Positions 1 to 64,000 of a stretch of 64,000 bases of DNA are shown here, one piece after another. The stretch lies in the NCBI RefSeq assembly GCF_041248615.1, contig NZ_CP158426.1. One strand, given 5' to 3'. The notes beneath the pieces are model-generated. The model was given only the letters and a program-made list of their open reading frames with translations, ran no database searches and had not been told where the DNA came from. The position numbers were made by a program, and so were the translations under genes. Numbering within the stretch: the first letter of the stretch is position 1; every line of letters begins with the position of its first letter. Source of the DNA: Escherichia coli. Its GTDB lineage: Bacteria; Pseudomonadota; Gammaproteobacteria; Enterobacterales; Enterobacteriaceae.

Positions 1-47
1 CAGGCCGGACTATGATGCCGGATGCCGACAATTAACGGCTCGCTCAT
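1..47 (-). CDS. yehM: 5' end of yehM-like gene (partial, runs off window)
   Basis: Reverse-complement of 1-47 reads ATG AGC GAG CCG TTA ATT GTC GGC ATC CGG CAT CAT AGT CCG GCC = MSEPLIVGIRHHSPA; lies immediately downstream of yehL on the same strand as in the K-12 yehLM arrangement. Identity by recollection. Confidence 0.5.
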   Translation of the reverse strand, partial: MSEPLIVGIRHHSPA

Positions 48-57
48 GCATCTTTCC

Positions 58-1146
58 TCACGGCAGGCGGTGGCGAGCTTGATAATAAGCCTGCCAGTGA
101 GCTTCTTTATGTGTGGCGACGCGCTGTTCGAAGTAACGGCGCAGACGCGCGCGATCTTCTTCGTTATCTTTAACGATGGTTCCGGCAATACAGTCCACCA
201 GGTCGGCAGGCTCCCCCGCGCGATTCGCTAAAAACCAGGCGCGGACGCCCACTGCGTGGGCCACGTTCACGGCTTCAGCGGTGGACATAATTGCCGTCAG
301 GGTATCCATTGACGTTTTCTTTTCGCCGTTGGCACGCAGATCGCGGAAGGTGCGGACCAGTAACTCCAGTACCGCGTCAGGCACTTTATGCGGAATACCG
401 CTATGGGCCAGCAAACGCGCCGAAGCACTGGCGACCAGTTCCAGCTCCTGGGCGAAATCCATAATCGGAAAGACGGTTTCAAAATCGAAGCGACGCTTTA
501 GCGCGGCACTCATCTCATTGACGCCGCGATCGCGGGTATTGGCAGTGGCAATAATATTAAAGCCTTCCCGCGCATAGAGCTGACTGGCTTCACCGGTGAG
601 TTCCGGCACCGTCATCACCCTGTCAGAAAGCATACCTAACAGACAGTCTTGTACTTCCAGCGGTGTACGTGTTATCTCTTCAAAACGGACGATTTTGCCG
701 TCGCGCATTCCCTGGTAAAGCGGGGCAGGGACCAGTGCTTCCGTTGACGGACCATGGTTGATAAGCAGGGCGTAGTTCCAGCCGTACTTGATTTGATCTT
801 CAGTAGTAGATGCGCCGCCCTGGATGGTTAACCCGGCATCGCCGCTAATAGCGGTTGCCAGTAATTCAGACAGGAGAGATTTTGCGGTGCCAGGTTCCCC
901 CACCAACATCAAACCGCGCCCGGTGGCAAGAGTGACTAACATACGTTCGACAGCGGAGGGACTAATCACCACTTTACGGCTAATATTTTGCGCTCTATCG
1001 CCAAGGATAAAAGCACGGGCCGCAGGCAAACTTAACTGCCAACCGGGCGGGCAAGGTGCGTTATCATTTTGTTTTAATTTTGCCAGTTCATCGGCGTATA
1101 ACACAGCAGCAGGCGGACGCTGCAGATGATTATTCTGCGGTGACAT
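58..1146 (-). CDS. yehL: AAA+ (MoxR-like) ATPase YehL; ORF track extends to 1212 but start at MSPQNNHL (1144-1146) fits the expected ~362 aa
   Basis: Walker A motif LVGEPGTAKS in translation; synteny with yehK/yehI. Start choice is inference. Confidence 0.8.
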   Translation of the reverse strand: MSPQNNHLQRPPAAVLYADELAKLKQNDNAPCPPGWQLSLPAARAFILGDRAQNISRKVVISPSAVERMLVTLATGRGLMLVGEPGTAKSLLSELLATAISGDAGLTIQGGASTTEDQIKYGWNYALLINHGPSTEALVPAPLYQGMRDGKIVRFEEITRTPLEVQDCLLGMLSDRVMTVPELTGEASQLYAREGFNIIATANTRDRGVNEMSAALKRRFDFETVFPIMDFAQELELVASASARLLAHSGIPHKVPDAVLELLVRTFRDLRANGEKKTSMDTLTAIMSTAEAVNVAHAVGVRAWFLANRAGEPADLVDCIAGTIVKDNEEDRARLRRYFEQRVATHKEAHWQAYYQARHRLP

Positions 1147-1254
1147 ATATTCATCCCTGAAATGTATTAATGAAATAAACGATATTTTACGCGCAATAAA
1201 TGTTTGGCGCATTAGTTGTTTGAGCGAAAAATATCTGGAAAGCAGATCACAGTA

Positions 1255-1292
1255 AATAAAAAAACCTGCTGGTGAGGCAGGTTCTTTTATTT
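1255..1292 (-). terminator. Hairpin (AACCTGC...GCAGGTT) flanked by A-run and T-run; candidate bidirectional rho-independent terminator between yehK and yehL
   Basis: Seen in sequence: aaaaaaacctgctggtgaggcaggttcttttattt. Confidence 0.5.
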
Positions 1293-1719
1293 ACTACAGT
1301 GACGCTAACTTGCTGATTGTGCAACATTTCGTACCAACGAATAAATTATAACCATATCCACACTCCATTGCAATTCAGTGAATGAGATTTATAATCCTGC
1401 CCGTTGGGAGGTTGTGCCGGATCGGACCAATTTTAAGTCCTGGCTGCTGGACGGGTGGTGCCGCAGGCGGTGCCCTGATCCGGAGAGCAACGTTTCGTAC
1501 CAACATACGTAAACCAGTATCGACAGGCAGTGTAAGGGTAAGGTGCTGGTGTTGCGCTCCTTAATAAGGAGAGCGGATGGACACGCTGACACAAAAGTTA
1601 ACCGTGCTCATTGCTGTACTGGAGCTATTAGTGGCTCTGTTACGGTTGATTGATTTGTTGAAGTAACGGGCAAATTGAAACGCATCTAAGGGGGAATACC
1701 GTTTCCCCCTTTAATAAAG

Positions 1720-2025
1720 CTATTTTTCTATTTGTTGGTTGAATATATTTTGTAGTTCGCGATTAAAAATTGCTATTACAGTTTCAGGTGATTCACCTCG
1801 TAATTTTCGCTCATCAATAAACTCATCTCTTATATAAATCAACGCATCATTTATTAGCGGGTCAGCATCATTAAATGTTGGACGTAGCCGGAATCGTTCC
1901 AGTCGATAGACGGAACCTGTAAATAATTCAGAGCGTTTATGGATCTCAAGCCTGAAGGAAAACGGCTCTTCAGGTACAGGGGCCTCATAATCGTAAATAG
2001 TGATCAGCTCTTTTTGCACGATCAT
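1720..2025 (-). CDS. yehK: Small conserved protein YehK
   Basis: 101-aa ORF in the expected position between yehI and yehL; identity by synteny and recollection. Confidence 0.7.
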   Translation of the reverse strand: MIVQKELITIYDYEAPVPEEPFSFRLEIHKRSELFTGSVYRLERFRLRPTFNDADPLINDALIYIRDEFIDERKLRGESPETVIAIFNRELQNIFNQQIEK

Positions 2026-2085
2026 CGCTTTTCCCGGTGGCAGGTCGTGTTAATAACGAGCAGTCGCATCACTGCCCGCTGTGTT

Positions 2086-5000
2086 TTAATGGAAAATGAC
2101 GTCGGGTGCGCTTAACGCCTCACTCAAATCAAACACATCAAGTTCGGCAAAAGTGACGGATTTATTCTCACGGTATACATGAAGAGAACGGAAGCTCATT
2201 AGCGCTTTGCTATCAACATTGTAGTGGTTAAAACCGGATGAAAACTTAAGGACCAGCCGGTACTCGCCCAAGTCATAGACAAATGCGTTCTCATAGCCTG
2301 ACTCCCAGCCTTTGTATCGCAATCCCATAAGTTGCCCAACGGTAGCAGATTTACCTTCCCAGCGATTCAAACTATTACTGGCTGACTCGTCAGGCGTGAG
2401 CAGCACCGTGCGGCGCGACAATTGGCGAAAAGGCGACATAATTTCGTAATCGGCAAAAAGCTGTGCAAATTCACTGCGCATTTCTGCTGTCATTTCTAAC
2501 GGGTGGGCAATGCCAATCAGAGCATCGGCAGGCAGGTCAATTGGCTCATCTTGCTCATTGCAGAACTCCCCCTCAGCGGCCACACGAAAGGCGTTGAGTA
2601 AACAACGCGGTTCATTTGCCGGATAAACACCCCATATCAATCGCTGAGTAACCAGGCGGGTAAAGGGATGATTAATAAACAGAGAATGAAAATCTGCCAG
2701 CGACCAGCGTCGGGTGGTGCGCAGGGCAGTTTCAAGACGCGGGAGCAGGTTTTTGCTCACCTGAGTAGCATCTTTTTTTAGCCCTTTTAGTCGGGCCAGT
2801 GCCTCGGGTGCTTTCAGTTGATCGTCATCGGCGCGCAACCGGGGAACGCTTTTCTGGCGAACGTTTTGCTGATCAAAGATAACCGGGTTGAGGTTTTCAT
2901 CGAAGCGAACGGTAAATTGCCGTGGACCAAAATCAAAAATCAACGCCTGCGGATCATCAAGACCCAGTGTTGGGACTAATCTGTCCGCTAACTGTTCCTG
3001 GCTTAGCCCGCGATTTTCTGCGACCACCTGAAGAAATTCCGCCGCGTTATCACGTAAGGGGCGGGATTTCGCCCGTTGCGATATATGATGCAGCTGCATC
3101 AGCGCCATATCATTATTCATCAGGGTAAGGATGTTCAGGCCACTGACAGCACGGGCAGATTTGCCTTCTTGTGGCCAGGCGAGGATCTGTGTCGTTAGAT
3201 CCCGTGTCGTGCTTTCGTCACCAAAGAGACTTAACGCCAGAAATGCCCAGTTGTCTTTTGCGGGGGCACCAGCTTGTTGCCACGCAGTGAAGAGATCCCA
3301 GGCAAAAGCTGCCAGCGTTTGTGGCTGGCAGAACGTTTTCAGTTGTTCCAGCCCGCTATAAAAACGTCCGCCTTGGGTAAAGCGCAGCATTTCGCCGATA
3401 ATTTCCAGAGCGTCATCGGTAACAGGCTGATTATTTGTGATAAGGCGCGGCCTGGACCGCATTTGCGGCTGCCAGAAATCAGGGGCTTTTGGAATGCGTG
3501 TCGGGTAAATCTCTATTGGACTCTGTTTAAGTAATTGCTCCAGGGCAGGCCATACATCTGTACGCTGCCAGCGGTTTGCCACGGTTTGCAGTAACTCGCC
3601 ATGTCCCTGTTCGTAAAGTAAACGCAGGGCAAGTAATGCAGCTTCGCTATTATCGCTGGATTTGGTGAAGACAAGAGGGATAAGTGCAGTAGCTGTATGT
3701 TCCGGCCAATGTAAAATCCACTGGCGAGCCAGATCACGCTGCGCCGCGAAACGTCGCCAGACGCGGGCAACGGGCAGGGCCAGTTCTGTTGCGCCAAAAT
3801 TTAAAATTAACGGAAATGTTTCTTTTGGACGATGTGAAAAAGCCAACAGCAGACCTGGTAGAGCATCCAATCCGAAGATACTGAGAAAATAGTCCTCACC
3901 CGCAGACAGATGCTTTTTCTCATTGATACGTAGCCAGAAAGTCAAAGCCATCTCACGCGGCAACTGCGCCAATAAATACAGGTTCCAGATACTCTTTTCC
4001 CGACGATAGCGTGAGTAGCTGTCATTTTCCCATATGTTAATGAACACTTCTACGTGACCGTTGCGAAGCGCCTGTTCTGCTAATTGAGCTTCCGGGGAGC
4101 TCCAGCCATTCATGATCTCTTCAACCCGCCCTGGGTAGTAATGCCACTGAACAATGAGTGAATTGCGTGCAGCATCCAGTTTTCCGGGGAGTATATAATT
4201 CAAAAACAGCCATACATCATCTCCAAAACCCAGCTCCTGTAATACAACTCGTCCACTTTTTTGTTCCATGCGTTCCGCAAGAGATTCCGTGCTGAAATAA
4301 CGGGCAGACTCAGTGGCGGCAAGCCTCTCTTGTTCGCCTGGTTGCCAGTAAACTTGCGGGGTTAATTCGAGCGGTGCCAAATCAAGACGTGGAGCTGTCA
4401 TTTTTTTCTTACTACGCCACGGTGGTGAAACGAGGATTTCAGGCAGATTGCTGTTATCGGTGCCATCAATAACCGGTTTGGGCGGTGCCGATAAATAACT
4501 ATTCAGCACTGCCCGGGCTTGAGTACTTAACCACGGCATCACTTCTGCTGCCAGTTGTGGCTGCGATGCCATCAGCGTTTGTAACAGCGTACGCCAGTAT
4601 TCATCACGTGCTTTTTGCTGTGCAGGCAGCTTTTTGTCTTCGATGATTGGATAACCAGGGCGCGTAGGTGGTTCTTTTAGCGCCAGCAGTTCTGCCAGTG
4701 CGGCAAGCGTCGCATGGGGGAAATTTTTACTGTATTTAGCTACACGTTGCAGGCTGGGTTTGTTTTTATCAGCAACTAACAGCAGGGTGCGGATGACCTG
4801 CGGATGGTTAATTTGTACCAGCAGACTGCCGCAATCTTCTTTATGGGCATACATTGCCAGGCGTGGAACGGCTGCCAGTCCTTGTTCGCGCAAAAGGGCA
4901 GCGCAGGCCGCGTAGCCGAAGTGGTTTTCATGCGACATGTAGCTGGCTTCCCGATCGCTAAATATATCCTGGCTCCAGTAGCGTTCGAGTTTTCTCACCG

Positions 5001-5718
5001 CTCTGGGGTCAATAGCAACAACTTTTAACCACTCCTTAGAATGAAAATGAGTCCACGGGCATTCAAGGCTTACCAACTCATTGGCGATTTCTGGTTTTTC
5101 CGGGAGGATCAGAGCAATAAAAGGGCGGCGAACTTTGGTTATTCCTGGCAGTGCGGCAATGAGTTTGTCGGCGCAACGCTGCCAGCTGCTTTCCTCTGCC
5201 AGAGAGAGATGCTTACGCAGTCGGAGATCGAATTCGTTATAGGTTTCTGATCGATAACCATAGCCATAATCCTCGTTCTGATACTGCAATGTCACTAGCA
5301 GAGGATCACTTTCATAACATCGTGTAATAAACTGGCGTGCAATCACCACCTCAGTCGCATATTCCAGTCCCTCTTGTTGGACGATTTCGTCGAGCAACTG
5401 TTGGCTATCATTTTGCGCGATACAGGCTAGCGCCGCCATTGTCCGGGCCGGAACTGAGGGTTTGTGTTCGCCAATCAAGTTGATGGCCTGCGTAATGGCC
5501 GACTGCCACTCCAGTGAAAAATTATCATAACGCCAGACAATGTTTTTTTTCTTCTCAGCTTTTTGTAGCAATTCATCACCCAGTGTCTGGATGAGGCTTT
5601 CAGTGATAACAGGCACCGGTTCGCCCGGCCAACTGCGATGGCTGAGCGGCGTTTTGCCTTTTTTATATTTCAGTTCCACTTGGGCGTTATCCGCCAGCCA
5701 CGGTAATTCCTTGTCCAT
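2086..5718 (-). CDS. yehI: Large DUF4132-type protein YehI (1210 aa), paralog of MolR
   Basis: 1210-aa ORF; shares motifs with the neighbouring 1249-aa ORF (e.g. FDLRLRKHLSLAEE vs FDVRLRKHLALAEE; DFGPRQFTV in both). Confidence 0.85.
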   Translation of the reverse strand: MDKELPWLADNAQVELKYKKGKTPLSHRSWPGEPVPVITESLIQTLGDELLQKAEKKKNIVWRYDNFSLEWQSAITQAINLIGEHKPSVPARTMAALACIAQNDSQQLLDEIVQQEGLEYATEVVIARQFITRCYESDPLLVTLQYQNEDYGYGYRSETYNEFDLRLRKHLSLAEESSWQRCADKLIAALPGITKVRRPFIALILPEKPEIANELVSLECPWTHFHSKEWLKVVAIDPRAVRKLERYWSQDIFSDREASYMSHENHFGYAACAALLREQGLAAVPRLAMYAHKEDCGSLLVQINHPQVIRTLLLVADKNKPSLQRVAKYSKNFPHATLAALAELLALKEPPTRPGYPIIEDKKLPAQQKARDEYWRTLLQTLMASQPQLAAEVMPWLSTQARAVLNSYLSAPPKPVIDGTDNSNLPEILVSPPWRSKKKMTAPRLDLAPLELTPQVYWQPGEQERLAATESARYFSTESLAERMEQKSGRVVLQELGFGDDVWLFLNYILPGKLDAARNSLIVQWHYYPGRVEEIMNGWSSPEAQLAEQALRNGHVEVFINIWENDSYSRYRREKSIWNLYLLAQLPREMALTFWLRINEKKHLSAGEDYFLSIFGLDALPGLLLAFSHRPKETFPLILNFGATELALPVARVWRRFAAQRDLARQWILHWPEHTATALIPLVFTKSSDNSEAALLALRLLYEQGHGELLQTVANRWQRTDVWPALEQLLKQSPIEIYPTRIPKAPDFWQPQMRSRPRLITNNQPVTDDALEIIGEMLRFTQGGRFYSGLEQLKTFCQPQTLAAFAWDLFTAWQQAGAPAKDNWAFLALSLFGDESTTRDLTTQILAWPQEGKSARAVSGLNILTLMNNDMALMQLHHISQRAKSRPLRDNAAEFLQVVAENRGLSQEQLADRLVPTLGLDDPQALIFDFGPRQFTVRFDENLNPVIFDQQNVRQKSVPRLRADDDQLKAPEALARLKGLKKDATQVSKNLLPRLETALRTTRRWSLADFHSLFINHPFTRLVTQRLIWGVYPANEPRCLLNAFRVAAEGEFCNEQDEPIDLPADALIGIAHPLEMTAEMRSEFAQLFADYEIMSPFRQLSRRTVLLTPDESASNSLNRWEGKSATVGQLMGLRYKGWESGYENAFVYDLGEYRLVLKFSSGFNHYNVDSKALMSFRSLHVYRENKSVTFAELDVFDLSEALSAPDVIFH

Positions 5719-5727
5719 GCTCTTTCC

Positions 5728-8700
5728 TTATTCAAACAGGGCTTCAATATCGTTAATGAGTTCGCTGGCGGTGATGTCGTCGAGCACGGAGAACTGCGCT
5801 TCCTGAGTTGAATTACTCCCCCAGCCATAGCTTTCCGCTTTGCCTTCCCATAGCCACAGCTTGCTTAAGACCTGCTCAGCGCTAAGATCGGCTGGTGACA
5901 TACCCACCGCAAAACCTTCGTCGATTTCCATGATTAACGACCAGCGACCGAGAGGTTTGATCATCCATCCGATCCAGCCTCCATCCTGTGGTTCGCCCTT
6001 TATCCAGCCTTTATTTGCCAGCCCCATGACCCGGCCGCTCGGGCATTTTCTGCCTGCCCAGCGGGTCAGTTCGCTGGCGTTGCGCTCGGCTTCTGTCAGG
6101 GCGTAACTGTTACGTTCAAGCTGACGGAACGGTGGTAGCAGTTCGTAGTCGGCAAAAAGCTGACCAAAGGCGACAGCATCCGTCGGTGATATTTCCAGAA
6201 CGTGAGGAATGCCGATAGAGATATCGCCTTCCTGCAAGGTGAAAAGATCATCGTCAGCGGTGCTGTAGCTGTTATCTTCCGCCACCCTAAAGCACGCCTG
6301 TAGCTGGTTTTCGGCGCTATAAACGCCCCAAATCAGACGGCGGGTTAAGTGACGAACCAGCGGATGCTCAACCAGGAAGAGCTGAAAGTTTTCCGGCGAC
6401 CAGCGGCGGCGCAGGCACATGGCGGATTCCAGCCTTGCTACCTGCTGGGCGGCGACGGTACGCGCATCTTTTTTCAGCAATTTGTAGCGGTTAACAGCAT
6501 CGTTTGCCTGTGATTCATCATCGCTTTTATTGGGTTTAGGTAAGTCTTTCAGGCGGCTGCCGGAAACATCGCGCACAAACGGTTTTAAGGTTTCATCAAA
6601 GCTGACGGTGAACTGCCGTGGGCCAAAATCCAGCAGCAGCGAACCGTTATCATCCAGACCGAGATCCGGTGCTAACCGGTCTTCAAGCTCCGGCACCGTG
6701 AGTTCGCGGCTCTCGGCAATGTCGGCAATTTTCTCTTTCGCCCGCTCCTGTAAGGCTTTGAATTTCAGTTTCTGGGCGATGCCGTTAAGCTGCATCAGGG
6801 CGATATCGCTGCCGATAGCGGCGAGAATATCCAACCCAACGGTGGCACGTTTATGCTGAGATTCGCCAGGCCAGGCGCGGATTAATGGCGTCAGTTTGCG
6901 GGCGGTGTCATCGTTACCGAGAACGCCTAACGCAGTGAACGCCCAACTTTCTTTCGACGGCGCGCCAGCGGTCTGCCAGGCGGTAAACAGATCCCAGGCA
7001 AATTCAGCCAGTGAGTCGGCGGTACAGGCATCTTTCACCTGCAATAATCCCGGATACAGCGCCTCCTCCTGATGGAAGCGGAGCATTTCACCGAGGTGGA
7101 GGAGGGCGCTATCTGGCAGTGATTGGGCATTTGCTTTTAATACCGGGCGGGTCCAGATCGATGGCTGATAAAAGGCCGGAAGAGTGGGGATTTTTGTCGG
7201 GTGATTATCTAAGGGATCGAGCGCAAGCATAGCGTTCACCGCATCTGTTACTTCCGGCTGGTTATAACGCCGGGCGATTTCTTGCAGTAATGGCTGATGA
7301 TCGTTTTCGATAAGCATACGCAAGGCAGCGCGGGCGTTATCCTGGGCTTCACCGGCTTTGCCGAGCGCCGCAGGCAGTAGGCCGGTAATGGCGTGTTCCG
7401 GGTATTTCAGCAGCCAGGTGCGGGCGTCTTGTCGTAGGGTTTTGAGTTTGTTGAAGGCGCGGGCGATCAGTGGCGCTAATTCGATAGCCGCAAAATATTG
7501 TGCTACAGGCAGAGCTTCTTGTGGATAGCGTGAAAAGGAGTGAATAAAACCCTGTAACCCAGCGAGTTGCAGGTGCGTCATGACAAACTCGACACCGACG
7601 TGTGGCTCTTTACTGAGGACATTCCACGCCTGCGCTGTTTTTTCGATAGGCAGGGCGGCTAACATGTAAAGCTGCCATTCCCGTTGATAGGAGTGCCAGA
7701 AGGTTTTAAATTCGCTGATTAGCGCAGAATAATCTCCCCTCTGCCAGAGTTCTACAACAGCATCAGACGCTTTCATATACTGGCCATTATTCCAGCGATT
7801 GAAACCCAGACGTGTCAGGTAGTTCTGAATATCCTCTTTTTGGCCGATGTCTATTTGATGTGCGTGCCAGCGATGCCTTGCATGAATCTCTTTTTCTGCC
7901 GTCTCGGTCAATGTGCAGCATGACTCCAGCGGTAATGGCGTTAAATCCAATACCGGCATTACAGATTTTTTCTTTTTCGAAAGCCAGGGCGGTGAGACTA
8001 ATACGGCAGGCAGCATATCGGCGCTGGCATGGTTTGAGGGCTGTGTCAGTTGTTGCTGGCATGATTTCAGCACTGCAACTGCGGGTGTTGAGAGCCAGGG
8101 AGTGACCTGTTCTGCTAGTGCCGGTTGCGAGATAAGCATCGTCATCAGCATAATGCGCCAACTATTCTCTTCTTTTTGCGCAAGAAGTTCCGCCAGTGCA
8201 GCCAGTGCTGCGTGTGGGAACGCAGCGCAAGCCTTAGTCATTCGTTCATGGCAGCGTTTAGTTTTGCCAGACACACGTATAAGTAGCATTAATGCTTGTG
8301 GGTGATTGATCTCTTCGAGAATACTTCCACAAAGATCAGCATAAGCATAGGGGGCGAAGCGAGCGATTCCGGCAATCCCTTGCTCCTGCAAAACGGTGAC
8401 ATTCCAGATGCAACCATGGTAATAGTCATTAAAAAGGTCGTACGCGCAATAAGATTCCAGCGCTTTGAGTAAGAAAGATTCTTGAACAACAAGTTTCAGC
8501 CATTCAACAGTTTGGACATTTTTCTGCTTCAGTAACCGTCGTGCGACTTCTTCTGCAATCTCCGGGCGTTCCGGTAGCATTAGCGCTACCATCGGTTGTT
8601 GAACGGGAGGAATATCAGGTAAAGCTGTAATGAATTTATCTACACAGCGTTGCCACAAAGTTTCTTCTGCAAGAGCCAAATGCTTACGCAGTCGAACGTC

Positions 8701-9477
8701 AAAGGGGGTAACACAATGTGCATGGTTTAATAATGGCTGAAAAGTAATGTGTATGCTTGTTCTGTGATAAGTGCAATCGAACGAGATATATTGCATGGCA
8801 ATAAACATATCCACGGCAAATTCTAGTCCGTAGACATAGACAATTTCATCCATGAGTTCAGGGCATTCGCCCCAGAATTTACGTGAAACCAGAACAACCT
8901 GTACAGCCAACGCAGCAGGAGAAAGTGGACCATTAGCGAGAGCTTCATTGATATTCTGCTGCCAGTTAGCAGAACATGCACTGAAATCGTATGTTGTTAT
9001 TTTTCCTGATAGATTATGAATATCCTGACCTAAATTCATAAGGAGGCTGTCTTGTGGTTCGCTTACAGCATCCCCAGGAAAACGTCGGGAAGGTAAGGCC
9101 TCCTGAGACTTTTTCTCCGATAGATGGATAGGGGAATCATCTGTCAGCCACGGGCATGGTGTCTCAGCAGGTTCAACAACCATACTTTGGTCAAATACGA
9201 CTGTGGTTTCTGCCACGCCAGTTGTATCTACTTCGATCGTTTCTATTTTGATTGCGGGTTGGGATGGCGAAGATAATTCTTCCACATACCCCTTCTTCAC
9301 CTTCTCCGCAATCAGCTTCAGTTCCGCTTTTTCCGCCGCCGCAGCATCTGCAAAGCTTTTTACCTGACTTTGCCCGTTAGTGCCGACTTTACCCCAGTTA
9401 ATATGCAGCTCGTTTCCCTGCTGCTCCACCGCCCAGAATTTATGTGATTTTTCGTCCTGATAGATAAAGTGTTTCAT
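5728..9477 (-). CDS. molR: MolR/YehH, intact 1249-aa ORF with N-terminal WGR-like segment
   Basis: Uninterrupted ORF beginning MKHFIYQDEKSHKFWAVEQQGNELHINWGKVG; paralogous to yehI. In K-12 this locus is recalled as a fragmented pseudogene. Confidence 0.8.
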   Translation of the reverse strand: MKHFIYQDEKSHKFWAVEQQGNELHINWGKVGTNGQSQVKSFADAAAAEKAELKLIAEKVKKGYVEELSSPSQPAIKIETIEVDTTGVAETTVVFDQSMVVEPAETPCPWLTDDSPIHLSEKKSQEALPSRRFPGDAVSEPQDSLLMNLGQDIHNLSGKITTYDFSACSANWQQNINEALANGPLSPAALAVQVVLVSRKFWGECPELMDEIVYVYGLEFAVDMFIAMQYISFDCTYHRTSIHITFQPLLNHAHCVTPFDVRLRKHLALAEETLWQRCVDKFITALPDIPPVQQPMVALMLPERPEIAEEVARRLLKQKNVQTVEWLKLVVQESFLLKALESYCAYDLFNDYYHGCIWNVTVLQEQGIAGIARFAPYAYADLCGSILEEINHPQALMLLIRVSGKTKRCHERMTKACAAFPHAALAALAELLAQKEENSWRIMLMTMLISQPALAEQVTPWLSTPAVAVLKSCQQQLTQPSNHASADMLPAVLVSPPWLSKKKKSVMPVLDLTPLPLESCCTLTETAEKEIHARHRWHAHQIDIGQKEDIQNYLTRLGFNRWNNGQYMKASDAVVELWQRGDYSALISEFKTFWHSYQREWQLYMLAALPIEKTAQAWNVLSKEPHVGVEFVMTHLQLAGLQGFIHSFSRYPQEALPVAQYFAAIELAPLIARAFNKLKTLRQDARTWLLKYPEHAITGLLPAALGKAGEAQDNARAALRMLIENDHQPLLQEIARRYNQPEVTDAVNAMLALDPLDNHPTKIPTLPAFYQPSIWTRPVLKANAQSLPDSALLHLGEMLRFHQEEALYPGLLQVKDACTADSLAEFAWDLFTAWQTAGAPSKESWAFTALGVLGNDDTARKLTPLIRAWPGESQHKRATVGLDILAAIGSDIALMQLNGIAQKLKFKALQERAKEKIADIAESRELTVPELEDRLAPDLGLDDNGSLLLDFGPRQFTVSFDETLKPFVRDVSGSRLKDLPKPNKSDDESQANDAVNRYKLLKKDARTVAAQQVARLESAMCLRRRWSPENFQLFLVEHPLVRHLTRRLIWGVYSAENQLQACFRVAEDNSYSTADDDLFTLQEGDISIGIPHVLEISPTDAVAFGQLFADYELLPPFRQLERNSYALTEAERNASELTRWAGRKCPSGRVMGLANKGWIKGEPQDGGWIGWMIKPLGRWSLIMEIDEGFAVGMSPADLSAEQVLSKLWLWEGKAESYGWGSNSTQEAQFSVLDDITASELINDIEALFE

Positions 9478-9569
9478 TCTGCATCCCTGTAATTTTATCC
9501 AGTTGAATGCTGATGCTACCAGTATTTATGCGGGTTAGAGAGAGACAAAATCGCAAGAAAACAAATTTA

Positions 9570-9608
9570 GGAATTTATAAAGAAAAGGCGCTGTCGATGC
9601 AGCGCCTT
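9570..9608 (-). terminator. Rho-independent terminator downstream of metG
   Basis: On the minus strand: AAGGCGCTG-CATCGA-CAGCGCCTT hairpin followed by TTCTTTATAAA. Confidence 0.6.
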
Positions 9609-9617
9609 GAAGGGGGA

Positions 9618-11651
9618 TTATTTCACCTGATGACCCGGTTTAGCACCGGCATCCGGGCTTAGCAGGAAAATATCTTTCCCGCCAGGACCGGCAGCCATCA
9701 CCATGCCTTCAGAGATACCGAAGCGCATTTTACGTGGTGCCAGGTTAGCCACCATAATGGTGTGACGACCAATCAGTGCCTGCGGATCCGGGTAGGCAGA
9801 ACGAATGCCGGAGAAGACATTGCGTTTTTCACCGCCGAGATCCAGCGTCAGGCGCAGCAGTTTGTCAGAACCTTCAACAAACTCTGCGTTTTCGATCAAC
9901 GCCACGCGCAGGTCAACTTTGGCGAAGTCGTCAAAGGTGATGGTTTCCTGAATCGGATCATCTGCCAGTGGGCCAGTTACTGGCGCGGCAGTGGCTTTCA
10001 CTTCTTCTTTAGAGGCTTCCACCAGTGCTTCAACCTGCTTCATGTCGATGCGGTTATACAGCGCTTTGAACGGATTCACTTTATGGCCCAACAGCGGTTG
10101 TTGGATACCATCCCAGGTCAGTTCCGTATTAAGGAATGCTTCTGCACGCTCGGTCAGTTTCGGCAGTACCGGCTTCAGGTAAGTCATCAGCACGCGGAAC
10201 AGGTTTATGCCCATCGAGCAAATTGCCTGCAGGTCGGCATCGCGGCCTTCCTGTTTTGCGACTACCCACGGAGCCTGTTCATCGACATAACGGTTAGCAA
10301 GATCAGCCAGCGCCATGATTTCGCGGATCGCTTTACCAAATTCGCGGCTTTCCCACGCTTCACCAATCACTTCAGCGGCATCAGTGAAGGTTTTGTACAG
10401 TTGCGGGTCAGCCAGTTCGCTTGCCAGCACACCGTCAAAACGCTTGTTGATAAAGCCCGCGTTACGGGAGGCCAGGTTAACCACTTTATTCACGATATCG
10501 GCATTCACACGCTGAACGAAATCTTCCAGGTTGAGATCGATATCATCAATGCGCGAAGAGAGTTTCGCAGTGTAGTAGTAACGCAGGCTGTCGGCGTCAA
10601 AATGATTCAGCCAGGTGCTGGCCTTAATAAAGGTACCGCGAGACTTAGACATCTTCGCGCCGTTCACCGTCACATAGCCATGAACAAACAGGTTAGTCGG
10701 CTTGCGGAAGTTGCTGCCTTCCAGCATTGCTGGCCAGAACAGGCTGTGGAAGTAAACAATATCTTTGCCGATGAAGTGATACAGCTCGGCGGTGGAATCT
10801 TTCTTCCAGTATTCATCGAAGCTGGTGGTGTCGCCGCGTTTGTCGCACAGATTCTTGAAGGAACCCATGTAGCCAATCGGCGCATCCAGCCAGACGTAGA
10901 AATATTTGCCCGGTGCGTTCGGAATTTCAAAACCGAAGTATGGCGCATCGCGGGAGATATCCCACTGTTGCAGGCCAGATTCAAACCACTCCTGCATTTT
11001 GTTTGCCACTTGCTCCTGCAACGCGCCGCTGCGGGTCCATGCCTGCAACATTTCGCTGAAAGAGGGCAGATCAAAGAAGAAGTGTTCAGAATCACGCATT
11101 ACCGGCGTAGCACCAGAAACCACCGATTTAGGCTCGATCAGCTCAGTCGGGCTGTAGGTCGCGCCACAAACTTCACAGTTATCGCCGTATTGATCCGGGG
11201 ATTTACATTTCGGGCAGGTGCCTTTTACAAAACGGTCCGGCAGGAACATGCCTTTTTCCGGATCGTACAGCTGAGAGATAGTGCGGTTTTTAATAAAACC
11301 GTTCTCTTTCAGGCGAGAATAAATAAGTTCTGAGAACTGGCGGTTCTCTTCGCTGTGCGTCGAGTGATAGTTGTCATAGCTGATGTTAAAGCCTGCGAAA
11401 TCAGTCTGATGCTCCTGACTCATTTCGCCAATCATCTGCTCCGGGGTGATACCAAGCTGCTGAGCTTTCAGCATGATCGGTGTGCCGTGGGCATCGTCGG
11501 CGCAAATGAAGTTGACCTCGTGGCCGCGCATTCGCTGGTAACGGACCCAGACATCAGCCTGGATGTGCTCCAGCATATGGCCGAGGTGGATTGAGCCGTT
11601 AGCGTACGGCAGTGCGCACGTCACCAGAATTTTCTTCGCGACTTGAGTCAT
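9618..11651 (-). CDS. metG: Methionyl-tRNA synthetase
   Basis: Translation [25 protein letters not shown] (HIGH motif) and KMSKS motif (GAKMSKSRG); ORF track starts 9 nt upstream (MPTMTQ...), start at MTQ chosen to give 677 aa. Confidence 0.95.
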
Positions 11652-11782
11652 AGTAGGCATTACTTCTTAATAGTGAAAAGGGGTTAGATAGTACCAAATG
11701 GGAAAATGTTAAGTAAGTACTTCTCTATATTCTTCAGGTAAACTATCAGCTGATGGTTTATCTATACAAAAAAGGAGTCGGG

Positions 11783-12892
11783 ATGAACGAACAATCCCAG
11801 GCCAAATCACCAGAAGCCTTGCGCGCAATGGTCGCCGGGACACTGGCCAATTTTCAGCACCCAACCCTGAAGCATAACCTCACCACGCTGAAAGCGTTGC
11901 ACCATGTCGCCTGGATGGACGACACGTTGCATGTGGAACTGGTTATGCCATTCGTCTGGCATAGCGCGTTCGAAGAGTTAAAAGAGCAATGTAGCGCCGA
12001 ACTGCTGCGCATCACCGGGGCGAAAGCTATCGACTGGAAACTGTCGCACAATATCGCCACCTTAAAACGCGTGAAGAATCAGCCGGGAATTAACGGCGTG
12101 AAGAACATCATTGCGGTCAGCTCCGGTAAAGGCGGCGTGGGTAAATCTTCCACGGCGGTAAACCTGGCGTTGGCACTCGCGGCGGAAGGGGCGAAAGTCG
12201 GCATTCTGGACGCCGATATCTACGGCCCATCAATCCCCACCATGCTGGGCGCAGAAAATCAGCGTCCAACTTCGCCGGACGGTACCCATATGGCACCGAT
12301 TATGTCTCATGGACTGGCAACCAATTCAATTGGTTATCTGGTCACTGACGACAATGCGATGGTGTGGCGTGGTCCGATGGCGAGCAAGGCGTTAATGCAG
12401 ATGTTGCAGGAAACCTTGTGGCCGGATCTCGACTATCTGGTGCTTGATATGCCGCCAGGCACCGGTGACATTCAATTGACACTGGCACAAAACATTCCAG
12501 TAACTGGCGCGGTAGTGGTCACCACCCCGCAGGACATTGCGTTGATCGATGCGAAAAAAGGCATTGTGATGTTCGAGAAAGTCGAGGTTCCGGTGCTCGG
12601 TATTGTCGAGAACATGAGTGTGCATATTTGCAGTAACTGTGGTCACCATGAACCGATTTTCGGTACCGGTGGTGCTGAGAAACTGGCTGAAAAATACCAC
12701 ACACAGCTGCTGGGGCAGATGCCGTTACACATCTCCTTACGTGAGGATCTCGATAAAGGCACGCCAACGGTTATCAGCCGTCCGGAGAGCGAATTTACCG
12801 CTATCTACCGCCAGCTGGCTGACCGCGTTGCAGCTCAGCTCTACTGGCAGGGTGAAGTCATTCCAGGCGAGATTTCCTTCCGCGCGGTCTAA
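11783..12892 (+). CDS. apbC: Fe-S cluster carrier ATPase ApbC/Mrp
   Basis: Walker A GKGGVGKSS; start chosen at MNEQSQAK preceded by GGAG Shine-Dalgarno (ORF track begins 30 nt upstream); divergent from metG as in E. coli. Confidence 0.9.
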   Translation: MNEQSQAKSPEALRAMVAGTLANFQHPTLKHNLTTLKALHHVAWMDDTLHVELVMPFVWHSAFEELKEQCSAELLRITGAKAIDWKLSHNIATLKRVKNQPGINGVKNIIAVSSGKGGVGKSSTAVNLALALAAEGAKVGILDADIYGPSIPTMLGAENQRPTSPDGTHMAPIMSHGLATNSIGYLVTDDNAMVWRGPMASKALMQMLQETLWPDLDYLVLDMPPGTGDIQLTLAQNIPVTGAVVVTTPQDIALIDAKKGIVMFEKVEVPVLGIVENMSVHICSNCGHHEPIFGTGGAEKLAEKYHTQLLGQMPLHISLREDLDKGTPTVISRPESEFTAIYRQLADRVAAQLYWQGEVIPGEISFRAV

Positions 12893-12922
12893 CGCCTATT
12901 AACCATTCTGGTTATTCTTCAT

Positions 12923-12965
12923 ACACCGCAGAGATGTTACATTGATGCGGTGTATTTGTTTTTGC
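12923..12965 (+). terminator. Candidate rho-independent terminator after apbC
   Basis: ACACCGCA...TGCGGTGT stem followed by ATTTGTTTTTG. Confidence 0.5.
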
Positions 12966-13154
12966 CGCATTAATGAACACTTATTTAATACTGCGAATAT
13001 TCTGCGGACCTTCGTCCGAAACTCTACAAAGTCGATTGATCGTACAGGCAATGCTTCATTATCATCCTTCGTGGCTGTGTAGTGGATGTACAGCTATAGT
13101 TTGTTATGCACTCATTCTATCCAGGCATAACCTTTACTACAGGGATAACGTTCA

Positions 13155-13436
13155 ATGAATAAGTATTGGCTGTCAGGAATTATTTTTCTTGCCTATGGAT
13201 TGGCTTCTCCCGCATTCTCTTCAGAGACTGCCACATTAGCGATTAATGGCAGGATCAGTCCCCCAACATGCAGTATGGCTATGGTTAATGGTCAACCTCA
13301 ACAGCATTGTGGTCAGTTAACGTATGATGTTGATACCCGTCATCAGGTTTCTTCGCCAGTCAAAGGTGTAACGACAGAAGTGGTTGTTGCAGGTAGCGAT
13401 AGCAAACGTCGAATCGTGTTAAATCGCTACGATTAA
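13155..13436 (+). CDS. yehE: Small secreted protein YehE
   Basis: 93-aa ORF with signal-peptide-like N-terminus, immediately upstream of the yehDCBA fimbrial cluster. Confidence 0.75.
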   Translation: MNKYWLSGIIFLAYGLASPAFSSETATLAINGRISPPTCSMAMVNGQPQQHCGQLTYDVDTRHQVSSPVKGVTTEVVVAGSDSKRRIVLNRYD

Positions 13437-13730
13437 TTTGCCACCCTGGTTTTTTAATCGAATTTAGAAAGCTGAAATCATCCGTGTGAATGATTTCAGC
13501 TTTTTTATTGATATCAATAATACCATTTACAAAAATCTGCATTAATTAATAGATGTGATAAATATTTAATATGCTTAAGTATTTGTTGTATTTATATTGC
13601 AATAGTTAATTTGTTTTAAATCAATAAAACAATATGTTTACATTGCTGCAACTTTTTTGATGTGAGAAATTTGTTTCCAAGAGATACAGACTCTTAACAA
13701 CCAAAAATAAATTTTATTAAGGAACATATT

Positions 13731-14273
13731 ATGAAACGTTCAATTATTGCTGCCGCTGTCTTTTCTTCTTTTTTTATGAGCGCTGGGGTATTTGCCGCAG
13801 ACGTTGATACCGGAACATTAACCATTAAAGGGAATATTGCAGAATCTCCGTGTAAATTCGAAGCGGGTGGCGATTCAGTAAGTATTAATATGCCAACTGT
13901 ACCAACCACTGTCTTTGAAGGTAAAGCTAAATACTCGACCTATGATGATGCAGTCGGTGTAACCAGCAGCATGTTAAAAATTAGCTGTCCGAAAGAAGTT
14001 GCTGGTGTAAAACTCTCGTTGATTACCAACGATAAAATAACCGGAAACGATAAGGCGATAGCCAGTAGCAACGATACCGTGGGGTACTATCTCTATTTAG
14101 GTGATAACAGCGATGTCCTGGATGTTTCTGCACCTTTTAACATTGAGAGTTATAAGACAGCGGAAGGTCAATATGCTATTCCGTTTAAAGCAAAATACCT
14201 GAAGCTGACAGATAATTCAGTGCAATCAGGTGATGTGTTATCTTCTCTGGTTATGCGTGTGGCGCAGGATTAA
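13731..14273 (+). CDS. yehD: Chaperone-usher fimbrial major subunit
   Basis: 180-aa ORF with signal peptide (MKRSIIAAAVFSSFFMSAGVFA) and fimbrial-subunit-like composition; first gene of yehDCBA. Confidence 0.85.
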   Translation: MKRSIIAAAVFSSFFMSAGVFAADVDTGTLTIKGNIAESPCKFEAGGDSVSINMPTVPTTVFEGKAKYSTYDDAVGVTSSMLKISCPKEVAGVKLSLITNDKITGNDKAIASSNDTVGYYLYLGDNSDVLDVSAPFNIESYKTAEGQYAIPFKAKYLKLTDNSVQSGDVLSSLVMRVAQD

Positions 14274-14353
14274 TAAATAAAATTTCAAGTTTCTCCAGGT
14301 AATAAACATGGCCGCTATCCCCATGGCGGCCTTTTAATTTAAGAGGCATTAAG

Positions 14354-15028
14354 ATGAAAGGATTATTTGCTTTACTCATTTCTTCTATGGTCCTTCCTGC
14401 ACATGCCGGTATTGTTATCTACGGGACGCGCATTATTTACCCGGCAGAAAATAAAGAAGTGATGGTGCAGTTGATGAATCAGGGAAACCGTTCTTCGCTG
14501 CTGCAGGCGTGGATTGATGATGGCGATACGTCGTTACCACCAGAAAAAATTCAGGTTCCTTTCATGTTAACGCCACCAGTGGCAAAAATAGGGGCAAATT
14601 CCGGGCAGCAAGTAAAAATCAAAATTATGCCGAATAAACTGCCCACTAATAAAGAGAGCATTTTTTATCTGAATGTTCTGGATATTCCACCAAATAGTCC
14701 AGAGCAAGAGGGCAAGAATGCACTGAAATTTGCAATGCAAAACAGAATCAAATTGTTTTACCGGCCTGCGGGTATTGCACCGGTAAATAAAGCGACATTT
14801 AAAAAGTTACTGGTAAATCGCAGTGGCAATGGATTGGTGATAAAAAATGACTCAGCAAATTGGGTGACGATTTCGGATGTCAAAGCTAATAATGTCAAAG
14901 TCAATTATGAAACTATTATGATTGCCCCCTTAGAAAGTCAGAGTATTAATGTCAAAAGTAATAATGCGAATAACTGGCATCTGACCATTATCGATGACCA
15001 TGGCAACTATATTAGTGACAAAATTTAA
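14354..15028 (+). CDS. yehC: Periplasmic fimbrial chaperone (PapD-like)
   Basis: Signal peptide plus 224-aa ORF positioned between subunit and usher genes. Confidence 0.85.
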   Translation: MKGLFALLISSMVLPAHAGIVIYGTRIIYPAENKEVMVQLMNQGNRSSLLQAWIDDGDTSLPPEKIQVPFMLTPPVAKIGANSGQQVKIKIMPNKLPTNKESIFYLNVLDIPPNSPEQEGKNALKFAMQNRIKLFYRPAGIAPVNKATFKKLLVNRSGNGLVIKNDSANWVTISDVKANNVKVNYETIMIAPLESQSINVKSNNANNWHLTIIDDHGNYISDKI

Positions 15029-15043
15029 TTGCAGGAGCTGCCT

Positions 15044-17524
15044 ATGTTGAGAATGACCCCACTTGCATCAGCAATCGTAGCGTTATTGCTCGGCATTGAA
15101 GCTTATGCAGCTGAAGAAACCTTTGATACCCATTTTATGATAGGTGGAATGAAAGACCAGCAGGTTGCAAATATTCGTCTTGATGATAATCAACCCTTGC
15201 CGGGGCAGTATGACATCGATATTTATGTCAATAAGCAATGGCGCGGGAAATATGAGATTATTGTTAAAGAAAACCCGCAAGAAACATGTTTATCAAGGGA
15301 AATTATCAAGCGGTTAGGCATTAATACCGATAACTTTTCCAGCGGTAAGCAATGTTTAACATTTAAGCAACTTATTCAGGGCGGGAGCTATACCTGGGAT
15401 ATCGGAGTTTTTCGTCTCGATTTCAGTGTCCCGCAAGCCTGGGTGGAAGAACTGGAAAGTGGCTATGTACCACCTGAAAACTGGGAGCGGGGTATTAATG
15501 CGTTTTATACCTCTTATTATATGAGTCAGTATTACAGCGATTATAAAGCGTCCGGTAATAGCAAGAGTACATATGTACGTTTTAACAGCGGGTTAAACTT
15601 ACTGGGGTGGCAACTGCATTCTGATGCCAGTTTCAGTAAAACAAATAACAATCCAGGGGTGTGGAAAAGCAATACCCTGTATCTGGAACGTGGATTTGCC
15701 CAACTTCTCGGCACGCTTCGCGTGGGTGATATGTACACATCAAGCGATATTTTTGATTCTGTTCGCTTCAGCGGTGTGCGGTTGTTTCGTGATATGCAGA
15801 TGTTGCCTAACTCGAAACAGAATTTTACTCCACGGGTGCAGGGGATTGCTCAGAGTAACGCGCTGGTAACTATTGAACAGAACGGCTTTGTGGTTTATCA
15901 GAAAGAGGTTCCTCCTGGCCCGTTTGCGATTACAGATTTGCAGTTGGCCGGTGGTGGAGCAGATCTTGATGTCAGCGTGAAAGAGGCGGACGGTTCGGTA
16001 ACCACCTATCTGGTGCCTTATGCAGCGGTGCCGAATATGCTGCAACCTGGCGTGTCGAAATATGATTTTGCGGCGGGTCGTAGCCATATTGAAGGGGCGA
16101 GCAAACAAAGTGATTTTGTCCAGGCGGGTTATCAGTATGGTTTTAATAACTTATTGACGCTGTATGGCGGATCGATGGTCGCGAATAATTATTACGCGTT
16201 CACTTTGGGGACTAGCTGGAATACACGCATTGGTGCCATTTCCGTCGATGCCACGAAGTCGCATAGTAAACAAGACAACGGCGATGTGTTTGACGGGCAA
16301 AGTTATCAAATTGCCTACAACAAATTTGTGAGCCAAACGTCGACGCGTTTTGGTCTGGCGGCCTGGCGTTATTCGTCGCGTGATTACCGGACATTTAACG
16401 ATCACGTTTGGGCAAACAATAAAGATAATTATCGCCGTGATGAAAACGATATCTATGACATTGCCGATTATTACCAGAACGATTTTGGCCGTAAAAATAG
16501 CTTTTCTGCCAATATGAGCCAGTCATTGCCAGAAGGCTGGGGTTCTGTGTCCTTAAGTACGTTATGGCGAGATTACTGGGGGCGTAGCGGCAGCAGTAAG
16601 GATTATCAGTTGAGTTATTCCAACAACCTGCGACGGATAAGCTATACCCTCGCGGCAAGCCAGGCTTATGACGAGAATCATCATGAAGAGAAACGTTTTA
16701 ATATTTTTATATCGATTCCCTTTGATTGGGGTGATGACGTTACGACGCCTCGTCGGCAAATATATATGTCTAACTCAACGACGTTTGATGATCAGGGTTT
16801 TGCCTCAAATAATACGGGATTATCGGGAACCGTTGGAAACCGGGATCAATTTAACTATGGGGTCAACCTGAGTCATCAGCATCAGGGAAATGAAACAACA
16901 GCTGGAGCGAATTTAACCTGGAACGCGCCGGTGGCAACGGTGAATGGCAGTTATAGTCAGTCGAGTACTTATCGACAGGCTGGAGCCAGTGTTTCAGGGG
17001 GCATTGTCGCCTGGTCGGGTGGCGTTAATCTGGCGAACCGTCTTTCCGAAACGTTTGCAGTGATGAATGCGCCAGGAATTAAAGATGCTTATGTCAATGG
17101 GCAAAAATATCGCACAACAAACCGTAATGGAGTGGTGGTATACGACGGAATGACACCTTATCGGGAAAATCACCTGATGCTGGATGTGTCGCAAAGCGAT
17201 AGCGAAGCAGAATTGCGCGGTAACCGGAAAATTGCCGCACCTTATCGCGGCGCGGTTGTACTGGTTAATTTTGATACCGATCAGCGCAAGCCCTGGTTTA
17301 TAAAAGCGTTAAGAACGGATGGGCAACCATTAACGTTTGGTTATGAAGTCAATGATATCCATGGTCATAATATTGGCGTTGTCGGCCAGGGAAGCCAGTT
17401 ATTTATTCGCACCAATGAAGTTCCGCCATCGGTTAATGTAGCAATTGATAAGCAACAAGGACTTTCATGCACAATCACCTTCGGTAAAGAGATTGATGAA
17501 AGTAGAAATTATATTTGCCAGTAA
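15044..17524 (+). CDS. yehB: Outer-membrane fimbrial usher
   Basis: About 826-aa ORF; start taken at MLRMTPL preceded by GCAGGAG SD (ORF track starts 15 nt earlier). Confidence 0.85.
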   Translation: MLRMTPLASAIVALLLGIEAYAAEETFDTHFMIGGMKDQQVANIRLDDNQPLPGQYDIDIYVNKQWRGKYEIIVKENPQETCLSREIIKRLGINTDNFSSGKQCLTFKQLIQGGSYTWDIGVFRLDFSVPQAWVEELESGYVPPENWERGINAFYTSYYMSQYYSDYKASGNSKSTYVRFNSGLNLLGWQLHSDASFSKTNNNPGVWKSNTLYLERGFAQLLGTLRVGDMYTSSDIFDSVRFSGVRLFRDMQMLPNSKQNFTPRVQGIAQSNALVTIEQNGFVVYQKEVPPGPFAITDLQLAGGGADLDVSVKEADGSVTTYLVPYAAVPNMLQPGVSKYDFAAGRSHIEGASKQSDFVQAGYQYGFNNLLTLYGGSMVANNYYAFTLGTSWNTRIGAISVDATKSHSKQDNGDVFDGQSYQIAYNKFVSQTSTRFGLAAWRYSSRDYRTFNDHVWANNKDNYRRDENDIYDIADYYQNDFGRKNSFSANMSQSLPEGWGSVSLSTLWRDYWGRSGSSKDYQLSYSNNLRRISYTLAASQAYDENHHEEKRFNIFISIPFDWGDDVTTPRRQIYMSNSTTFDDQGFASNNTGLSGTVGNRDQFNYGVNLSHQHQGNETTAGANLTWNAPVATVNGSYSQSSTYRQAGASVSGGIVAWSGGVNLANRLSETFAVMNAPGIKDAYVNGQKYRTTNRNGVVVYDGMTPYRENHLMLDVSQSDSEAELRGNRKIAAPYRGAVVLVNFDTDQRKPWFIKALRTDGQPLTFGYEVNDIHGHNIGVVGQGSQLFIRTNEVPPSVNVAIDKQQGLSCTITFGKEIDESRNYICQ

Positions 17525-17539
17525 TAGTCAGGTGGTTCT

Positions 17540-18574
17540 ATGAAAATTCGCATAATGCTATTTATATTAATGATGATGGTTATGCCAGTGAGCTATGCAG
17601 CATGTTATAGTGAGTTATCTGTTCAGCACAATTTGGTTGTTCAGGGGGATTTTGCACTTATTCAAACACAAATAGCGACATATGAGCATAATTTTAATGA
17701 TTCGTCATGCGTGAGTACAAATACTATCACCCCTATGAGCCCGTCGGATATTATTGTTGGACTTTATAACGATACCATTAAATTAAATTTACATTTTGAA
17801 TGGACCAATAAAAACAACATCACGTTGTCAAATAATCAGACCAGTTTCACCAGTGGTTATTCGGTAACGGTGACACCTGCGGCCAGTAATGCAAAAGTGA
17901 ATGTTTCTGCGGGGGGCGGCGGTTCAGTAATGATTAATGGTGTTGCAACATTATCCAGTGCTTCATCATCGACACGCGGGAGTGCTGCAGTACAATTTTT
18001 ACTGTGTTTATTCGGTGGCAAGTCATGGGATGCATGTGTAAATAGCTACAGAAATGCATTGGCACAAAATGCAGGTGTCTATTCCTTTAATCTGACATTG
18101 TCATACAACCCGATAACCACAACCTGCAAACCGGACGATTTATTAATTACTTTAGAGAGTATTCCCGTTTCACAATTACCAGCCAAAGGTAACAAAGCAA
18201 CAATAAATAGTAACAAAGGGGATATTGTTCTGCGTTGTAAAAACTTATTAGGTCAACAAAATCAAACATCACGGAAAATGCAGGTGTATTTATCAAGTTC
18301 TGACTTGTGGGGCAGTAGTAACACGATCCTGAAAGGTGCGGAAGATAATGGCGTAGGATTTATTCTTGAAAGTAATGGTTCGCCAGTCACACTTTTAAAT
18401 ATCACTAACAGCAGTAAAGGATATACAAATTTAAAGGAAGTTGCTGCGAAGTCAAAACTTACAGATACAACGGTTTCAATTCCGATAACTGCCAGTTACT
18501 ACGTCTACGATACAAACAAAGTTAAATCTGGCGCACTGGAGGCAACCGCATTAATCAACGTGAAATACGACTAA
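17540..18574 (+). CDS. yehA: Fimbrial adhesin-like subunit
   Basis: 344-aa ORF with signal peptide, last gene of the yeh chaperone-usher operon. Confidence 0.8.
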   Translation: MKIRIMLFILMMMVMPVSYAACYSELSVQHNLVVQGDFALIQTQIATYEHNFNDSSCVSTNTITPMSPSDIIVGLYNDTIKLNLHFEWTNKNNITLSNNQTSFTSGYSVTVTPAASNAKVNVSAGGGGSVMINGVATLSSASSSTRGSAAVQFLLCLFGGKSWDACVNSYRNALAQNAGVYSFNLTLSYNPITTTCKPDDLLITLESIPVSQLPAKGNKATINSNKGDIVLRCKNLLGQQNQTSRKMQVYLSSSDLWGSSNTILKGAEDNGVGFILESNGSPVTLLNITNSSKGYTNLKEVAAKSKLTDTTVSIPITASYYVYDTNKVKSGALEATALINVKYD

Positions 18575-18629
18575 TAACAAGCAAGACGAGCAAGTGGCTA
18601 ATAATAAAAATAATAAGGTGTCTGCATTT

Positions 18630-18656
18630 CCCCCTCTCTTCGAGGGGGCTTTTTTT
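18630..18656 (+). terminator. Rho-independent terminator after yehA
   Basis: CCCCCTC-TCTTC-GAGGGGG hairpin followed by CTTTTTTT. Confidence 0.7.
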
Positions 18657-18994
18657 CAGCGATGATAAAAAATCTCACCGTCGTAGGCTTTAATGATTTT
18701 ACCGTCGGTGTCGTTGATCAACACGTACGCGCCACCCATATAGGTCCAGTGTGTCCCGGCATCAGGCGCGGGCAGGTTACGTAACTGCCACTGCTTAATG
18801 TTGTACTCATCGGTGCGGTACATCTCTGGGACGGTATCGCCTGGTTTGAAATGCTTAAAGTCAGCAATGAAACTGCTTAACTCATACTTAGAAATTCCCG
18901 AGGTATTGGTCGAACCCGCGGTGGCTGGTGCGGCCCAGGCGGCACTGGTAACCAGCAAAAGCACACCCAGCAACATCTTATTTTTAATGGTCAT
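18656..18994 (-). CDS. rcnB: Periplasmic nickel/cobalt homeostasis protein RcnB (YohN)
   Basis: Start taken at MTIKNKMLLGVLLLVTSAAWA (signal peptide), giving 112 aa; ORF track extends upstream to 19174. Adjacent to rcnA. Confidence 0.85.
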   Translation of the reverse strand: MTIKNKMLLGVLLLVTSAAWAAPATAGSTNTSGISKYELSSFIADFKHFKPGDTVPEMYRTDEYNIKQWQLRNLPAPDAGTHWTYMGGAYVLINDTDGKIIKAYDGEIFYHR

Positions 18995-19212
18995 AAACTC
19001 TCCACTTTGGGGATCTGTAATATCAGTCGCATATCTTTCCTGCCATACAATATAACTGACAAGCGATATTTTGTTAGTGATCCCATGATTTCGTAAAAAG
19101 TGTAAATGAAAGGATGCCCTAAAAGCATCCTTAGCGAGCAGAGAGTCAGCGGAAATAGCTGATTTAAGAATCATCCTGGGCTGAAGATAACATGCAAGCC
19201 TAAAGGATTGAG

Positions 19213-20037
19213 TTATCGCATTATGCCCATGAAGCCATGTACGCCCATATACACACCAACTAAGCCAATCAACAGACTGGAAAAATAGGGGGCGCGTTTA
19301 GCGAGAGTGTTAAATCCGCTCCAGCGTTTTGCGACCTGCTGAACGCTGATTGCTGCGCCAACGCCTACGGTGACCAGCGTTAACGCCAGGCCAATGCTGA
19401 AACTGACGACCAGTGTTGCGCCCAGTGTCAGGGCTTTCAACTGAATGCAAATCAACAGCACGGTAATTGCTGCCGGGCAGGGGATAAGGCCACCGGTTAA
19501 GCCAAATAACAAAATTTGCCAGTTGGTGACCTCTCTACCATCAAAGCGTCGTTTAATGTCATTGGCATGGGCTCGTGCATGGGCATCCTGATACTCGCCA
19601 TGTTCGTGATGGTGATGATGTCCATGGTCGTGGTGATCTTCGTGATCGTGGTGATGATGCTCATGATCATGCTCGTGCATATTCTCCAGCCAGTTTCGTT
19701 CGCCGCGCCAGGTACGCCAGAACATCCAGAACGCGGTGCCAATAATGATCACTGCGGAAATCAACTGGAGCCACGGTTCTGCTGATTGAGCAGTAAAGCG
19801 CTTGCTGATCACCATCCCGCCAAAGGCAATCAACCAGACCACTGCGGTATGCGAAATGGTTGCTGCCAGTCCGAGCATCACCGCCTGTTTAATGGTGCCT
19901 TTGATGGCGATGATAAACGCCGCCATCATCGTTTTTGAGTGCCCTGGTTCCAGGCCATGAAGCGCACCAAGTAAGATGGCGCTGGGGATGAAGAACCAGG
20001 CGTTTCCTTGCTGAAGAAGAGTTGTAAATTCGGTCAT
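19213..20037 (-). CDS. rcnA: Ni/Co efflux membrane protein RcnA
   Basis: Polytopic membrane ORF with the long His/Asp/Glu-rich loop (HEHDHEHHHHDHEDHHDHGHHHHHEHGE). Confidence 0.95.
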   Translation of the reverse strand: MTEFTTLLQQGNAWFFIPSAILLGALHGLEPGHSKTMMAAFIIAIKGTIKQAVMLGLAATISHTAVVWLIAFGGMVISKRFTAQSAEPWLQLISAVIIIGTAFWMFWRTWRGERNWLENMHEHDHEHHHHDHEDHHDHGHHHHHEHGEYQDAHARAHANDIKRRFDGREVTNWQILLFGLTGGLIPCPAAITVLLICIQLKALTLGATLVVSFSIGLALTLVTVGVGAAISVQQVAKRWSGFNTLAKRAPYFSSLLIGLVGVYMGVHGFMGIMR

Positions 20038-20074
20038 GATAATAATTCTTAGTATTAATTCGGCAATCTGATTC

Positions 20075-20109
20075 TACTCCCCCCCAGTACCTGATACTAC
20101 CCCCCAGTA
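20075..20109. promoter_or_regulatory. Two RcnR operator sites (TACT-G/C-run-AGTA) in the rcnA-rcnR divergent region
   Basis: tactcccccccagta (20075-20089) and tactaccccccagta (20095-20109) seen in sequence; match the described RcnR operator architecture. Confidence 0.75.
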
Positions 20110-20157
20110 GATTAATAGTGCTATGATTTTTCATATTCTTATTAACCAGGTGTTGCC

Positions 20158-20430
20158 ATGTCTCATACCATCCGTGATAAACAGAAACTGAAAGCGCGTG
20201 CCAGTAAGATTCAGGGCCAGGTCGTGGCGCTCAAGAAAATGCTCGACGAGCCGCACGAATGCGCTGCAGTTTTACAACAGATTGCTGCTATCCGTGGCGC
20301 GGTAAACGGTCTGATGCGGGAAGTGATTAAAGGTCATCTGACGGAACACATCGTTCACCAGGGGGATGAGCTAAAACGTGAAGAAGATCTGGATGTCGTT
20401 CTGAAGGTGCTGGATTCTTATATCAAATAA
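20158..20430 (+). CDS. rcnR: Ni/Co-responsive repressor RcnR (CsoR/RcnR family)
   Basis: 90-aa [71 protein letters not shown]. Confidence 0.95.
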
Positions 20431-20519
20431 TTTATTAACGCTATTGTAAAACTGCCGTTTTTCCTCGTTTACAACGCGTGCGCTGGACATTACCATCCTC
20501 CTCTGCGATTTATCATCGC

Positions 20520-20599
20520 AACCAAACGACTCGGGGTGCCCTTCTGCGTGAAGGCTGAGAAATACCCGTATCACCTGATCTGGATAATGCCAGCGTAGG
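20520..20599 (+). repeat. Left 80-bp direct repeat (attL-like); copy of the thiM TPP-riboswitch aptamer sequence
   Basis: aaccaaacgactcggggtgcccttctgcgtgaaggctgagaaatacccgtatcacctgatctggataatgccagcgtagg is identical base for base to 33185-33264. Confidence 0.9.
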
Positions 20600-20654
20600 T
20601 TGCCAACATTCTGATTAGTATTCATGTGGTTACATTTCTTTTTGTCCGTGTGTA

Positions 20655-21986
20655 ATGCACCTAATGTACAAAAAGAGCGTAAACATGAGGTACAAAACTC
20701 TTCCATACACGTTTCAAAGAAACGGTAATTACTATCTACAGATTCGGCTTTCGAATGGTCGGATGTATAAAAAATCACTTCTCACTGACAGCTATCGTGA
20801 AGTCTCTGCTTTGATGATTGGTGTTGCTCCGTACATTCCTTTTGTTAAATCATTAGCCATCACAATCCCGATGTTTGATGCCTTTGTTTCAAACCTGATT
20901 ATGTCAAAACTTAGGGCTGTAAAAGTTCCGCTGCTATCACATCAGTCGGTAATTACCCCTGCTACATTCGAGGAACCAGCGACACAAGCCGAACCGCAAA
21001 ACATGCTAACTCTTTCTGATGCGTGGGCTATGTATAAAGCGGAAAAGGGTAAAACATGGACAAAGTCGATCTCAAGGGCGAATGAGCGTTACATGGAAGT
21101 CTTGATGGTTGTCTTGGGAGAGACAACTGACGTAGTTGCGATTTCTAAGCAGGACATCAAGCAGGTGATGGAAGTTGTTGAGAATTTGCCTAAGCGTGTT
21201 GTCCAACCGTATCGCTCAATGAACATCCAGCAACTGATTGAATGTGATGATGTATCACCGAATGAGTTAGTAGGAGTGGAAGCCATTCATAAGCATCTCA
21301 AAATCTACAAATCGCTTTTCAAGACTTTTCTAACAGAAAACAAAGATATTTTGATTAAATCCCCAACTGATGGGGTAGTAGCAGCACCATCTAAAGCAAG
21401 GTTTGGAGCATACAGTTCGGCGGAGATGAAGAAGTTTGTAGAGTGGGCACTTAAGCAGCCAGATGGCTGGCAGAAGTGGATAACATTGTTGTTGGCATAC
21501 ACAGGAGCCAGAAGGGGAGAAATTGCCAAACTGGAAAAATCACAAATAAAATATGATGAGGATAGCCATCGGTATTATTTCCTGATTGCAGAAGGAGGGC
21601 AGGGGAAAACCGAAAATGCTACCCGACAAGTAGTGATACACCCTAAGTTGATCGAATGGGGTTTCATGGAATACGTTGATCGCCAGTGGAAAGAACGGAT
21701 TTTTTCAGAAGTGGCTGGTACAAACATGACGAAGATCGGTAAAGAATTTGCTGATGTGCGTGACCAGCTTGACATTCCGTACTTAGACGATTTTGGACAG
21801 CGGAGGCTTTTGCATAGCATTCGTCATTCTGTTTGCTCTACTGCGATGGCTGGATGGGTAAAGAACATCTTGCATCTGCAACAAACAGTAGGCCATGAGA
21901 AAAGTGGAGGGATCACTAAACGCTACTTACATACGTTCCCACTATCATCAATTTGTTATGTTATTGATGGGATTAGTTGGGTCTGA
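20655..21986 (+). CDS. Tyrosine-type site-specific integrase (island integrase); start may be at MRYKTLPY (20685)
   Basis: C-terminal catalytic signature: AYTGARRGE (box I Arg), HSIRHSV (H-x-x-R), ITKRYLH (Tyr nucleophile). Sits directly next to the left repeat. Confidence 0.85.
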   Translation: MHLMYKKSVNMRYKTLPYTFQRNGNYYLQIRLSNGRMYKKSLLTDSYREVSALMIGVAPYIPFVKSLAITIPMFDAFVSNLIMSKLRAVKVPLLSHQSVITPATFEEPATQAEPQNMLTLSDAWAMYKAEKGKTWTKSISRANERYMEVLMVVLGETTDVVAISKQDIKQVMEVVENLPKRVVQPYRSMNIQQLIECDDVSPNELVGVEAIHKHLKIYKSLFKTFLTENKDILIKSPTDGVVAAPSKARFGAYSSAEMKKFVEWALKQPDGWQKWITLLLAYTGARRGEIAKLEKSQIKYDEDSHRYYFLIAEGGQGKTENATRQVVIHPKLIEWGFMEYVDRQWKERIFSEVAGTNMTKIGKEFADVRDQLDIPYLDDFGQRRLLHSIRHSVCSTAMAGWVKNILHLQQTVGHEKSGGITKRYLHTFPLSSICYVIDGISWV

Positions 21987-22203
21987 AACTGCTAAGAATG
22001 ATAGGAAAAGCTACTTAATGATCCTTAGTTTTGGATGAAATTGAAGATTACAAAGATCTTGAGCGAATAAGAGCGTTTTTTAATCAAAAAAGCCATAAAA
22101 ACTTTTCTTGACTGTATATTAACACAGTGCTTCTACTATGTAGAAGAAATCGACATGAAAAATTTGATATGGTAAATTTTATCCATGATAACAAAAAGGT
22201 ATT

Positions 22204-23106
22204 GTGGATATGTTACTACCAATACGAGTTCATAAACGATTTCTAACTTTATTTAAGACTTTGCAAATTGACGATTGCCCACCGCAATCAACTTTAAATA
22301 TTCATGTACTTAATATCGAAAGCAATGAATTTATATACTGTAAATTAGTTGAAGAATTACGTGACATAATAATTACTTATGTACATTCGAATAGAAGGCT
22401 TGAGGAGTTTAAGGAAAGTTATCCTTCGTATAGCCCTAAACCTTTTTTCGAAGCAATACAAAAATTTCGCAATTATACGTCAAACGAAGGTGAGTTAGGT
22501 GAACTGCTTTTATACGCTTTTCTTGAAACAGGACTAAATGCTCCGAAATTACTTTCCAAAATGCAATTGAAAACAGATTCTAATGATTACATTAAGGGTT
22601 CTGATGGTGTACATCTGTTAGAATTAGATGATGGTTATCAATTAATATTTGGAGAATCAAAGCTCTATGCCGATCTTTTAGAAGGTGCTCGAGAAGCGTT
22701 TGATTCTATTTTAGATTTTAAAAGTAATGGAATGGCATTTGAAAGAGGGCTGATAGATACACACGTTATAAATGAAATGGTTTCAGAAGAAGGTTATGAG
22801 AAAATAAAATCAATTCTTCTTCCTTCTTCTGGCGATGATGGGCCAGATCTTGATTTATCCTTTGGTATATTTCTTGGTTTTGAATTGAAAATAGATAGCT
22901 CACAGTTATCATTGAAAAACAAAGAGTTTAGAGATTGGGTTAATGAGTCCGTGAAACAACATGCTACTCGCGTGGTCAGTACGATACGAAGGAAAATTAT
23001 TAATCATAAATTATATGGTCACGAATTCCACATATATATAGTTCCTTTTACCGATATTGATGTTACACGAAAAAAATTAATTCATGAAATGCTAACAATT
23101 AAGTGA
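22204..23106 (+). CDS. PD-(D/E)xK nuclease-like protein, HamA (DUF1837)-like candidate; start GTG 22204 or ATG 22210
   Basis: Motifs in the order expected for the restriction-endonuclease fold: acidic helix EGELGELLLYAFLE, then SDGVHLLELDDG, then LIFGESKLY (E-x-K). AT-rich; stop overlaps the start of the next gene. Confidence 0.55.
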   Translation: MDMLLPIRVHKRFLTLFKTLQIDDCPPQSTLNIHVLNIESNEFIYCKLVEELRDIIITYVHSNRRLEEFKESYPSYSPKPFFEAIQKFRNYTSNEGELGELLLYAFLETGLNAPKLLSKMQLKTDSNDYIKGSDGVHLLELDDGYQLIFGESKLYADLLEGAREAFDSILDFKSNGMAFERGLIDTHVINEMVSEEGYEKIKSILLPSSGDDGPDLDLSFGIFLGFELKIDSSQLSLKNKEFRDWVNESVKQHATRVVSTIRRKIINHKLYGHEFHIYIVPFTDIDVTRKKLIHEMLTIK

Positions 23107-25691
23107 ACACTATGAATGAATTAAATTCAAGTAAAAACATTCATTTGGCAGCTCGTCTTGCAGATGATGCTTTTGAAAGTGCTTATTTTAAAGAAATCAA
23201 TAAGTTTATAAGTGGTTTATACAATTACAGTTTATTTAACTGCGATTCAGATGTTAGTCTCTCCGAGAGTGATAACAATAAAATAGCACACGCTTTGCGT
23301 TTTGCAGATATATTTTCACATTCTTCAAAAGAAAATCATAGATCATGTGCATTTGAAATTATAAGTAGAATAGCCTTATTAAAAAAACATGATCCTTATT
23401 TTAAATTTATAGGTACTGCTGTTATTAATCGGCTTGGGGTTTATGCAGCAGAAAAACTCATATCAAAAGGGGTAAAATTACCCTTAGATAGAGAAGTTGA
23501 TTCTATTATTAAAAAATCAGTTCAGAAAACAGATGAAGATGGAGTATATTTCACTGATAAACAACATGAGTTATACAAACTTTTAAAAAGTAGCAAAACA
23601 ATTAGTTTTGCTGGTCCCACTTCGATGGGAAAGTCATTTGTTATTAATGCATACATTAAGGAAATAACTCTTAAAAAAGAGCTTAAAAATATAGCTTTAA
23701 TTGTTCCTACACGGGCTTTAATAAGCCAAAATGCACTTAAGTTAAAAATTGATATTGCATTGTATAAGAATGAAAGCCCTTATAAAGTTGTTACGACATC
23801 CTACATTATTAATGGTGATGAAAGTAAAAATAAAGGCTATATTTTTATTCTCACCCCAGAAAGGCTGGTTAGTCTCATAAGCACTATTCCTGGACTAATG
23901 ATTGATTATGTTTTTGTAGATGAAGCTCAAAAGTTAACAACAAAAAATGATTCGAGGAGTCTTGTTACTTATTCAGCTATAGAGCAAACAATTAGTAAAA
24001 ATCCTGAGGCAAGATTATTCTTCTCTTCACCTAATTTATCTAATCCTGAAATATTTAATATTTTGTTTGATAGAAAAGACGCTTCGGTATATAGAAATAC
24101 AGAAGGTGCAACTACTCAGAATATGTATTTTATTGATCTTTTAAATAGCAGCTTTAGCTATGTTAATACCGAGAAAAGGACGCTTGAAAAAATAGATGAG
24201 ATCTCTAATACTTACACGAATACAAATGATGTTATCTATAAATTAAATAATGGTAAAAGTAAAATAATTTATTGTGGGGGGATAGAAAGCACGCTTGAGA
24301 GAACACGTAGCTTTATCAATTATCTCAAAATTAATAAGAAAAAAAGAAAGCATTTAAATTTAGAAATATCTTCTGAGATAAGAAACTTTGTTCATGATAA
24401 CTATGAACTTGCAGAAGCCATCAACTATGGTGTTGCTTTCCACTTTGGAAACTTGCCTCAATCGATTCGAGATTTAATTGAGCATCATTTCAAAATAGGA
24501 AATATTGACTATCTATTCTGTACATCAACCCTACTTGAGGGAGTCAATTTACCTGCAAGATCCGTATTTATTCTTACGCATAAAAAAGGCCCCAGTCCAT
24601 TAGAGTCGGTTGATTTTTGGAATCTGGCTGGGAGAGCTGGGCGATTATCTATGGAATTGTCAGGGGATATTTTTTGTATTAGGGATGATAATAAGCTTTG
24701 GAATAAAAAAGCTGTTGATAATATCCTTCTGTCTGACAAAAATAACATTTCATTAAAGCCAAGCTTCTATATTGAAGACGAAAAAAGATTGAACGATTTA
24801 CACCATATAATTACGACTGGTAAAACAGGGAATATTAAAAATGCTGAGTTCCTTAGAACTTTAGGAGATATGATAAGAATAGACACTCTGAGGGATTCTA
24901 AAGAACTTCCTCTTATTAGTTATTTCCAAAGCAGTGGAAAATCAGAAATTTTGTTAAGTGCAGAAAAAAGCACTGAAAATATTACCATGCCAATGAATAT
25001 CCTTTTGGCAAATAGTCATATTGCGATTGATTCGCAGTATCATGCTTTTAAAAAAATAAAAAGCCTTACAGTTAAGGAACTGAAATTATCATGGCAGCCT
25101 ACATACGAAGAAATTAAAGAAAAATTGAATTTGATATTCGATATTTACCAAGTTGAAAAGTTTGCAACAGGTAGAGAACGTCTTTATTTAAATTCAATTC
25201 CATATTATGCAGTATTACTGTTTCAATGGATTCGTGGAAATAGTCTACAGGAAATTATCTCGGGGGCAATTGCTTATAGAAAGAACAAAAGTATATATAT
25301 TAAAAATACACCTGTTCTTTTTGACAGCGAAAACCCAGCTCATTTAACTGCATTAGTTAATGAAACTATAAAAGACATTGAGTTGCGTGTAGGTTACCAG
25401 TTACAAAATTATTTTTCACATTACTGTCAGCTTCTGAATTATGTGTTACAAGGAAATCCAGGGGCAAACTGGTCTCAGTTCATTGAGTTTGGCTCTAATG
25501 AGCCAATAGTATGGCACCTACAAATGATGGGCTTTTCAAGGGATAGTGCAGTTTTTCTCAAGAAGAATTTTTCAAAACATCTTAAACTTGATAATGAAAT
25601 GAATAAACTCATCATAATGGATAAGGAACTGATCAAGCGTTCTTTCAAAAAAGATGGACTACATTACTTAGAAATCCAATCGTTATTATAA
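23103..25691 (+). CDS. Superfamily-2 helicase (DEAQ box), HamB-like candidate
   Basis: Walker A/motif I FAGPTSMGKSFV, motif II VFVDEAQKL, motif VI-like NLAGRAGRL; about 170-aa N-terminal extension before the helicase core; GTGA start/stop overlap with the upstream gene. Confidence 0.6.
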   Translation: MNTMNELNSSKNIHLAARLADDAFESAYFKEINKFISGLYNYSLFNCDSDVSLSESDNNKIAHALRFADIFSHSSKENHRSCAFEIISRIALLKKHDPYFKFIGTAVINRLGVYAAEKLISKGVKLPLDREVDSIIKKSVQKTDEDGVYFTDKQHELYKLLKSSKTISFAGPTSMGKSFVINAYIKEITLKKELKNIALIVPTRALISQNALKLKIDIALYKNESPYKVVTTSYIINGDESKNKGYIFILTPERLVSLISTIPGLMIDYVFVDEAQKLTTKNDSRSLVTYSAIEQTISKNPEARLFFSSPNLSNPEIFNILFDRKDASVYRNTEGATTQNMYFIDLLNSSFSYVNTEKRTLEKIDEISNTYTNTNDVIYKLNNGKSKIIYCGGIESTLERTRSFINYLKINKKKRKHLNLEISSEIRNFVHDNYELAEAINYGVAFHFGNLPQSIRDLIEHHFKIGNIDYLFCTSTLLEGVNLPARSVFILTHKKGPSPLESVDFWNLAGRAGRLSMELSGDIFCIRDDNKLWNKKAVDNILLSDKNNISLKPSFYIEDEKRLNDLHHIITTGKTGNIKNAEFLRTLGDMIRIDTLRDSKELPLISYFQSSGKSEILLSAEKSTENITMPMNILLANSHIAIDSQYHAFKKIKSLTVKELKLSWQPTYEEIKEKLNLIFDIYQVEKFATGRERLYLNSIPYYAVLLFQWIRGNSLQEIISGAIAYRKNKSIYIKNTPVLFDSENPAHLTALVNETIKDIELRVGYQLQNYFSHYCQLLNYVLQGNPGANWSQFIEFGSNEPIVWHLQMMGFSRDSAVFLKKNFSKHLKLDNEMNKLIIMDKELIKRSFKKDGLHYLEIQSLL

Positions 25692-25697
25692 AACTGC

Positions 25698-25728
25698 CGA
25701 ATCAGAGTCTTTTATTGATTCTGATTCG
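25698..25728 (+). terminator. Hairpin immediately after the helicase gene (weak terminator candidate)
   Basis: CGAATCAGA-(13 nt)-TCTGATTCG; no strong T-tract, so confidence is low. Confidence 0.3.
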
Positions 25729-25999
25729 CACTTATATAGTTAAATCAAAAGGAGCATTAAAATTTTTCAGTAGCGATTTAGTATGCTAAATCGCTGCATA
25801 ACGAATCTGCTTCTAAATCTTGATTAAGTGTTTCGAACTGCCTTGATTGTTTATTGCTACACTTTATAATTAATCGCAACACACAAAACAATACAATGTA
25901 GGCAGTTGCACAGAATTAATTACAGGCACATTATGGATATCGAGAGGATTCGAACAGTTTTAAACTGCAAGCCCTTTGACTTTATCCCCTCCTACTATA

Positions 26000-26575
26000 T
26001 CAGCGTTTGATGCCGCTAATACTGGCAAGCATTTCTTTCTTCACACGAAAAACTGTAGCCCTGCCGCAATCACATAACTTTGCTATCTCGTCTGGTGTAT
26101 TCTTCCCGGCCTGTAACATATCGATAATCTTGTTATGTAGCTCTTTGTTCTTTTGCTTGCCCTTGTACTTCTTAGCCTCTTTAGCAAGAGCAATCCCCTC
26201 ATTGCGACGAGATGCGATCATACCCCGCTCAAATTCTGCAGCGGCTCCCATCATGGTTAGGATAAGGCGTGATTGTGGGGAATTATCAAAACTCATAGAG
26301 TTTGCAAGGAATTGAACAGTGATTCCACGAGCCACGAGGTTATCAATCATTTCCAGCAAATCGCGGGTATTACGTGCAAGGCGATCAATCGAGTGAGTAA
26401 CGAGCGTGTCACCTTCGCGGAGGTGTGAAAGCAGGTTCAACAATTCAGGTCTTTCGCTGGTGGACTTACCTGATTCTTTCTCTGCCACAATTTTGTCACA
26501 AACAGGTTCCAGCACTGCCAACTGACGCTCAAGATTTTGATCCTTTGTTGAGACTCTCGCGTAACCAAAAATCAT
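26000..26575 (-). CDS. Serine recombinase (resolvase/invertase family)
   Basis: N-terminus MIFGYARVSTKDQNLERQ (catalytic Ser in YARVST context), C-terminal HTH-like tail; 191 aa. Confidence 0.85.
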   Translation of the reverse strand: MIFGYARVSTKDQNLERQLAVLEPVCDKIVAEKESGKSTSERPELLNLLSHLREGDTLVTHSIDRLARNTRDLLEMIDNLVARGITVQFLANSMSFDNSPQSRLILTMMGAAAEFERGMIASRRNEGIALAKEAKKYKGKQKNKELHNKIIDMLQAGKNTPDEIAKLCDCGRATVFRVKKEMLASISGIKR

Positions 26576-26600
26576 TTTCCTGCCCTCACTTACGTGAAAA

Positions 26601-26662
26601 GTATCATTTGAATTTACTTAATGATACAGTATCATTTAAATGCATTCAACATCTAAATGATA
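26601..26662. promoter_or_regulatory. Cluster of three dyad-symmetric elements upstream of the serine recombinase gene (res-like site)
   Basis: GTATCATT-11 nt-AATGATAC; TGATAC-A-GTATCA; ATCATTTAAATG...CATCTAAATGAT. Position immediately 5' of the resolvase start is typical of res sites. Confidence 0.45.
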
Positions 26663-27081
26663 CTAAACGAGACGAGAAAAGCGAGTATCGTTAGGGAGTA
26701 CCCAAAAGAGATTTTTGATCGTGCGTTTTTTAGTCAATGTAGGGTTAGTGAAAAGTTCAGTACCGAGATCTGAGTTCACGGCATTTTGTCGACGGGGTTG
26801 AACCTGATTAGGCGAACGAGATTTTAAATCAGGCGGAATAAAACAAGTTGTACTTTTATCTGAGTAAAAGATCCCTTTAACTTTTTAGTCAGAAATCGTG
26901 ATACTAGGGGTTTGGTTATTTTGTGTCCTTAAGGCCAGTACTTTTAGCGAGGACGAAAAAACGGCCTACATGAGAACGCTTACAGTAACTTAAGTATATT
27001 ATCCAAAAAGTCACTTAACTTAAATCAATTTGGATGCAAAATCGCCACACTTTGCAAGTGAACACATACCGGGCAACAAGC

Positions 27082-27109
27082 AAATAAAAAAGGCCACTTT
27101 CGCGACCTT
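27082..27109 (-). terminator. Rho-independent terminator after the 119-aa gene
   Basis: Minus-strand RNA: AAGGUCGC-GAAA-GUGGCCUU (GNRA tetraloop) followed by UUUUUAUUUG. Confidence 0.65.
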
Positions 27110-27125
27110 GTACCAGTACAAACAC

Positions 27126-27485
27126 TCATTCAGAACGATCAAGTACCATATATGCTGGCTGACACATGCTGCCCCGCTCCTGTAGCCAGTAGTAATCAAG
27201 ATCGGCAACACGCACGTCCAATCCAGAATCTACACGGTTGATCTGTAACCGTAGCCCTACAGTATCCTTGTACGATAAACCAGATTTAACATTGTATTTG
27301 TACTTAACACCGTTTTCCTGTTCAAACTGTTTAAGGAAAGGCGTCATTTGTTTCTGAATTTCTTTCAAACAAATAACCTCATTATCAATAGCAAAGGGGG
27401 GTTCTGTTTTTCCATCAGGTACAGCAGCCTGTAAATGAAAGGAAGTACTCAACAATAACAGCATTGCAACAGAAGTCTTTTTCAT
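27126..27485 (-). CDS. Small secreted/periplasmic protein of unknown function
   Basis: Sec-type signal peptide MKKTSVAMLLLLSTSFHLQA; 43 bp downstream of the membrane-protein gene, same strand. Confidence 0.6.
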   Translation of the reverse strand: MKKTSVAMLLLLSTSFHLQAAVPDGKTEPPFAIDNEVICLKEIQKQMTPFLKQFEQENGVKYKYNVKSGLSYKDTVGLRLQINRVDSGLDVRVADLDYYWLQERGSMCQPAYMVLDRSE

Positions 27486-27528
27486 TTTAATTCCTTATTA
27501 AAGAACAGTACATTATATTTCAATGGAC

Positions 27529-28569
27529 TTAATAACAATATTTTATATTTCCTTCGGGTTTTCTCATGCATTTAATTCCTTCAGGAATATAATCAGTTAC
27601 GGGAGCAGGTCTGGCATCAGGTCTTGAAAGACGATTGGATATAGAAGACAACAGACTGAAAACACACTCATTAAATGATTTTTGATATTTATTTTTTTCA
27701 TAAAAGTACTGCATGGTGATTTTATCTCTTTCGTATTGCAATTCTTTGCCAAGCTGAATCCTATCCATATCAATTCCATTTCTCATAGCATTAAATCTTT
27801 CGTTCAATAAATTAAATTGAGATTTATTCCATTCATTTAAAGGAAATAAAGAATTGTTAAGCCTTTGCCTACAATTAGATTGCTCGATAGCTGACATGTA
27901 TTCTTTCATACTAACGCCAATATCTAAGTATGTGAGTTGTCCAGCAGTTCTATCAACTGAGTTATTAGGGTAAGATTTAATTTCAGTAAGTATTGACTCT
28001 GTTAATACTGCATTTTCTTCTAAATCTTTGCTAATAGTTATTTGAGCTTGTTCTCTTTTATCCTTATCAAATATTGAAATGTATTTCTTTACTATATCCT
28101 GATTAGCTTTCTCGGCTGCTACTAACGCATCTTGAACCTTCTTTTCCGCCGCTTTAACTCGTTGTTCTTCTACAAATTTCGCGTAGTCATCAGTATTTGT
28201 AATGTGATTTTCACGAGCGATAGAAAACTCTTTACTATCTTTAAAACCAAGTTTTTGTGCTCTGGCTCCATCGCTTGAAGATCGGGCAGAACTTGCCACG
28301 AAAGCGAGCACAATGATCAGTACAGGAACCGTATAATTATTAACGAGTTTATAGGGTAAGAACTTCGCTTTAAGCGTACCATAACCCAAAACAGCCCAGC
28401 CTATCGCGGCAGTACTTGCCAGTAGCTGGCACAATCCAGCGACGGAAAGCATGATTACCGACCAGAAGCCTGTACCGACTGCGAAAAGATCACCAAATTT
28501 CTCCATTGACGCAAGGAATAAAAACACTCCCCAAATGCCATAAAATCCTATTTTCAAATATTTACTCAC
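27529..28569 (-). CDS. Inner-membrane protein (3-4 N-terminal TM helices) with coiled-coil-rich soluble C-terminal domain; function unknown
   Basis: Hydrophobic segments in the first ~100 aa; charged helical region (EEQRVKAAEKKVQDALVAAEKANQDIVKK); AT-rich codon usage. Confidence 0.6.
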   Translation of the reverse strand: MSKYLKIGFYGIWGVFLFLASMEKFGDLFAVGTGFWSVIMLSVAGLCQLLASTAAIGWAVLGYGTLKAKFLPYKLVNNYTVPVLIIVLAFVASSARSSSDGARAQKLGFKDSKEFSIARENHITNTDDYAKFVEEQRVKAAEKKVQDALVAAEKANQDIVKKYISIFDKDKREQAQITISKDLEENAVLTESILTEIKSYPNNSVDRTAGQLTYLDIGVSMKEYMSAIEQSNCRQRLNNSLFPLNEWNKSQFNLLNERFNAMRNGIDMDRIQLGKELQYERDKITMQYFYEKNKYQKSFNECVFSLLSSISNRLSRPDARPAPVTDYIPEGIKCMRKPEGNIKYCY

Positions 28570-28779
28570 CGCAATTATCCTTTAATAATTTTCCAAATCG
28601 ATGGTTCGTTCTATTTGTATTATCGACAATAATTCGTTTGCCTTTAGGTAGATCCCTTAAAAAGGAATCCCCCCAAAATTTATAGATTAGCAGTTGTACC
28701 ACTCTCACTGTTTTGTCACTCCCATTATCTTCTCTCAGGTCAAAAGTACGGACTTAAAGCCGTCCGTGTTCAGGTGCTC

Positions 28780-28900
28780 AAGAGTAGCACGCATATCAAT
28801 AAATGATCGATAAAAACGATCAATTAATGGCTTATTGATCGCTATAACCTATCAATGACTATTAATTCAATACAAATCAATAGGTAAAATCGATCAAGAG
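28780..28900. repeat. ATCAAT/GATC-rich iteron-like cluster in an ORF-poor region
   Basis: About six ATCAAT (or complement) motifs in both orientations and several GATC sites within ~120 bp; further GATC pair at 29096-29103. Confidence 0.4.
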
Positions 28901-29552
28901 GATTCGTCATCCATGAAAGGGGTTATGTATCTGATTTCAATACAGGGAGTATTAGCGATACCATCACGCAAACGCTCTTAAAGCGTAGCTACGGCGTTTT
29001 GTAGGGTTTTTGGTCATTCATGTGTGTCAGTAATGAACATCGCATTCAGGGGCTTCCTGTGCGTTTTGTCCGAAACACCATCATGAAGGGGGACAGATCG
29101 GATCGGGGTCGCTTCGCTCTGGTCAGTACTGGATAGTTCTTTTCCAGTAACTGAAACCGCAGATACCCCACTAAGTACACAAAGGAATTATTTGTAGAAT
29201 AAGTAATGAAATAACAGTCAGTTATGTACTTACTGACAGAACTAAAAACGCGATTAGGTTCGCTCTGTCAGTGACCGAAGGGAACGCAACAGTAGAATCT
29301 AATCCAGCGAACAGTACACGCAAGCGGGTGCTGTTTAATTGTTTTATCTATGTAAACAATGGGATAGCTATCAAGTACTCACTGCGTGAGCACTCTCACT
29401 AACTACCCGAAACAGTTCGCTTGCTTCGCCGCTCCTACTTTCAGGTAGTTAATTCGCTTTCGCTCGTTGTGATGTCCGAAATTTATTACCTATAGTATTA
29501 TAAGGTATTATTTTCCGGACATTTATGTATTTTTATGATGGTGTTCTGGACA

Positions 29553-31028
29553 TCATTTTTTGCTTTTTTGTACTTCCTTTTCGTATTTGTTCCACATAGC
29601 CTTTTGCTCTTCGGGACTGAGTGCTGTATTACCACTGGCAAGAAACACCTTGAACGCTTCTAACTCAAGCCCTGGGTTGCGGCTTTTCCAGCGGCGAAAA
29701 CGCTTAGCGTGATTATCATCAAGAGTGAAACGCTTTTGCTTATTCTTTGAACCTTGCGGCCTGCCTCTCGACCTCTGCTCATCATCAATACCGATATCTA
29801 TATACTCAATATTATCTGTAAGAGATCTGGCTTGCCATTCATCAAAAACATAAACAGTCTGTGTTTCAGTACTGTCAAAATCCCTTGAAATTCCTCGTAG
29901 TACGAACTGGTGTAAACTTTCGTACTCCCTCGCAACATGTATCGCCTCGCCGTCAATCTCAAAGAACAATTCGCACTGTTTAGCCTCTGTTTCAGAGGGA
30001 CGCATACAAGCGAGCCAGACGCACGTGAGCAAGTGTTGGTACTGGTTAAACCCTCTGGCATCCGGGCTTATCTCTGTGCCGTTTTTGAGGCTCTGAGAAT
30101 CGCTTTTGTTCTTCGTCCAGTAGAAATCCTGTCCCTCAAGTTTTTTATCAATAAATGAGTATATTTTTTGTACTTTATCAGGGTTATTAGTCTTCCATGT
30201 CTTCGATAGTTTTTGATTTTTTGAGAAGTAATAAACCTTTAATCTGTCTTTGAGAGCTGTTTTTCGTGTCAGTAATCCTCCAAGTTCAGTACTTTCAAAG
30301 AGTTCTTTATTGCCTTTATAGATCAATGAATTTTCGAAATTAGCTCCGAGAAAGGTGATTGATACGTCTTTGTACTTACTGAGATCTTTCCATGCGGTAA
30401 TATTAAGCTGTTCCTTTTTCGCATCGGTAAAGTACTCATTATTCATGATGAACATATCATTTTCGTTAATTGCTGGTAGCTGGTTCAAAATATTCTTCAG
30501 TACTTCCCCTTGTATTTCTGGTTTTCTTTCTGCCGCAATATACATATTTTTATCATCTAATGTCAGTACATTGTGTATTAATGAATTAAGAATTGTATTT
30601 TTTATATTAGTATCACCCTCATTAATATTCTGAAAAGAGTGAAAATTAGTAACGTCGTCAATATAAATATTACAGTCAGATAACAATTCAGGAGGAATTT
30701 TGAAAAACGTTTTATCTGTTATGAGTAATGTTTTATTACTTCCAGATGAAAGAAAGTTAATAACTGAATTAATAACACTTTCATCTTTTGGTACTGTATC
30801 TGTAATTATATACTCGCAATTATTGATTTGCTTTGCTGTCTGCTTAATAAGTTCTTGAGTGTTCTGTACTAAAATATATTTTTCAGTACTGTTATTGATT
30901 ATATTGCATATAGCAGTAGTTTTACCTGAACCACAAGGGGCGGAGACATACTTAAATTTATTATAAATAGGTGTGGGATTAATCATTTGTACACGCTCCA
31001 TATTGATTAATGTAGAAAGGTCAGCCAT
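29553..31028 (-). CDS. P-loop NTPase with basic C-terminal tail containing an AT-hook-like RGRP motif; function unknown
   Basis: N-terminal Walker A SAPCGSGKTT, Walker B-like NIYIDDV; C-terminus RSRGRPQGSKNKQKRF. Confidence 0.6.
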   Translation of the reverse strand: MADLSTLINMERVQMINPTPIYNKFKYVSAPCGSGKTTAICNIINNSTEKYILVQNTQELIKQTAKQINNCEYIITDTVPKDESVINSVINFLSSGSNKTLLITDKTFFKIPPELLSDCNIYIDDVTNFHSFQNINEGDTNIKNTILNSLIHNVLTLDDKNMYIAAERKPEIQGEVLKNILNQLPAINENDMFIMNNEYFTDAKKEQLNITAWKDLSKYKDVSITFLGANFENSLIYKGNKELFESTELGGLLTRKTALKDRLKVYYFSKNQKLSKTWKTNNPDKVQKIYSFIDKKLEGQDFYWTKNKSDSQSLKNGTEISPDARGFNQYQHLLTCVWLACMRPSETEAKQCELFFEIDGEAIHVAREYESLHQFVLRGISRDFDSTETQTVYVFDEWQARSLTDNIEYIDIGIDDEQRSRGRPQGSKNKQKRFTLDDNHAKRFRRWKSRNPGLELEAFKVFLASGNTALSPEEQKAMWNKYEKEVQKSKK

Positions 31029-31370
31029 TCCAGTGTCTGGCCTTTCGTTGTTTTAGTTATTAGTCTTTTTGAGTTGCGACAACTGCAAGAGAATGTTTAT
31101 AAACAAGTGAAATAAGCAGTTTTACCGCCTCAAAAGCTACAGTCAGTTTCGTAATTATTTTCGAAAGCATCGTAAATTTCACTTCGCTATCTTCTATGCA
31201 AAAATTAGCAGCCTGAGGTATTTAATGATTGAGATGTGGCCTGTTGATAAGAGGGTTTGTATTGCTTGTTCTGCTCTTTGTTAATTTGTGACTTATTCCT
31301 TTCACAATGATCGGCTATGTTTGATAACTCTGTTAGGAAATCACCTATGGCTACCATATTGGATTTGCCC

Positions 31371-32276
31371 CTATATTTCCAGACACCTGTTATCACTTAA
31401 CCCATTACTGGCCTGCTGCCGCAGATATTCCCGTGGCGAGCGATAACCCAGTGCACTATGCGGATGCCATTCGTTATAATGCTCGAACGCCTCTGCAAGG
31501 TTCTTTGCTGCCGTTAACCCGTCTGGTTTAGGCATGATACTGATGTAGTCACGCTTTATCGTTTTCACGAAGCTCTCTGCTATGCCGTTACTCTCCGGAC
31601 TCCGCACCGCCGTGTTCTTCGGTTCAAGCCCCAATATCCGGGCAAACTGCCGTGTTTCATTAGCCCGGTAGCATGAACCATTATCCGTCAGCCACTCTAC
31701 TGGAGACGCCGGAAGCTCGTTGCCGAAGCGGCGTTCCACCGCTCCCAGCATGACGTCCTGTACTGTTTCACTGTCGAAGCCGCCCGTAGTGACTGCCCAG
31801 TGCAGTGCCTCACGGTCACAGCAGTCCAGCGCGAACGTGACTCGCAGTTTTTCTCCGTTATCACAGCGGAACTCGAACCCGTCAGAGCACCATCGTTGAT
31901 TGCTTTCTTTCACGGCCACTTTGCCAGTATGTGCCCGTTTCGATGGCGGTACAGCGGTTTTTCGCTCAAGCAACAGCGCATTCTGGCGCATGATCCGGTA
32001 AACACGTTTGGCATTGATCGCAGGCGTACCATCAAGTTCGGCCTGTCTGCGAAGCAGCGCCCATACCCGACGATAACCATACGTGGGCAGCTCTCCGATA
32101 ACATGGTGTATACGGAGAAGCACATCCGTATCATCTGAGTGACGGCTGCGGCGACCATCTTTCCAGTCATCGGTTCGTCTGAGAATTACGTGCAACTGCG
32201 CACGCGACACCCGGAGACAACGGCTGACTAAGCTTACTCCCCATCCCCGGGCAATAAGGGCGCGTGCGCTATCCAC
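31371..32276 (-). CDS. insD: IS2 transposase OrfB (InsD), DDE domain
   Basis: 301-aa ORF recognised as IS2 InsD; overlaps insC in the -1 frame as expected for an orfAB frameshift fusion. Confidence 0.9.
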
Positions 32277-32599
32277 TTTTTTGCACGCCCGTATTCAACG
32301 GCTTCTTTAAGGAGTTCATTTTCCATCGTTTTTTTGCCGAGCAGGCGCTGGAGTTCTTTAATCTGCTTCATGGCAGCAGCAAGTTCAGAGGCAGGAACGA
32401 CCTGCTCTCCTGCGGCCACAGCAGTAAGACTTCCCTCCTGGTATTGCTTGCGCCAGAGAAATAACTGGCTGGCTGCCACACCGTGTTGCCGGGCAACAAG
32501 GGAGACCTTCATTCCCGGTTCAAAACTCTGCTGAACAATAGCGATCTTTTCCTGTGTAGTACGCCGTCTGCGTTTCTCCGGTCCTAAGACATCAATCAT
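32234..32599 (-). CDS. insC: IS2 OrfA (InsC), HTH protein
   Basis: [56 protein letters not shown]...; start taken at MIDVL (ORF track begins 45 nt upstream). Confidence 0.9.
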
Positions 32600-33184
32600 C
32601 TGCTCTCCAATGACTAGTCTAAAAACTAGTATTAAGACTATCACTTATTTAAGTGATATTGGTTGTCTGGAGATTCATGGGGCCAGTCTACATATAATCA
32701 TGTTCATCTTCTAATTCTTTAAATTTTAATAGAGAAATCTCTTCATAATATTCTTTCATTTTCATATAAATCACCTTTTATTTTTTTGTTGTTAACACAG
32801 GTTTTTTTCTGCACTACACATTATAGCACATAGAATTAATTCGTTTCATTTTCTGTCAATGAAATAGAGTAAAGATAAATGCTTTTATAAAGCACTTATC
32901 ACATCCGTTGCCTTGCTATATATAAAAAGTTCTCCAAACTATACTGGTGTATATTTTCCCCATCAGATACAGTTGTTTTTAAACATTACAATGTTGGATT
33001 CTTGGTTCCAAATAAATCGAGCAACTATTAGTGTTTCAAAATGAAGTTGGGAGCTATTCCTTAATTCGTATGAGGTACAAAATGGGGTACTCGGTGGGGT
33101 ACAGCGTGTATAAGTGACGTCACCACGGGTAAACTTGCATCGGCGAGCAACTTAACCTAAGCTGACAAAAATTAAGAGAAATGT

Positions 33185-33317
33185 AACCAAACGACTCGGG
33201 GTGCCCTTCTGCGTGAAGGCTGAGAAATACCCGTATCACCTGATCTGGATAATGCCAGCGTAGGGAAGTCACGGACCACCAGGTCATTGCTTCTTCACGT
33301 TATGGCAGGAGCAAACT
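33185..33317 (+). promoter_or_regulatory. thiM TPP riboswitch (thi-box aptamer plus expression platform); its first 80 bp are also the right direct repeat (attR-like) of the island
   Basis: Sequence ...cgactcggggtgcccttctgcgtgaaggctgagaaatacccgtatcacctgatctggataatgccagcgtagggaagtcacggaccaccaggtcattgcttcttcacgttatggcaggagcaaactATG matches the recalled E. coli thiM riboswitch. Confidence 0.9.
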
Positions 33318-34106
33318 ATGCAAGTCGACCTGCTGAGTTCCGCGCAATCTGCGCACGCGTTACACCTTTTTCACCAACATTCCCCTCTTGTGCACTGCAT
33401 GACCAACGATGTGGTGCAAACCTTTACTGCCAATACCTTGCTGGCGCTCGGTGCATCGCCAGCGATGGTTATCGAAACCGAAGAGGCCAGTCAGTTTGCG
33501 GCTATCGCCAGTGCGTTGCTGATTAACGTTGGCACGCTGACGCAGCCACGCGCACAGGCGATGCGTGCCGCCGTTGAACAGGCAAAACGCTCTCAAACAC
33601 CCTGGATGCTTGATCCAGTAGCGGTGGGTGCACTCGATTATCGCCGCCGTTTTTGTCTGGAACTTCTGTCTCATAAGCCAACCGCCATACGTGGTAATGC
33701 TTCGGAAATCATGGCATTAGCTGGCGTTGCTAATGGTGGACGGGGAGTGGATACCACTGACGCCGCAGCTAACGCGATACCCGCTGCACAAACACTGGCA
33801 CGGGAAACTGGCGCAATCGTCGTGGTCACTGGCGAGATGGATTATGTTACCGATGGACATCGTATCATTGGTATTCACGGTGGCGATCCGTTAATGACCA
33901 AAGTGGTAGGAACTGGCTGTGCATTATCGGCGGTTGTCGCTGCCTGTTGTGCGTTACCAGGCGATACGCTGGAAAATGTCGCATCTGCCTGTCACTGGAT
34001 GAAACAAGCCGGAGAACGCGCAGTCGCCAGTAGCGAGGGGCCAGGCAGTTTTGTTCCACATTTCCTTGATGCGCTCTGGCAATTGACGCCGGAGGTGCAG
34101 GCATGA
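33318..34106 (+). CDS. thiM: Hydroxyethylthiazole kinase
   Basis: 262-aa [36 protein letters not shown]...; 4-bp overlap with thiD. Confidence 0.95.
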
Positions 34107-34903
34107 AACGAATTAACGCTCTGACGATTGCCGGTACTGATCCGAGTGGTGGTGCGGGGATTCAGGCCGATCTTAAAACCTTCTCGGCACTTGGCGCTTA
34201 TGGTTGCTCAGTGATTACTGCACTGGTGGCGCAAAATACCCGTGGCGTACAGTCGGTGTATCGCATTGAGCCTGATTTTGTCGCCGCCCAGCTCGATTCG
34301 GTGTTCAGCGATGTGCGAATCGATACCACTAAAATCGGTATGTTGGCGGAAACCGATATTGTTGAAGCGGTGGCAGAACGGTTGCAACGTTATCAGATCC
34401 AAAACGTGGTACTCGACACCGTTATGCTGGCAAAAAGCGGCGACCCGCTGCTTTCACCTTCGGCGGTTGCTACGCTGCGCAGTCGATTATTGCCACAGGT
34501 TTCATTAATAACGCCAAACTTGCCCGAAGCTGCTGCCTTGCTCGACGCGCCACACGCGCGCACCGAACAGGAAATGCTGGAACAAGGGCGATCGCTGTTG
34601 GCGATGGGCTGTGGCGCAGTGCTAATGAAAGGTGGTCATCTGGATGATGAGCAAAGCCCGGACTGGCTGTTTACTCGCGAGGGAGAACAACGGTTTACCG
34701 CACCGCGCATTATGACCAAAAACACCCACGGCACTGGTTGTACGCTCTCTGCGGCGTTGGCTGCACTACGCCCGCGCCATACAAACTGGGCTGACACCGT
34801 ACAGGAGGCAAAAAGCTGGCTTTCATCGGCGTTAGCCCAGGCCGACACGCTGGAAGTTGGTCACGGTATTGGTCCGGTTCACCACTTCCACGCCTGGTGG
34901 TGA
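34103..34903 (+). CDS. thiD: Hydroxymethylpyrimidine/phosphomethylpyrimidine kinase
   Basis: 266-aa [37 protein letters not shown]... Confidence 0.95.
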
Positions 34904-34958
34904 GCACCGTACTATAGCTGCTTTGGTTATTGTCAGCCTTTGGCACTGACATTCAGGG

Positions 34959-35786
34959 ATGAAACCAATGCAGCTAAGAATCACCAGTCGAAAAAAACTC
35001 ACCGCTTTATTATGCGCTCTTGGGCTAATTTCCATCGTTGCGATTCATCCGCGTCAGACGGTGAATTTTTTCTATTCGACAGCAATTCAGATTAAAGACT
35101 ACATCCACTTCTACGGTTATCGCCCGGTTAAATCTTTCGCTATTCGCATTCCTGCCAGTTACACCATTCACGGAATAGATGTTTCGCGCTGGCAGGAGCG
35201 AATCGACTGGCAGCGGGTGGCAAAAATGCGCGATAACGGTATTCGCTTGCAATTTGCCTTTATCAAGGCGACGGAAGGCGAAAAGCTGGTGGACCCCTAT
35301 TTTTCGCGTAACTGGCAACTAAGCCGCGAAAATGGCCTGCTGCGCGGGGCGTATCATTATTTTTCCCCGTCGGTATCCGCTTCAGTTCAGGCGAGATTAT
35401 TTCTGCAAACGGTGGATTTCTCACAAGGCGATTTCCCTGCCGTGCTGGACGTAGAAGAACGGGGAAAATTATCGGCAAAAGAATTACGCAAGCGGGTAAG
35501 TCAGTGGCTAAAAATGGTCGAAAAAAGTACGGGGAAAAAGCCGATTATTTACTCAGGAGCCGTTTTTTATCACACGAATCTGGCGGGCTATTTCAATGAA
35601 TATCCGTGGTGGGTGGCTCATTACTATCAACGTCGTCCGGACAATGACGGCATGGCCTGGCGCTTCTGGCAGCATTCCGACCGTGGACAGGTAGATGGCA
35701 TTAATGGTCCGGTGGATTTTAATGTGTTTAATGGCACGGTGGAGGAGTTGCAGGTATTCGTTGATGGGATTAAAGAAACGCCTTAA
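34959..35786 (+). CDS. yegX: Glycoside hydrolase family 25 (lysozyme-like) protein
   Basis: 275-aa ORF with signal/anchor N-terminus and GH25-like motifs (GIDVSRWQ..., FAFIKATEG); synteny next to thiD. Confidence 0.8.
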   Translation: MKPMQLRITSRKKLTALLCALGLISIVAIHPRQTVNFFYSTAIQIKDYIHFYGYRPVKSFAIRIPASYTIHGIDVSRWQERIDWQRVAKMRDNGIRLQFAFIKATEGEKLVDPYFSRNWQLSRENGLLRGAYHYFSPSVSASVQARLFLQTVDFSQGDFPAVLDVEERGKLSAKELRKRVSQWLKMVEKSTGKKPIIYSGAVFYHTNLAGYFNEYPWWVAHYYQRRPDNDGMAWRFWQHSDRGQVDGINGPVDFNVFNGTVEELQVFVDGIKETP

Positions 35787-35837
35787 ATAAGAAGCAGTGA
35801 TATACTCCCACCAGACTCCCTGGCAGGAAAAAGACAA

Positions 35838-36584
35838 ATGGAACAAGCGCATACCCAGCTGATTGCCCAACTGAACGAACGTATTTTAGCGGCGGATAAC
35901 ACGCCGCTTTATATTAAGTTTGCCGAAACGGTAAAAAATGCCGTGCGCAGCGGGGTGCTGGAGCATGGCAATATTTTGCCCGGTGAGCGTGATTTAAGTC
36001 AGTTAACCGGCGTTTCGCGCATTACGGTGCGCAAGGCGATGCAGGCGCTGGAAGAAGAGGGCGTGGTGACGCGTTCGCGTGGTTACGGTACGCAGATCAA
36101 CAACATCTTCGAATACTCGTTGAAAGAAGCGCGAGGTTTTTCTCAGCAGGTGGTATTGCGCGGGAAAAAGCCCGATACACTATGGGTTAACAAGCGTGTC
36201 GTGAAATGTCCCGAAGAAGTCGCGCAGCAGCTAGCGGTCGAAGCAGGAAGTAATGTCTTTTTGCTTAAGCGTATTCGCTATGTCGATGAAGAAGCGGTAT
36301 CAATTGAGGAATCGTGGGTTCCGGCGCATTTAATTCATGATGTTGATGCCATCGGAATTTCTCTTTATGACTACTTCCGCAGCCAGCACATTTACCCACA
36401 ACGTACGCGTTCCCGCGTTAGCGCCCGGATGCCGGATGCCGAGTTTCAGTCACATATTCAGTTAGATAGCAAAATACCGGTGCTGGTGATCAAGCAAGTG
36501 GCGCTTGACCAACAGCAACGGCCTATTGAGTACAGCATTAGCCACTGTCGCAGCGATCTATACGTTTTTGTGTGCGAGGAGTAG
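35838..36584 (+). CDS. yegW: GntR-family transcriptional regulator
   Basis: N-terminal HTH (LPGERDLSQLTGVSRITVRKAMQALEEEG) and UTRA-like C-terminal domain; 248 aa. Confidence 0.85.
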   Translation: MEQAHTQLIAQLNERILAADNTPLYIKFAETVKNAVRSGVLEHGNILPGERDLSQLTGVSRITVRKAMQALEEEGVVTRSRGYGTQINNIFEYSLKEARGFSQQVVLRGKKPDTLWVNKRVVKCPEEVAQQLAVEAGSNVFLLKRIRYVDEEAVSIEESWVPAHLIHDVDAIGISLYDYFRSQHIYPQRTRSRVSARMPDAEFQSHIQLDSKIPVLVIKQVALDQQQRPIEYSISHCRSDLYVFVCEE

Positions 36585-37523
36585 TTCCTCGCGCGTTGGC
36601 GCACAATCACCGCCCCGATGCCCGACAACCCATGACGCCACTGCATTGCCCAGTAATACAGCATCCGCCAGTGGCAGACCAGAGGCCAGCCCGGCAAGTA
36701 CGCCGCCGGCATGACTGTCGCCCGCCCCAATGGTGTCTACAACTTGAGTTGGAAATGCCGGAATGCAGCCAGAAGCGTCGTTGCTGAAATACCATGCGCC
36801 CTCTTTATCGAGACGAATGATCAACGGCGCGGCAAATTTCTCCTGCCATTGCTTGCCAAGTGTTGTTATCTCTGCGGATAAAGCAAAACGTTCGGCGGCA
36901 ATCTCAGCCTCCTGACGATTGAGTGACACTAAAGGTCGACAGGCCATGATCCGCGCCAGTAATGCATCCGGGATATCGCCAATACGTGGGCCAAAATCGA
37001 TAAACGGCGTCACGTCTTGCAGCTTTTCCAGCCATTCCACTAATAATTCGCCGCAGGGCGAGGCCAGTTGATAACCGGAAAAATAGAGCAGGCTGCCAGG
37101 CGCAACGGTTAATCGCGCCAGCCACTGGCGATTCCACTGATTTTCCACACCGCTGAATGACATAAAAGTGCGTTCGCCATCCGGCTCAACCAGCGCCAGA
37201 CACCAGCCGTTATCGCCTTCGGCGTTATCGATCAGGCTGATTAACCCCTCTTTCGCCATCCGGTTGCGAATAATCTCCGCCCACACGCCCTGACCGAGCG
37301 GCAAGGCATTACCCGCTTCGATGCCGAGGCGCTTTAACGCCACGGCAATATTCAGTGCGCAGCCGCCAACGTTAACGCTCTGCTGTTTCAGTTCGATATC
37401 GCACCCACGCCAGGGGAGGGCATAAGCGTCGGCGATCACATCAATGACCGCCGCGCCGACGACCATCACCGGCTGACGCGTGGCTAATTCAGGCAGCAGC
37501 GTGTGTAATCGAGCGCCGCTCAT
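36558..37523 (-). CDS. yegV: PfkB-family sugar/nucleoside kinase
   Basis: 321-aa ORF with ribokinase-like motifs (DTIGAGDSHAGG); convergent 27-bp overlap with the yegW 3' end. Confidence 0.8.
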   Translation of the reverse strand: MSGARLHTLLPELATRQPVMVVGAAVIDVIADAYALPWRGCDIELKQQSVNVGGCALNIAVALKRLGIEAGNALPLGQGVWAEIIRNRMAKEGLISLIDNAEGDNGWCLALVEPDGERTFMSFSGVENQWNRQWLARLTVAPGSLLYFSGYQLASPCGELLVEWLEKLQDVTPFIDFGPRIGDIPDALLARIMACRPLVSLNRQEAEIAAERFALSAEITTLGKQWQEKFAAPLIIRLDKEGAWYFSNDASGCIPAFPTQVVDTIGAGDSHAGGVLAGLASGLPLADAVLLGNAVASWVVGHRGGDCAPTREELLLAHKNV

Positions 37524-38524
37524 ATCGCCTCCCGTTGTTGGCGATACTTCGCCAGCGCCGTGGCATAGCGGTTGAAATCAAGCTGATTTACCGCATCCAG
37601 TTCCGTCTTTAACGCAGGATCGATTGCGTTAACGCCATGCAACGCGCCACAAATTGCCGTCGCCATAGCACCGATGGTGTCTGTGTCGCCGCCAAGGTTA
37701 GCGCACAGGACGGCGCAACGGTTCGGGTCGGTTTGTGCCAGTTCAACCAGCGCAATGGCGCACGGAACGGACTCAATAGTGCTGGTACCTGCGCCAACGA
37801 CCTGGTAAAGCTGTTCGCTGGCGGATTCGGTGCCGTCGGCATTGCGCACAATTTTCAGCGCAATCTCCAGACGTGCTGCCAGTGAGGCGCTGAAGGTAGT
37901 GATGCGTTTTTGTTGAGCATGTCGCGCAATTGAAGGCAGTGAATCAACAATTGCTGACCAGCTTTCTCCGTCAATGGCACGAGAAATCGCCCATGCGATG
38001 ACTACCGCCCCCGCAACCGCCAGATCGGATTTATGTGTCGGGCTGGAGGCCAGCGCCACATCATCAATAAAGGAATCAACATCACGCGCCGGAAGCAAAC
38101 AACCTAATGGCGAGACGCGCATCGCTGCGCCGTTGGTCACGCCGTTATTTTCCAGTTCAGCAACGGGTTTACCGTCGCGAATGGCGTTAAGCGCAATCTT
38201 CGAGGTCGGACCTAGTACGTTTTTGTTAAAGGCGTCGAAACGCAGCGCCCAGTCGAGAATATTACGCCCAATCAGATCTGGATCGATCTTGCCTTCACGT
38301 TCCAGTAACGCATCCGCCAGACACAGCGCCATCGAGGTATCGTCGGTGAATTCGGCGCGGTTAAAATAACAGGCTGCGTTATTCTCCTTTGGTCCAGGCA
38401 GAAAACGATCAATCCAGCCAAAGTGTGCTTTAACGCGGCTGCGTGGCCAAAGCTCGGAGGGCATCCCCATCGCATCCCCTAACGCCTGCCCATAAAGAGC
38501 ACCGAGAATACGTTCTGTTTTCAT
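37520..38524 (-). CDS. yegU: ADP-ribosylglycohydrolase-family protein
   Basis: 334-aa ORF; 4-bp overlaps with yegV and yegT (operon yegTUV). Confidence 0.8.
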   Translation of the reverse strand: MKTERILGALYGQALGDAMGMPSELWPRSRVKAHFGWIDRFLPGPKENNAACYFNRAEFTDDTSMALCLADALLEREGKIDPDLIGRNILDWALRFDAFNKNVLGPTSKIALNAIRDGKPVAELENNGVTNGAAMRVSPLGCLLPARDVDSFIDDVALASSPTHKSDLAVAGAVVIAWAISRAIDGESWSAIVDSLPSIARHAQQKRITTFSASLAARLEIALKIVRNADGTESASEQLYQVVGAGTSTIESVPCAIALVELAQTDPNRCAVLCANLGGDTDTIGAMATAICGALHGVNAIDPALKTELDAVNQLDFNRYATALAKYRQQREAI

Positions 38525-39798
38525 TTAACTTCCCCTTGTGTCAACGCAATATCGCGATCATCGACCTTGATAGCCGTAATTTCGTTGTCGGATTCGCGGA
38601 AAAAAATCATGAACAGCACGGCGATAATGGCAATCATCACCGCGCCAAAAGTCCACATCCCGGACCAGTTGAAAGTCAGTCCGTTTACCGGTTCCTGATA
38701 AGCGAACATCTTTTCCATCATCACACCGCCAAGACGATAGCCGAGCAAACTGCCGAAGCCCTGGCAGCAGAGCGTGATCAGCCCCTGCGCAGCGGTACGC
38801 ATATGCACGGGGGCTTTTTTATCGACATAGATGTAAGCGGTAACGTAGTAAAAATCGTAACTTACTCCATGCAGCAAAATGCCGAGGAACAGTAACGCGT
38901 AGGTGAAATATTCATCCGCACTACCGTAAATAAAGAAGCCATAGCGGATCGCAGCGGTGACCAGACCAAGTAATAATACCTTTTTGATACCAAAGCGTTT
39001 GGTGAAAAACGGCAATGCCAGCATAAAGAAGATTTCAGAGAACTGGCCGAGCGTCATCCAGCCAGTGGCGTTTTTCATACCGACTTCGGTCAGATAACCG
39101 TTGGCAAAGATGTAATAGAACGCCAGTGGCATCGCAAACAGGAATGAACAGAAGAAAAAGACGAGGAAGTTTTTATCGCGCAGCAGGATCAGCGCATCCA
39201 GGCCGAGCATGACTTTAATGTCCATTTTGCCGGTGCTTTTTGGCGGCGTGTCGGGCAGGAAAAACGCAAACACACCGAGCAGAGCAGAACTTCCGGCGGT
39301 AATCAGCAGCGGGATGTTAGTCGGAGAGATATCGGCATAACCCAGCATTTGCGGCAAAAATCCACATGCCAGACCAGAGGCAATCCAGCCGATAGTGCCC
39401 ATCACACGAATGCGTGGGAAATCACGCTCCACATCCGGCACGTTGGCAAAAGCGATACTGTTAGTCAGCGCAATGGTCGGCATATAGGTTAGCGAGTAGG
39501 CCAGCAGTAACGGGAAGAACCCGGCAAAAGTGGTCTGTTGCGCAGCGAAATACATCAGCGCCGCACCAGCGAACATCAATACCGCCAGCACTTTCTGCGC
39601 CGAGAAAAAGCGGTCAGTGATGGAGCCAACCAGAATTGGCGACAGGATCGCCGCAATGGCGGTACAGGCATACGACCAGCCAATTTCTCCGGCACTAAAA
39701 CCGCTTTTACTTAACCACAACCACAATGGCACAAACCACGCGCCCCAGATAAACCATTCAACAAACATCATGAACGACAGCTTTGCTGTTGTTTTCAT
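38521..39798 (-). CDS. yegT: MFS nucleoside transporter (NHS family)
   Basis: 425-aa polytopic membrane ORF. Confidence 0.8.
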   Translation of the reverse strand: MKTTAKLSFMMFVEWFIWGAWFVPLWLWLSKSGFSAGEIGWSYACTAIAAILSPILVGSITDRFFSAQKVLAVLMFAGAALMYFAAQQTTFAGFFPLLLAYSLTYMPTIALTNSIAFANVPDVERDFPRIRVMGTIGWIASGLACGFLPQMLGYADISPTNIPLLITAGSSALLGVFAFFLPDTPPKSTGKMDIKVMLGLDALILLRDKNFLVFFFCSFLFAMPLAFYYIFANGYLTEVGMKNATGWMTLGQFSEIFFMLALPFFTKRFGIKKVLLLGLVTAAIRYGFFIYGSADEYFTYALLFLGILLHGVSYDFYYVTAYIYVDKKAPVHMRTAAQGLITLCCQGFGSLLGYRLGGVMMEKMFAYQEPVNGLTFNWSGMWTFGAVMIAIIAVLFMIFFRESDNEITAIKVDDRDIALTQGEVK

Positions 39799-40054
39799 CT
39801 TTTAATTCCTTCATGACAGGTAATGTAAGGTACGCGATGACAACACCATTTAATAATACCTTTTAAATACCTTTGCGGTGAAAACTTGACCGCGGTAACA
39901 TTTTTTCTGATGAATCGAGCCAACAGAAAACGCTGAAAAAACATCCAAAAGATGGAAAAACTCGCCTGTAACGACCAGGATTATGATTGCCCGCAAAAGG
40001 CGGGCCAGGACAATCCATAGCCGATATCCAATCGGAATTTACGGGAGCATAGTA

Positions 40055-41107
40055 ATGACAGATATTGCGCAGTTGCTTGGCAAAGACGCCGACAACCTTT
40101 TACAGCACCGTTGTATGACTATTCCTTCTGACCAGCTTTATCTCCCCGGACATGACTACGTAGACCGCGTGATGATTGACAATAATCGCCCGCCAGCGGT
40201 GTTACGTAATATGCAGACGTTGTACAACACTGGGCGTCTGGCTGGCACAGGATATCTTTCTATTCTGCCCGTTGACCAGGGCGTTGAGCACTCTGCCGGA
40301 GCTTCATTTGCCGCTAACCCGCTCTACTTTGACCCGAAAAACATTGTTGAACTGGCGATCGAAGCGGGCTGTAACTGTGTGGCGTCAACTTACGGCGTGC
40401 TGGCGTCGGTATCGCGGCGTTACGCGCATCGCATTCCATTCCTCGTCAAACTTAATCACAACGAGACGCTAAGTTACCCGAATACCTACGATCAAACGCT
40501 GTATGCCAGCGTGGAGCAGGCGTTCAACATGGGCGCGGTGGCGGTTGGTGCGACTATCTATTTTGGCTCGGAAGAGTCACGTCGCCAGATTGAAGAAATT
40601 TCTGCGGCTTTTGAACGTGCGCACGAGCTGGGCATGGTGACTGTGCTGTGGGCCTATTTGCGTAACTCCGCCTTTAAGAAAGATGGCGTTGATTACCATG
40701 TTTCCGCCGACCTGACTGGTCAGGCGAACCATCTTGCGGCAACCATAGGTGCAGATATCGTCAAACAAAAAATGGCGGAAAATAACGGCGGCTATAAAGC
40801 AATTAATTACGGTTATACCGACGATCGCGTGTACAGCAAGTTAACCAGCGAAAACCCGATTGATCTGGTGCGTTATCAGTTAGCTAACTGCTATATGGGC
40901 CGGGCTGGGTTGATAAACTCCGGCGGTGCTGCAGGCGGTGAAACTGACCTCAGCGATGCAGTGCGTACTGCGGTTATCAACAAACGCGCTGGCGGAATGG
41001 GGCTGATTCTTGGACGTAAGGCGTTCAAGAAATCGATGGCTGACGGCGTGAAACTGATTAACGCCGTGCAGGACGTTTATCTCGATAGCAAAATTACTAT
41101 CGCCTGA
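40055..41107 (+). CDS. fbaB: Class I fructose-bisphosphate aldolase
   Basis: Start at [35 protein letters not shown] (350 aa); ORF track begins 72 nt upstream. Confidence 0.9.
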
Positions 41108-41192
41108 TACGCCTTATACGAACAGCACTACCCCGTATGACGGAAAAGGCGTTTACGTCGCATCCGGCATAAAAACACGCGCACTTTGCTAC

Positions 41193-41220
41193 GGCTTCCC
41201 TATCGGGAGGCCGTTTTTTT
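41193..41220 (+). terminator. Rho-independent terminator after fbaB
   Basis: GGCTTCCC-TATC-GGGAGGCC hairpin followed by GTTTTTTT. Confidence 0.65.
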
Positions 41221-41280
41221 GCCTGTCATTCTGATTAATTTTCGAATTGTCGTTTTTGTGATCGTTATCTCGAGATTTAA

Positions 41281-43480
<2,200 letters not shown>

Positions 43481-43489
43481 GGACGGTAT

Positions 43490-43942
43490 ATGACTAACCT
43501 GTTTGTTCGTAGCGGAATTTCTTTTGTCGATCGTAGCGAAGTTTTAACCCATATCGGTACTGAGATGCTCGCGAAAGGTGTGGTTCATGATACCTGGCCA
43601 CAGGCATTAATTGCCAGAGAAGCAGAATTCCCTACCGGGATAATGCTTGAGCAGCACGCCATTGCAATACCGCATTGTGAGGCGATTCATGCTAAGTCGT
43701 CAGCCATTTATCTGTTAAGGCCAGCAAATAAAGTTCATTTTCAGCAAGCGGATGATGATAATGACGTGGCGGTATCGTTGGTTATTGCGTTGATTGTGGA
43801 AAATCCGCAGCAGCAATTGAAACTTTTACGCTGTTTATTTGGCAAGTTACAACAGCCCGATATCGTCGAGACACTAATCACTCTTCATGAAACCCAGTTA
43901 AAGGAATACTTCACAAAGTATGTTTTAGATTCAGACGAATAA
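43490..43942 (+). CDS. gatA: Galactitol PTS EIIA
   Basis: 150-aa ORF in gat operon position. Confidence 0.9.
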   Translation: MTNLFVRSGISFVDRSEVLTHIGTEMLAKGVVHDTWPQALIAREAEFPTGIMLEQHAIAIPHCEAIHAKSSAIYLLRPANKVHFQQADDDNDVAVSLVIALIVENPQQQLKLLRCLFGKLQQPDIVETLITLHETQLKEYFTKYVLDSDE

Positions 43943-43972
43943 ATCCCTCTGTAACAATAAAAAGGACTATTT

Positions 43973-44257
43973 ATGAAACGCAAGATTATTGTCGCTTGCG
44001 GAGGCGCGGTTGCGACCTCTACGATGGCGGCGGAAGAAATTAAAGAGTTGTGTCAGAGTCATAATATTCCTGTTGAATTAATCCAGTGTCGGGTTAATGA
44101 AATAGAGACCTATATGGATGGTGTGCATTTGATATGTACTACCGCCAAAGTTGACCGTAGTTTTGGCGATATTCCGTTAGTTCACGGCATGCCTTTTGTT
44201 TCTGGTGTCGGTATCGAAGCATTACAAAATAAAATTCTGACTATCTTACAGGGGTGA
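43973..44257 (+). CDS. gatB: Galactitol PTS EIIB
   Basis: 94-aa ORF with [16 protein letters not shown] (phospho-Cys motif). Confidence 0.9.
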
Positions 44258-44260
44258 CCT

Positions 44261-45616
44261 ATGTTTTCAGAAGTCATGCGTTATATTCTCGACCTCGGCC
44301 CTACGGTGATGCTGCCGATTGTCATCATTATTTTTTCTAAAATATTAGGCATGAAGGCAGGCGATTGCTTTAAAGCGGGTCTGCATATCGGGATTGGCTT
44401 TGTTGGCATTGGCCTTGTGATTGGCTTAATGCTGGATTCCATTGGTCCGGCGGCGAAAGCGATGGCGGAAAATTTCGACCTGAATCTGCATGTGGTCGAT
44501 GTCGGCTGGCCGGGCTCTTCACCAATGACCTGGGCGTCGCAAATTGCGCTGGTGGCGATTCCGATTGCGATTCTGGTTAACGTGGCGATGCTACTGACCC
44601 GTATGACGCGGGTGGTAAATGTTGATATCTGGAATATCTGGCATATGACCTTCACCGGCGCATTGCTGCATCTGGCAACCGGTTCATGGATGATAGGGAT
44701 GGCGGGTGTGGTAATTCACGCGGCGTTTGTTTATAAGCTCGGCGACTGGTTTGCCCGCGATACCCGAAATTTCTTTGAGCTGGAAGGCATTGCTATTCCG
44801 CACGGTACGTCGGCGTATCTGGGGCCAATTGCGGTGCTGGTGGATGCTATCATCGAGAAAATCCCAGGCGTTAACCGTATTAAATTTAGCGCCGACGATA
44901 TTCAGCGCAAATTTGGTCCGTTTGGCGAGCCTGTCACCGTGGGTTTTGTGATGGGGCTGATTATCGGCATCCTCGCGGGTTACGATGTCAAAGGTGTATT
45001 GCAGCTGGCGGTAAAAACGGCGGCAGTTATGCTGTTGATGCCACGGGTGATTAAACCCATCATGGATGGTTTAACGCCTATCGCTAAGCAGGCCCGTAGT
45101 CGTTTACAGGCGAAGTTCGGCGGTCAGGAGTTCCTGATTGGCCTTGATCCGGCGTTGCTGCTGGGGCATACGGCGGTGGTATCGGCAAGCCTGATTTTTA
45201 TCCCGCTCACCATTTTAATTGCTGTTTGTGTTCCGGGTAATCAGGTACTGCCGTTTGGCGACCTTGCCACCATCGGTTTCTTTGTGGCGATGGCGGTCGC
45301 CGTGCATCGTGGAAATCTGTTCCGCACCTTAATCTCGGGTGTCATCATTATGAGCATCACCCTGTGGATCGCGACGCAAACTATTGGTTTGCACACCCAA
45401 CTGGCGGCTAACGCTGGGGCGTTAAAAGCCGGAGGCATGGTGGCATCAATGGATCAGGGCGGTTCTCCCATTACCTGGTTACTGATTCAGGTTTTCTCCC
45501 CGCAAAATATTCCCGGTTTCATTATTATCGGTGCCATTTATCTTACCGGTATTTTCATGACCTGGCGTAGAGCGCGCGGCTTTATTAAACAAGAGAAAGC
45601 CGTTCTCGCAGAATAA
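44261..45616 (+). CDS. gatC: Galactitol PTS EIIC permease
   Basis: 451-aa polytopic membrane ORF. Confidence 0.9.
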   Translation: MFSEVMRYILDLGPTVMLPIVIIIFSKILGMKAGDCFKAGLHIGIGFVGIGLVIGLMLDSIGPAAKAMAENFDLNLHVVDVGWPGSSPMTWASQIALVAIPIAILVNVAMLLTRMTRVVNVDIWNIWHMTFTGALLHLATGSWMIGMAGVVIHAAFVYKLGDWFARDTRNFFELEGIAIPHGTSAYLGPIAVLVDAIIEKIPGVNRIKFSADDIQRKFGPFGEPVTVGFVMGLIIGILAGYDVKGVLQLAVKTAAVMLLMPRVIKPIMDGLTPIAKQARSRLQAKFGGQEFLIGLDPALLLGHTAVVSASLIFIPLTILIAVCVPGNQVLPFGDLATIGFFVAMAVAVHRGNLFRTLISGVIIMSITLWIATQTIGLHTQLAANAGALKAGGMVASMDQGGSPITWLLIQVFSPQNIPGFIIIGAIYLTGIFMTWRRARGFIKQEKAVLAE

Positions 45617-45663
45617 TTTTTACCTGAGGGGGAGTTTATCCCCCTTAATAATCAGGAGTTTTT

Positions 45664-46704
45664 ATGAAATCAGTGGTGAATGATACTGATGGTATCGTGC
45701 GCGTTGCCCAACGAGTCATTCCTGAAATTAAACATCAGGATGAGGTGCGGGTAAAAATTGCCAGCTCGGGATTATGTGGTTCCGATTTACCCAGAATATT
45801 TAAAAATGGTGCACATTATTATCCAATAACGTTAGGTCATGAATTTAGCGGCTATATTGATGCGGTGGGATCCGGTGTTGATGATTTACATCCTGGCGAT
45901 GCGGTTGCCTGTGTGCCGTTATTACCCTGTTTTACTTGTCCAGAGTGTTTGAAAGGGTTTTATTCCCAGTGCGCAAAATATGATTTTATTGGCTCGCGGC
46001 GTGATGGTGGATTTGCTGAGTATATTGTCGTTAACCGAAAAAATGTCTTTGCTCTACCCACGGATATGCCTATTGAGGATGGGGCTTTTATTGAACCGAT
46101 TACCGTTGGCCTGCATGCTTTCCATTTAGCGCAAGGTTGTGAGAATAAAAACGTTATTATTATTGGTGCCGGAACCATTGGCCTGCTGGCAATTCAGTGC
46201 GCTGTCGCGCTGGGAGCAAAGAGTGTGACGGCTATCGACATTAGCTCAGAAAAACTGGCACTGGCAAAATCTTTCGGTGCGATGCAAACATTTAACAGCC
46301 TTGAAATGAGCGCGCCGCAAATGCAGGGCGTTTTACGCGAGCTGCGCTTTAATCAGCTTATCCTCGAGACGGCTGGCGTCCCGCAAACCGTCGAACTGGC
46401 GGTAGAGATTGCCGGGCCTCATGCCCAGCTGGCGCTGGTGGGTACGTTGCATCAAGATTTGCATTTAACATCGGCAACGTTTGGCAAAATATTACGTAAA
46501 GAGCTGACGGTTATCGGCAGTTGGATGAACTACTCCAGCCCTTGGCCGGGGCAGGAGTGGGAAACGGCGAGCCGGTTGCTGACAGAACGTAAGTTAAGCC
46601 TGGAGCCATTAATCGCTCACCGTGGAAGCTTTGAAAGCTTCGCCCAGGCGGTGCGTGACATCGCTCGTAATGCTATGCCGGGCAAAGTGTTGCTTATTCC
46701 CTGA
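45664..46704 (+). CDS. gatD: Galactitol-1-phosphate 5-dehydrogenase (Zn-dependent MDR family)
   Basis: 346-aa ORF with GHEFSG and GAGTIG (Rossmann) motifs. Confidence 0.9.
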   Translation: MKSVVNDTDGIVRVAQRVIPEIKHQDEVRVKIASSGLCGSDLPRIFKNGAHYYPITLGHEFSGYIDAVGSGVDDLHPGDAVACVPLLPCFTCPECLKGFYSQCAKYDFIGSRRDGGFAEYIVVNRKNVFALPTDMPIEDGAFIEPITVGLHAFHLAQGCENKNVIIIGAGTIGLLAIQCAVALGAKSVTAIDISSEKLALAKSFGAMQTFNSLEMSAPQMQGVLRELRFNQLILETAGVPQTVELAVEIAGPHAQLALVGTLHQDLHLTSATFGKILRKELTVIGSWMNYSSPWPGQEWETASRLLTERKLSLEPLIAHRGSFESFAQAVRDIARNAMPGKVLLIP

Positions 46705-46803
46705 AACCGCGGGCCAGCGTGATGCTGGCCCGGTATTGTGCAAAACAGATCATTCACCAATGGTCCCCCTTCGTTTACACTAGCCACAATTGAATATGGG
46801 TAA

Positions 46804-47583
46804 ATGACGATGAATTCATTCGAGCGAAGGAATAAGATCATCCAATTAGTGAATGAACAGGGAACCGTGCTTGTTCAGGATCTGGCGGGAGTATTTGCTG
46901 CCTCGGAAGCGACAATCCGTGCCGATTTGCGCTTTCTCGAACAAAAAGGCGTGGTTACGCGCTTTCATGGCGGTGCGGCGAAAATAATGTCCGGTAATAG
47001 TGAAACCGAGACCCAGGAAGTTGGGTTTAAAGAGCGATTTCAGCTCGCCAGCGCGCCAAAAAACAGAATAGCGCAGGCGGCAGTCAAAATGATCCACGAA
47101 GGGATGACCGTTATTCTCGACAGCGGAAGTACGACAATGCTTATCGCCGAAGGATTAATGACCGCCAAAAATATCACGGTGATTACCAACAGTCTCCCGG
47201 CAGCATTTGCCCTTTCCGAAAATAAAGACATTACTCTGGTCGTCTGTGGTGGGACCGTCCGCCATAAAACACGCTCGATGCATGGTTCCATTGCCGAGCG
47301 TTCATTGCAGGATATTAATGCCGATTTAATGTTTGTCGGTGCTGATGGTATTGATGCGGTTAATGGTATTACGACCTTTAATGAAGGTTATTCGATTAGC
47401 GGGGCGATGGTTACAGCCGCAAATAAAGTGATTGCCGTTCTCGATTCATCGAAATTTAATCGTCGCGGTTTTAATCAGGTACTGCCAATCGAAAAAATTG
47501 ACATTATTATTACCGATGATGCCGTGTCAGAGGTGGATAAACTGGCATTGCAGAAGACACGGGTGAAATTAATTACGGTGTAG
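46804..47583 (+). CDS. gatR: DeoR-family repressor of the gat operon, uninterrupted
   Basis: 259-aa continuous ORF with N-terminal HTH (RRNKIIQLVNEQGTVLVQDLAGVFAASEATIRADL). Confidence 0.85.
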   Translation: MTMNSFERRNKIIQLVNEQGTVLVQDLAGVFAASEATIRADLRFLEQKGVVTRFHGGAAKIMSGNSETETQEVGFKERFQLASAPKNRIAQAAVKMIHEGMTVILDSGSTTMLIAEGLMTAKNITVITNSLPAAFALSENKDITLVVCGGTVRHKTRSMHGSIAERSLQDINADLMFVGADGIDAVNGITTFNEGYSISGAMVTAANKVIAVLDSSKFNRRGFNQVLPIEKIDIIITDDAVSEVDKLALQKTRVKLITV

Positions 47584-47664
47584 TATTGCTCTGTATGCCG
47601 GATAAAGTTTTTACACCGCATCCGGCATTACGGATTCTCCCTGGTTCAAGAGAGAATAGTGTGA

Positions 47665-48564
47665 TTAACGCAACAATGGGCAATCTGGTGGTAATCGACA
47701 ACGCAACGCCGCCGGAAGTATTTCAATATGAAAGTTTTGTCCGCTCAACGGTTCGCCATCAAGATTAAAAGTGATTTCGTGTGGGGCTTGTATATCAAAC
47801 CACGACGAAGCGCCTTCGATAATATTCGGGTTATCTTCGTCAGATTTTAATGTTGATACGAGAGCCGGAAGAATTTCATCGCCGGTAAAAATGCGCAGTT
47901 GCAGCAAGCCATCGTTAATTAACGCGTTCGGGCACAATTGCTGACCGCCACCGGCCTGACGCCCGTTACCAATACCAATGACCAGGGCGTCACCTTGCCA
48001 GTGAAAGTTTTCACCGCGGATCTCACAACGGTCCGGTTGCAGAGTATCCATGCGCATTAAGCCATGAATGATGTAAGAGACGCCACCCAGCGCGGCTTTT
48101 AATTTTTCCGGCGTTTCTGTGGTAATACGCGTCCCAAATCCGCCTGTCGCCATATTAATAAAACAGGTTTGTTTGTTGACCTGCGCCATATCTATCGCAA
48201 TGGCGTCACCGGCAATTGCCAGTTTCAGCGCCTTATCCAGTGCCTCAGGAATCCTTACACTGGTGGCAAAATCATTGGCGGTTCCTAATGGCAAAATTCC
48301 TAGCGCGGGTATGTCATCCCCCTCACACTGAATCAACGCCGTAGAAACTTCATTAATGGTGCCATCGCCACCACCGGCAATCACCGTTGCGACGCCCAAC
48401 TTCCGGGCCTCCTCTACATATCGTGCGGCATCGCCTTTCTCCCAGGTGACCCGCACATGGATCGTCATTCCTTCCTCACGCAACAGCATAATTGCTTCGC
48501 GCAAGGGTAGATTGTCAGTGCTTTTGCCATTAAGAATCAGTAAGCTGGCGGGAATTTCTGCCAT
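47665..48564 (-). CDS. yegS: Lipid kinase YegS (diacylglycerol-kinase catalytic domain family)
   Basis: 299-aa ORF with GGDGT motif. Confidence 0.9.
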
Positions 48565-48978
48565 GATCGTATGTGCCTTTATGATTGGTCTGTAGATAGT
48601 GTAGAGCAGAAAAGAAAAGGTGGAGTCAGAACAGGATGAAAGTCGGAGGATAAAAAGTCAGTTCAAGTATGGGGGATTCAGTGGTTACCACCAGGAGCTT
48701 GCAATGGGGACAGCGAATACTAACGGCAGCCACCGATAAATTTCAAAAAAGAGCATATACCTAATATTCAACTAAACAGTGGCATCTTCAATATACTATT
48801 AAAAATATATTAACCCCCCCATGGGGTTACCCGGAAGGGCATCCGTGTATGTAATTCCTACTTATGTAGGAAATGTTGTACAGAACATTTATTATAATCC
48901 TATTCAATTATAATAATCATGCCATTATTATATTTAAACACCAGAGCGTGTCGTTGGTATTTAATGGGGGAAGGTGAG

Positions 48979-49296
48979 ATGAAAAAGATAGCTGCTATAT
49001 CATTAATTAGTATTTTTCTTATGTCTGGTTGTGCTGTGCATAATGATGAGACAAGTATCGGTAAATTTGGTCTTGCATATAAAAGTAATATTCAGCGTAA
49101 ACTCGATAACCAATACTACACCGAAGCCGAAGCTTCTTTAGCCAGGGGCAGAATATCTGGTGCAGAAAATATAGTAAAAAATGATGCAGCTCATTTCTGT
49201 GTTACTCAGGGCAAAAAAATGCAGATAGTTGACCTGAAGACAGAAGGTGCAGGATTACATGGCGTCGCTCGTCTGACATTCAAATGTGGAGAGTGA
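48979..49296 (+). CDS. yegR: Small lipoprotein YegR
   Basis: Start at MKKIAAISLISIFLMSGC (lipobox), 105 aa; ORF track begins 60 nt upstream. Confidence 0.75.
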   Translation: MKKIAAISLISIFLMSGCAVHNDETSIGKFGLAYKSNIQRKLDNQYYTEAEASLARGRISGAENIVKNDAAHFCVTQGKKMQIVDLKTEGAGLHGVARLTFKCGE

Positions 49297-49453
49297 GAAT
49301 ATTTTTGGTAAGCGTCAAACATGCGCGTTCTGGTTGTGCTTAGCCGGAACCTGTGCGAGCACGATGCCGTTACGTGAAAGGCATCGTGCTATGAAGAGAG
49401 ATTCTATCGATGTGGTCAATGGAAGACGGTGACCAGGGATAGGGCTTATGCAT

Positions 49454-49540
49454 AAAAAATAAGCCCGTGTAAGGGAGATTACACAGGCTAAGGAGGTGGT
49501 TCCTGGTACAGCTAGCATTTTATGGGTTATGTTTTTCAGC
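49454..49540 (-). ncRNA. cyaR: CyaR (RyeE) Hfq-dependent small RNA
   Basis: Minus-strand sequence GCTGAAAAACATAACCCATAAAATGCTAGCTGTACCAGGAACCACCTCCTTAGCCTGTGTAATCTCCCTTACACGGGCTTATTTTTT matches the recalled CyaR sequence, ending in a terminator hairpin and U-tract. Confidence 0.9.
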
Positions 49541-49624
49541 GAAACGGATGATAACCTTAATAAATGCAGCTGTATGTGATCGGTTTCTAAGAATTTTCCA
49601 TCCGGGAAAAATAATCGAAATTAA

Positions 49625-50986
49625 TCACTTACCGTGGGGGTTACGCGTGGTTTCCCCGGAGAAATTACGCATCAGCAGCGCGTAATTTAGCTCAAGATCC
49701 TGCGGCACCGGGATCCACACAGTATAACCATCGCCCGGTGCGACCGGCATTGCTTCGCCTTTGGCGTTTTCCATGTGCTCAAGGGTAAAGTTAATGTTCC
49801 CTTGCGGCGTCATCAGCTCAAGGCTGTCGCCAACGGAGAATTTATTTTTCACCGCTACCGCCGCGAGGTCGCCCTTGCGCTCACTGGTAAACTCACCAAC
49901 AAACTGCTGGCGGTCAGAAACTGAATAACCGTATTCGTAGTTCTGATAATCGTCGTGAGTATGACGACGCAGGAAACCTTCGGTATAGCCACGATGCGCC
50001 AGACCTTCCAGGGTTTCCAGCAGGCTGGTATCGAATGGTTTTCCCGCAGCTGCGTCATCGATAGCTTTACGGTAAACCTGCGCGGTGCGTGCGCAATAGT
50101 AGAAAGATTTGGTACGGCCTTCGATTTTCAGCGAATGCACGCCCATTTTGGTCAGGCGTTCAACATGGGCGATGGCGCGCAGATCTTTCGAGTTCATGAT
50201 GTAAGTGCCGTGCTCATCTTCAAACGCGGTCATATACTCGCCCGGACGCTGGGCTTCTTCGATCATAAACACTTTGTCGGTTGGTGCGCCGATCCCCAGC
50301 GTCGGTTCAACGTTTTGCACCGGAATCGGTTCGTACTTGTGTACGATGTTGCCGACGTCATCTTCTTTCCCTTCCTGGACGTTATACTCCCAGCGGCAGG
50401 CGTTGGTGCAGGTGCCCTGGTTCGGGTCGCGCTTGTTGATATAGCCAGAGAGCAGGCAGCGACCGGAGTAGGCCATGCACAGCGCGCCGTGAACGAAGAT
50501 TTCGATCTCCATATCTGGCACCTGATTGCGGATCTCTTCAATCTCTTCCAGTGACAGTTCGCGAGAGAGGATCACGCGGGTCAGACCCATTTGCTGCCAG
50601 AATTTCACCGTCGCCCAGTTCACGGCGTTAGCCTGTACTGAGAGATGGATCGGCATTTCAGGGAAGTGCTCGCGCACCAGCATAATCAGCCCTGGATCAG
50701 ACATAATCAGCGCATCCGGCCCCATTTCCACCACCGGTTTCAGGTCACGGATAAAGGTTTTCAGCTTGGCGTTGTGCGGTGCAATGTTGACCACGACATA
50801 AAACTTTTTCCCCAGCGCGTGGGCTTCATTGATGCCGAGCTGAAGATTTTCGTGGTTAAATTCGTTGTTGCGCACACGCAGGGAGTAACGCGGCTGGCCC
50901 GCATAAACAGCATCTGCGCCATAAGCGAAAGCGTAACGCATATTTTTCAGCGTTCCCGCCGGGGAAAGGAGTTCCGGTTTAAACAT
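49625..50986 (-). CDS. yegQ: Peptidase U32-family protein
   Basis: 453-aa ORF MFKPELLSPAGTLKNMRYAFAYGADAVYAG... Confidence 0.9.
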   Translation of the reverse strand: MFKPELLSPAGTLKNMRYAFAYGADAVYAGQPRYSLRVRNNEFNHENLQLGINEAHALGKKFYVVVNIAPHNAKLKTFIRDLKPVVEMGPDALIMSDPGLIMLVREHFPEMPIHLSVQANAVNWATVKFWQQMGLTRVILSRELSLEEIEEIRNQVPDMEIEIFVHGALCMAYSGRCLLSGYINKRDPNQGTCTNACRWEYNVQEGKEDDVGNIVHKYEPIPVQNVEPTLGIGAPTDKVFMIEEAQRPGEYMTAFEDEHGTYIMNSKDLRAIAHVERLTKMGVHSLKIEGRTKSFYYCARTAQVYRKAIDDAAAGKPFDTSLLETLEGLAHRGYTEGFLRRHTHDDYQNYEYGYSVSDRQQFVGEFTSERKGDLAAVAVKNKFSVGDSLELMTPQGNINFTLEHMENAKGEAMPVAPGDGYTVWIPVPQDLELNYALLMRNFSGETTRNPHGK

Positions 50987-51133
50987 AATTCTCTCGTTCT
51001 GATGACAGGTCAGATCCGCTTCACCTGATGAAGCGGCCAGGGGAGTGCCCCCACTTTAAGGGCGGGCATTGTAGCGCTGTAGGGGGGAGCTGGTAAAGCG
51101 CCGGACGCCAACAACCCACGCCCGGCATCGTAA

Positions 51134-51466
51134 TTACGTATTGTCTTTCACCGTCTGGCTTGTGCCATTGGCTTTAACGGAGGCAATTCCGGTTTCACGA
51201 GATTGCGCGGTGGCGTACATCTGGCTGGAGCCGATAATTTGATGATTAGCGGCTTTCAGATTGAAATAGAATTTGCCGTTGCTTGCCGTTTTTTTCTCAT
51301 AGCGTTCTTCTTGCGGGCTGTTGCTACGCACCGACGCGATGCCCTTTTCCGCAGAGGCTTTTGAGGTATACAGCTCGCTGGTAAGGATAGTCTCACCATT
51401 GCCCGCTTTTAGCACAAACCGAAATTGATTATCACTGCTTTTACTGAGTTCAAACCAACCAGCCAT
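51134..51466 (-). CDS. yegP: DUF1508-family protein YegP
   Basis: Start at MAGWFELSKSSDNQFRF (110 aa) with two repeated halves; ORF track begins 39 nt upstream. Confidence 0.8.
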   Translation of the reverse strand: MAGWFELSKSSDNQFRFVLKAGNGETILTSELYTSKASAEKGIASVRSNSPQEERYEKKTASNGKFYFNLKAANHQIIGSSQMYATAQSRETGIASVKANGTSQTVKDNT

Positions 51467-51645
51467 AATGACTCCTTGATTGAAATTGCGTATCGAAAAC
51501 AGCATCTAAAAGGACTGTTTACCGATTAAAGTATGAGCGATTTTCTGGTGCCTGCCAGGGCGGAGAGATAATGTCAGTTTGCTGACCATGCGTGGGATTA
51601 TGTTGCCGGATGCGGCGTGAATGCCTTCTCCGGCAGGTAAAAATG

Positions 51646-52368
51646 TTAAACGATGCGGCAGGCGTCGGCTTCCCAGCGGTAACCGACGCCGTAAACGGCA
51701 CGGATAAAGGACTGTTCGGCGTCGAGAGATTCCAGCTTGCGACGCAGGTTTTTAATGTGGCTGTCGATGGTGCGGTCGGTTACTACGCGGTAGTCGTCAT
51801 AAAGATGATTGAGCAATTGCTCGCGGGAGAACACTTTTCCTGGTTCATGAGAGAGCGTTTTCAGCAGACGAAATTCCGCAGGCGTCAGGTCAAGCATTTT
51901 ACCGCGCCATGAAGCCTGAAAACGACCTTCGTCGATAATCAACGGGCTTTCAGCATCCTGTTGCTGCAACTCACGCTGCGGTTTGCAACGGCGCAAAATG
52001 GTTTTGACGCGCGCTACCACTTCCCGTGGGCTGTACGGCTTGCAGATGTAGTCATCTGCACCAATCTCCAGCCCCAGCAGGCGGTCGATCTCTTCGATTT
52101 TTGCTGTCACCATCACGATCGGAATGTCAGAAAAACGACGAATTTCCCGGCACAGCGTCAGGCCATCGGTGCCAGGAAGCATAAGATCCAGCAGGATCAG
52201 ATCCGGTGGTGTCTGGCGCACATACGGCAGTACCTGATCGCCGTGGCTGATAAGCGTCGGCGCATAGCTCGCAGCACGCAGATAATCAATGAGCAACTGC
52301 CCCAGCTTCGGTTCATCTTCCACGATCAAAATACGCGGTGTGTTTTCGTCGATTGGTAACTCGGTCAT
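51646..52368 (-). CDS. baeR: Envelope-stress response regulator BaeR (OmpR family)
   Basis: 240-aa ORF with receiver domain and winged-helix C-terminus; overlaps baeS stop. Confidence 0.95.
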
Positions 52369-53768
52369 ACTTCTCTCTGTAAATCCCGTTCCAGCGGTAA
52401 CTCTACTGTAATGCTTACCCCGCCAAAAGGCGAATGGGCGGCAATAATGCGGCCATTATGTGCTTCAACAATGTTCAGGCAAATCGCCAGCCCCAGCCCG
52501 GAACCGCCGCTGGCTCGGTTGCGGGAACCTTCGGTGCGATAAAAACGTTCAAACAATTTTTGTAGCTGATCGTCACTGACGCCCGGCGCGCTGTCGGCAA
52601 AGGTCAGTCGCACCGTTTTGTCGTGCTGCTCGGCAGAGATTTTCAGGCTACCGCCGCTGTCAGTGTAGCGCAGGCTGTTTTCCAGTAAGTTATTGAATAA
52701 CTGCATTAAACGGTCGCGATCGCCAAATACGGTAATACTGTCTGGCAGGGAAAATTGCAGTTTCAGGCCACGGCTGGCGAATCTTTCGCGAAATGCGCCG
52801 CCCGCCACTTCCAGCAGTGGGATCAAATCTACCGGTGCTTTTTGATAGGCGAGAGCGCCTTCATCAGACATCGACAACTGATGGAGATCGTCAACCAGTT
52901 TGGTCAGTGTACCGACCTCCGCCTGTAAAGACGCCACCGTCTCCGGCGTGAATTTACGCACGCCATCCTGAATGGCTTCCAGTTCACCGCGCAGCACCGC
53001 TAATGGCGTACGCAGTTCGTGAGAAATATCGGCCATAAAATCGCGCCGCATTTGCTGGTTTTTCTCCAGCGTGCTGGCAAGCTGGTTGAAGTCTTGCGCC
53101 AGTTTGCCCAGTTCATCTTCACTGGTGGGTGTCACGCGGGTAGTGAAATCGCCCGCCGCCAGTTTGTGCGTGCCGTCCACCAGCCGTTTGACCGGGGCCA
53201 ACAGACCACGCGCCAGCAGAAAGGTGGCGAGTGCCGCGAGTAACGTAGCCAGGGCGACAATCAGCCAGCTGGTTTGCCGCTGTTGTTTATCGAAATTGAT
53301 ATCAGTATTGCGGGTCAGTCGCTCAATAGGGGAGGCAATCACCGCACCCACTTCCGCACCGTTGACCAGAATGGGTCGCCGTGTACCGTCAGGTGGAATC
53401 GGCGCTCGCGGACCAACCAGCACTTTGTTGTTTTGATCGACCACCCAGAACTGAGTACGCCAGCCGTGCGGCGGCATACCCGGGCCGGGTTTATCTTCCG
53501 AATTATCGTGTTCAAATGAACGCAGGATCTGAAAGACAAAGCGATCGTTGTTGCGCAGGAAGCGCCAGTTACCATGCTGCGCATACTGCTCGCCAAGCGC
53601 ATCACTTAACAGCTGTAATCGCTGTTCATTGCCGTGTTTGATGTAATCAATAAAGCCACGCTCAAAACTGATACGCACCGCCCAGTGCATACTGATCAGC
53701 AAGACAATGCAGGTGGCGAAAATCGCCAGAAACAGTTTGCCGGTAATACCGGGTCGCCAGAACTTCAT
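52365..53768 (-). CDS. baeS: Sensor histidine kinase BaeS
   Basis: 467-aa ORF with two TM segments, HAMP, H-box ISHELRTPL and ATPase motifs. Confidence 0.95.
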
Positions 53769-55180
53769 TGCGCGCTCCTTTTTCGCCGCGAAATAGCTAC
53801 ATTTTGATGCGTATCGTTCGGCACTCTGGCAAAGATGAACGCCGGAAGGGCGATGATAAACGCCATGCTAAGCCAGGTGTACATAAAGACGGTTTGTGTG
53901 GTGCCGCTGTCGATGCTGACATGCTGCGAACCAAAAAGCCCCAGCAACAGCCCGGCGATGGTGACGCCGATACTCATCGACAATTGCATAATCATCGACA
54001 GCAGACTGTTGCCGCTGCTCGCCAGATTGTCCGGGAGATCTTTCAGCGTCAGGGTGTTCATGGAGGAGAAACGGGTCGAGTTGACCATCCCTTGTAAAAA
54101 CAGGACGAACGGCAAAACGTAGTACCAGCCCAGCAGAGCGGTAGTCATAAACAATAGGGTGACCAGCGACAGACCCAGCGTGGTCGCCACCAGCACCCGA
54201 CGGTAGCCAAAGCGATTCACTACCTGTACCACAATTCGCTTCATTCCCATGCTGCCGAGTACCATCGGGATCATCATCAGTCCGGCATGAAACGGCGAGA
54301 AACCGAGGCCAATTTGCAGGAAAACCGGTGTCATAAAGGGCAACATGCCACTGCCAATACGTCCGGCAAAGCTCCCCGCCAGGCCCAGCGAAAAGGTACG
54401 AGTGCGGAACAGTTTCAGACTGAACAGGGCGCGGTTGTTATTTCTGGCGTGCAGCAGATAAAGCACCAGTGCCACCACGCCAACTGCGACCAGGCCAGCA
54501 ATCGCCAGCGGCGATAAACCTGTACCTTTACTGCCGTCCAGCGCCAGGGTTAATACCGCCATGCCAATCGCCAGCAATAAAAAGCCGGAGAGATCGAAGC
54601 GCCGCGTCTGCATGGTGTAGTTCGGCATTAACATCAGTGTGGCGATCGCGCCGATAATTCCCACCGGAATGTTGATCAAAAAGATCCAGTGCCACGACGC
54701 GTACTCCACCAGCAGGCCGCCGAGCGCCGGACCGAGCAGCGGCCCGACCTGACCGGGTAACGTGACAAAGGTCATCGCCGCCATATATTGCTCGCGCGGT
54801 ACGATTTTCATCACCGTCAACCTGCCGACCGGCACCATCATCGCACCGCCAACGCCCTGTAACGCGCGTGCCAGCAACAGTTCGTTCAGCGTGCCGGAAA
54901 GCGCGCAAAACAGTGAACCGAGAGTAAACAGCACGATGGCGGTAAAGAAAATATTGCGCACGCCGACTTTGTCCGCCAGCCAGCCGCTGGCGGGCAGCAT
55001 CACCGCCACGGTCAGTACATAAGAGACAATGACCATGTGCATATGCAACGGACTTTCCCCGAGGCTTTGCGCCATTGAGGGAAGCGCGGTGTTGACGATG
55101 GTGGTGTCCAGCGACTGCATAAAGAAGCCGAAAGCCACAATCCACAATTGCCAGCGGGTGCTGTCGGGAAGATCTGTCAT
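53765..55180 (-). CDS. mdtD: MFS transporter MdtD
   Basis: 471-aa 14-TM-like ORF downstream of mdtC in the same operon. Confidence 0.9.
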
Positions 55181-58100
55181 TTACTCGGTTACCGTTTGTT
55201 TAGGTTTACGCGAAAAACGCAGCCGCAGACGGTCGAAAAAGAGATACACCACCGGCGTGGTATACAGCGTCAGAAGCTGGCTCATTACCAGACCGCCGAC
55301 AATGGTGATCCCCAGGGGTTGGCGCAGCTCCGAGCCGTCACCGCCCGACAACACCAGCGGCAGCGCGCCAAACAGCGCCGCCAGGGTAGTCATCATAATC
55401 GGGCGAAAACGCAGCAGACAGGCCTGGAAAATAGCTTCCTGCGGCGTCAGGTTACCGTGCCGTTGGGCTTCAAGCGCAAAATCGACCATCATGATGGCGT
55501 TTTTCTTTACGATGCCGATTAATAGCATGATCCCTATCAGGGCGATTAGGCTGAACGGGGCATTGAACAGCTCCAGCGCCAGCAGCGCTCCAACGCCCGC
55601 CGAGGGCAGAGTGGAGAGAATCGTCAGCGGATGTACGTAACTCTCGTAAAGGATACCCAGCACGATATACACCGTGGCGATGGCGGCGATAATCAGGATC
55701 ACCTGCGAGTTCATCGTCTCCTGGAACACCTGCGCCGTGCCGGCAAAACTACCGCGCACCGTCGAAGGCACACCAAGCTGGGTCATTGCGCGATCGATCG
55801 CCGCACTGGCGTCCGAGAGCGATTTCCCGGTCGGCAGGTTGAACGAGATGGTCGAGGCTGCCGATAATCCCTGATGATTCACCGATAGTGGGGCATTCGC
55901 CGGTTGCCATTTAGCGAAATACGACAGCGGGATCGCTTTTCCTTCGTTATTGATAACGAACATTTTTTCCAGCGCGCTGATGTCCTGGGTATAACGCGGA
56001 TCCACTTCCATCACCACTTTGTACTGGTTCATTGGCTGATAAATGGTCGAGATTTGCCGCTGACCGAAGGCGTTATTTAACAGGCTGTTGGCGGCCTGTA
56101 CGTCGATTCCCAGCCGTGCCATGGTGTCGCGATCGTAAACCAGATTCATCTCCGCGCCGTTATCCTGCTGATCGGAGTTCACGTCCGCCAGTTCCGGCAA
56201 CGTCGCCAGTTTTTTGCGGATTTTCGGCTCCCATTCGCGCAGTGCCGCCAGGTCGTCGGATAACAACGTGTACTGGTAGCTGGCGTTCGACTGACGCCCA
56301 CCAACGCGAATATCCTGTACCGCCATCAGGAACAGATTCGCCCCCGGTTCTTTCGCCAGTTTTACGCGCAGACGGTCGATAATTTGCTGCGCCGTTTCGC
56401 TGCGTTCGTCGCGTGGCTTGAGGGTGATAAACATCATCCCACTGTTCACCCGCGAACCGCCGGTAAAGCCGGTGACATTATCCACCGCCGGATCGTCACG
56501 GATAATTTTCATAAAATCCTGCAACTTACCGCGCATCGCCTGAAACGAAATACTCTGATCCGCCTGTATCCCGCCCATCAACACGCCGGTGTCCTGCTCC
56601 GGGAAGAAGGTTTTCGGGATCGAGATATATAGCCAGATATTCAGCGCAATGGTGCCAAGCAGCACCACGCCCACCAGACGGGTATGATTGAGCACCCATT
56701 TCAGCGACTTGCCATAGCCTTGTTGCAGGGCTACCAACATGCGACCAAAACCACGCAGTCGCTTTTGCTCGCGCGGCTTGCTGGCTTTCAGCATCCAGCC
56801 ACACATCATCGGCGTTAGCGTCAGGGAAACCAGCAACGAAATACCAATGGCGACAGAAAGCGTCACGGCAAACTCGCGTAACAGTCGGCCCGGCAATCCG
56901 CCCATCAACAGCAGCGGCAGGAACACCGCCACCAGTGACAGACTCATCGACAGCACCGTAAAACCGACTTCGCGAGTACCTTGCAGTGCGGCTTGCAACG
57001 GTTTCATTCCCGCTTCCAGATGACGTGCAATGTTTTCCAGCACCACGATGGCGTCATCCACCACGAAACCAGTAGCAATGGTGAGCGCCATTAACGAAAG
57101 ATTATTGAGACTGAAACCGCACAGGTACATCGCCGCAAACGTACCAATCAGCGAAACCGGCACCGCAACGGCGGGAATAATAGTGGCGCGACCCGAGCGC
57201 AGGAATAAAAAGACCACCAGAATGACCAGCGCCACCGAGATAATCAGCGTTTGCTCGACTTCCTCCAGCGAGGCGCGAATAGTGGGGGAGCGATCCTGGG
57301 CAATTTGCAGATCAATCGCCGCCGGAATGGTCTCCTGCAACTCCGGTAATTTTGCCCGGATGCTGTCAACCGTCTGGATTATATTGGCTTCCGGCAGCTT
57401 GCGGATCATCAGCAAAATAGCCGGTTTGGCGTTGGTCATCCCGGCGTTACGTACATCTTGTACAGAGTCGGTCACCGTCGCCACATCGCCCAGACGAACC
57501 GCGCCGCCGTTGTTGTAATGAATAATCAACGGCTGATATTCAGCGGCGGTTTTCAGTTCATCGTTAGTCTGGATCTGCCAGCGGTGAGTATCATCTTCCA
57601 GCGCCCCCTGCGGTTTACGCACGTTGGCATTGCTGATGGCGGTGCGCACATCGTCCAGCGACACGCCCTGATTAAACAGCGCCTGCGGATTCAGCCCGAC
57701 GCGTACGGCGGGCAGTGAGCTGCCGCCGACATCGACATCACCAACACCGTCGATTTGCGAAATCGTCGGAGCCAGCTGCGTCGAGGCGAAATCGTACAGT
57801 TCACCCTGCGAATAAGTATCGGATGTCAGCGTGAGGATCATTATTGGCGCATCCGACGGGTTCGCTTTGCGATAGGTCGGACGGCTTGGCATCCCGCTGG
57901 GCAGCAAACTTTGCGCGGCGTTGATCGCCGCTTGCACATCGCGCGCTGCGCCGTTGATATCGCGGTCAAAATCAAACTGCAAAATAATGCGCGTGCTGCC
58001 GAGCGAACTGCTGGAGGTCATTTCACTGACCCCGGCAATGCGCCCAAGTGAGCGCTCCAGCGGCGTGGCAACGGAAGACGCCATTGTTTCTGGTGACGCA

Positions 58101-58258
58101 CCGGGCAGCGAGGCGCTGACCATAATCACCGGAAAATCGACCTGCGGCAGCGGGGCGACCGGCAGCATACGGAAGCCCAGTATGCCGCACAGGGTAATGG
58201 CGACCGACAGTAAAATCGTCGCCACCGGGCGGTAAATGAAGAGGGCAAAAAACTTCAT
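55181..58258 (-). CDS. mdtC: RND multidrug efflux pump subunit MdtC
   Basis: 1025-aa RND permease ORF, directly abutting mdtB and mdtD. Confidence 0.95.
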
Positions 58259-61200
58259 TTACGCCTCCTCTTCATGACGGGCAAAGCGGCTTTTGGTCCA
58301 CAATGCCAGGCGGTCGAATAGCAGATAAATCACTGGCGTGGTAAACAGCGTCAGCACCTGGCTGACAATCAGACCGCCGACCATGCCGATACCTAACGGA
58401 CGACGCAGTTCCGCGCCGACCCCGGTACTCAACATCAGCGGCAGCGCGCCAAGCAGAGCCGCCAGAGTGGTCATCAGGATCGGACGAAAACGCAACAGAC
58501 AAGCCTGGTAGATGGCATCGCGCGGCGACATGCCTTGCTCGCGCTCAGCAGCCAGCGCGAAGTCGATCATCATGATGGCGTTCTTCTTCACGATACCGAT
58601 CAGCAAAATAATGCCGATAATGGCAATCACATCCAGTTCGCTACCGGCAATCATTAACGCCAGCAGTGCGCCGACCCCTGCGGTGGGTAGCGTCGAGAGA
58701 ATGGTGATCGGGTGAATAAAGCTCTCGTACAGAATGCCGAGCACGATATACATCGCCACCACCGCCGCGACAATCAGCCAGACAGTGCTGCCCAACGCCG
58801 ACTGGAAGGCGAGGGTGCTGCCCTGGAACTGCGTGGTGATATCCACCGGCAGATTCAGCGTCTTTTCGGTGTCCATAATCGCCTGCACCGCATCGCCCAG
58901 CGAATAGTTATCCGGCACGTTAAAGGAGATGGTCGTTACCGGGAACTGATCCAGATGGTTGATGGAAAGCGGCGCAAAACGCTGCTCAATTTTGGCAATT
59001 GAGCTTAACGGCACCACTCCACCGTCGCTGCTGGTCAGGCGAATGGTATCCAGCGCCGCGAGGCCTGGGGTATTTTCGGTGTTGTGTTCCAGCACCACGC
59101 GATACTGGTTAGCCTGAGTATAAATAGTGGAAATCAGCCGCTGACCAAACGCGTTGTACAGGGCGTTATCGACATCCGCCATGCTGATCCCCAGACGGCT
59201 GGCGCTGTCGCGATCAACATTGACATACGCCACCAGCCCTTTGTCCTGCCAGTCGCTGGAGACATCAGATAGCTGTGGCAGCTGCTGGAGTTTTTCCATC
59301 AACTGTGGCACCCAGGTACTGAGCGCATCCAGTGACGTGGCCTGCAAGGTAAACTGGTACTGGGTGCGGCTGACCTGAGTATCGATGGTCAGGTCCTGCG
59401 TTGGTTGCAGGAAGAGATCGACGCCCGGCACTTTATCCACCGCCGTTTGCAGACGGGCGATGACTTTTTGCACCCGATCATCACGTTCATCCAACGGTTT
59501 GAGGTTGATCTGCAAACGCGCACTGTTCAGCGACGGGTTAGTGCCATCAACGCCAACAAACGAGGTCAGGCTTTGCACTGCCGGATCCTGCAAAATCACA
59601 TCCGCGACCTGGCGTTGCCGCTGGGCCATATTGGCAAAGGAGCTGGATTGCGGTGCCTGCAAAGTGCCCTGAATAATGCCGTTGTCCTGTACCGGGAAGA
59701 AACCTTTCGGAATGAACACCCACAACAGCACGCTAAGCAGCAGCGTGCTGAGCGCCACGCTTAAGGTCAGCCACGGATGATTCAGCACTTTCGCCAGTCC
59801 ACGACCATAGGCGGTGATTATCCTGTCGAACATTTTCTCCAAGGCTCGGGAGAAGCGGTTCTGTTTACGCAGCGACTCCTGGCTGAGCATCCGCGCGCAC
59901 ATCATCGGTGTCAGGGTCAGCGACACCACTGCTGAGATCAAAATCGCGACGGCCAGAGTAATAGCAAATTCGCGGAACAGTCGCCCGACGATATCGCCCA
60001 TAAACAGCAGTGGGATCAACACCGCAATCAGTGAGAAGGTCAGCGAGATAATGGTAAAGCCGATTTCACCTGCGCCTTTGAGCGCCGCCGCCAGCGGTTT
60101 TTCGCCTTTTTCGATATAGCGCGAAATGTTCTCGATCACCACGATGGCGTCATCGACCACGAATCCGGTGGCGATAGTTAACGCCATCAGCGTCAGGTTA
60201 TTGATCGAAAAATCGAGAAACACCATAACCGCGAAAGTGCCGATTAACGACAGCGGTACAGCAACACCGGGAATGATGGTCGCCGGAATATTGCGCAAAA
60301 ACAGGTAGATAATCATGACTACCAGCGCGATAGCCATCATCAATTCAAACTGGGTATCGTTGACCGATGCGCGGATGTTGGTGGTGCGGTCAGAAAGCAC
60401 TGTCACCTTCACCGATTTCGGCAAACTCTCGGTGAGCTGTGGCAGCATCTGCCGGATGCTGTCGGCGGTGGAGATAATGTTAGCACCGGGCTGGCGCTGA
60501 ACATTCATCACAATGGCCTGTTCTTTGTTCGCCCACGCGCCGAGCCAGCTGTTTTCTGCTCCTTGCTCTACGGTTGCGACATCGCCCAGACGAATCGGCG
60601 CGCCGTTCTGGTAGGCAATAATTAGCTGGCGATACTCTTCGGCGGATTGCATCTGGTCGTTCGCGGAAAGGGTGACCGCGCGGGAAGGGCCGTCGAGGCT
60701 ACCTTTTGCCGAGTTAACGTTAGCGCCGGTAATAGCGGTGCGCACGGTTTCGCTGGTCAGGCCGAGGGCGGCAATCGCCTGAGCGTTAAGTTTGACACGA
60801 ACAGCCGGACGCTGGCCGCTGGAAAGCGTCACCAGGCCGACACCGGAAATCTGCGAGATTTTCTGCGCGACGCGGGTTTCCACCATATCTTCCACTTGCG
60901 TCATTGGCATGGCGGTTGAGGTGACGGCGAGCGTCATGATTGGTGGATCTGCCGGGTTCACTTTGCTGTAAACCGGCGGGTTAGGCAGATCGCTCGGCAA
61001 CAAGTTGGTCGCAGCGTTAATCGCGGCCTGCACTTCCTGCTCGGCGACATCCAGCGGTAATGTTAGCTGGAACTGCAAAGTGATAACTGACGCACCGCCG
61101 GAACTTTGCGACGACATCTGTTTCAGGCCAGACATCTGCCCAAACTGGCGTTCAAGCGGCGCGGTAACGGCAGAGGTCATGACATCCGGGCTCGCACCTG

Positions 61201-61381
61201 GGTAGAGCGTGACTACCTGAATGGTCGGATAGTCCACTTCCGGCAGCGCCGAAACGGGCAGGGCTCGATAACCGATAATCCCGGCGAGTAAGATCGCCAC
61301 CATCAGCAGCGTGGTGGCGACAGGACGCATAATAAACAGGCGCGACGGGCCGCCTGTGCTGCTCGGGGGTAACACCTGCAT
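58259..61381 (-). CDS. mdtB: RND multidrug efflux pump subunit MdtB
   Basis: 1040-aa RND permease ORF. Confidence 0.95.
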
Positions 61382-62628
61382 CAGGAGCGTGCTCCTTTTT
61401 TCGCGTATTCGCGGCTGGTGGCTTTCTCTTCCGGAGTGGTGGCGCTCTGGGCTTCCACTACTTCCACTTTCGCCCCTTCGGTCAGGCGATCAATGCCGTC
61501 TGTCACTACGCGGTCGCCCGCAGAAATACCTGCGCGGATCACCACTTTCTGACTGTCCTGAATGCCCGGCGTCACCAGATGTTTGCTGACCTTGTTTTCG
61601 CTATTCAGCACCCAGACAAAATGGCCTTCGTTGCCCATTTGCAGAGCGGCGGTGGGGATCACTACGGCGTTTTGTTCGGTGTCGACTAACATACGCGCGT
61701 TAACAAACTGATTGGGAAACAGCGCATCATCCTGATTATTAAAGCGTGCTTTCACTTTAATCGTACCGGTAGTGGCATCGATTTGGTTATCGAGACTTAA
61801 CAGCGTGCCTTCACTTAATTTCTTCGAGTTGGTGCGATCCCAGGCTTCAACAACCAGCGGTTTTCCGGCTTTTTGCGCCTGTACTACGGTAGCGATATCG
61901 CTTTCCGGCAGGGTAAAGAGCAAATCGATAGGATGCGTCTGGGTGATCACCACAATCCCGGTGGTATCACCACTGGAGATTTGGTTACCAACATCAACCT
62001 GCTTGAGACCAACGCGACCATCGATTGGTGCGGTGATGCGGCTCCAGTCGAGCTGCAGCTGCGCGCTGGCGACGCTTGCTTCATCAGCCTTAATGGTGCC
62101 TTCGGTTTCACTGACCAGCGCCTGTTGGGCATCCAGCTCCTGGCGGGAGACAAGATTGGTTTTTGCCAGTTGTTGATAACGCGCCAGGTCACGGCGGGCG
62201 TTGGCAAGCGTGGCTTTATCTTTTGCCAGTTGGCCCTGGGCTTGTGCTAATGCAACTTTGAACTGGCTTGGGTCAATTTCTGCCAGTAAATCGCCTGCTT
62301 TGACCTGCTGGCCTTCCTGGAAATGTAACGCCATCAGTTGACCGTCCACGCGGCTGCGCACCGTAACGGTATTAGCGGCGGTAATGGTGCCAAGCCCGGT
62401 GAGATAACGTGGCACAGCTTGTTCTACGGCAGTCGCCGCCTGAACCGGGGCTAATGGGCCGGCACGCATACCACGGCGACCACCCGCTGGCGATTGCTGC
62501 GCTTGTTTCGTCGCCCCTGGGGCTGCACTCTGGGAGTCATTGCGGCCTTGCCAGAACCAGAATGCGGCGATGGCGGCGATAACCAACACGATTACGATTA
62601 CCCAACGGGATTTATAACTGCCTTTCAT
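61381..62628 (-). CDS. mdtA: RND membrane fusion protein MdtA
   Basis: Start at [24 protein letters not shown] (415 aa); ORF track extends to 62775. Confidence 0.9.
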
Positions 62629-62681
62629 CGTTAAGAGTTTCTCTTCCTGAAACGTTTCACGGAATGATACTAGTGTAGCCA

Positions 62682-62699
62682 GCCAATAAGGGAGAAAAA
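62682..62699 (-). promoter_or_regulatory. BaeR box upstream of mdtA
   Basis: Minus-strand TTTTTCTCCCTTATTGGC matches the recalled BaeR-binding consensus; position relative to the mdtA start inferred. Confidence 0.5.
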
Positions 62700-62856
62700 T
62701 GGAGGAATTATGAAACACTGTCGGGAATCGTCTGAATGACGGGCACATTTGCGAGCACGCATCCAGTAATAACACATGAAACTATTTTATCTGCAAGTTA
62801 GCGATAGACTGCTTGCATGGCGAAAGGAGGTAAGCCGCCGTTTTCAGCGGGACGCT

Positions 62857-62999
62857 GAAACGGGAAAGCCCCTCCCGAGGAAGGGGCCTTAAATAAGGAA
62901 AGGGTCATGATGAAGCTACTCATCATCGTGGTGCTCTTAGTGATTAGCTACCCAGCATACTAAGACTACCAGGGCGGGGGAAACCCCGCTCTACCCTCA
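62857..62999 (-). ncRNA. sibB: Sib antisense sRNA, copy 1 (ends approximate)
   Basis: Minus-strand promoter TTGACA (63029-63034)-17 nt-TACTTT (63006-63011); terminator hairpin GCCCCTTCCTCGGGAGGGGC plus UUUCCCGUUU near 62860-62888; fully overlaps the ibs ORF. Confidence 0.65.
62907..62963 (+). CDS. ibsB: Ibs type I toxin peptide, copy 1 (MMKLLIIVVLLVISYPAY)
   Basis: 18-codon hydrophobic ORF with AGGAAAGGG SD; matches the Ibs peptide family. A/B assignment is approximate. Confidence 0.75.
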   Translation: MMKLLIIVVLLVISYPAY

Positions 63000-63184
63000 C
63001 TCCTGAAAGTATGCCTTCACGATAAGATTGTCAATCTGCAGGCTTTGCAGTCTGCGATCCTGCCAGCAAATATTCTTTGCGAGACGTTACGCAATAATCA
63101 CACTGGAAACTATTTTATCCGCAAGTCAGCGATAGACTGCATACAGGGCGAAAGGAGGTAAGCCGACGATTTCAGCGGGACGCT

Positions 63185-63327
63185 GAAACGGGAAAGCCCC
63201 TCCCGAGGAAGGGGCCTTAAATAAGGAAAGGGTCATGATGAAGATACTCATCATCGTGGTGCTCTTAGTGATTAGCTACCCAGCATACTAAGACTACCAG
63301 GGCGGGGGAAACCCCGCTCTACCCTCA
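63185..63327 (-). ncRNA. Sib antisense sRNA, copy 2 (ends approximate)
   Basis: Same promoter (TTGACA at 63357-63362) and terminator architecture, offset 328 bp from copy 1. Confidence 0.6.
63235..63291 (+). CDS. Ibs type I toxin peptide, copy 2 (MMKILIIVVLLVISYPAY)
   Basis: Identical to copy 1 except L4I; same SD context. Confidence 0.75.
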   Translation: MMKILIIVVLLVISYPAY

Positions 63328-63513
63328 CTCCTGAAAGTATGCCTTCACGATAAGATTGTCAATCCGCAGGCTTTGCAGTCTGCGATCCTGCCAGCAAATA
63401 TTCTTTGCGAGTCGTTACGCAATAATCACAGAGGAAACTATTTTGGTCACGCGTTAGCGATAGACTGCATTCAGGGCGAAAGGAGGTAAGCCGACGATTT
63501 CAGCGGGACGCTG

Positions 63514-63662
63514 AAACGGGAAACCCTCTCCCGGAGAAGAGGGCTTTTAATAAGGAAAGGGTTATGATGAAGCACGTCATCATACTGGAGATACTCTTAG
63601 TGATTAGCTTCCAGGCTTACTAAGAACACCAGGGGGAGGGAGAAACCTCTCCCTAACCCTCA
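63514..63662 (-). ncRNA. sibA: Sib antisense sRNA, copy 3 (ends approximate)
   Basis: Promoter TTGACA (63692-63697)-17 nt-TAATTT (63669-63674) on the minus strand; hairpin CCCTCTCCCGGAGAAGAGGG at 63524-63543. Confidence 0.6.
63564..63623 (+). CDS. ibsA: Ibs type I toxin peptide, copy 3 (MMKHVIILEILLVISFQAY)
   Basis: 19-codon ORF of IbsA type; contains a Glu codon (GAG) inside the hydrophobic stretch. Confidence 0.7.
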   Translation: MMKHVIILEILLVISFQAY

Positions 63663-63843
63663 CTCCTGAAATTATGTCACTCCGCCCTTAGTGTCAATCG
63701 ACGGCTCTCCGTTCTTGCGAGGCGAATAGCAAAATTTTCTGCGCCGCCGGGCCTAATTCTGAAAGTTTCTTCGTTTGCTCTTATTTCATTATTGCAATCG
63801 GTATGATACCGGGCCTCAATAATTCTCTAAGAAAGGATTTCTT

Positions 63844-64000
63844 ATGAGCGAACAAATCACGTTTGCCACCAGCGATTTTGCCAGTAACCCGGAACCACGT
63901 TGCCCCTGCATTTTGCTGCTGGATGTTTCTGGTTCTATGAACGGTAGACCTATTAATGAACTTAACGCCGGATTGGTTACCTTTCGCGATGAGCTGCTTG
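63844..64000 (+). CDS. yegL: 5' end of vWA-domain protein YegL (partial, runs off window)
   Basis: ATG at 63844 after AAAGGA SD; [41 protein letters not shown] (vWA MIDAS-like DxSxS). Confidence 0.7.

Follow-up and report, generated by a model that had tools for sequence, protein, structure and literature searches.

The Imm and Sp proteins of T4 and gp15 of HK97 are phage- or prophage-encoded inner-membrane proteins of superinfection exclusion, and T4 Sp is a membrane-anchored periplasmic inhibitor of the phage tail lysozyme. The P22 prophage encodes a further inner-membrane exclusion protein, SieA, which has three transmembrane (TM) helices (PMC10883804). Reported immunity proteins against those effectors of type VI secretion systems (T6SS) that attack the cell wall from the periplasm include members of the DUF1311 family (PMC12981562, PMC12135965). 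In Salmonella, the levels of murein hydrolases are controlled by ScwA, an LprI-domain protein of the periplasm that contains disulfide bonds and has no inhibitory effect on lysozyme (PMC7933661). Defense genes of E. coli are also found in ‘integrase-only’ islands, for which the mode of mobilization is unclear (Hochhauser et al., 2023; PMC10121019).

Here we analyzed 64,000 nucleotides of Escherichia coli DNA (contig NZ_CP158426.1; this whole stretch is hereafter called the window), in which a membrane protein and a small secreted protein are encoded side by side in an island resembling those of Hochhauser et al. The two kinds of island share an integrase or recombinase together with defense systems, have no other recognizable mobility genes and occur in about 1% of complete E. 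coli genomes. They differ in that our islands have a core made up of a P-loop protein, a 1-kb non-coding region, a periplasmic pair and a small serine recombinase, which is not described in the main text of PMC10121019; that main text likewise makes no mention of thiM, rcnR, ppdD, nadC or ‘serine recombinase’. A literature search for thiM or ppdD islands with an integrase or serine recombinase returned nothing relevant.

A membrane-protein gene and a secreted-protein gene form an operon

An initial annotation of the window, made from the sequence alone, had described a co-oriented membrane and secreted gene pair closed by a terminator. All of these features are present, on the minus strand:

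28569..27529, minus strand: 346-aa ORF (gene 1), GTG start, AAGGA Shine-Dalgarno sequence 8 nt upstream
28120..28569, minus strand: N-module of the 346-aa protein (residues 1-150), comprising three predicted TM helices, the conserved segment next to the membrane and the first part of the stalk helix
27529..28074, minus strand: C1 domain of the 346-aa protein (residues 166-346), a putative periplasmic helical bundle with 4 invariant Cys; the exchangeable part
27485..27126, minus strand: 119-aa ORF (gene 2, ‘Sec119’), ATG start, AAGGA 6 nt upstream
27109..27090, minus strand: intrinsic terminator of the operon, AAGGTCGC-GAAA-GTGGCCTT, followed by the U-tract TTTTATTT
28562..28708, minus strand: apparent fossil second 5′ end of a membrane-protein gene, a 48-aa ORF (MRVVQLLIYKFWG...) that matches the N-terminus of an alternative allele type

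The two genes are separated by 43 bp. The terminator stem has 8 pairs, 2 of them G.U, and is capped by a GAAA tetraloop; the GNRA loop and the good match to an intrinsic terminator bear out the initial annotation, but the stability of the hairpin is ordinary (folding z-score of -0.8 in a 61-nt context). Purifying selection acts on both genes (dN/dS 0.07–0.27), with values of 0.18–0.27 for the N-module of the 346-aa protein and 0.07–0.13 for the mature 119-aa protein. Since both ORFs are conserved across Enterobacterales and have low dN/dS, we conclude that both are real genes. The fossil 5′ end, which sits just upstream of the present start codon of the 346-aa gene, looks like a recombination footprint at the 5′ end of that gene.

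The AF2 model of the 346-aa protein is confident and all-helical (pLDDT 92), and it places three predicted TM helices at residues 3–29, 35–63 and 80–107, in agreement with the N-terminal TM helices proposed earlier. These are followed by a short helix, a stalk helix of 39 residues (126–164) that is rich in Ala, Glu and Lys, and a compact bundle with a terminal tail that contains Cys. The C1 domain has four invariant cysteines (C233, C302, C334 and C345). What had been taken for a charged coiled-coil C-terminal domain is better described as this long stalk helix together with the compact four-Cys helical bundle. The protein satisfies the positive-inside rule through its K-rich N-terminus and its K-rich 64–79 loop, which would put both of these in the cytoplasm and the residues after ~96 in the periplasm. 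Independent support for a periplasmic C1 domain comes from a relative, P0239, which lacks TM helices and in which C1 is preceded by a Sec signal peptide and an LprI domain. The model of the 346-aa protein has no cytoplasmic domain and almost no cytoplasmic residues; with all functional residues of the module placed in the membrane or the periplasm, the module would have to act there.

Sec119 begins with a typical Sec/SPase I signal (residues 1–20, cleavage between MKKTSVAMLLLLSTSFHLQA and AVPDG), as the initial annotation had stated. The signal ends in HLQA and is followed by AVP, so that there is no Cys at +1 and no lipobox. The mature protein contains two invariant Cys and is 84–88% identical across genera. 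Its model shows a helix packed on a four-stranded antiparallel sheet (pLDDT 77–89 in the mature part), predicted to be an alpha+beta fold of cystatin/NTF2 type, and a similarity to VirB8 reflects the generic NTF2 fold. We also considered a two-component spanin of the Rz/Rz1 kind and rejected it, as gene 2 has no lipobox Cys and gene 1 encodes three TM helices, unlike a single-TM i-spanin.

Neither protein matches a family in the libraries searched

Sequence and profile searches of Pfam, NCBIfam, PADLOC, PHROG and PDB gave nothing significant for either protein, in keeping with the initial annotation, which had recognized neither. For the 119-aa protein Pfam returned no match even at E ≤ 10, PF07007 (DUF1311/LprI) included. 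In PADLOC-DB v2, no defense HMM family matched either protein at E ≤ 1, and the neighboring HamA and HamB matched strongly. The 346-aa protein, the 119-aa protein and P0232 had no tblastn match in 50,697 phage records, and a plasmid search gave one partial match, on a Pantoea megaplasmid. No homology of either protein to characterized exclusion, immunity or defense proteins was found.

The family of the 346-aa protein is small: when 1.84 billion representative proteins were searched exhaustively by HMM, only 34 relatives were recovered. A Foldseek search of AFDB50 with the 346-aa model returned its own family only, and the fold matches of the C-domain were confined to generic helical bundles. 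An AFDB entry that is 96% identical (A0AAU7IF23) bears the label DUF4407; we rejected this identity because neither the query nor any of 51 family members matches PF14362, and a DUF4407 literature search found nothing relevant. A profile search for distant relatives of Sec119 found close Enterobacterales homologs only, among the 120 matches listed of 215.

The operon lies in an integrative island in the thiM riboswitch

The window is chromosomal DNA with 100% identity to strain NRZ14408, and the pair sits in a 12.7-kb island inserted into the TPP riboswitch of thiM, together with the following features:

20520..20599, plus strand: left 80-bp direct repeat, the island end, within a TPP riboswitch copy (20522-20617)
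20655..21986, plus strand: tyrosine integrase of the island
22204..25691, plus strand: Hachiman, the variable cargo of the island (HamA 22204-23106, HamB 23103-25691)
26000..26575, minus strand: 191-aa small serine recombinase, resolvase/invertase-like, at the other end of a conserved 5-kb block
28570..29552, minus strand: conserved non-coding DNA (~1 kb) between the P-loop gene and the operon, 83-88% nucleotide identity to Klebsiella loci, unannotated in RefSeq
29553..31028, minus strand: 491-aa P-loop protein, with a weakly matching ResIII/DEAD Walker-A region and weak CyRepA1 matches, phrog_2467
33185..33264, plus strand: right 80-bp direct repeat, the island end, within the thiM TPP riboswitch (33187-33283)

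The order along the island is integrase, HamA/HamB, serine recombinase, 119-aa gene, 346-aa gene, 983 bp without ORFs, P-loop gene and IS3. The 80-bp direct repeats are perfect, the riboswitch upstream of thiM being duplicated, and the GC content of the island is 29–43%, against about 50% in the flanks; repeats, integrase and composition uphold the mobile location assumed by the initial annotation. The P-loop gene is always linked to the pair, and its product has a possible role in replication or mobilization.

An Rfam search of the island found the two TPP riboswitch copies only, and the non-coding region matched no family. The most conserved core of this region (28803–28897) contains three TTGATCG-N7-CGATCAA-like palindromes and 5 GATC sites, and it may include a promoter; a hairpin with a T-run lies at about 28745–28766. 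A search of the region for an iteron or tandem-repeat origin found no tandem repeats and no enrichment of the candidate motif. The invertase-like recombinase had suggested an invertible, shufflon-like segment. This reading was rejected, as neither strand encodes a second C-domain in the vicinity.

A core shared by the islands and a prophage includes the pair

The block running from the recombinase to the P-loop gene (26024–31068) is 96% identical to a block in an island at ppdD that has a large serine recombinase and other cargo. Related blocks occur at another site in Klebsiella and Raoultella, with SMODS, DUF4326 and DUF488 cargo; in yggR islands with a large serine recombinase, one cargo-free (L008) and one carrying a STAND ATPase (L027); at the ffs locus, again cargo-free (L028); and in more distant species, with RT/8xMP or Hcp-DUF4225 cargo, the latter in L018. 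Hachiman, too, is among the cargo seen in other loci. Cargo occupies one of two positions, either between the terminator of the pair and the recombinase gene or on the far side of that gene. The pair is the only content of the cargo-free islands L008 and L028 outside recombination and replication.

A further arrangement was found in L014/L026, where a P-loop homolog (31% identity), a gap of ~0.9 kb, a membrane protein with a C1 domain and a small secreted protein are flanked by a large serine recombinase and by TerS, TerL, portal, capsid and tail genes. This locus is a complete siphophage-like prophage, with the module upstream of the terminase genes, which suggests that the islands arose by reduction from a prophage lineage. 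As the block recurs with other integrases, other sites and other cargo, without cargo, and in a prophage, we conclude that the pair is core and not cargo. In this respect the initial annotation needs revision: the pair is no further cargo module, and its place is in a conserved core next to the cargo slot.

Nearly all homologs examined lie in a prophage or in an island bearing an integrase or recombinase, and neither a housekeeping homolog nor a pattern of conservation outside mobile contexts emerged. The two exceptions are Pantoea sp. A4 (L019), in which the pair stands alone as an islet between yffB and acrD with no recombinase, and L025, a truncated copy with no recognized backbone gene. 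The module is present in about 1% of complete E. coli genomes and is always chromosomal.

Both genes are exchanged as modules

The N-module is 70–83% identical among proteins whose C-domains are unrelated, and it includes the juxtamembrane segment ‘KLGFKDxKEF..ARENNI..DYAKF’. A search for related loci with a narrow alignment of the N-module gave 7. Conservation well past what a simple anchor would need suggests a membrane-level activity of another kind. At least three unrelated C-domains follow the N-module: C1, the helical domain of the 346-aa protein in the window; C2, a Cys-rich beta-type domain of ~95 aa in 257-aa proteins; C3, a Cys-free, beta-rich domain; and others. C1 is further found on another kind of anchor, with two TM helices, and joined to LprI (P0239).

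The slot of the second gene is equally variable and is occupied by a Sec119-type protein, by an LprI/DUF1311 protein or by a 107-aa type (Sec107), which is helical with two Cys and is fused to an LprI domain in L017. PF07007 was assigned by Pfam/PGAP to the second-slot proteins of L008, L028 and L017, and to the domain fused to C1 in P0239. The combinations seen were C1/Sec119, C2/Sec119, C1/LprI, C3/LprI, C1/Sec107 and C2-like/Sec107. C-domain and second gene thus vary independently, which disfavors a cognate toxin/immunity pair. Within the same genes, dS is 2.1–3.0 for C1 and 0.37–0.47 for the N-module, a 5–6-fold difference from which we conclude that the genes are recombinational mosaics.

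Discussion

We tentatively propose that the operon encodes an envelope-level shield of exclusion or immunity type, a reading that is possible, if somewhat short of probable. It would be a two-component module that acts in the envelope alone and is carried, as their constant payload, by small integrative islands of prophage origin. The product of gene 1 would be anchored in the inner membrane by three TM helices in an N-in/C-out orientation, with a stalk helix of roughly 6 nm projecting a disulfide-bonded helical bundle into the periplasm, and gene 2 would supply a soluble periplasmic protein of cystatin/NTF2-like fold. Each protein would bind or inhibit something that enters the periplasm from outside, candidate targets being the apparatus by which a superinfecting phage delivers its DNA or pierces the cell wall, and the cell-wall-targeting toxins of competitors. 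The host, and thereby the island, would be protected at the envelope with no signaling to the cytoplasm, and specificity would shift as recombination replaces the displayed C-domain and the soluble partner.

Both the protective function and its target are what we infer from several lines of evidence. Whole domains and whole genes are exchanged in both positions, as would be expected if these proteins confront an agent from outside that varies; the module is found in association with prophages and defense islands; LprI/DUF1311 proteins, a class reported as T6SS immunity proteins, recur in the partner slot; weak fold matches point the same way; and prophage inner-membrane exclusion proteins such as P22 SieA provide a precedent. 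Two observations count against a shield: the high conservation of mature Sec119 is more readily explained by a conserved partner than by an arms race, and the N-module is more conserved than a simple anchor would require. The initial annotation had named superinfection exclusion, abortive infection and toxin/immunity together. Exclusion, or some other protection of the envelope, appears the most plausible of these, whereas a cognate toxin/immunity pair is disfavored by the lack of co-variation, and abortive infection through cytoplasmic signaling is unlikely given that the 346-aa protein has almost no cytoplasmic residues.

The main rival follows from the place of the pair in the island core, which means that it could serve the life cycle of the element rather than the host. 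It might act in entry exclusion against sibling elements, in an envelope interaction with a helper phage or conjugative machinery, or in control of release, and the variants of C-domain and partner would then reflect helper or exclusion-group specificity. The constant linkage to the other core elements (P-loop gene, ~1 kb of conserved non-coding DNA and recombinase) fits such a role, as do the presence of the pair in cargo-free islands and in a complete prophage and the unclear mode of movement of ‘integrase-only’ islands (PMC10121019). We nonetheless consider it unlikely: the islands lack conjugation and packaging genes, the pair can persist alone, as an islet with no recombinase, and the resemblance to VirB8 is that of a generic NTF2 fold. 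Other roles are less likely still. A pore-forming or otherwise toxic membrane effector with a variable C-terminus, held in check by the secreted protein as antidote or regulator, would account for the conserved N-terminus, variable C-terminus and small downstream gene, which is the classic layout of polymorphic toxins, and LprI/DUF1311 proteins do serve in immunity elsewhere (PMC12981562). Yet Sec119 is found with both C1 and C2, LprI with C1 and C3, and Sec107 with C1 and C2-like domains, LprI is even fused in cis to C1 in P0239, and the 346-aa protein has no secretion or delivery domain, no enzymatic fold and no PADLOC match, so that a toxin/immunity or abortive-infection module is improbable.

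We give equally little credence to a physiological role, not in defense, in which the pair would tune endogenous peptidoglycan hydrolases or envelope homeostasis. LprI-domain proteins in the partner slot and the ScwA precedent (PMC7933661) speak for it, but the partner in the window is not itself an LprI protein, and combinatorial shuffling and restriction to mobile elements fit homeostasis poorly. The least credible reading is that degenerate islands have retained a leftover prophage lysis-control cassette of holin/antiholin or spanin type. The module does lie upstream of the terminase genes in a full prophage, and a TM anchor with a periplasmic helical stalk superficially recalls i-spanins; gene 2 has no lipobox, no endolysin is adjacent, no PHROG lysis family matches, the protein sizes and three-TM topology are atypical, and strong purifying selection is still seen in islands devoid of virion genes, all of which make this origin highly improbable.

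If the proposed envelope shield does protect, it would add a periplasmic layer to the defense islands of Enterobacterales, one invisible to PADLOC, Pfam and NCBIfam. In its broadest form, the proposal would be of a previously unrecognized class of envelope defense: a recombination-shuffled, two-slot periplasmic shield, made up of a displayed domain tethered to the membrane and a soluble, inhibitor-like protein, and carried as constant payload by a new family of prophage-derived mini-islands (possibly satellites) that also carry cytoplasmic defense, with its variants setting phage or toxin specificity. We regard this wider claim as rather unlikely. An envelope-protecting module would also give the ‘integrase-only’ defense islands a recognizable core (P-loop protein, 1-kb non-coding region, periplasmic pair and small serine recombinase) by which such islands could be located and their movement studied. 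Independent swapping at the two slots amounts to a natural experiment from which specificity could be mapped, and should the module serve island transfer instead, it would provide a handle on the mobilization of these islands.

Compared with exclusion proteins of the SieA type, the locus is alike in being encoded by a mobile element or prophage, in its ‘moron’-like operon with its own terminator, and in a predicted inner-membrane protein of about three TM helices. It is different in that the 346-aa protein has no sequence or profile similarity to them, no PHROG family and no tblastn match in the 50,697 phage records, and the motif FxRYPxEAxxFNK of SieA types A–C is absent from its sequence. 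The 346-aa protein is also twice the size, with a 250-residue putative periplasmic stalk and bundle, and it has a putative soluble periplasmic partner, both parts being combinatorially swapped. A second comparison is with polymorphic toxin/immunity cassettes, in which a conserved N-terminus, a variable C-terminal toxin and a cognate immunity gene come together. Our loci resemble them in combining one conserved N-module with any of at least three unrelated C-domains, in having a small gene downstream and in bearing traces of recombination at the 5′ end. They differ in that the type of downstream gene is not tied to the type of C-domain and that the N-module is a TM anchor rather than a secretion or delivery domain; no toxin fold or delivery domain was recognized in the C-domains, which gave generic helical-bundle matches and, in AFDB50, their own family only.

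The DUF1311/LprI immunity proteins (e.g. EHEC Etsi4) are matched by the second gene of sister loci, which encodes a Sec-exported LprI/DUF1311 protein, and by the LprI–C1 fusion of P0239. The second gene in the window differs in not being DUF1311, gene 1 has no counterpart in known immunity loci, and no adjacent cognate effector gene flanks the pair in any locus examined. Similar to acquired interbacterial-defense immunity clusters on mobile elements, the module lies beside defense genes and, in L018, beside Hcp-DUF4225 cargo. Envelope modules of mobile elements are, as a general kind, already known; the two protein families, their two-slot combinatorial organization and their core position in a family of defense islands appear to be undescribed in the searchable libraries and literature.

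Insertion into the thiM riboswitch and exchange of the core block

The integration point of the island lies within the TPP riboswitch that precedes thiM, and 80 bp of this riboswitch were duplicated by the insertion; two TPP aptamers are therefore scored by Rfam. The following features mark the island's edges and cargo:

20520-20617, TPP aptamer on the integrase side (Rfam score 58 bits)
33185-33283, TPP aptamer in front of thiM (Rfam score 71 bits)
22204-25691, complete Hachiman system (HamA/HamB), the island cargo
31371-32644, IS3-family element separating the P-loop gene from the right end of the island

At the thiM site of other E. coli strains a NACHT-domain protein stands in place of Hachiman, and otherwise identical islands of other strains lack the IS3-family element (matches at 93% coverage). 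The 5-kb core block (window 26024-31068) is 96% identical to positions 19127-24169 of L001, the ppdD island, under different integration machinery (a tyrosine integrase in the thiM island versus a large serine recombinase in the ppdD island), indicating that core modules are exchanged between such islands.

Genes and non-coding DNA around the operon

The following sequences accompany the membrane protein and secreted protein genes within the core:

29553-31028, minus strand, 491-aa P-loop protein (phrog_2467)
28570-29552, non-coding DNA of ~1 kb that separates the operon from the P-loop gene
28562-28708, minus strand, 48-aa ORF whose start matches an alternative membrane-protein allele

The P-loop protein, always linked to the pair, is annotated as 'DEAD/DEAH helicase' or 'type III restriction R subunit', a match limited to the Walker-A region. 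It also matches CyRepA1 (plasmid-replication) weakly and bears an AT-hook-like RGRP in its C-terminal segment; it may be a replication or mobilisation protein of the island.

Conservation of the non-coding DNA equals that of the genes (83-88% nucleotide identity versus Klebsiella), and it is present, unannotated, in 54 E. coli genomes. An Rfam scan of this region returned no match. Its invariant core (28803-28897) contains three TTGATCG-N7-CGATCAA-like palindromes with five GATC sites, with a possible promoter (TTGAAT-18-TATAGC) amid the palindromes. Possible roles for the region are those of an operator/promoter, a res site or an origin.

The first residues of the 48-aa ORF, MRVVQLLIYKFWG, are those with which the alternative membrane-protein allele starts; the ORF seems to be a fossil 5' end that recombination left behind. 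It was found in loci whose membrane protein has the C1-type C-terminal domain (L008, L020) and is missing from those of the C2 type. An AlphaFold DB entry 96% identical to the 346-aa membrane protein (A0AAU7IF23) is labelled 'DUF4407 domain-containing protein'; this label looks unreliable, since Pfam DUF4407 matched none of the family members.

A prophage probably related to the islands' ancestor

Locus L014/L026 (GCA_032059205.1) is a complete prophage adjoining msyB, with a recombinase of the large serine type. Near its integrase end, an HNH gene and a P-loop homologue are separated by a gap from the genes for a C1 membrane protein and a secreted protein of the 107-aa Sec107 type. This prophage is likely a living relative of the islands' ancestor.

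Follow-up and report, generated by a model that had tools for sequence, protein, structure and literature searches.

What does about 1 kb of DNA without a long open reading frame do inside a small bacterial defence island? Here we address this question for positions 28570-29552 of a window of 64,000 nucleotides (the whole stretch of Escherichia coli DNA that was analysed), where a gap lies between a membrane-protein gene and a helicase gene. The gap is part of an island of 12.7 kb that sits in the thiM TPP riboswitch; in strain KE55, which carries the island, the segment 28400-29700 matches the window at 100% identity. An earlier note, made from the letters alone, had reported no ORF of 60 aa or more in it, and this is borne out; the largest ORFs measure 43-59 aa, the longest among them extending across a gap boundary. 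The same note had offered several interpretations—an origin or partition site, an operator array, a structured ncRNA, or a gene for a small membrane peptide—and taken as a whole its interpretation is partly supported. Judged by sequence comparison, the gap is selected non-coding, cis-acting DNA of a small integrative defence island, and it can be divided into two modules: module 1 (about 29066-29552), which adjoins the helicase gene, and module 2 (28680-29066).

Islands of this type are approximately 10-13 kb in length, swap their anti-phage cargo, and are spread across Enterobacterales at several integration sites; the cargo in the loci seen includes Hachiman, a STAND ATPase, SMODS/SLATT genes, and a Cap4-nuclease cluster, among others. 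A limited literature search found no published description of the island backbone. No tRNA or tmRNA was found.

Whether the gap is under selection at all can be read from its conservation, which equals that of the first and second codon positions of the adjoining helicase gene. Module 1 scores 0.82-0.94 where third codon positions score 0.70; starting at 28680 the value is 0.84-0.88, and the AT-rich spacers are also highly conserved (0.86-0.90). There is no codon (3-nt) periodicity in the gap, and indels of 1-2 nt are frequent. Strong conservation, no periodicity, and tolerated short indels together point to selected non-coding sequence and not to a decayed gene; hence neither of the two deflating outcomes that the earlier note had foreseen, an unconserved spacer in homologous islands or the remains of a protein-coding gene, describes this region. 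The nucleotides of the ATCAAT, GATC, repeat, and small-ORF features are kept in homologous islands, which argues that these features are more than chance.

The same comparison bears on the 22-codon ORF (28913..28981, plus strand; product MKGVMYLISIQGVLAIPSRKRS), which had been put forward as a possible membrane peptide gene. Its ATG at 28913 and a good Shine-Dalgarno sequence, AAGAGGA, are present as described, and the ORF is intact in several E. coli lineages; however, the reading as a peptide gene does not stand, because start, frame, or stop is lost in at least six lineages while the nucleotides stay conserved. The ATG is gone in L010/L041, the frame is shifted in L017 and L009/L031 (1 nt deletion), an early stop occurs in L042, L003 and L006 lack the stop, and the ORF is absent from L007 and L016. 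The ORF is thus not a conserved coding sequence. In sister islands the left half of the gap does hold genes (cI and cro), but module 2 has no nucleotide similarity to that cI/cro module. We give almost no credence to the region being a decayed gene, or to the 22-aa peptide being a small membrane toxin or leader.

Module 1 (29066..29552, no strand assigned) is conserved non-coding DNA that adjoins the helicase stop codon, and it is our candidate replication origin. It begins at the helicase stop in all fetched relatives whose helicase gene is intact and followed by downstream sequence—a sample drawn from E. coli, Enterobacter, Raoultella, Phytobacter, Yersinia, Rouxiella, Morganella, Pectobacterium, Hafnia, Providencia, and metagenomes—and this linkage holds even where all DNA to the left differs. 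Nucleotide identity of the module is 75-92% in all fetched relatives, including those with left halves of the cI/cro type. An inverted repeat of 18-21 nt bounds the module: the left arm, TGTCCGAAACACCATCATGAA (29067..29087, plus strand), is found in all relatives and is 86% complementary to the right arm (29532..29552, minus strand), which touches the helicase stop codon at 29553-29555 and, in relatives with a longer helicase, falls within the last codons of the gene.

Between these arms, repeats and hairpins are set among AT-rich stretches. Block B (29088..29135) reads GATCGGATCGG and then TCGCTTCGCTCTGGTCAGTACTG, and holds the first TTCGCT and AGTACT repeats; it is near-invariant and is retained in L007, which has lost the helicase gene. 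AT-rich stretch 1 (29170..29250; 27-37% G+C) contains AAGTAC, AAGTAA, and GTACTT repeats along with the hairpin GTCAGT-N9-ACTGAC, and is partly deleted in L020, L022, and L023. The unit at 29252..29336 is made up of the hairpins SL-A (29252-29304) and SL-B (29312-29336), with TTCGCTCTGTCAGTGAC and CAGCGAACAGTAC; compensatory changes occur in this unit, such as GC to UA at several pairs. The stem of SL-B is kept in Providencia with an entirely different sequence, and the unit is tandemly duplicated there at ~210 bp per copy. AT-rich stretch 2 (29337..29372; ~33% G+C) is followed by the most conserved part of the module (0.93), a unit at 29373..29467 that comprises AAGTACT, SL-C (CTCAC-TGCG-TGAG, 29380-29394), SL-D (29397-29451, whose loop holds TTCGCTTGCTTCGCC), and the pair TTCGCTTTCGCTC at 29455-29467. 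Compensatory pairs are found in SL-D as well (AU to GC at 29405/29446), and in L010/L041 an additional copy of the unit lies upstream of the helicase gene. SL-E (29472..29522) is a palindrome of two TGTCCG(A/G)AA arms, ATGTCCGAAATTTATTACCT and AGGTATTATTTTCCGGACAT; the right arm has a 32-bp tandem duplication in L030, and a second sequence type is present in the L011 group. The compensatory changes extend over five hairpins of module 1 and are without strand bias.

Short motifs recur in module 1 above expectation. TTCGCT/AGCGAA is present in six copies against 0.5 expected (0/2000 shuffles), AGTAC in eight against 1.9, and TGTCC in five against 1.4; the divergent Providencia version holds 15 copies of AGTAC where 1.4 are expected. 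Two features picked out by eye were recovered here: a sequence pair near 29096, found as GATCGGATCGG at 29096-29106, and repeats of the TTCGCTCTG(G)TCAGT type, which are above chance and are represented by TTCGCTCTGGTCAGTAC (29112-29128) and TTCGCTCTGTCAGTGAC (29259-29275).

The protein likeliest to act on module 1 is the adjoining helicase (29553..31028, minus strand), a protein of 491 aa with an SF2 fold that is XPD/DinG-like. In Pfam it has weak ResIII/DEAD matches only, a PDB sequence search returned nothing, and among phage proteins it matches only jumbo-phage hypothetical proteins, at 23% identity. Relatives with N-terminal extensions are more informative—all seven tested match DNA-primase, helicase-primase, or origin-binding phage PHROGs, an assignment to primase that comes from PHROG matches only, as Pfam returned nothing on these relatives. 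Foldseek lists one relative with a VirE_N domain. The C-terminal tail of the helicase is conserved and basic, with an RGRP motif and three helices. Identification as a plasmid Rep was rejected (no tblastn match on PLSDB plasmids), as was identification as CyRepA1 (a P-loop-level match only, at 20 bits with a cut-off of 200).

The distant relative L050 also has a gap beside its helicase gene, of 930 bp and upstream of the gene rather than downstream. Its TGTCC..TTTAGTAC repeats, two of them direct and two inverted, are ~400 bp apart; a palindrome of GAGCGAAGCGAAC/TTCGCTTTGCTC and GATC palindromes are also present, and AGTAC has eight copies against 1.4 expected.

We tentatively favour, at somewhat less than an even chance, reading module 1 as the replication origin of the island, with a SaPI-like build. 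This reading draws on the linkage to the helicase, the non-coding selection, the iteron-like repeats, the L050 design, the primase-linked helicase, the palindromes at the DNA level, and the agreement with SaPIs; the origin option of the earlier note thus gains indirect support from ~500 bp next to a helicase gene that contain AT-rich stretches, have inverted end repeats, and carry short repeats conserved with the helicase family, one recurrently fused to primases. In the proposed mechanism, the AGTAC/TTCGCT/TGTCCG repeats and palindromes amid AT-rich stretches would serve as the origin. Once the island has excised, the repeats would be bound by the SF2 helicase, possibly via its conserved basic C-terminal tail; the helicase would open the AT-rich DNA, and host or helper enzymes would then replicate the circle. 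No terminal overlap, as a circular form would give, was found in the island-length contig L047 or in the metagenome contigs checked.

SaPI origins have six to twelve iterons of 5-6 nt directly downstream of rep, with an AT-rich centre and iterons oppositely oriented on its two sides (PMC9371898). The first of these features of the SaPI/PICI Rep-ori module, short iterons directly after the rep gene, is found here too, with eight AGTAC and six TTCGCT copies in a module that starts at the helicase stop codon; the layout has two AT-rich stretches, TGTCCG inverted at the ends, TTCGCT mostly in one orientation, and a self-palindromic AGTACT. Further likenesses are that the island is small and integrative, has an integrase, and in some relatives has a repressor switch. 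However, SaPI Rep is hexameric and self-loading with a C-terminal winged helix, whereas the helicase here is SF2; in addition, the island has no primase gene, and module 1 has several covarying hairpins and is conserved throughout. SaPI origins are also much shorter than the ~490 bp of module 1. The XPD/DinG-like fold, unlike the hexameric SF3/AAA+ of known self-loading initiators, counts against an origin, and we know of no SF2 origin-binding initiator. The uniform conservation likewise exceeds what protein-binding repeats alone need, and would also fit RNA. A DnaA-dependent origin of the iteron plasmid or chromosomal type was rejected: the only DnaA boxes are two one-mismatch matches at 28589-28628, outside module 1, no IHF consensus was found, and the island has no RepA-type gene.

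Phage P4 offers a second comparison, with its alpha primase-helicase and ori/crr and its RNA-based immunity region. The island is similar to P4 in being an enterobacterial integrative element with defence cargo, in having a helicase with cognate short repeats (in a candidate replication role here), and in having an immunity region without a protein repressor. It differs from P4 in sharing neither sequence nor protein similarity with it and in lacking genes for capsid size or transactivation, and any RNA repressor here would be putative.

Module 2 would be the regulatory switch region of the island, a GATC/ATCAAT operator-promoter block with putative promoters. Its left flank belongs to a probable 5' leader of the membrane-protein operon (28570..28796, presumably read on the minus strand) that is conserved from ~28680; a leader hairpin, ACGGAC-N8-GTCCGT (28748-28767), is kept with altered loop and stem bases in L004, L005, and L006. 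Block A (28795..28897) is an operator-like array of five exact ATCAAT copies (28795, 28819, 28834 on the minus strand, 28851, and 28876), two near-copies (ATCGAT at 28806 and ATCAAG at 28892), and four conserved GATC sites. The motif had been described as occurring at least six times in both orientations; the orientations hold, but the exact copies number five. Five copies of ATCAAT in 90 bp were reached in 0/2000 dinucleotide shuffles of the gap. The reported clustering of GATC was also seen, with four sites at 28805-28895 (24/2000 shuffles reach four in 95 bp). The array includes the palindrome CGATCAAT-N9-ATTGATCG (28816-28842) and an outer palindrome, TTGATCG...CGATCAA (28835-28897). Block A is near-invariant in 21 distinct sequences, survives in the degenerate island L007 and in Providencia, and may be bound by a protein.

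A candidate rightward promoter, TTAATT and TAAAAT with 17 nt between them (28863..28890, plus strand), was read by eye within the invariant stretch CTATTAATTCAATACAAATCAATAGGTAAAA; a consensus promoter scan left it unflagged. A terminator-like hairpin, CAGG-GGCTT-CCTG followed by TGCGTTTTGT, lies at 29047..29066 (plus strand), and a hairpin is kept at this position with other sequence in L023 (CCAATA..TATTGG) and L020 (GCTT..AAGC). Block A would thus house divergent promoters, one directed leftward into the membrane-protein operon and the other rightward for ~170 nt up to the terminator, which would close the left transcription unit just ahead of module 1.

The comparison with sister islands gives this block a likely role. 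Where the window has block A and the small ORF, L023, L024, and L025 (relatives including Pectobacterium and Hafnia) carry a cI-like gene (HTH_3 plus Peptidase_S24) and a cro-like gene (HTH_35); in the Pectobacterium/Hafnia relatives an HTH_35 cro-like gene stands at the leader position 28570-28796. The suggestion of an operator array is therefore favoured by position, as a site of divergent promoters where relatives have the cI/cro pair, and block A would replace that repressor pair. Position and divergent layout are shared with the lambdoid cI/cro immunity region; in contrast, the version in the window has no repressor genes flanking the operators, and the intergenic DNA of these sister islands is unrelated to the block A repeats (ATCAAT/CGATCRAT). 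Because block A is missing from cI/cro-type islands, it is not essential for the function of module 1.

Much of this evidence could also be read in terms of RNA. On the minus strand, module 1 might be transcribed as an extended, structured 3' UTR at the end of the helicase mRNA; alternatively, it might be an ncRNA in its own right. The rightward 170-nt transcript of module 2 might be an RNA regulator that replaces the cI repressor, comparable to the CI RNA of phage P4, which acts as a repressor. Conservation is uniformly high over ~800 bp, AT-rich parts included, and single-sequence folds of module 1 far outscore those of shuffles for either strand (z -5.3 and -8.0), with the stronger value (-8.0) on the minus strand, which is the side of the helicase 3' UTR. 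Several hairpins have compensatory changes, the minus strand runs from the helicase stop into module 1 without an intrinsic terminator, and module 2 is at the cI position, ends in the terminator-like hairpin, and has no conserved ORF. However, Rfam 15 gave no covariance-model match at E <=1 in 26000-32000, and the two flanking TPP riboswitches are the sole matches in 19000-34500. For 32 sequences RNAalifold gives a weak consensus fold that is similar on both strands (-39 and -51 kcal/mol over 540 nt), and counts of G:U and A:C are symmetric (209 vs 245), results on which a structured RNA of one strand was rejected. Conserved structure is almost lacking in module 2 (-8 kcal/mol), promoter-like sites are no more frequent than in shuffles, and short repeats in both orientations, present also in the upstream gap of L050, fit DNA sites better than one folded RNA. 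The covariance analysis that had been suggested for homologous islands yields compensatory changes in hairpins but no consensus structure covering the element, and the structured ncRNA proposed at the outset is not upheld; we regard the RNA reading as doubtful, if still a serious competitor. A kissing loop between the leader hairpin loop (28748-60) and the rightward RNA (28972-84) was rejected, the complementarity being lost in L004, L005, and L006. A further variant, which we think unlikely, is a protein-free switch of the lysogeny type, in which block A of E. coli and the 170-nt transcript would replace cI/cro via RNA or Dam methylation, and module 1 would be a large structured RNA or RNA-DNA element acting with the SF2 helicase, not a plain origin.

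Mobility raises other possibilities. The island lacks genes for capsid, terminase, relaxase, or mating pore, so its movement would depend on a helper together with a cis site. Such a site could be provided by module 1 or block A, as either a pac/cos of a helper phage or an oriT used in trans. Islands with only an oriT are common (bioRxiv 10.64898/2026.01.13.699239). The region is hairpin-rich on both strands, as a transfer site might be. Its clusters of GATC hexamers recall the pac site of phage P1, which is Dam-dependent and whose cut site is surrounded by two clusters of TGATCA/G hexamers; however, TGATCR of the P1 type is not conserved here (CGATCG in L002, L005, and L006), and GATC itself is kept. 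The RP4 nick core is ATCCTG/C, which AATCCAGCG resembles, and L008 and L022 read ATCCTGC. Against a transfer site, blastn searches of 50,697 phage records and 72,556 plasmids (PLSDB) returned no match, by which a known phage cos/pac or plasmid oriT was rejected, and among 5,426 E. coli genomes the gap sequence is restricted to these islands. The constant pairing with one helicase family, with any integrase type or host genus, points instead to a partner encoded by the island, and a transfer site seems to us rather unlikely. Site-specific recombination is a much weaker prospect still, and we hold it to be very improbable that the inverted TGTCCGAAA-type repeats are sites for the small serine recombinase of the island (26000-26575; Hin/resolvase family; PHROG 125 DNA invertase, E 5e-58), forming a 490-bp invertible switch or a res-type resolution site. 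Four such sites are clustered in module 1, and the element shares with Tn3/gamma-delta res and Hin segments both a serine recombinase and inverted repeats like half-sites; TGTCCGAAA resembles the gamma-delta/Tn3 resolvase half-site, and the ATCAAT core of block A resembles the outer half-site of Hin hix. Unlike in those systems, the repeats lie 2.5-3 kb from the recombinase gene and not next to it, and their orientation is fixed; the recombinase gene has its own pair of palindromes, of a different motif, directly upstream (GTATCATT..AATGATAC). The membrane-gene block between the recombinase and module 1 never changes orientation, and ~45/~45 loci have module 1 in the same orientation; an artificial query with 29067-29552 flipped matched 0/54 E. 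coli genomes, and an invertible switch of the Hin/Gin type was rejected.

The origin reading thus remains the one we favour, and its consequences reach beyond this locus. Should module 1 prove to be the origin used by an SF2 helicase from a primase-linked family, it would be a new replication module for satellite-like islands; the helicase together with the AGTAC/TTCGCT/TGTCCG element would then be a simple sequence marker for finding such islands. The occurrence of either cI/cro or a gene-free operator block at one position is, in turn, a natural experiment on how these islands are silenced and induced.

The gap (28570-29552) lies in a chromosomal island of E. coli—28400-29700 is 100% identical to strain KE55, where an island of ~11 kb is flanked by two thiM TPP riboswitch copies. 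Here the TPP aptamers lie one on each side, at 20522-20617 and 33187-33283 (58 and 71 bits); the thiM leader was the integration target, with the riboswitch duplicated as attachment repeat and its left copy now upstream of the integrase gene. The genes are, in order, a tyrosine integrase, HamA/HamB of Hachiman (HamB E 8e-296), a small serine recombinase (26000-26575), a 119-aa secreted protein, a 346-aa membrane protein (27529-28569), then after the gap a 491-aa NTPase (an SF2 helicase, 29553-31028) and a small ORF interrupted by an IS3-family element. This insertion of ~1.34 kb, extra relative to KE55, sits between about 31397 and 32733 (ORFs 31371-32644), and shortens an ORF that lies upstream of the helicase from 74 to 63 aa (31205-31396).

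The same backbone occurs at other E. coli chromosomal sites (ffs/ybaA, yggS, ybhA) and across Enterobacterales, and comprises an integrase of tyrosine or large-serine type, the NTPase, a gap of 0.7-1 kb, the membrane protein, a ~118-aa protein, the small serine recombinase, and variable defence cargo. Among the compared loci (L002-L047) the cargo slot, 22200-25691 in the window, is filled by defence systems that differ from host to host: Hachiman here, a STAND ATPase in L004, SMODS and SLATT in L005 and L017, a Cap4-nuclease/AAA_23 cluster in L016 and L047, an NB-ARC/TPR protein in L025, an N6_N4 methyltransferase in L023, and dual-OB/DUF488/DUF4326 genes in L003 and L006. The membrane and ~118-aa secreted proteins (27126-28569 and homologues) are core genes of every island, with an LprI-family protein replacing the latter in L002; the membrane protein spans 186-346 aa and is conserved in its N-terminal transmembrane part only. 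Neither matches PHROG, PADLOC or NCBIfam.

Across 16 distinct sequences, 28680-29470 keeps a mean pairwise identity of 0.82-0.94, against 0.70 at third codon positions of the NTPase gene (0.85 and 0.88 at the first and second), which contradicts a reading of the gap as unconserved spacer. Substitutions lack 3-nt periodicity and indels of 1-2 nt are common, which speaks against a dead gene. The gap is part of the conserved island backbone. The elements listed in the earlier note are all present, with one correction: there are five exact ATCAAT copies rather than at least six. Against dinucleotide shuffles of the gap, five ATCAAT within 90 bp and six TTCGCT/AGCGAA were each reached in 0 of 2000, eight AGTAC/GTACT in 3 of 2000, and four GATC within 95 bp in 24 of 2000. 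The proposed 22-codon ORF (ATG at 28913) is not maintained as a reading frame, its nucleotides being conserved throughout: the start codon is missing in L010/L041, the frame is shifted in L017 and L009/L031, L042 has a premature stop, L003 and L006 have lost the stop codon, and L007 and L016 have no such ORF.

Similarity to relatives with a different left side ends sharply at ~29040-29067, and on this comparison the gap consists of two modules. In Pectobacterium (L023, L024) and Hafnia (L025) two divergently oriented genes take the place of the left half, one cI-like (HTH_3 and Peptidase_S24, PHROG 4 transcriptional repressor) and one cro-like (HTH_35, PHROG 769); the membrane- and secreted-protein genes lie directly downstream of the cro-like gene. 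The right ~490 bp, module 1 (~29066-29552), is preserved in the same relatives (79-92% nucleotide identity), where it again directly adjoins the NTPase stop codon. Two degenerate islands (L006, L007) have lost the NTPase gene and keep only block A (28795-28897, the ATCAAT/GATC array) and block B (29088-29135), with or without the SL-C/SL-D hairpin unit.

Module 1 is bounded by an inverted repeat of 18-21 nt (TGTCCGAAACACCATCATGAA, 29067-29087 versus 29532-29552); in 518-aa relatives the helicase ORF runs on through the right arm. Between the arms, G+C-richer repeat clusters (TCGCTTCGCTCTGGTCAGTACTG, TTCGCTCTGTCAGTGAC, CAGCGAACAGTAC, AAGTACTCAC, TTCGCTTGCTTCGCC and TTCGCTTTCGCTC) alternate with AT-rich stretches (27-37% G+C). 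Relatives retain five hairpins, SL-A to SL-E, with compensatory changes; SL-B of Providencia differs in sequence but not in stem geometry, the SL-A/SL-B unit there is tandemly duplicated (~210 bp), SL-E of L030 contains a 32-bp tandem duplication, and L010/L041 carry an additional SL-C/SL-D unit upstream of the helicase gene. Providencia module 1 (L013:8471-9031, L021:6415-6975) is only ~51% identical, with hairpin geometry and AGTAC enrichment retained. A second conserved non-coding element of ~250 bp (26693-26966) lies upstream of the small serine recombinase, with 78-82% identity in L002, L003, L005, L006, L008 and L010; its position relative to the recombinase varies, always at the variable-cargo border, and its hairpin (CCTGATT..AATCAGG) and CAGTAC and GATTAGG..CGAAC motifs are reminiscent of module 1.

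The NTPase itself gives only weak ResIII/DEAD P-loop matches in Pfam; searching 1.84 billion representative proteins with a profile yielded 875 relatives. All seven N-terminal extensions tested match phage DNA-primase, helicase-primase or origin-binding PHROGs, and a VirE_N-domain protein is among the relatives listed by Foldseek. This module, which stands alone here, thus belongs to a family used in primase-helicase replication proteins. Its C-terminal tail (residues 415-491, about 29553-29786) has an invariant, AT-hook-like RGRPxG motif and, after it, three predicted helices that carry invariant F/R/W residues, and is a candidate DNA-binding module.

The gene of P0135, a distant relative (profile score about 290 bits; metagenome contigs L050 and L051), adjoins a gene-free stretch of 930 bp that, unlike in the window, lies upstream. 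It holds two direct 45-bp repeats starting TGTC(C/T)..TTTAGTAC, two further copies in inverted orientation at a distance of ~400 bp, an intervening GAGCGAAGCGAAC / TTCGCTTTGCTC palindrome, and GATC palindromes. AGTAC is enriched there (8 versus 1.4 expected, 0/1000 shuffles) and in the Providencia gap (15 versus 1.4), and behind a primase-helicase relative (L048) lies an AT-rich gap of 710 bp whose palindromes contain TGTCC (5 versus 0.9). The motifs thus accompany the helicase family even between distant lineages, as would be expected if the helicase, or a constant partner of it, binds them.

The published SaPI origin has 6-12 iterons of 5-6 nt immediately downstream of rep, oppositely oriented on the two sides of an AT-rich centre (PMC9371898). 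Module 1 largely fits this description, and we tentatively read it as the island's replication origin, a possibility somewhat short of even. Sequence is conserved more evenly than binding sites by themselves would demand, and this would also fit an RNA, possibly a structured minus-strand 3' UTR; module 1 has no DnaA or IHF sites, no plasmid homologue was found, and we know of no SF2 helicase acting as an origin-binding initiator. Given these weak points, RNA and transfer or packaging keep real weight as alternatives.

Rfam has no match for the gap. The window sequence folds far better than shuffles on both strands (z -5.3 plus, -8.0 minus). An alignment of 32 distinct sequences gives a weak consensus fold that differs little between strands (-39 and -51 kcal/mol), with wobbles over the union of predicted pairs equally common (209 plus, 245 minus). 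This symmetry points to DNA, palindromic or single-stranded (either strand), more than to a single folded transcript; an RNA reading of module 1 is less likely than the origin but keeps some probability. A transfer or packaging site is rather improbable, and the region resembles no known phage or plasmid; a recombination site is unlikely, since every genome has the segment in one fixed orientation.

We infer every functional step of the proposed mechanism—origin, helicase action and switch. The SF2 helicase would open and unwind its cognate origin in module 1, with priming and synthesis by host or helper enzymes. Module 2 (28680-29066), in the place held elsewhere by cI/cro, would be the switch region, block A forming an operator/promoter array between the leftward membrane- and secreted-protein operon and a short rightward transcript. 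Conserved structure in module 2 is nearly confined to two small hairpins, one of them terminator-like (29047-29066, plus strand) and retained with different sequence in L023 and L020. Candidate block A factors are Dam/SeqA, via four conserved GATC sites, and the small serine recombinase, which has palindromes of its own that resemble the ATCAAT core. These palindromes (26601-26664; GTATCATT-N11-AATGATAC and AGTATCATTTA-N15-TAAATGATACT, half-site AGTATCATTT) lie directly upstream of the recombinase gene, look like its own res/operator sites, and are conserved jointly with it in L004, L005, L013, L021 and L022.

No family described in the literature searched matches this backbone with its helicase-linked non-coding element. 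By analogy, the island's logic would be that of phage-inducible islands, which share the layout of integrase, switch, helicase, adjacent origin and cargo; the origin and switch are putative here.

Follow-up and report, generated by a model that had tools for sequence, protein, structure and literature searches.

A superfamily 2 helicase gene and its linked structured non-coding element in a small Enterobacterales defence island: a possible replication module

Architecture of the island

The window (the whole 64,000-nucleotide stretch of Escherichia coli DNA analysed here) contains a 12.7-kb island inserted in the thiM TPP riboswitch. The island is bounded by an 80-bp exact direct repeat, of which the left copy (attL, 20520-20599, plus strand) is the TPP riboswitch aptamer and the right copy (attR, 33185-33264, plus strand) belongs to the thiM TPP riboswitch. 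Inward of attL lie the tyrosine integrase gene of the island (20655-21986, plus strand) and the Hachiman cargo (22204-25691, plus strand; HamA 22204-23106, HamB 23103-25691), followed by a small serine recombinase gene of the resolvase/invertase family (26000-26575, minus strand; gamma-delta resolvase 8e-24, Gin 1e-22); each complete island examined encodes a small recombinase of this family at its cargo end or close to it. Two neighbours of the helicase gene in the core module come next, encoding a 119-aa protein with a signal-peptide-like N-terminus (27126-27485, minus strand) and a 346-aa protein whose N-terminus is hydrophobic and probably membrane-spanning (27529-28569, minus strand), both features being read from the sequence. 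Neither protein gave a family match; the gene for the 119-aa protein retains 81% nucleotide identity in related islands that have no helicase. On the far side of the helicase gene, an IS3-family insertion (31360-32688, minus strand), missing from otherwise identical islands, splits a 75-aa ORF, and the small ORFs of this upstream region are not conserved between lineages. Neither a primase or polymerase gene nor a relaxase was found in the island.

A complete two-RecA helicase with a basic, disordered tail

The helicase-like ORF (29553-31028, minus strand) runs for 491 codons, and its true start is probably not codon 1 but Met15 (30984-30986, first base 30986), giving a protein of 477 aa. We favour this start because a GGAG lies 9 nt upstream of the Met15 codon, PGAP places the start at the equivalent internal position (1,434-nt CDS), the corresponding methionine is the first residue of the Klebsiella and Morganella orthologues, and residues 1-20 are disordered in the structure model. 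With dN/dS values of 0.11-0.20 against the Enterobacter, Klebsiella and Morganella orthologues, the ORF is a real gene under purifying selection.

Sequence motifs and a confident AlphaFold model with two tandem RecA-like domains identify the product as a complete superfamily 2 (SF2) helicase, so far uncharacterised and of predicted activity. The 491-codon frame and the N-terminal Walker A described in the initial annotation are both present, and the label given there, P-loop NTPase, is correct as far as it goes but too general. In the alignment of homologues, Walker A/motif I is CGSGKTT (residues 32-38; 30915-30935, minus strand); its G33 and K36 do not vary across 49 homologues, the most distant at 20% identity, and C32, just before the Walker A glycine, is the sole widely conserved cysteine of the family. 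Walker B/motif II is IYIDD (30654-30668, minus strand), in which D124 is invariant and the second acidic residue is D here and E (DE) in long primase-fused homologues. Motif VI, QFVLRGISR (29883-29909, minus strand), provides the arginine finger of this motif (QxxGRxxR), and its Q374, R378 and R382 are likewise invariant.

A structure-based homology search, named in the initial annotation as a way to place the protein, was run on the model and found XPD/DinG as the best matches, among DNA helicases and translocases including Rad3, Snf2 and HsdR, with Hna, DdmD and Cas3 among the weaker ones. The predicted overall fold thus resembles that of XPD/Rad3/DinG, including the type IV CRISPR CasDinG, although identity is 11-13%, size and C-terminus differ, and the family has no invariant or near-invariant cysteine in the alignment that could form the four-Cys Fe-S cluster of XPD/DinG. 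This cluster is missing from CasDinG-type members too. By sequence, the protein matches phrog_2467 over its full length (1e-38); a search for homologues of solved structure found none beyond motif I, and Pfam matches are weak and confined to the N-terminal ~100 residues, the best being ResIII (8e-5, residues 26-75). A DUF3854/Toprim-like domain was not found in Pfam, nor was a nuclease or other effector domain in Pfam or in the structure model.

The RGRP-containing basic tail reported in the initial annotation is present as the segment RSRGRPQGSKNKQKRF (residues 419-434; 29727-29774, minus strand), which combines a GRP core with basic flanks and predicted disorder (pLDDT <50 at residues 419-430), as expected of an AT-hook. 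The position of the tripeptide recurs in the family: GRP occurs C-terminal to motif VI in 54 of 128 representatives, mostly 39-44 residues on, compared with a chance expectation of about 0.1 for GRP anywhere in a 110-residue tail. This AT-hook-like segment is a candidate minor-groove DNA contact. It is followed in the model by a three-helix C-terminal domain (residues 438-490; 29559-29717, minus strand), a candidate DNA-binding or specificity domain.

A conserved non-coding element follows the helicase gene

The ORF-poor, repeat-containing region with GATC clusters that had been noted beside the gene withstood shuffling. It comprises 983 bp (28570-29552; GC 0.40) with no ORF of at least 50 aa, and reaches 4 GATC per 120 bp (as many in 3 of 300 shuffles) and 6 TTGAT/ATCAA per 120 bp (0 of 300 shuffles). 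Directly 3' of the stop codon lies a conserved box, TGTCCAGAACACCATCA (29536-29552, minus strand), whose core AACACCATCA is kept in Providencia (L009) and in a locus at 51% identity (L012), and of which an inverted copy is found at 29067-29087. The box is followed by a 51-bp palindrome with TGTCCG...CGGACA arms and an AT-rich core (29472-29522); all helicase homologues that could be read through that stretch are followed by a TGTC(C)...GGACA palindrome with an AT-rich core, less regular in Providencia (fold z -1.0).

On the gene-sense strand, folding and covariation outline a structured non-coding element (29252-29459, minus strand), composed of hairpin H1 (29398-29453, an 18-bp stem around a GC mini-hairpin), hairpin H2 (29373-29395, a 10-bp stem with a GCA loop), hairpin H3 (~29312-29334) and a further composite hairpin (~29252-29305), all on the minus strand. 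Of the 59 predicted pairs, 98.8% are kept, four with compensatory changes, against 29-37% in slid controls. The pairing is strand-specific, with invariant G.U pairs on the gene-sense strand, and pairs of this type fit RNA and single-stranded DNA equally well. Direct folding of the Providencia and L012 loci gives the same hairpin architecture in unrelated sequence (z -8.0 and -7.2); accordingly, a covariance model of H1 and H2 found every E. coli-type copy (97-113 bits) and missed the Providencia and L012 versions. We claim structure only for the 5' ~210 nt of the block, because the long-range pairing of its 3' half differed between two RNAalifold runs.

Two further parts of the region are conserved. 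The 3' conserved block (29040-29133, minus strand), with TGTCC-N19-GGACA and the inverted AACACCATCA box (29063-29095), is also retained by helicase-less relatives at the ffs locus. Three ~18-22-bp GATC-containing boxes of the form TTGATCG.../...ATCAA make up an array (28804-28897) that precedes the downstream operon, a candidate operator or iteron array that is kept in Enterobacter, Klebsiella, Providencia and E. bugandensis loci. We also considered these GATC/TTGAT boxes as paired recombination sites flanking the cargo and rejected this, as the window holds no second copy.

The block downstream of the gene is ~90% identical between elements whose helicases share only 55% identity, and its identity is still 80-96% in comparisons in which coding DNA has fallen to 53-70% and dS has reached saturation. 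In all 35 assessable loci with the 21-mer of the block, the helicase gene lies directly upstream. These comparisons support a function for the non-coding DNA next to the helicase gene, as well as its strict linkage to that gene. The 3' block and the GATC/TTGAT boxes are also kept in relatives without the helicase (L040, L041) and in a copy disrupted by an IS (L045), all of which persist, and the boxes therefore need not be the origin of the helicase. If the central block were an origin read by the helicase, the two should have diverged together; its far stronger conservation than that of the protein suggests that it interacts with something other than the helicase, or that it is an RNA.

Searches for known elements set further bounds on this region. 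Rfam 15 returned, for 20000-34000 at E<=1, only two TPP riboswitches and one match at chance level. Between gene and element, no promoter-like sigma-70 site was found on the sense strand (with no excess over chance overall) and no intrinsic terminator, the sole terminator-like site on that strand lying far downstream in the box array. Within 28570-29552, the strict DnaA-box pattern had no match (one site, TTATCGACA at 28620, has one mismatch) and neither did the IHF pattern used. A borrowed oriT, pac or cos site was rejected, at least among sequenced replicons, as blastn of the block found no similarity in 72,556 plasmids (PLSDB) and 50,697 phages.

The helicase belongs to the island backbone

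Islands in many Enterobacterales are built on one module, made up of an integrase, the helicase, a non-coding stretch of 0.6-1 kb, small proteins, defence cargo that varies and a small serine recombinase. Since this module recurs across the homologues, the helicase is part of the island core and not cargo. Its gene adjoins the integrase in E. coli, Enterobacter, Klebsiella and Providencia islands and in metagenomic contigs, the integrases themselves being exchanged among related islands (tyrosine or large serine) and the cargo varying (Hachiman, Cap4/AAA_23, SLATT/DUF4326, a kinase, an "anti-phage protein"). The backbone occupies at least three integration sites in E. coli and occurs in many enterobacterial genera, the defence cargo differing in each case.

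More distant relatives point to replication through their fusions to primase domains. All ten long homologues tested carry the phrog_2467 domain, and eight of them add an N- or C-terminal domain of the DNA-primase family; the added domains include phrog_16950 (8e-31), phrog_9765, phrog_3228 ("replicative helicase-primase") and phrog_3712 ("replication origin binding"), and one long homologue has a Pfam Prim-Pol domain (4.9e-17). A marginal Herpes_ori_bp match (1.3e-2) occurs in 1 of 26 long homologues. The plasmid pMNOD04 carries a helicase homologue and no annotated Rep. Among 72,556 plasmids, the helicase itself has only two weak matches, and it is therefore not a common plasmid Rep.

We looked for mobile or episomal forms of the island. 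None of 43 loci (L001-L043) has circular ends or a terminal overlap, including contigs of exactly island size such as L043, and such contigs are more likely assembly breaks than episomes. An exact 26-mer search of IMG/VR for a copy of the island gave 0 matches, and no packaging, capsid or terminase gene or AlpA/Stl-type regulator was matched in the libraries used, the scan covering the 346- and 119-aa proteins of the window and their counterparts in L003 and L006. The earlier description of the locus as satellite- or PICI-like thus comes down to a resemblance in layout.

Discussion

We tentatively propose, with slightly less than even confidence, that the SF2 helicase provides the helicase activity for replication of a small integrative mobile island and probably also recognises its origin. 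A Rep-plus-origin module had already been suggested in the initial annotation, and it is the best explanation for a DNA-handling SF2 helicase that is encoded by a core gene, has primase-fused relatives and is linked to functional non-coding DNA. DNA binding, unwinding at the element and replication itself are steps that we infer. As a plausible sequence of events, the island would be excised as a circle by the integrase, and the disordered GRP/AT-hook segment and the C-terminal helical domain would tether the helicase to a cis element that begins at its own stop codon and consists of the AACACCATCA/TGTCC boxes, the AT-rich palindrome and the strand-specific hairpins. ATP hydrolysis by the two RecA domains would then open the duplex, and host or helper enzymes would supply priming and synthesis, as proposed because the island is without a primase or polymerase; multimers may be resolved by the small serine recombinase. 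A bolder form of this proposal, in which helicase and hairpin element constitute a previously undescribed self-replication or helper-exploiting module that defines a new family of small defence-shuttling Enterobacterales islands with a Tyr or large-serine integrase, the SF2 helicase, the structured cis element and a small resolvase, and the highly conserved 200-450-nt element is a new ncRNA or single-strand initiation signal recognised by the helicase, appears doubtful to us.

Surveys of E. coli defence islands describe many islands with an integrase or recombinase alone, for which no way of spreading is known; Hochhauser et al. 2023 suggest that these may be uncharacterised satellites. One such group of islands now has a recognisable backbone: an SF2 helicase, a small serine recombinase and a strongly conserved structured cis element unmatched in Rfam. 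If the replication module is real, it would account for amplification of these islands after excision. The few known replicons of satellites and islands would then gain an initiator of SF2 type, and a widespread family that now goes by the wrong name, "type III restriction subunit R", would acquire a function.

Other functions of the helicase have to be weighed against replication. The protein might be a DNA translocase or helicase for another task of the mobile element, such as aiding the small serine recombinase at the TGTCC sites in excision, recombination or the resolution of multimers, removing nucleoid proteins from the AT-rich island, or preparing DNA for a helper to transfer. We regard this as unlikely: the primase fusions favour replication, the island has no relaxase, its block has no similarity to any PLSDB plasmid, and we know of no serine-recombinase system that requires an SF2 helicase. 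It is more unlikely still that the helicase acts on RNA and that the hairpins are a structured 3' UTR or ncRNA, co-transcribed with the gene and bound or remodelled in regulation or in primer or R-loop formation. The strand-specific pairing with invariant G.U on the gene-sense strand would fit such a transcript, as would the absence of a promoter or terminator splitting gene from element on that strand, the conservation of the element far beyond that of the protein and of its structure into distant lineages, and the many RNA helicases within SF2; however, DNA helicases and translocases (XPD, DinG, Rad3, Snf2, HsdR) head the structural matches, relatives are fused to DNA primases, AT-hooks are motifs for the minor groove of DNA, and no Rfam family matches.

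A defensive role, raised as an alternative in the initial annotation, has been weakened and seems improbable to us. An anti-phage or abortive-infection ATPase, acting by itself or jointly with the membrane and secreted proteins encoded downstream (which have no known function) as part of the defence load, would be at home in a defence island beside Hachiman, and SF2 helicases are common in defence, with Hna, DdmD and Cas3 among the weaker structural matches here. Yet none of the PADLOC 2.0 families matches the helicase (compared with 8e-296 for the neighbouring HamB), the protein has no nuclease or effector domain, its gene stays fixed beside the integrase while the recognisable defence cargo changes, and both the primase-fused relatives and the strict linkage to a cis non-coding element speak for another function. 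Many database records name the protein as a type III restriction Res subunit, a reading that is exceedingly improbable: the weak ResIII match covers only the Walker A region common to SF2. Neither this island nor the related islands examined has a Mod methyltransferase gene, the 491-aa protein ends in the disordered basic segment and three helices of the model in place of a C-terminal endonuclease domain, and type III Res proteins are much larger.

The proposed replication module can be compared with known systems. In its order of a terminal integrase, a helicase-type gene and repeat- or palindrome-rich non-coding DNA, the island is laid out like the SaPI/PICI Rep-ori, P4 alpha and PLE RepA systems, and it shares with SaPIs and PICIs a small size (about 11 kb here), defence cargo, an integrase, site-specific insertion and att repeats. 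The helicases or initiators of these systems are of classes other than SF2. Here the helicase is of SF2 and is accompanied by a conserved non-coding element (a putative origin), but the island lacks a primase, genes for packaging or capsid redirection (terS, ppi, cpm) and a recognised regulator. PriA at primosome assembly sites and plasmid ssi sequences exemplify an SF2 helicase that uses strand-specific DNA hairpins as initiation signals; strand-specific hairpins strictly linked to an SF2 helicase gene recall this arrangement, although neither sequence nor a specific fold was seen to link the protein to PriA. Herpesvirus UL9 is also an SF2 helicase with a C-terminal DNA-binding region (here a candidate one) and acts on inverted sites flanking an AT-rich spacer, a layout resembled by the TGTCC...GGACA palindrome with its AT-rich core. 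However, the marginal Herpes_ori_bp match is the sole sequence link to UL9, and structures of viral "origin-binding proteins" score far below those of XPD/DinG type.

CyRepA plasmid Rep proteins, of which CyRepA1 and CyRepA2 are experimentally validated, combine Toprim-like and DEXDc domains (PMC10079941). The SF2 (DEXDc) core is common to them and to the protein studied here, which is without the DUF3854/Toprim-like domain and matches NF042913 (CyRepA1) over residues 26-75 only, scoring 20.3 bits where the cut-off is 200. Kazlauskas et al. 2018 (PMC5862659) predicted, in plasmids and viruses, a family of SF2 helicases that resemble UL9 and are fused to AEP primases. Like that family (pVOG1685/9714, All3500-family AEP fusions), to which PHROG phrog_2467 and phrog_31024 may correspond, the island helicase belongs to a remote SF2 group with primase-fused members in mobile elements; it differs in standing alone without a primase, in its GRP/AT-hook tail and in residing in an integrative defence island. 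To our knowledge, no member of that helicase family has been studied experimentally. Homologues of the helicase also occur in T4-like and jumbo phages.

Helicase family and primase fusions

The minus-strand ORF at 29553-31028 comprises the 491 open codons described in the initial annotation. Translation likely starts at Met15 (30986), because this codon follows a GGAG 9 nt upstream, its position is the gene start assigned by PGAP, the equivalent Met is the first residue of the Klebsiella and Morganella orthologues, and residues 1-20 are disordered in the AlphaFold2 model. The window is E. coli chromosome, with 100% identity to the NRZ14408 chromosome over the queried stretch 28500-31400, and the gene is under purifying selection (dN/dS = 0.11-0.20). 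The Walker A motif and RGRP tail noted earlier are both present. G33 and K36 of CGSGKTT do not vary among 49 homologues, some with as little as 20% identity, and a GRP tripeptide lies C-terminal to motif VI, mostly at a spacing of 39-44 residues, in 54 of 128 representatives, far above chance.

Matches from Pfam, NCBIfam, and PDB sequence searches were confined to the Walker A region (ResIII, 8e-5; DEAD; CyRepA1, 20 bits against a 200-bit cut-off). The family alignment contains the complete SF2 motif set, i.e., motif I, motif II (IYIDD, with D124 invariant), a motif-V-like element (RGxN), and motif VI (QFVxRGxxR, with Q374, R378, and R382 invariant). With this alignment as input, AlphaFold2 produced a confident model (pLDDT 90.4, pTM 0.77), in which predicted disorder is limited to the N-terminus and the RGRP segment and three helices form the C-terminal end. 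The protein matches phrog_2467, a family of unknown function, over its full length (1e-38), and AFDB50 and BFVD hold hundreds of uncharacterised relatives from gamma- and alphaproteobacteria and from jumbo and T4-like phages. Databases often call such proteins 'type III restriction endonuclease subunit R', a name rejected here as unfounded because both a Mod gene and a nuclease domain are absent.

Among representatives of the family at 50% identity, about one third reach lengths of 750-990 aa. The ten long representatives tested all contain the phrog_2467 domain, and eight have in addition a DNA-primase-family domain, placed either N- or C-terminally, with matches to phrog_16950 (8e-31), phrog_9765, phrog_3228 ('replicative helicase-primase'), and phrog_3712 ('replication origin binding'); one long homologue carries Pfam Prim-Pol (4.9e-17). 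These fusions fit the prediction by Kazlauskas et al. 2018 (PMC5862659) that plasmids and viruses encode a family of UL9-like SF2 helicases joined to AEP primases, and the CyRepA plasmid Rep proteins, with Toprim-like and DEXDc domains, provide a validated analogue (PMC10079941). The helicase is best filed as a stand-alone member of a primase-associated family of SF2 helicases in mobile elements, as yet uncharacterised. The T4-like phage S13 encodes its homologue in the DNA-metabolism region, with nrdC and gp55 on either side and gp47/46/45/44/62 nearby. Plasmid pMNOD04 of Methylobacterium nodulans (37.5 kb) is annotated with ParA and RHH partition genes and no Rep protein, and its 467-aa homologue (L042 33356-34759) could be the replication protein. 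In the Agrobacterium jumbo phage Atu_ph07, a 762-aa homologue is followed by ~1 kb without an annotated gene (L046 9305-10293), an echo of the island layout.

A shared island backbone

The helicase gene resides in a 12.7-kb island, which shrinks to ~11.3 kb once a secondarily inserted IS3-family element is subtracted. At the two ends of the island, 80 bp of the thiM TPP riboswitch aptamer form an exact direct repeat. A tyrosine integrase and HamA/HamB (Hachiman) are followed, on the opposite strand, by a small serine recombinase, proteins of 119 and then 346 aa, a 983-bp gap, the helicase, and a 75-aa ORF. The N-terminus of the 119-aa protein is signal-peptide-like, and that of the 346-aa protein is hydrophobic and probably spans the membrane. 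Both proteins (27126-28569) are conserved in the backbone and had no match in the Pfam-derived, PHROG, NCBIfam, and PADLOC libraries; their counterparts vary in size among lineages.

Enterobacter, Klebsiella, Providencia, E. bugandensis, Morganella, and metagenomic contigs carry helicase homologues of 51-99% identity within the same backbone, in the order integrase (large serine or tyrosine), helicase, gene-free gap of 0.6-1.0 kb, small proteins, variable cargo (SLATT/DUF4326/DUF488/DuOB; Cap4 nuclease with AAA_23; kinase with TPR), and small serine recombinase. Since this backbone is found at at least three E. coli sites (the thiM riboswitch, yggS/yggR, and ffs/ybaA), each with different integrases and cargo, the helicase is a backbone gene and not cargo. 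One metagenome contig (L043, 10,481 bp) is exactly one island, running from a large serine recombinase through helicase, gap, small proteins, and Cap4-nuclease/AAA_23 cargo to the small recombinase, and many other carrier contigs measure 9-13 kb, which suggests that assemblies break at island ends.

The initial annotation had likened the locus to the Rep-origin module of a satellite or PICI-like element. The resemblance of layout to the SaPI/PICI, P4, and PLE modules stands (integrase, helicase, repeat-rich non-coding region), whereas membership fails because the helicase belongs to a different superfamily, the island lacks a primase and packaging or capsid-redirecting genes, and the element was not found in viromes. 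Defence islands that have an integrase only, and no explanation for their mobility, are listed explicitly by Hochhauser et al. 2023; our literature search found no description of a backbone defined by this helicase or its structured element.

A conserved structured block downstream of the helicase

The stretch 28570-29552 (983 bp) is indeed gene-free, and its GATC and TTGAT/ATCAA boxes cluster beyond chance. The most unexpected result of the analysis is the conservation of a ~400-nt block within it (~29056-29460), beginning ~100 nt past the helicase stop: it is 80-96% identical between the island and elements of E. bugandensis, Phytobacter, and Pantoea, whose helicases are 55-58% identical, with coding DNA at 53-70% and synonymous sites saturated. 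A 21-mer from the block occurs at 38 loci in total (the window, the other loci compared, and 22 metagenomic loci), and at all 35 loci with upstream sequence the gene directly before it is the helicase, oriented the same way. The block had no similarity to plasmid and phage DNA, no 26-mer match in IMG/VR, and the gap had no Rfam family match and no convincing DnaA or IHF consensus.

The 5' ~210 nt of the block (29252-29459) forms hairpins, in which 59 pairs are kept at 98.8% across 25 distinct sequences versus 29-37% in slid controls, with compensatory changes at four pairs (one CG in 14 and UA in 11, none broken). A covariance model of the first two hairpins missed the versions in Providencia and in L012, a locus with a 51%-identity helicase. 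On folding, both gaps show the features in the same succession, with stems of unrelated sequence: first a AACACCATCA box where the gene stops, next a TGTCC...GGACA palindrome with an AT-rich core, then a long hairpin that holds a small GC hairpin inside it, and finally a second hairpin, whose loop is GCA or GCAA (folding z-scores in this comparison -5.4, -8.0, and -7.2, the last two for Providencia and L012). The Providencia gap also has two to three ~190-bp tandem repeats between hairpins and GATC boxes (L009 11640-12160); these repeats are absent in E. coli-type elements.

Helicase-less relatives at E. coli ffs/ybaA (L040 9001-9330; L041) retain the block's 3' ~100 nt and the GATC/TTGAT array, together with the small secreted protein, cargo, and small recombinase, while their left half differs (integrase, 155-aa protein, RipA-family membrane protein). 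This part of the block and the box array belong to the downstream module, not to the helicase.

Possible roles of the helicase

The best-supported reading, held at a little under even confidence, is that the protein serves a family of integrative defence islands as their replication helicase and probably also recognises their origin. From DNA binding onward we infer the steps: the helicase would act on a cis element beginning at its own stop codon, and host or helper enzymes would do the priming and synthesis. Terminal overlap, the mark of an episomal form, was seen in none of the loci and contigs compared. That the central block is so much more conserved than the protein is explained at least as well by an RNA, or by recognition of the site by a host or helper factor that is itself conserved, as by a self-specific origin. 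Several invariant G.U pairs of the hairpins are possible solely on the gene-sense strand, and the helicase might act on RNA at its own structured 3' region; we consider this quite unlikely for a protein whose longer relatives carry DNA-primase domains.

Another mobile-element task on DNA, e.g., cooperation with the small resolvase at TGTCC sites, is unlikely. Five TGTCC motifs are arranged as inverted pairs (29063-29095, 29472-29522, 29536-29552), and a 21-bp inverted repeat, TGTCC-N2-AACACCATCA, flanks 444 bp; the arms, which we take to resemble the ends of Tn3/gamma-delta resolvase (res) half-sites, could by this likeness be sites for the island's small serine recombinase. The island does carry Hachiman; that the helicase, a gene of the constant backbone, is itself a defence ATPase is improbable, and a type III Res subunit, on the absences that undid the database name, is barely conceivable.

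Insertion into the thiM riboswitch

Insertion duplicated 80 bp of the thiM TPP riboswitch aptamer. The left copy (20520-20617) still scores 58 bits as a TPP riboswitch and lies ~40 bp upstream of the integrase start (20655-21986), so the host thiM promoter may drive the integrase in a thiamine-controlled manner, and thiMD would depend on the right copy (33185-33283). The IS3-family element (31360-32688) is missing in otherwise identical islands, e.g., that of strain KE55, and splits the 75-aa ORF directly upstream of the helicase gene (31205-31359); overlap in the junction alignment suggests a 9-bp target duplication.

Follow-up and report, generated by a model that had tools for sequence, protein, structure and literature searches.

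IS2 interrupts a small open reading frame at the attR-proximal end of a thiM-integrated anti-phage island in Escherichia coli NRZ14408

A complete IS2 element lies within an island of ~11.3 kb that has integrated into the thiM TPP riboswitch of E. coli NRZ14408, ~490 bp from attR, the island boundary. What did this element interrupt, did it truly duplicate its target, and does its presence matter for the helicase gene that lies beyond it? We addressed these questions in a 64-kb stretch of DNA containing the island (hereafter, the window) and in related islands of other genomes. The explanation that we favor overall, with a probability of roughly 85%, is that, in the lineage of NRZ14408, IS2 landed in a small ORF near the attR end of an integrated anti-phage island. 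The coordinates of the features discussed below are collected in Table 1.

The anti-phage character of the island rests on a Hachiman module, i.e., adjacent genes for HamA (DUF1837; 22204–23106) and HamB (an SF2 helicase; 23103–25691). HamA was matched by Pfam (1.2e-62), and both proteins were matched over their full length by PADLOC (HamA1, 2.4e-120; HamB1, 8.3e-296). This module is on the opposite strand from the backbone helicase gene and is untouched by IS2, and the integrase gene and the att sites are likewise physically intact. The remainder of the island is a backbone consisting of a resolvase gene, two hypothetical genes, a conserved ORF-less stretch of ~1 kb and a gene for a 477-aa SF2 helicase, and islands with the same backbone were also found at yggS, ppdD and ffs. 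An Rfam search of the island returned only the two copies of the TPP riboswitch. In its small size, presence in a minority of strains, direct repeats, integrase and second recombinase, and in carrying a known defense system (here Hachiman) without phage or conjugation genes, the island resembles the integrase/recombinase-only defense islands of E. coli, whose mobilization is unclear (Hochhauser et al. 2023, PMC10121019). Neither a thiM-riboswitch att site nor this backbone was found described in the literature that we searched.

The reference length of IS2 in ISfinder is exactly 1331 bp, and a 5-bp target duplication is the norm for this element. The element in the window has this length, both terminal repeats, orfA and orfB with a frameshift site, and a 5-bp duplication. 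Specifically, orfA scored 272.9 bits (cut-off 229) against NCBIfam NF006928 over residues 16–136 of the longest ORF, orfB scored 700.8 bits (cut-off 597) against NF006918, and the transposase scored 208.3 bits (cut-off 160) against transpos_IS3. The two frames overlap, encode a DDE transposase and are fused via a −1 frameshift at an A6G slippery site (AAAAAAG; position 408), and orfA, orfB and this site are all intact, in agreement with RefSeq, which annotates a joined CDS (31371–32599) as an IS3-family transposase with "programmed frameshift" and no pseudogene flag. This copy is full-length and appears capable of transposition. Its transposase genes are co-directional with the interrupted small ORF and with the helicase gene (minus strand); the IRR adjoins the 3′ fragment of the small ORF and the IRL adjoins the 5′ fragment. 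Within the window, the IRR sequence is found a single time, against 0 occurrences expected by chance. The end coordinates given in the earlier note stand, but its description of the ends as exact does not, because they differ at one position each (IRR, 40/41; IRL, 41/42) from the published sequences printed in PMC3299598. The length of IS2 is given as 1.3 kb in PMC3219604.

Table 1. Positions of the IS2 insertion and of the surrounding island features in the 64-kb window
Feature	Position	Strand	Remarks
attL, left copy of 80-bp repeat	20520..20599	+	followed by island tyrosine integrase gene
Backbone SF2 helicase-like ATPase, 477 aa	29553..30986	-	RefSeq CDS
Small ORF, 3′ fragment	31205..31357	-	codons 25-74 plus stop
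Candidate IS2-flank fusion promoter, TGGAAA-17-TATGGT	31353..31381	-	facing helicase gene; putative
Target-site duplication CATAT, left copy	31355..31359		single copy in KE55 empty site
Complete IS2	31360..32690	-	1331 bp; NCBIfam matches, RefSeq annotation
IS2 IRR, 41 bp	31360..31400	-	40/41 identity to published IRR
IS2 orfB (TnpB/InsD), 301 aa	31371..32276	-	NCBIfam NF006918
IS2 orfA (TnpA/InsC), 121 aa	32234..32599	-	NCBIfam NF006928
IS2 IRL, 42 bp	32649..32690	-	41/42 identity to published IRL
Small ORF, 5′ fragment	32688..32765	-	codons 1-25, then TAG from first IRL bases
Target-site duplication CATAT, right copy	32691..32695		single copy in KE55 empty site
Small-ORF Shine-Dalgarno, AAAGGTGA	32771..32778	-	5 nt before ATG
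Sigma-70-type promoter, TG-extended -10 (ATGAAA-18-TATAAT, TGCTATAAT)	32820..32849	-	scan 10/12 with TG
attR, right copy of 80-bp perfect direct repeat in thiM TPP riboswitch	33185..33264	+	

The CATAT sequences that had been noticed on both flanks of IS2 were found again at the same positions, and they are a genuine duplication: the empty site of KE55 proves this, as do ~12 IS-free genomes. In KE55, a single CATAT is present between identical flanks, within an annotated 225-bp CDS (WP_001590328.1); the flanks in the ~12 genomes are 99.5–100% identical, with a gap of exactly the size of the IS. Could the structure instead have arisen during assembly, through the collapse or misplacement of an IS2 copy? 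Assemblers can be misled by multi-copy repeats, and NRZ14408 has 14 places matching a 4-kb query that includes IS2, compared with a median of 4 per genome. However, both junctions are base-precise, the flanks rejoin exactly to the allele of other strains, and misassembly would not create a perfect 5-bp duplication, which makes an artefact next to impossible. The insertion was found in NRZ14408 alone among 5,426 complete E. coli genomes (one genome with at least 80% coverage), and its flanks are 100.0% identical to those of KE55, both of which argue that it is recent.

Excision of IS2 together with one CATAT restores a 74-codon ORF on the minus strand, with its ATG at 32765, its stop at 31205–31207 and the Shine-Dalgarno sequence AAAGGTGA, just as the earlier note had described. 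The same ORF is annotated and intact in the IS-free copies of the island (KE55 and others), which bears out the statement that IS2 splits a small ORF of the island. The two observations that would have spoken against this statement, namely, other copies with no ORF at this position or a CATAT that is not duplicated relative to the uninterrupted allele, were both decided in its favor. More generally, the sequence-level description of the insertion was reproduced throughout, save for the exactness of the ends and the length of the downstream gene (see below). The insertion falls at codon 25, inside the conserved 56-residue core of the small ORF. The 5′ fragment translates as MKMKEYYEEISLLKFKELEDEHDYM followed by the stop, and the Met25 codon is re-created by the duplication; in addition, a chimeric ORF of 63 codons runs from a GTG in the IRR (31396) in frame into the 3′ fragment.

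Is the interrupted ORF a gene? Homologues were found in Kosakonia and in metagenomic contigs, with the synteny thiM, small ORF and a helicase of ~480–510 aa. Part of the comparison is what would be expected if the ORF were non-coding and IS2 had entered a conserved leader or 5′ UTR (possibly with a regulatory uORF), an attP arm or regulatory DNA. Across the ~800 bp from attR to the helicase gene, 22% of the columns vary in each of the upstream flank, the small ORF and the spacer, i.e., conservation of the ORF does not exceed that of its non-coding surroundings. Its variable sites show no third-position excess (12/10/15 by codon position vs 3/2/15 at the 5′ end of the helicase gene), the place of its stop varies (most homologues have 56 codons, whereas E. 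coli has 74), only 7 protein clusters among 5.8 billion correspond to it, and its product has no family or fold match. On the other hand, the ATG is conserved, as is the Shine-Dalgarno sequence in all homologous loci (AAGGTGA or AAGGCGA); no indels occur across 168 nt of the ORF in five distinct sequences, unlike in the flanks; and the frame is kept open while the other two contain 5–8 stops (with random substitution, a frame would stay open with a probability of ~0.18 to ~0.46 per lineage). Moreover, dN/dS is 0.29–0.66 and below 1 in every pair, the AF2 model is confident over residues 1–56, and PGAP calls the ORF a CDS. Weighing both sides, we hold with moderate confidence that the small ORF is a translated gene, and a non-coding element is a possibility to which we give appreciable weight, if not the greater share; in that case, what was damaged would be a cis-acting element rather than a protein.

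The suggestion that the small ORF encodes a regulator fared less well. The predicted product is acidic (pI 4.85–5.05, about 4.9) and is modeled as two long helices (residues 2–28 and 30–56) without a helix-turn-helix (HTH). No family rose above noise for it in Pfam, PHROG, NCBIfam or PADLOC, and Foldseek found no structural match for the model in the PDB (best E-value 8.8); a PADLOC match to PtuA (E-value 0.005, 14 bits) was taken as chance. Like genes for excisionases and AlpA-type regulators, the small ORF has its own promoter, precedes backbone genes and is located close to an att site. In contrast to those proteins, which have an HTH or winged-helix fold and are usually basic, its 74-aa product is acidic, is predicted to form two long helices, matches no HTH or winged-helix structure and belongs to no family. 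An identity as regulator, excisionase or antitoxin was rejected, given that Pfam, PADLOC, PHROGs, NCBIfam and the PDB gave nothing above noise.

The small ORF is also not a constant companion of the helicase gene. By tblastn, no homologue was found in the yggS, ppdD and ffs islands (of E. coli, Tenebrionibacter, Enterobacter and Raoultella), where the helicase gene is preceded by the integrase gene or, in the ffs type, by an unrelated basic ORF of 54 aa. Co-occurrence is limited to thiM-integrated islands, and the two genes do not form an obligate two-gene module. A common family of small proteins upstream of the helicase in all islands was considered and rejected, the ffs-type 54-aa ORF being basic and unrelated.

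The downstream gene had been described as encoding 491 aa, counted from the longest ORF (ATG at 31028). We assign it 477 aa with a start at 30986, as in RefSeq; the ATG at 31028 is an ATT in one homologous locus, and residues 1–18 of the 491-aa model are of low confidence. The AF2 model of the helicase (pLDDT 90.7) contains the two RecA-like domains, Walker A, motif II and motif VI of an SF2 core, and the residues of motifs I, II and VI are invariant. Its top fold matches are XPD and DinG, with an identity of 8–14% and a TM-score of ~0.44 to these Rad3-like helicases. In contrast to XPD/DinG, it lacks the four conserved cysteines of a 4Fe-4S domain inserted in RecA1 (no cysteine is invariant or nearly so among 52 aligned homologues), has a basic helical C-terminal tail and is confined to this island backbone. 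RefSeq names some homologues type III restriction enzyme Res subunits. However, the protein has neither a partner Mod methyltransferase nor a full ResIII helicase plus endonuclease domain: no methyltransferase gene is adjacent to the helicase gene in any context examined, and the match to Pfam ResIII (23.9 bits, cut-off 22.5) is restricted to a segment of ~50 residues that surrounds Walker A. A scan of genome contigs for relatives of the helicase returned three loci only.

How might the insertion affect this gene? The strongest and best-conserved promoter of the region is a predicted one located ~48 nt before the small-ORF ATG; its extended −10 (TGnTATAAT or TGnTATATT) is conserved across genera. 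With IS2 in place, 1.3 kb of IS separates this promoter from what is left of the small ORF and from the helicase gene. The likely effect is that the small product is lost and the helicase gene is uncoupled from the conserved extended −10 promoter. Alternatively, the insertion may have left the rest of the island essentially unaffected, with the helicase and the other backbone genes using promoters of their own downstream of the IS, so that only the small ORF would be lost. The spacer of 218 nt between the small ORF and the helicase gene is conserved and contains a promoter-like site (31182 to 31154), so the insertion may hardly affect the helicase gene if that gene is transcribed from a promoter of its own. 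Moreover, homology to islands at other att sites begins only ~80 nt upstream of the helicase ATG, which means that the gene works behind quite different upstream sequences. However, in those other islands an integrase gene of the same orientation precedes it by ~100 bp, an arrangement that speaks for co-transcription rather than for an autonomous promoter, and the site in the spacer is weak (9/12, with AATAAT as −10) compared with the extended −10 promoter upstream of the small ORF. We consider an insertion without effect on the rest of the island somewhat unlikely.

The earlier note had also raised the idea that an outward IS2 promoter could affect neighboring genes, and this idea can be made specific. 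Reading out of the IRR toward the helicase gene, a −35 hexamer in the IRR (TGGAAA, 31381–31376) and a −10 hexamer in the flank (TATGGT, 31358–31353) together form a candidate fusion promoter, TGGAAA-17-TATGGT. It scores only 8/12 and was not among the hits of the consensus promoter scan, yet its register and score equal those of TGGAAA-17-TAGACT at the IS2 minicircle junction, which is the sole hexamer pair of at least 8/12 found when the published junction sequence, where Pjunc lies, was scanned. IS2 insertions at the gal operon, ampC and acrEF are polar on adjacent genes or provide fusion promoters for them. The known insertions of this kind share with the present one the same element, its end sequences, the outward −35 in the IRR and a flank hexamer at 17 bp that can serve as a −10, as at the minicircle junction. 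They differ from it in having hit characterized operons, whereas here the target is a tiny hypothetical ORF in a defense island and the fusion promoter is a sequence-level candidate only. Pjunc requires a 17-bp spacer (PMC3299598), and an outward −35 in the IRR, as well as IS2 fusion promoters at ampC, acrEF and neoR, has been reported (PMC9330008).

A further question is whether the insertion was selected because silencing or uncoupling the helicase operon is advantageous, e.g., by immobilizing or detoxifying the island. Selection would explain two independent IS insertions between the promoter and the helicase start: in addition to IS2 in NRZ14408, strain PSJ-23 carries an IS10-type element at the helicase Shine-Dalgarno sequence (9-bp duplication, CGCTCCATA), so that two insertions fall within ~460 bp among ~14 genomes with a thiM-type island. 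Against this, IS elements are scattered across the backbone of related islands: some sit in hypothetical genes, others close to the integrase or within the ORF-less stretch. Specifically, MB06101 carries IS2 in the ORF-less stretch, and IS1, ISSen4 and IS1A were found in the backbone of two further strains, which points to a general accumulation of IS elements in AT-rich acquired DNA. In addition, 7 of the 8 Hachiman-type islands are uninterrupted, and the numbers are too small to show a statistical excess. Selection is thus very unlikely in our estimate, and the proposal of selection for an IS upstream of the helicase was rejected as unproven. The target DNA has ~33% GC, compared with 52–55% in core genes, and a preference of IS2 for curved DNA has been reported (PMC3299598). 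We therefore view the insertion as one among many by IS elements into AT-rich DNA of horizontal origin, rather than as a regulatory change that was targeted.

A bolder reading, which we regard as distinctly improbable, is that IS2 decapitated the leftward unit of a group of undescribed site-specific integrative islands whose backbone is replication or mobilization machinery, and that the IS thereby immobilizes the island and fixes its defense cargo in the chromosome. The backbone would then comprise a promoter, a small acidic protein (in the thiM type), an XPD-like helicase, a structured RNA or ori-like element of ~490 nt running from 29552 to 29055, two envelope proteins and a resolvase. In the ORF-less gap, we found no tandem repeats of the kind expected for an origin with iterons; the search yielded a single local inverted repeat and some short motifs resembling TTGATCG. 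An alignment of 9 sequences of the gap gave 11 compensatory pairs, and one of 19 sequences gave 5, which is not above slid controls (0–6); an alignment of 22 sequences included rearranged copies. The RNA-like motif had no match in viral contigs. A phage or plasmid origin of the backbone was rejected, with no plasmid match and a single, distant match to a jumbo phage.

Returning to the reading that we favor, IS2 transposes by the copy-out/paste-in route of the IS3 family via a minicircle. Its insertion into the small ORF duplicated the 5-bp CATAT and cut the 74-codon frame behind codon 25, so that only a stub of 25 residues, closed by the TAG in the IRL, is left of the 5′ part. The small product would presumably be lost, and transcription of the helicase gene from the native promoter would be reduced or blocked. 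Weak constitutive transcription, arising by read-through from the IS or from the Pjunc-like TGGAAA-17-TATGGT at the junction of IRR and flank, might replace it.

The insertion is a textbook kind of IS2 event, seen in a single clinical lineage of E. coli, and is of little weight in itself. Its main value is as a pointer to the head of a conserved, uncharacterized backbone that is common to many small defense islands in E. coli and other Enterobacterales. NRZ14408 and IS-free strains such as KE55, C325 and GF130 form a natural isogenic-like pair at this locus, which can be used to ask if the small ORF, the promoter or the helicase is needed for excision, replication or defense.

Comparison with other genomes revealed that the window is identical to NZ_LT599825.1, the chromosome of E. 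coli NRZ14408, and bore out the earlier note's claim of an IS2 insertion with a CATAT duplication. The ends of the element match the published ones (IRR, the right terminal inverted repeat, at 40/41 positions; IRL, the left, at 41/42), the TnpA and TnpB ORFs both exceed the curated NCBIfam cut-offs for IS2, and an A6G frameshift window is found, with RefSeq annotating the transposase as intact with a programmed frameshift. In strain KE55 the allele is uninterrupted: CATAT occurs once, the flanks are identical and a 225-bp CDS (WP_001590328.1) is annotated. Approximately 12 genomes match the flanks at 99.5–100% with a gap corresponding exactly to the IS, while among 5,426 complete genomes only NRZ14408 has IS2 at this site. 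Taken together, the empty site in KE55, the IS-free genomes and the sole carrier indicate that the target-site duplication is real and that the insertion is lineage specific and recent. A 4-kb query containing the IS found 14 matching places in NRZ14408 (median per genome: 4), suggesting that this genome may be rich in IS2, which would fit recent activity of the element. Both the element and this type of mutation are known. Where IRL meets the flank, the duplicated CATAT and its flank form a perfect TATAAT that faces outward to attR/thiM, with a poor −35 (GAGATT) at a distance of 17 bp; its significance is doubtful.

The insertion lies in a 12.7-kb island (11.3 kb without the IS), ~490 bp from its right end; the GC content of the island is 29–43% vs 52–55% in the flanking core genes. 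The attachment site is an 80-bp block in the TPP aptamer of thiM, and both copies exceed the Rfam threshold; we found no description of such a riboswitch attachment site in the literature searched. The left hybrid riboswitch has the chromosomal thiM promoter in front of it and the integrase gene immediately downstream, and it lacks its native expression platform; it is conceivable that integrase expression is thiamine responsive. The DNA upstream of thiM is now island derived, with a promoter candidate (TTGCAT-17-TAAGCT).

Features of the island and of the IS2 insertion, listed by position in the window
Feature	Position	Strand	Remarks
Left 80-bp direct repeat (attL)	20520-20599		Perfect; inside thiM TPP riboswitch; Rfam match 20520-20617, 58.0 bits
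Tyrosine integrase gene			Left end of island
Type I Hachiman			HamA + HamB; full-length PADLOC and Pfam matches
Small serine recombinase (resolvase)			On the opposite strand
Two hypothetical genes			119 and 346 aa
ORF-less stretch	28570-29552		~985 bp
AT-rich 3′ part	28800-28900		Local inverted repeat 28804-28824 / 28834-28854
RNA-like element	~29552->29055	−	First ~500 nt 3′ of helicase stop
Helicase gene	29553-30986	−	477-aa P-loop protein, SF2 XPD/DinG-like
Hairpin	31018-31052		GAAAGGCCAG...CTGACCTTTC; strongly conserved
Small ORF, rejoined	ATG 32765, stop 31205-31207	−	74 codons; SD AAAGGTGA; right end of island
CATAT duplication	31355-31359 and 32691-32695		One copy per IS2 flank
IS2	31360-32690		1331 bp
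IRL-junction TATAAT	Within 32670-32700	+	
Small-ORF promoter	32849->32820	−	TG-extended −10; conserved; ~48 nt upstream
7-bp inverted repeat	Within 32835-32900	−	TTTCATT...AATGAAA
Terminator-like hairpin	32900->32874	−	
Right 80-bp direct repeat (attR)	33185-33264		Perfect; inside thiM TPP riboswitch; Rfam match 33185-33283, 71.2 bits

Deleting IS2 and one CATAT in silico restores the minus-strand small ORF, as the earlier note had described; the ORF is indeed the target of the insertion, since it is intact and annotated in KE55. Other copies of the island do carry it, and the CATAT is a true duplication. Homologues are rare (7 clusters in 5.8 billion proteins), and all of them, from Kosakonia cowanii and metagenomic contigs, sit between thiM and a homologue of the helicase of ~480–510 aa. 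The conserved core comprises residues 1–56, the E. coli ORF being 18 codons longer because its stop is mutated, and IS2 breaks this core after codon 25. Several features argue for coding: the ATG and SD are conserved, as is the TG-extended −10 promoter ~48 nt upstream, no indels occur across 168 nt in five distinct sequences, the frame is the sole open one (chance of remaining open, ~0.18–0.46 per lineage), dN/dS is 0.29–0.66, an AF2 model gives two reasonably confident helices, and PGAP calls a CDS. Against this, variable sites are spread over the three codon positions (12/10/15, compared with 3/2/15 for the helicase gene), and conservation of the ORF does not exceed that of the adjacent non-coding DNA on both sides, with 22% variable columns throughout. 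We estimate a probability of roughly 0.6 that the ORF is translated to give a functional protein. The 7-bp inverted repeat, which overlaps the −35 of its promoter and is conserved across genera, may be an operator; the terminator-like hairpin just upstream of it is likewise conserved across genera.

The further suggestion that the ORF encodes a small regulator of the NTPase gene found no support: the product is acidic, profile searches assigned it to no family, neither an HTH nor a fold match was found, and the ORF is missing from islands at other att sites. Those islands have in its place either an integrase gene of the same orientation or a basic, unrelated 54-aa ORF. Judging from these comparisons, the small ORF is not part of the conserved backbone and travels with the thiM-specific island end rather than with the helicase. 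A P-loop NTPase gene does follow, as claimed, although the conserved start at 30986, in agreement with RefSeq, gives 477 aa; the upstream ATG at 31028 is ATT in one homologous locus, and residues 1–18 of a 491-aa model are of low confidence. The sequence observation was fully confirmed, the helicase length being the one minor correction. The hairpin just upstream of the true start overlaps the spurious ATG and, on the plus strand, is followed by a T-rich run, resembling a terminator; homology to islands at other att sites sets in a little upstream of the hairpin (~31068). The helicase family is modest (382 representatives at E ≤ 1e-3 among 1.84 billion), with none in 72,556 plasmids and almost none in sequenced phages; the protein matches an unannotated PHROG.

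Regarding consequences, the 5′ fragment of the small ORF now encodes 25 residues before a TAG contributed by IRL. The 3′ fragment keeps a re-created Met25, and a chimeric ORF of 63 codons that begins in IRR shares its frame. The small-ORF promoter now runs into IRL, co-directional with the transposase genes, and its distance to the helicase gene has grown by 1.3 kb. In the other islands, an integrase gene of the same orientation precedes the helicase gene by ~100 bp; this suggests that the helicase gene ordinarily relies on transcription from upstream, in which case IS2 probably lowers its native expression. The gene may instead be autonomous and unaffected by IS2, as the 218-nt spacer between small ORF and helicase gene contains a weak promoter-like site. 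An IRR-flank fusion promoter directed outward (TGGAAA-17-TATGGT) is a candidate replacement for the native one, since it equals in register and consensus score the TGGAAA-17-TAGACT of the published minicircle junction, the only pair of hexamers scoring ≥8/12 in a scan of that sequence. The junction promoter, Pjunc, is described as strong and as strictly requiring a 17-bp spacer (PMC3299598), and IS2 fusion promoters are known at ampC, acrEF and neoR (PMC9330008). Effects on expression are plausible on sequence grounds; the insertion leaves Hachiman, the integrase and the two att sites of NRZ14408 intact.

Related islands contain further insertions. In PSJ-23 (L016, 4587–6144), an independent IS10-type element (ISVsa5), flanked by a 9-bp duplication (CGCTCCATA), has inserted precisely on the helicase SD (window equivalent 30994–31002), its transposase gene co-directional with the helicase gene, so that two different IS elements lie ≤~460 bp apart among ~14 genomes with the thiM-type island. 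MB06101 (L039, 8573–9903) has a 95%-identical IS2 variant in the ORF-less stretch, inside the RNA-like element (window equivalent ~29135–29140); loci L040/L041 add IS1 and ISSen4 in one isolate and, in another strain, IS1A within the hypothetical genes. The simplest reading is that IS elements accumulate generally in acquired, AT-rich DNA.

The ORF-less stretch is better conserved than the adjacent genes and nearly identical at four att sites. Conservation of the RNA-like element exceeds that of the helicase gene itself; the element is bracketed by a 15–21-bp long-range inverted repeat, folds well below shuffled controls and has no Rfam match. An alignment of 9 sequences gave good covariation support, at 11 compensatory pairs vs 0–3 in slid controls. 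With 19 sequences, metagenomic copies included, this support became equivocal, as the 5 pairs were not above slid controls (0–6); the covariation score (0.074 vs 0.015–0.027) and the sense/antisense energy difference (−92 vs −69 kcal/mol) still favor structure on the helicase-sense strand. We regard the element as no more than a candidate large structured RNA. Many TTGATCG/ATTGAT motifs lie in the AT-rich 3′ part, which could serve as an origin, a res site or some other array bound by proteins; homology to locus L013 stops short of it. A Raoultella locus (L015, 6793–6855) has a second, partial copy (81% identity) of a 63-nt segment of the RNA-like element upstream of the helicase gene.

The segment from resolvase to helicase (26000–30986; loci L004, L005, L006, L013–L015 and L039–L041), in the order resolvase, two hypothetical genes, ORF-less stretch and XPD-like helicase, recurs at 85–99% identity in many E. 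coli islands elsewhere, at yggS, ppdD and ffs, and is also present in other genera. Integrases and cargo both differ in these islands: the former are large serine recombinases or tyrosine integrases, the latter a NACHT protein, a STAND ATPase, an AAA ATPase with a nuclease, a metallophosphoesterase or a gene annotated as "anti-phage protein." We found no description of this backbone in the literature searched. The islands fit the class of integrase/recombinase-only defense islands, the mobilization of which is unclear, described by Hochhauser et al. (PMC10121019), and their shared backbone is a more interesting object than the IS2 event itself.

Follow-up and report, generated by a model that had tools for sequence, protein, structure and literature searches.

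SXT/R391 ICEs reportedly integrate in the 5′ end of prfC, and islands and phages in tRNA or tmRNA genes are said to restore the gene with a copy that they carry. ICEclc is said to possess an outward-facing promoter, Pcirc, at the element end. A phage attachment site has also been described in ffs, the 4.5S RNA gene (PMC12540744). Here we analyzed a 64-kb window of Escherichia coli DNA (the whole stretch, to which all positions refer), in which a tyrosine-integrase island has inserted site-specifically, its chromosomal attachment site being the TPP-riboswitch aptamer of thiM.

This island resembles SXT/R391 in that a tyrosine recombinase targets a 5′ end, the displaced 5′ segment is replaced and a new promoter appears to keep the target expressed. 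The displaced segment is 5′ coding sequence in SXT/R391, whereas it is a non-coding riboswitch aptamer plus promoter at thiM; moreover, the thiM islands are small elements of about 9-13 kb with a defence cargo and without conjugation genes. The likeness to SXT/R391 drawn here is one of mechanism. As in tRNA and tmRNA elements, the target is a conserved structured RNA, the direct repeat is the restored part, and the site is reused by diverse elements, even as a tandem array (L005). Those elements rebuild the 3′ portion of the RNA gene and leave its promoter in place, whereas the thiM island apparently replaces the 5′ part together with the promoter to give a chimeric cis-regulatory RNA; because entry is on the 5′ side of the target, the element must carry a promoter. 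The ffs gene is likewise a non-tRNA structured RNA used by an integrase, but it is a stand-alone RNA gene and the thiM target is a cis-acting mRNA leader. Riboswitch aptamers would be a further kind of conserved RNA used by integrases, beside tRNA, tmRNA and ffs. The island promoter considered below shares with Pcirc a position at the end far from int and an outward direction that would face int in a circle, but its demonstrated output, in O157:H7 EDL933, is the host gene thiM.

The locus itself has appeared in the literature twice: PMC5487053 describes the EcoBLMcrX genome island next to thiM in E. coli B, and the supplement of Hochhauser et al. 2023 (PMC10121019) lists a defence locus named 'rcnR-thiM'. 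These share with the window island the site, the right-arm family and a defence cargo; the E. coli B copy differs in being a remnant without int whose cargo is a type IV restriction enzyme instead of Hachiman. The searched text and supplements of both papers contain no riboswitch attachment site, integrase or promoter replacement. Literature searches for thiM or the TPP riboswitch as an attachment site returned no description, and Mageeney 2020 does not mention thiM.

The host side of the insertion comprises the following features.

20158-20430, plus strand: rcnR, the host gene that borders the insertion on the left (ORF list; RefSeq annotation of L001 and L006)
20468-20496, plus strand: native thiM promoter TTTACA-17-TACCAT (promoter scan), with a start equivalent to 20503
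20520-20599, plus strand: attL direct repeat, a TPP aptamer copy without the 3′ strand of P1
33185-33264, plus strand: attR direct repeat, an aptamer copy
33187-33283, plus strand: complete thiM TPP riboswitch aptamer (RF00059, 71.2 bits, above the Rfam gathering score, P1 to P5 intact)
33318-34106 and 34103-34903, plus strand: thiM (262 aa) and thiD, both intact (ORF list; RefSeq annotation of L001)

The direct repeat is a copy of the TPP aptamer. Its two copies in the 64-kb window are identical at 80 of 80 bases and are separated by 12,665 bp that have no counterpart in an alignment with K-12 (L006). K-12 carries a single copy, corresponding to the empty site, and 4728 of 5426 complete E. 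coli genomes show the native order of promoter, riboswitch and thiM without interruption. In the window, the DNA to the left of 33185 is island, and identity to K-12 is 100% from 33185 onward through the riboswitch and thiM, whose stop overlaps the thiD start codon. The identical junction is shared by 13 genomes, PapRG-06-3 among them. A previous sequence-only reading had proposed that the riboswitch and the thiM start are intact at the right junction, that the sequence upstream of the right repeat belongs to an island and that thiMD is cut off from its ancestral promoter; all three statements hold, the last with 12.67 kb of island DNA in between. The left aptamer copy scores 58 bits with RF00059, and its P1 is broken, with three non-standard pairs.

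The native promoter remains to the left of the left repeat and now faces the P1-less aptamer copy followed by int. Its assignment is consistent with the thiM start reported for K-12 MG1655 at 150 nt before the ATG (PMC10469882), which falls 7 nt after TACCAT; the searched text of the Bastet 2017 thiM paper does not give the position of the K-12 thiM start. Of the complete E. coli genomes, about 13% lack this contiguity of native promoter and riboswitch yet still have thiM annotated, and related islands or remnants lie in front of thiM in BL21 and O157:H7 as well. In B/BL21 and O157:H7, two of the E. coli lineages in widest use, and in this 13%, thiM is away from its native promoter, and in the cases examined thiMD lies behind horizontally acquired DNA.

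The island between the repeats contains the following features.

20630-20693, plus strand: P′ arm, with a promoter-like TTACAT-17-TAATGC at 20630-20658 and two arm-type motifs (putative function)
20685-21986, plus strand: tyrosine integrase of 433 aa (Pfam Phage_integrase PF00589; phrog_1)
22204-25691, plus strand: Hachiman cargo, overlapping ORFs hamA (22204-23106) and hamB (23103-25691)
26000-26575, minus strand: serine recombinase / DNA invertase-like protein of the island backbone (phrog_125, E=5e-58; NCBIfam matches)
29553-31028, minus strand: 491-aa P-loop helicase-like backbone protein (phrog_2467, E=1e-38)
31360-32687, minus strand: insertion interrupting the small HTH_73 gene of the island's right end (alignment gap against the IS-free L001), which we take to be IS2 from its end sequence
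33071-33102, plus strand: three TGRGGTAC direct repeats, candidate P-arm integrase sites (motif search; arm comparison)
33135-33163, plus strand: candidate promoter, -35 TTGCAT (33135-33140), 17-bp spacer, -10 TAAGCT (33158-33163), predicted start at about 33169-33170

The catalytic motifs of the integrase (R, K, HxxR, H, Y) are visible in its translation as ARRGE, GKT, HSIRH, GHE and RYLH. In 23 of 25 relatives, a TPP aptamer copy lies about 90 nt upstream of int; the relatives beside an aptamer span at least 15 enterobacterial genera, and thiM-thiD follow a second aptamer copy wherever the fetched flank reaches. Identity with a known phage integrase was ruled out, as tblastn against a phage collection yielded one weak partial match alone. 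HamA (DUF1837) and HamB (helicase) are adjacent and match the PADLOC HMMs with E=2e-120 and E=8e-296, respectively. The cargo moved by this integrase family includes Hachiman, TIR-NACHT, type IV restriction and AIPR, and its recognition of a site present across Enterobacterales is relevant to the mobility of defence islands; the family may also be useful as an integration tool. The L001 homologue of the 491-aa protein is named DEAD/DEAH box helicase family protein in RefSeq. The insertion at 31360-32687 contains IS3-family orfA and orfB ORFs and leaves the 5′ part of the interrupted gene at about 32688-32765 on the minus strand; an intact homologue of this gene matches Pfam HTH_73.

The three GGTAC-containing motifs noted earlier at about 33072-33106 were recovered by motif search (gaggtacaaaatggggtactcggtggggtacagcg). 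As TGRGGTAC they start at 33071, 33083 and 33095 with a period of 12 bp, and are conserved in BL21-type, TB06052 and other arms; over both strands of the 64-kb window the motif matches 10 times against 4.6 expected. On the other side, the first motif of the P′ arm, around 20664-20669, is degenerate (ATGTAC), and the int start codon overlaps with the second (TGAGGTAC, 20686-20693); at attL of L001, L004 and L005 the P′ arm is likewise present in conserved form. Three copies in the P arm and two in the P′ arm, all in one orientation and found in four island variants, form the layout expected of arm-type sites, and the GGTAC repeats are candidates for such integrase sites.

The candidate promoter agrees with the earlier proposal at every position. 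It is the best plus-strand sigma-70-like site within 32764-33200 (437 nt) in a rough weight-matrix scan, with a score of 8.6 bits versus 10.5 bits for the native promoter. It matches the sigma-70 consensus at six of 12 positions, keeping TTG and TA...T, and was not listed by a promoter scan for 9-of-12 consensus matches; a score this high is reached by 5.6% of 83-nt segments taken at random from the window. On its own sequence the site is thus modest, and it is the comparison with related arms that makes a strong case for a predicted promoter. We aligned 16 homologous island arms from about ten genera (sources: E. coli, Enterobacter, Citrobacter, Atlantibacter, Lelliottia, Erwinia, Pantoea, Mangrovibacter and Silvania), among which the candidate promoter is the most conserved feature. 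CTTG at the -35 and TA and CT of the -10 are invariant in all 16, the spacer is 17 bp in 15, and the distance from the -10 to GACTCGG is 28-29 nt throughout; the 12 hexamer columns hold seven of the 17 invariant columns (Fisher p=8e-5). Conservation extends over the whole block of about 55 nt around the hexamers, including a GCTTGC-N4-GCAAGC palindrome over the -35, so that part of it could reflect recombination or regulatory protein-binding sites. In a second subfamily, with an integrase about 65% identical, a native-like TTTACA-17-TACTAT promoter and leader occupy the same place.

Relatives also point to the origin of the aptamer that now precedes thiM. Three of them, L004 (E. coli), L009 (Enterobacter) and L026 (Citrobacter), differ between their two repeats: the P3 hairpin is foreign at attR (CCCCATCnnTGATGGG) and of the host type at attL; the chimeric aptamer of L004 still scores 73.6 bits with RF00059. 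Strand exchange at the 5′ boundary of the repeat is ruled out because the foreign forms of P3 and P5 are found at attR, and a sequence difference in L015 delimits where the crossover can lie. These comparisons suggest that strand exchange occurs within the last ~11 nt of the 80-bp block (GCCAGCGTAGG) and that the attR aptamer is probably island-derived up to roughly that stretch. Since the two repeat copies of the window are identical, the island origin of its own attR aptamer is judged from these relatives. The foreign P3 together with the island arm adjoining thiM in L004, L009 and L026 is what an SXT-like restoration of the 5′ end of the target would produce. In some strains the aptamer of the textbook thiM riboswitch is foreign as well, which, like the separation from the native promoter, bears on between-strain comparisons of thiM regulation.

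Published data from two strains with island remnants bear on the output of the arm. In O157:H7 EDL933, a remnant that has lost int lies in front of thiM and the native promoter is deleted; its arm reads TTGCAT-17-TAAGCT, with both hexamers identical to those of the window arm and a different spacer and upstream sequence. Cappable-seq of EDL933 located thiM starts 137, 148 and 201 nt upstream of the ATG (PMC10469882, Table S5 sheet 3). We placed them from the published distances to the ATG, with the distance convention checked on dnaK, and the -148 start falls 6 nt after TAAGCT; as there are three starts, more than one initiation site may contribute. In E. coli B/BL21, rcnR and the native promoter are absent and the right part of the island alone is kept, with an arm about 75% identical to that of the window that reads TTGCAA-17-TAATCT. 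E. coli B is a thiamine prototroph. Island deletions in this strain that probably reach thiM result in vitamin B1 auxotrophy (PMC5487053, S1 file). A literature search for genome-wide BL21 transcription-start data gave nothing usable. The best local site, its conservation in 16 arms and the EDL933 start at identical hexamers argue for the replacement promoter that the sequence-only reading had predicted in the right arm of the island.

We therefore favor, with a probability of roughly 0.8, the reading that an island inserted at the thiM aptamer supplies a promoter and nearly the whole aptamer, that thiMD is expressed and TPP-controlled, and that the GGTAC repeats are arm sites of Int. Strand exchange would take place in the last ~11 nt of the 80-bp block common to island and host. 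On the 5′ side of this crossover, the island would supply the sigma-70 promoter, about 20 nt of leader and almost the whole aptamer, and the host would retain on the 3′ side the 3′ strand of P1, the expression platform and thiMD. The thiMD transcript from the island promoter would have a leader of about 148-149 nt versus 150 nt for the native one and would stay under TPP control via the chimeric riboswitch. The arm-type Int sites of attP would be the three GGTAC repeats upstream plus the two copies beside int. The island had earlier been described as having rewired a thiamine salvage operon. 'Rewired' overstates a change in which the aptamer is apparently supplied as well, with the length of the leader and its response to TPP retained: this looks like restoration of the target and not new regulatory logic. 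'Salvage' is correct as far as it goes, but thiD is also needed for de novo thiamine synthesis.

It is possible, though rather unlikely, that the outward promoter serves the island itself, as a circle-specific int promoter acting after excision like Pcirc of ICEclc, and that thiM expression is a by-product. Joining of the island ends would align the promoter, an aptamer copy, the P′ arm and int in one orientation, and outward promoters reportedly drive int in ICEclc after circularisation. However, int has a conserved promoter-like sequence of its own, TTACAT-17-TAATGC, between the core and its start codon, and the outward promoter is conserved and active in int-less remnants (EDL933). The second-subfamily arms, in which a promoter and leader of the native thiM type stand at this place, likewise fit restoration of the target. 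The two roles, circle-specific int promoter and thiM promoter, are not mutually exclusive.

There is little likelihood that the block at 33130-33185 consists instead of DNA-binding sites (for integrase, excisionase, IHF or as an HTH_73 operator) and that thiMD relies on transcription running in from IS2 or the island interior. Protein-binding sites usually crowd the arms of an attachment site, and both the conservation beyond the hexamers and the palindrome overlapping the -35 would suit such a block, but the invariant columns are concentrated in the hexamers and the homologous block of EDL933 contains mapped primary 5′ ends. We rejected read-through as the source of the transcript: it is unlikely because every island gene up to 7 kb from thiM, the IS2 transposase included, is encoded on the minus strand, and IS2 is missing from otherwise identical islands in other genomes such as L001. 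That thiMD is effectively silent in island carriers, which would use imported thiamine or a thiD promoter internal to thiM, is the least credible reading, for although the salvage enzyme encoded by thiM is dispensable, both genes of the operon are intact, the roughly 13% of complete E. coli genomes without the native arrangement keep thiM annotated, thiM starts are mapped in EDL933, and E. coli B is prototrophic and becomes a B1 auxotroph upon deletions that probably reach thiM.

The aptamer copy could conceivably do more than provide recombination homology and mend the target. In the integrated state int is preceded by the native promoter and the P1-less aptamer, and in the circle it would be preceded by the island promoter and the same aptamer. 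It is conceivable, if improbable, that TPP status modulates integrase expression and hence excision or integration, which would make this a riboswitch-controlled mobile element.

In E. coli K-12 (comparison locus L006), rcnR adjoins thiM with only the thiM promoter and the TPP riboswitch between them, and the native promoter, riboswitch and thiM are contiguous in 4728 of 5426 complete E. coli genomes, about 696 (13%) being without this arrangement. In the window, which is E. coli chromosome, 12,665 bp absent from K-12 are bracketed by an 80-bp perfect direct repeat (20520-20599 and 33185-33264), to which both TPP aptamers detected with Rfam belong.

20158-20430, rcnR
20468-20496, native promoter-like site, TTTACA-17-TACCAT
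20522-20617, plus strand, left TPP aptamer (58 bits)
20685-21986, tyrosine integrase gene (int; Pfam PF00589, phrog_1), first in the insert
island, Hachiman defence system (PADLOC; HamA E=2e-120, HamB E=8e-296)
island, serine recombinase gene, after Hachiman
island, two unknown genes
island, gene for a 491-aa helicase-like protein
31360-32687, IS2, interrupting the small HTH_73 gene of the right island end
33135-33163, candidate promoter, TTGCAT-17-TAAGCT
33187-33283, plus strand, right TPP aptamer (71.2 bits)
33318-34106, thiM
34103-34903, thiD

The native promoter-like site lies left of the left repeat. The thiM start of K-12 MG1655, published as 150 nt before the ATG (PMC10469882, Table S5), corresponds to window position 20503, 7 nt downstream of TACCAT, and thiMD is therefore cut off from its native promoter by the island, as the sequence-only reading had claimed. 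The riboswitch and thiM start are intact, the sequence from 33185 to past the thiM start being 100% identical to K-12. After integration, the native thiM promoter and the left aptamer copy, which is devoid of P1, face int; a scan of this region (20468-20700) found no terminator-like site between them and int, which has its own conserved promoter-like site, TTACAT-17-TAATGC (20630-20658).

A replacement promoter had been proposed in the right arm of the island, and its hexamers, TTGCAT at 33135-33140 and TAAGCT at 33158-33163 with a 17-bp spacer, were confirmed on the sequence. The candidate matches the sigma-70 consensus at 6 of 12 positions, which is modest on consensus alone, and was not among the sites reported by the promoter scan; it keeps the six best-conserved sigma-70 positions (TTG, TA...T) and the optimal spacer. 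Of the plus-strand sites in the 437 nt that separate the aptamer from the HTH_73 gene, a rough weight-matrix scan ranked it first, with 8.6 bits versus 10.5 for the native promoter, a score reached by 5.6% of random 83-nt segments. The question was decided by comparison with related arms. A recognizably related right arm is present in 104 E. coli genomes, including all B/BL21 strains, and the O55:H7 and O157:H7 lineage has the last ~52 nt in common. In an alignment of 16 right arms from the window's subfamily, which span about ten genera, every arm has CTTG in the -35 and TA and CT in the -10, 15 have a 17-bp spacer, and the -10 is located 28-29 nt ahead of GACTCGG, the first bases common to all aptamer copies. 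The 12 hexamer columns hold 7 of the 17 invariant arm columns (Fisher p=8e-5).

Transcription data come from O157:H7 EDL933, where all that lies between rcnR and thiM is an island remnant with three genes, for an HTH_73 protein, a hypothetical protein and an outer-membrane protein, and no integrase gene. Past the stop codon of rcnR the sequence bears no relation to that of K-12, and the native promoter is therefore gone. The EDL933 arm reads ...GAGCTTGCATCTGCAAGCCTCTTCCCCTAAGCTGGCACAAAATATAG..., with both hexamers and the spacer length the same as in the window. Cappable-seq places EDL933 thiM starts 137, 148 and 201 nt from the start codon, and that of MG1655 at 150 nt (PMC10469882, Table S5 sheet 3; distance convention checked on dnaK). 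All three EDL933 starts are within island-derived DNA; the -148 start, placed from the published distance, is an A 6 nt past TAAGCT. By the same geometry, the window thiM start is predicted at about 33169-33170. In EDL933 (L008 14437-14560) the replacement reaches the rcnR stop codon, changing TAA to TGA, and the left aptamer copy is gone, so that the remnant is no longer excisable by site-specific recombination.

In B/BL21, the left part of the island has been lost together with the native promoter and rcnR in an IS1-associated deletion; thiM is now directly preceded by the right arm, with TTGCAA-17-TAATCT. De novo thiamine synthesis requires thiD, and this arm must therefore contain a functional promoter. 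The E. coli B island at thiM is known as the EcoBLMcrX island (PMC5487053), and spontaneous mutants without its restriction always needed vitamin B1, which the authors put down to probable IS1-mediated deletions reaching thiM (PMC5487053, S1 file). The conservation across 16 arms and the EDL933 starts support an island-supplied promoter; we estimate a probability of about 0.8 that thiMD is now transcribed from the promoter at 33135-33163. The observation of the sequence-only reading is confirmed and its interpretation supported.

Two further features of the arm were observed. A palindrome, GCTTGC-N4-GCAAGC, covers the -35 and spacer in most arms (alignment columns about 75-92) and is degenerate in the window (33133-33150, CTTGCATCGGCGAGCA); it may act as an operator or bind a recombination protein. 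All intact islands of the family have the small HTH_73 gene at their right end. The thiM-facing promoter belongs to the divergent region adjoining this gene; if the HTH_73 protein regulates that region, control could differ in the window strain, whose copy is broken by IS2.

The right arms of L013, L019, L021, L028 and L030 represent a second island subfamily, whose integrase is about 65% identical and whose arm repeats are GGGACACA or GTCACACA at a period of about 11 bp. Here a native-type thiM promoter and leader, TTTACA-17-TACTAT, replace the TTGCAT promoter, and roughly 95 further nt, the whole thiM promoter and leader, are in common with the host. Thus, both subfamilies deliver a promoter to thiM. 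TTGC(A/T)T-17-TAnnCT also occurs, at a similar distance from the aptamer, in presumed native thiM promoters of Franconibacter, Pantoea ananatis, Trabulsiella and Atlantibacter; these short motifs weakly suggest that the island promoter may descend from a captured thiM promoter.

Two observations on related loci show that the island also brings riboswitch sequence. Variant arms depart from native sequence directly 5' of GACTCGG, the aptamer body being in common. The copy beside thiM (attR) differs in its P3 hairpin, CCCCATCnnTGATGGG, with compensating changes in the stem, at L004 (E. coli), L009 (Enterobacter) and L026 (Citrobacter), where the copy beside int (attL) retains the host CCCTTC...GAAGG. 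The island thus carries its own aptamer copy, which therefore lands at attR, ahead of thiM; the chimeric riboswitch scores 73.6 bits, a good TPP aptamer. A P5-loop difference in L015 and attR-specific single-base differences in L005 and L016 were used to place the exchange, and would confine it to the last ~11 nt, GCCAGCGTAGG. The 80-bp repeat ends just ahead of GAAGUC, and the left copy, without the 3' strand of P1, has three non-standard pairs. The two copies in the window do not differ from each other, so it is from the relatives that an island origin is inferred for its attR aptamer. Directly 3' of the crossover region, attL contains a 15-bp palindrome (L004 7320-7334; same place in L005, L009, L013, L015, L016 and L026), GGCCGAAATTCGGCC or GGCCAAAACTTGGCC, whose halves change together; it may function as a core-type site for Int or form a hairpin in the int leader RNA. 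In its place, the window int allele has GTTGCCAAC.

The GGTAC run proposed as arm-type sites at 33072-33106 was found again as three TGRGGTAC motifs 12 bp apart. TGRGGTAC has 10 matches on both strands of the whole window; TGRGGTAC(A) occurs three times at the right island end (P arm; 33071, 33083, 33095) and twice between attL and int (P' arm), 24 bp apart, the second overlapping the int start codon (20686) and the first decayed to ATGTAC in the window. This arrangement and orientation recur in L001 (PapRG-06-3), L004 and L005 despite different flanks. The layout is that of arm-type sites in lambda-like attP regions, making these repeats candidate Int sites. The second P' motif on the start codon (20686-20693) reads ATGAGGTACAAAA, and the P arm opens with the same 13 bases (33070-33082). 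Should Int bind the GGTAC motifs, autorepression would be possible.

A search with the integrase, covering one genome for each species, identified 25 relatives, which come from at least 15 Enterobacterales genera. A TPP aptamer copy ends about 90 nt ahead of int in 23 of them. In every case where the retrieved flank was long enough to span the island, it also contained, downstream on the same strand, a second aptamer and then thiM-thiD. Tandem arrays occur: in TB06052 (E. coli; L005 8700-20260), an O157-type remnant is followed by an aptamer copy, a complete integrase island with an AAA ATPase gene pair, and the riboswitch with thiM. In L011 and L028, an int fragment or a subfamily A arm lies upstream of a second int. 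Islands whose backbones are nearly identical differ in cargo: the window island has Hachiman, that of PapRG-06-3 has TIR plus NACHT, that of 2018-01-1CC has AIPR and HNH proteins, and for the E. coli B island the type IV restriction enzyme EcoBLMcrX has been reported (PMC5487053). Between the window (21981-25769) and L001 (6304-9205), Hachiman stands against a TIR protein plus a NACHT protein, and the backbone on either side is 92-98% identical; whole cargo cassettes appear to be exchanged in the interval from int to the serine recombinase gene.

Elements that restore the gene they enter are standard among islands in tRNA and tmRNA genes, and SXT/R391 elements in the 5' end of prfC supply a new promoter and 5' end. 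SXT/R391, alike in providing both to its target, is the closest mechanistic analogue; the thiM island differs from all of these in that its target is a cis-regulatory RNA, and the result is a chimeric riboswitch under a foreign promoter. What the earlier statement called rewiring of thiMD is more aptly termed target restoration with foreign parts. The B island (PMC5487053) and an 'rcnR-thiM' defence locus (PMC10121019 supplement) are already in the literature; in our incomplete coverage we found no description of the riboswitch as attachment site or of the promoter replacement, which is absence of evidence only.

Unrelated to the island, Rfam detected three tandem Sib antitoxin RNAs (62892-63697), CyaR (49457-49542) and an OrzO-P antitoxin RNA (1258-1331) in the window. 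K-12 has two Sib copies at the site of these three.
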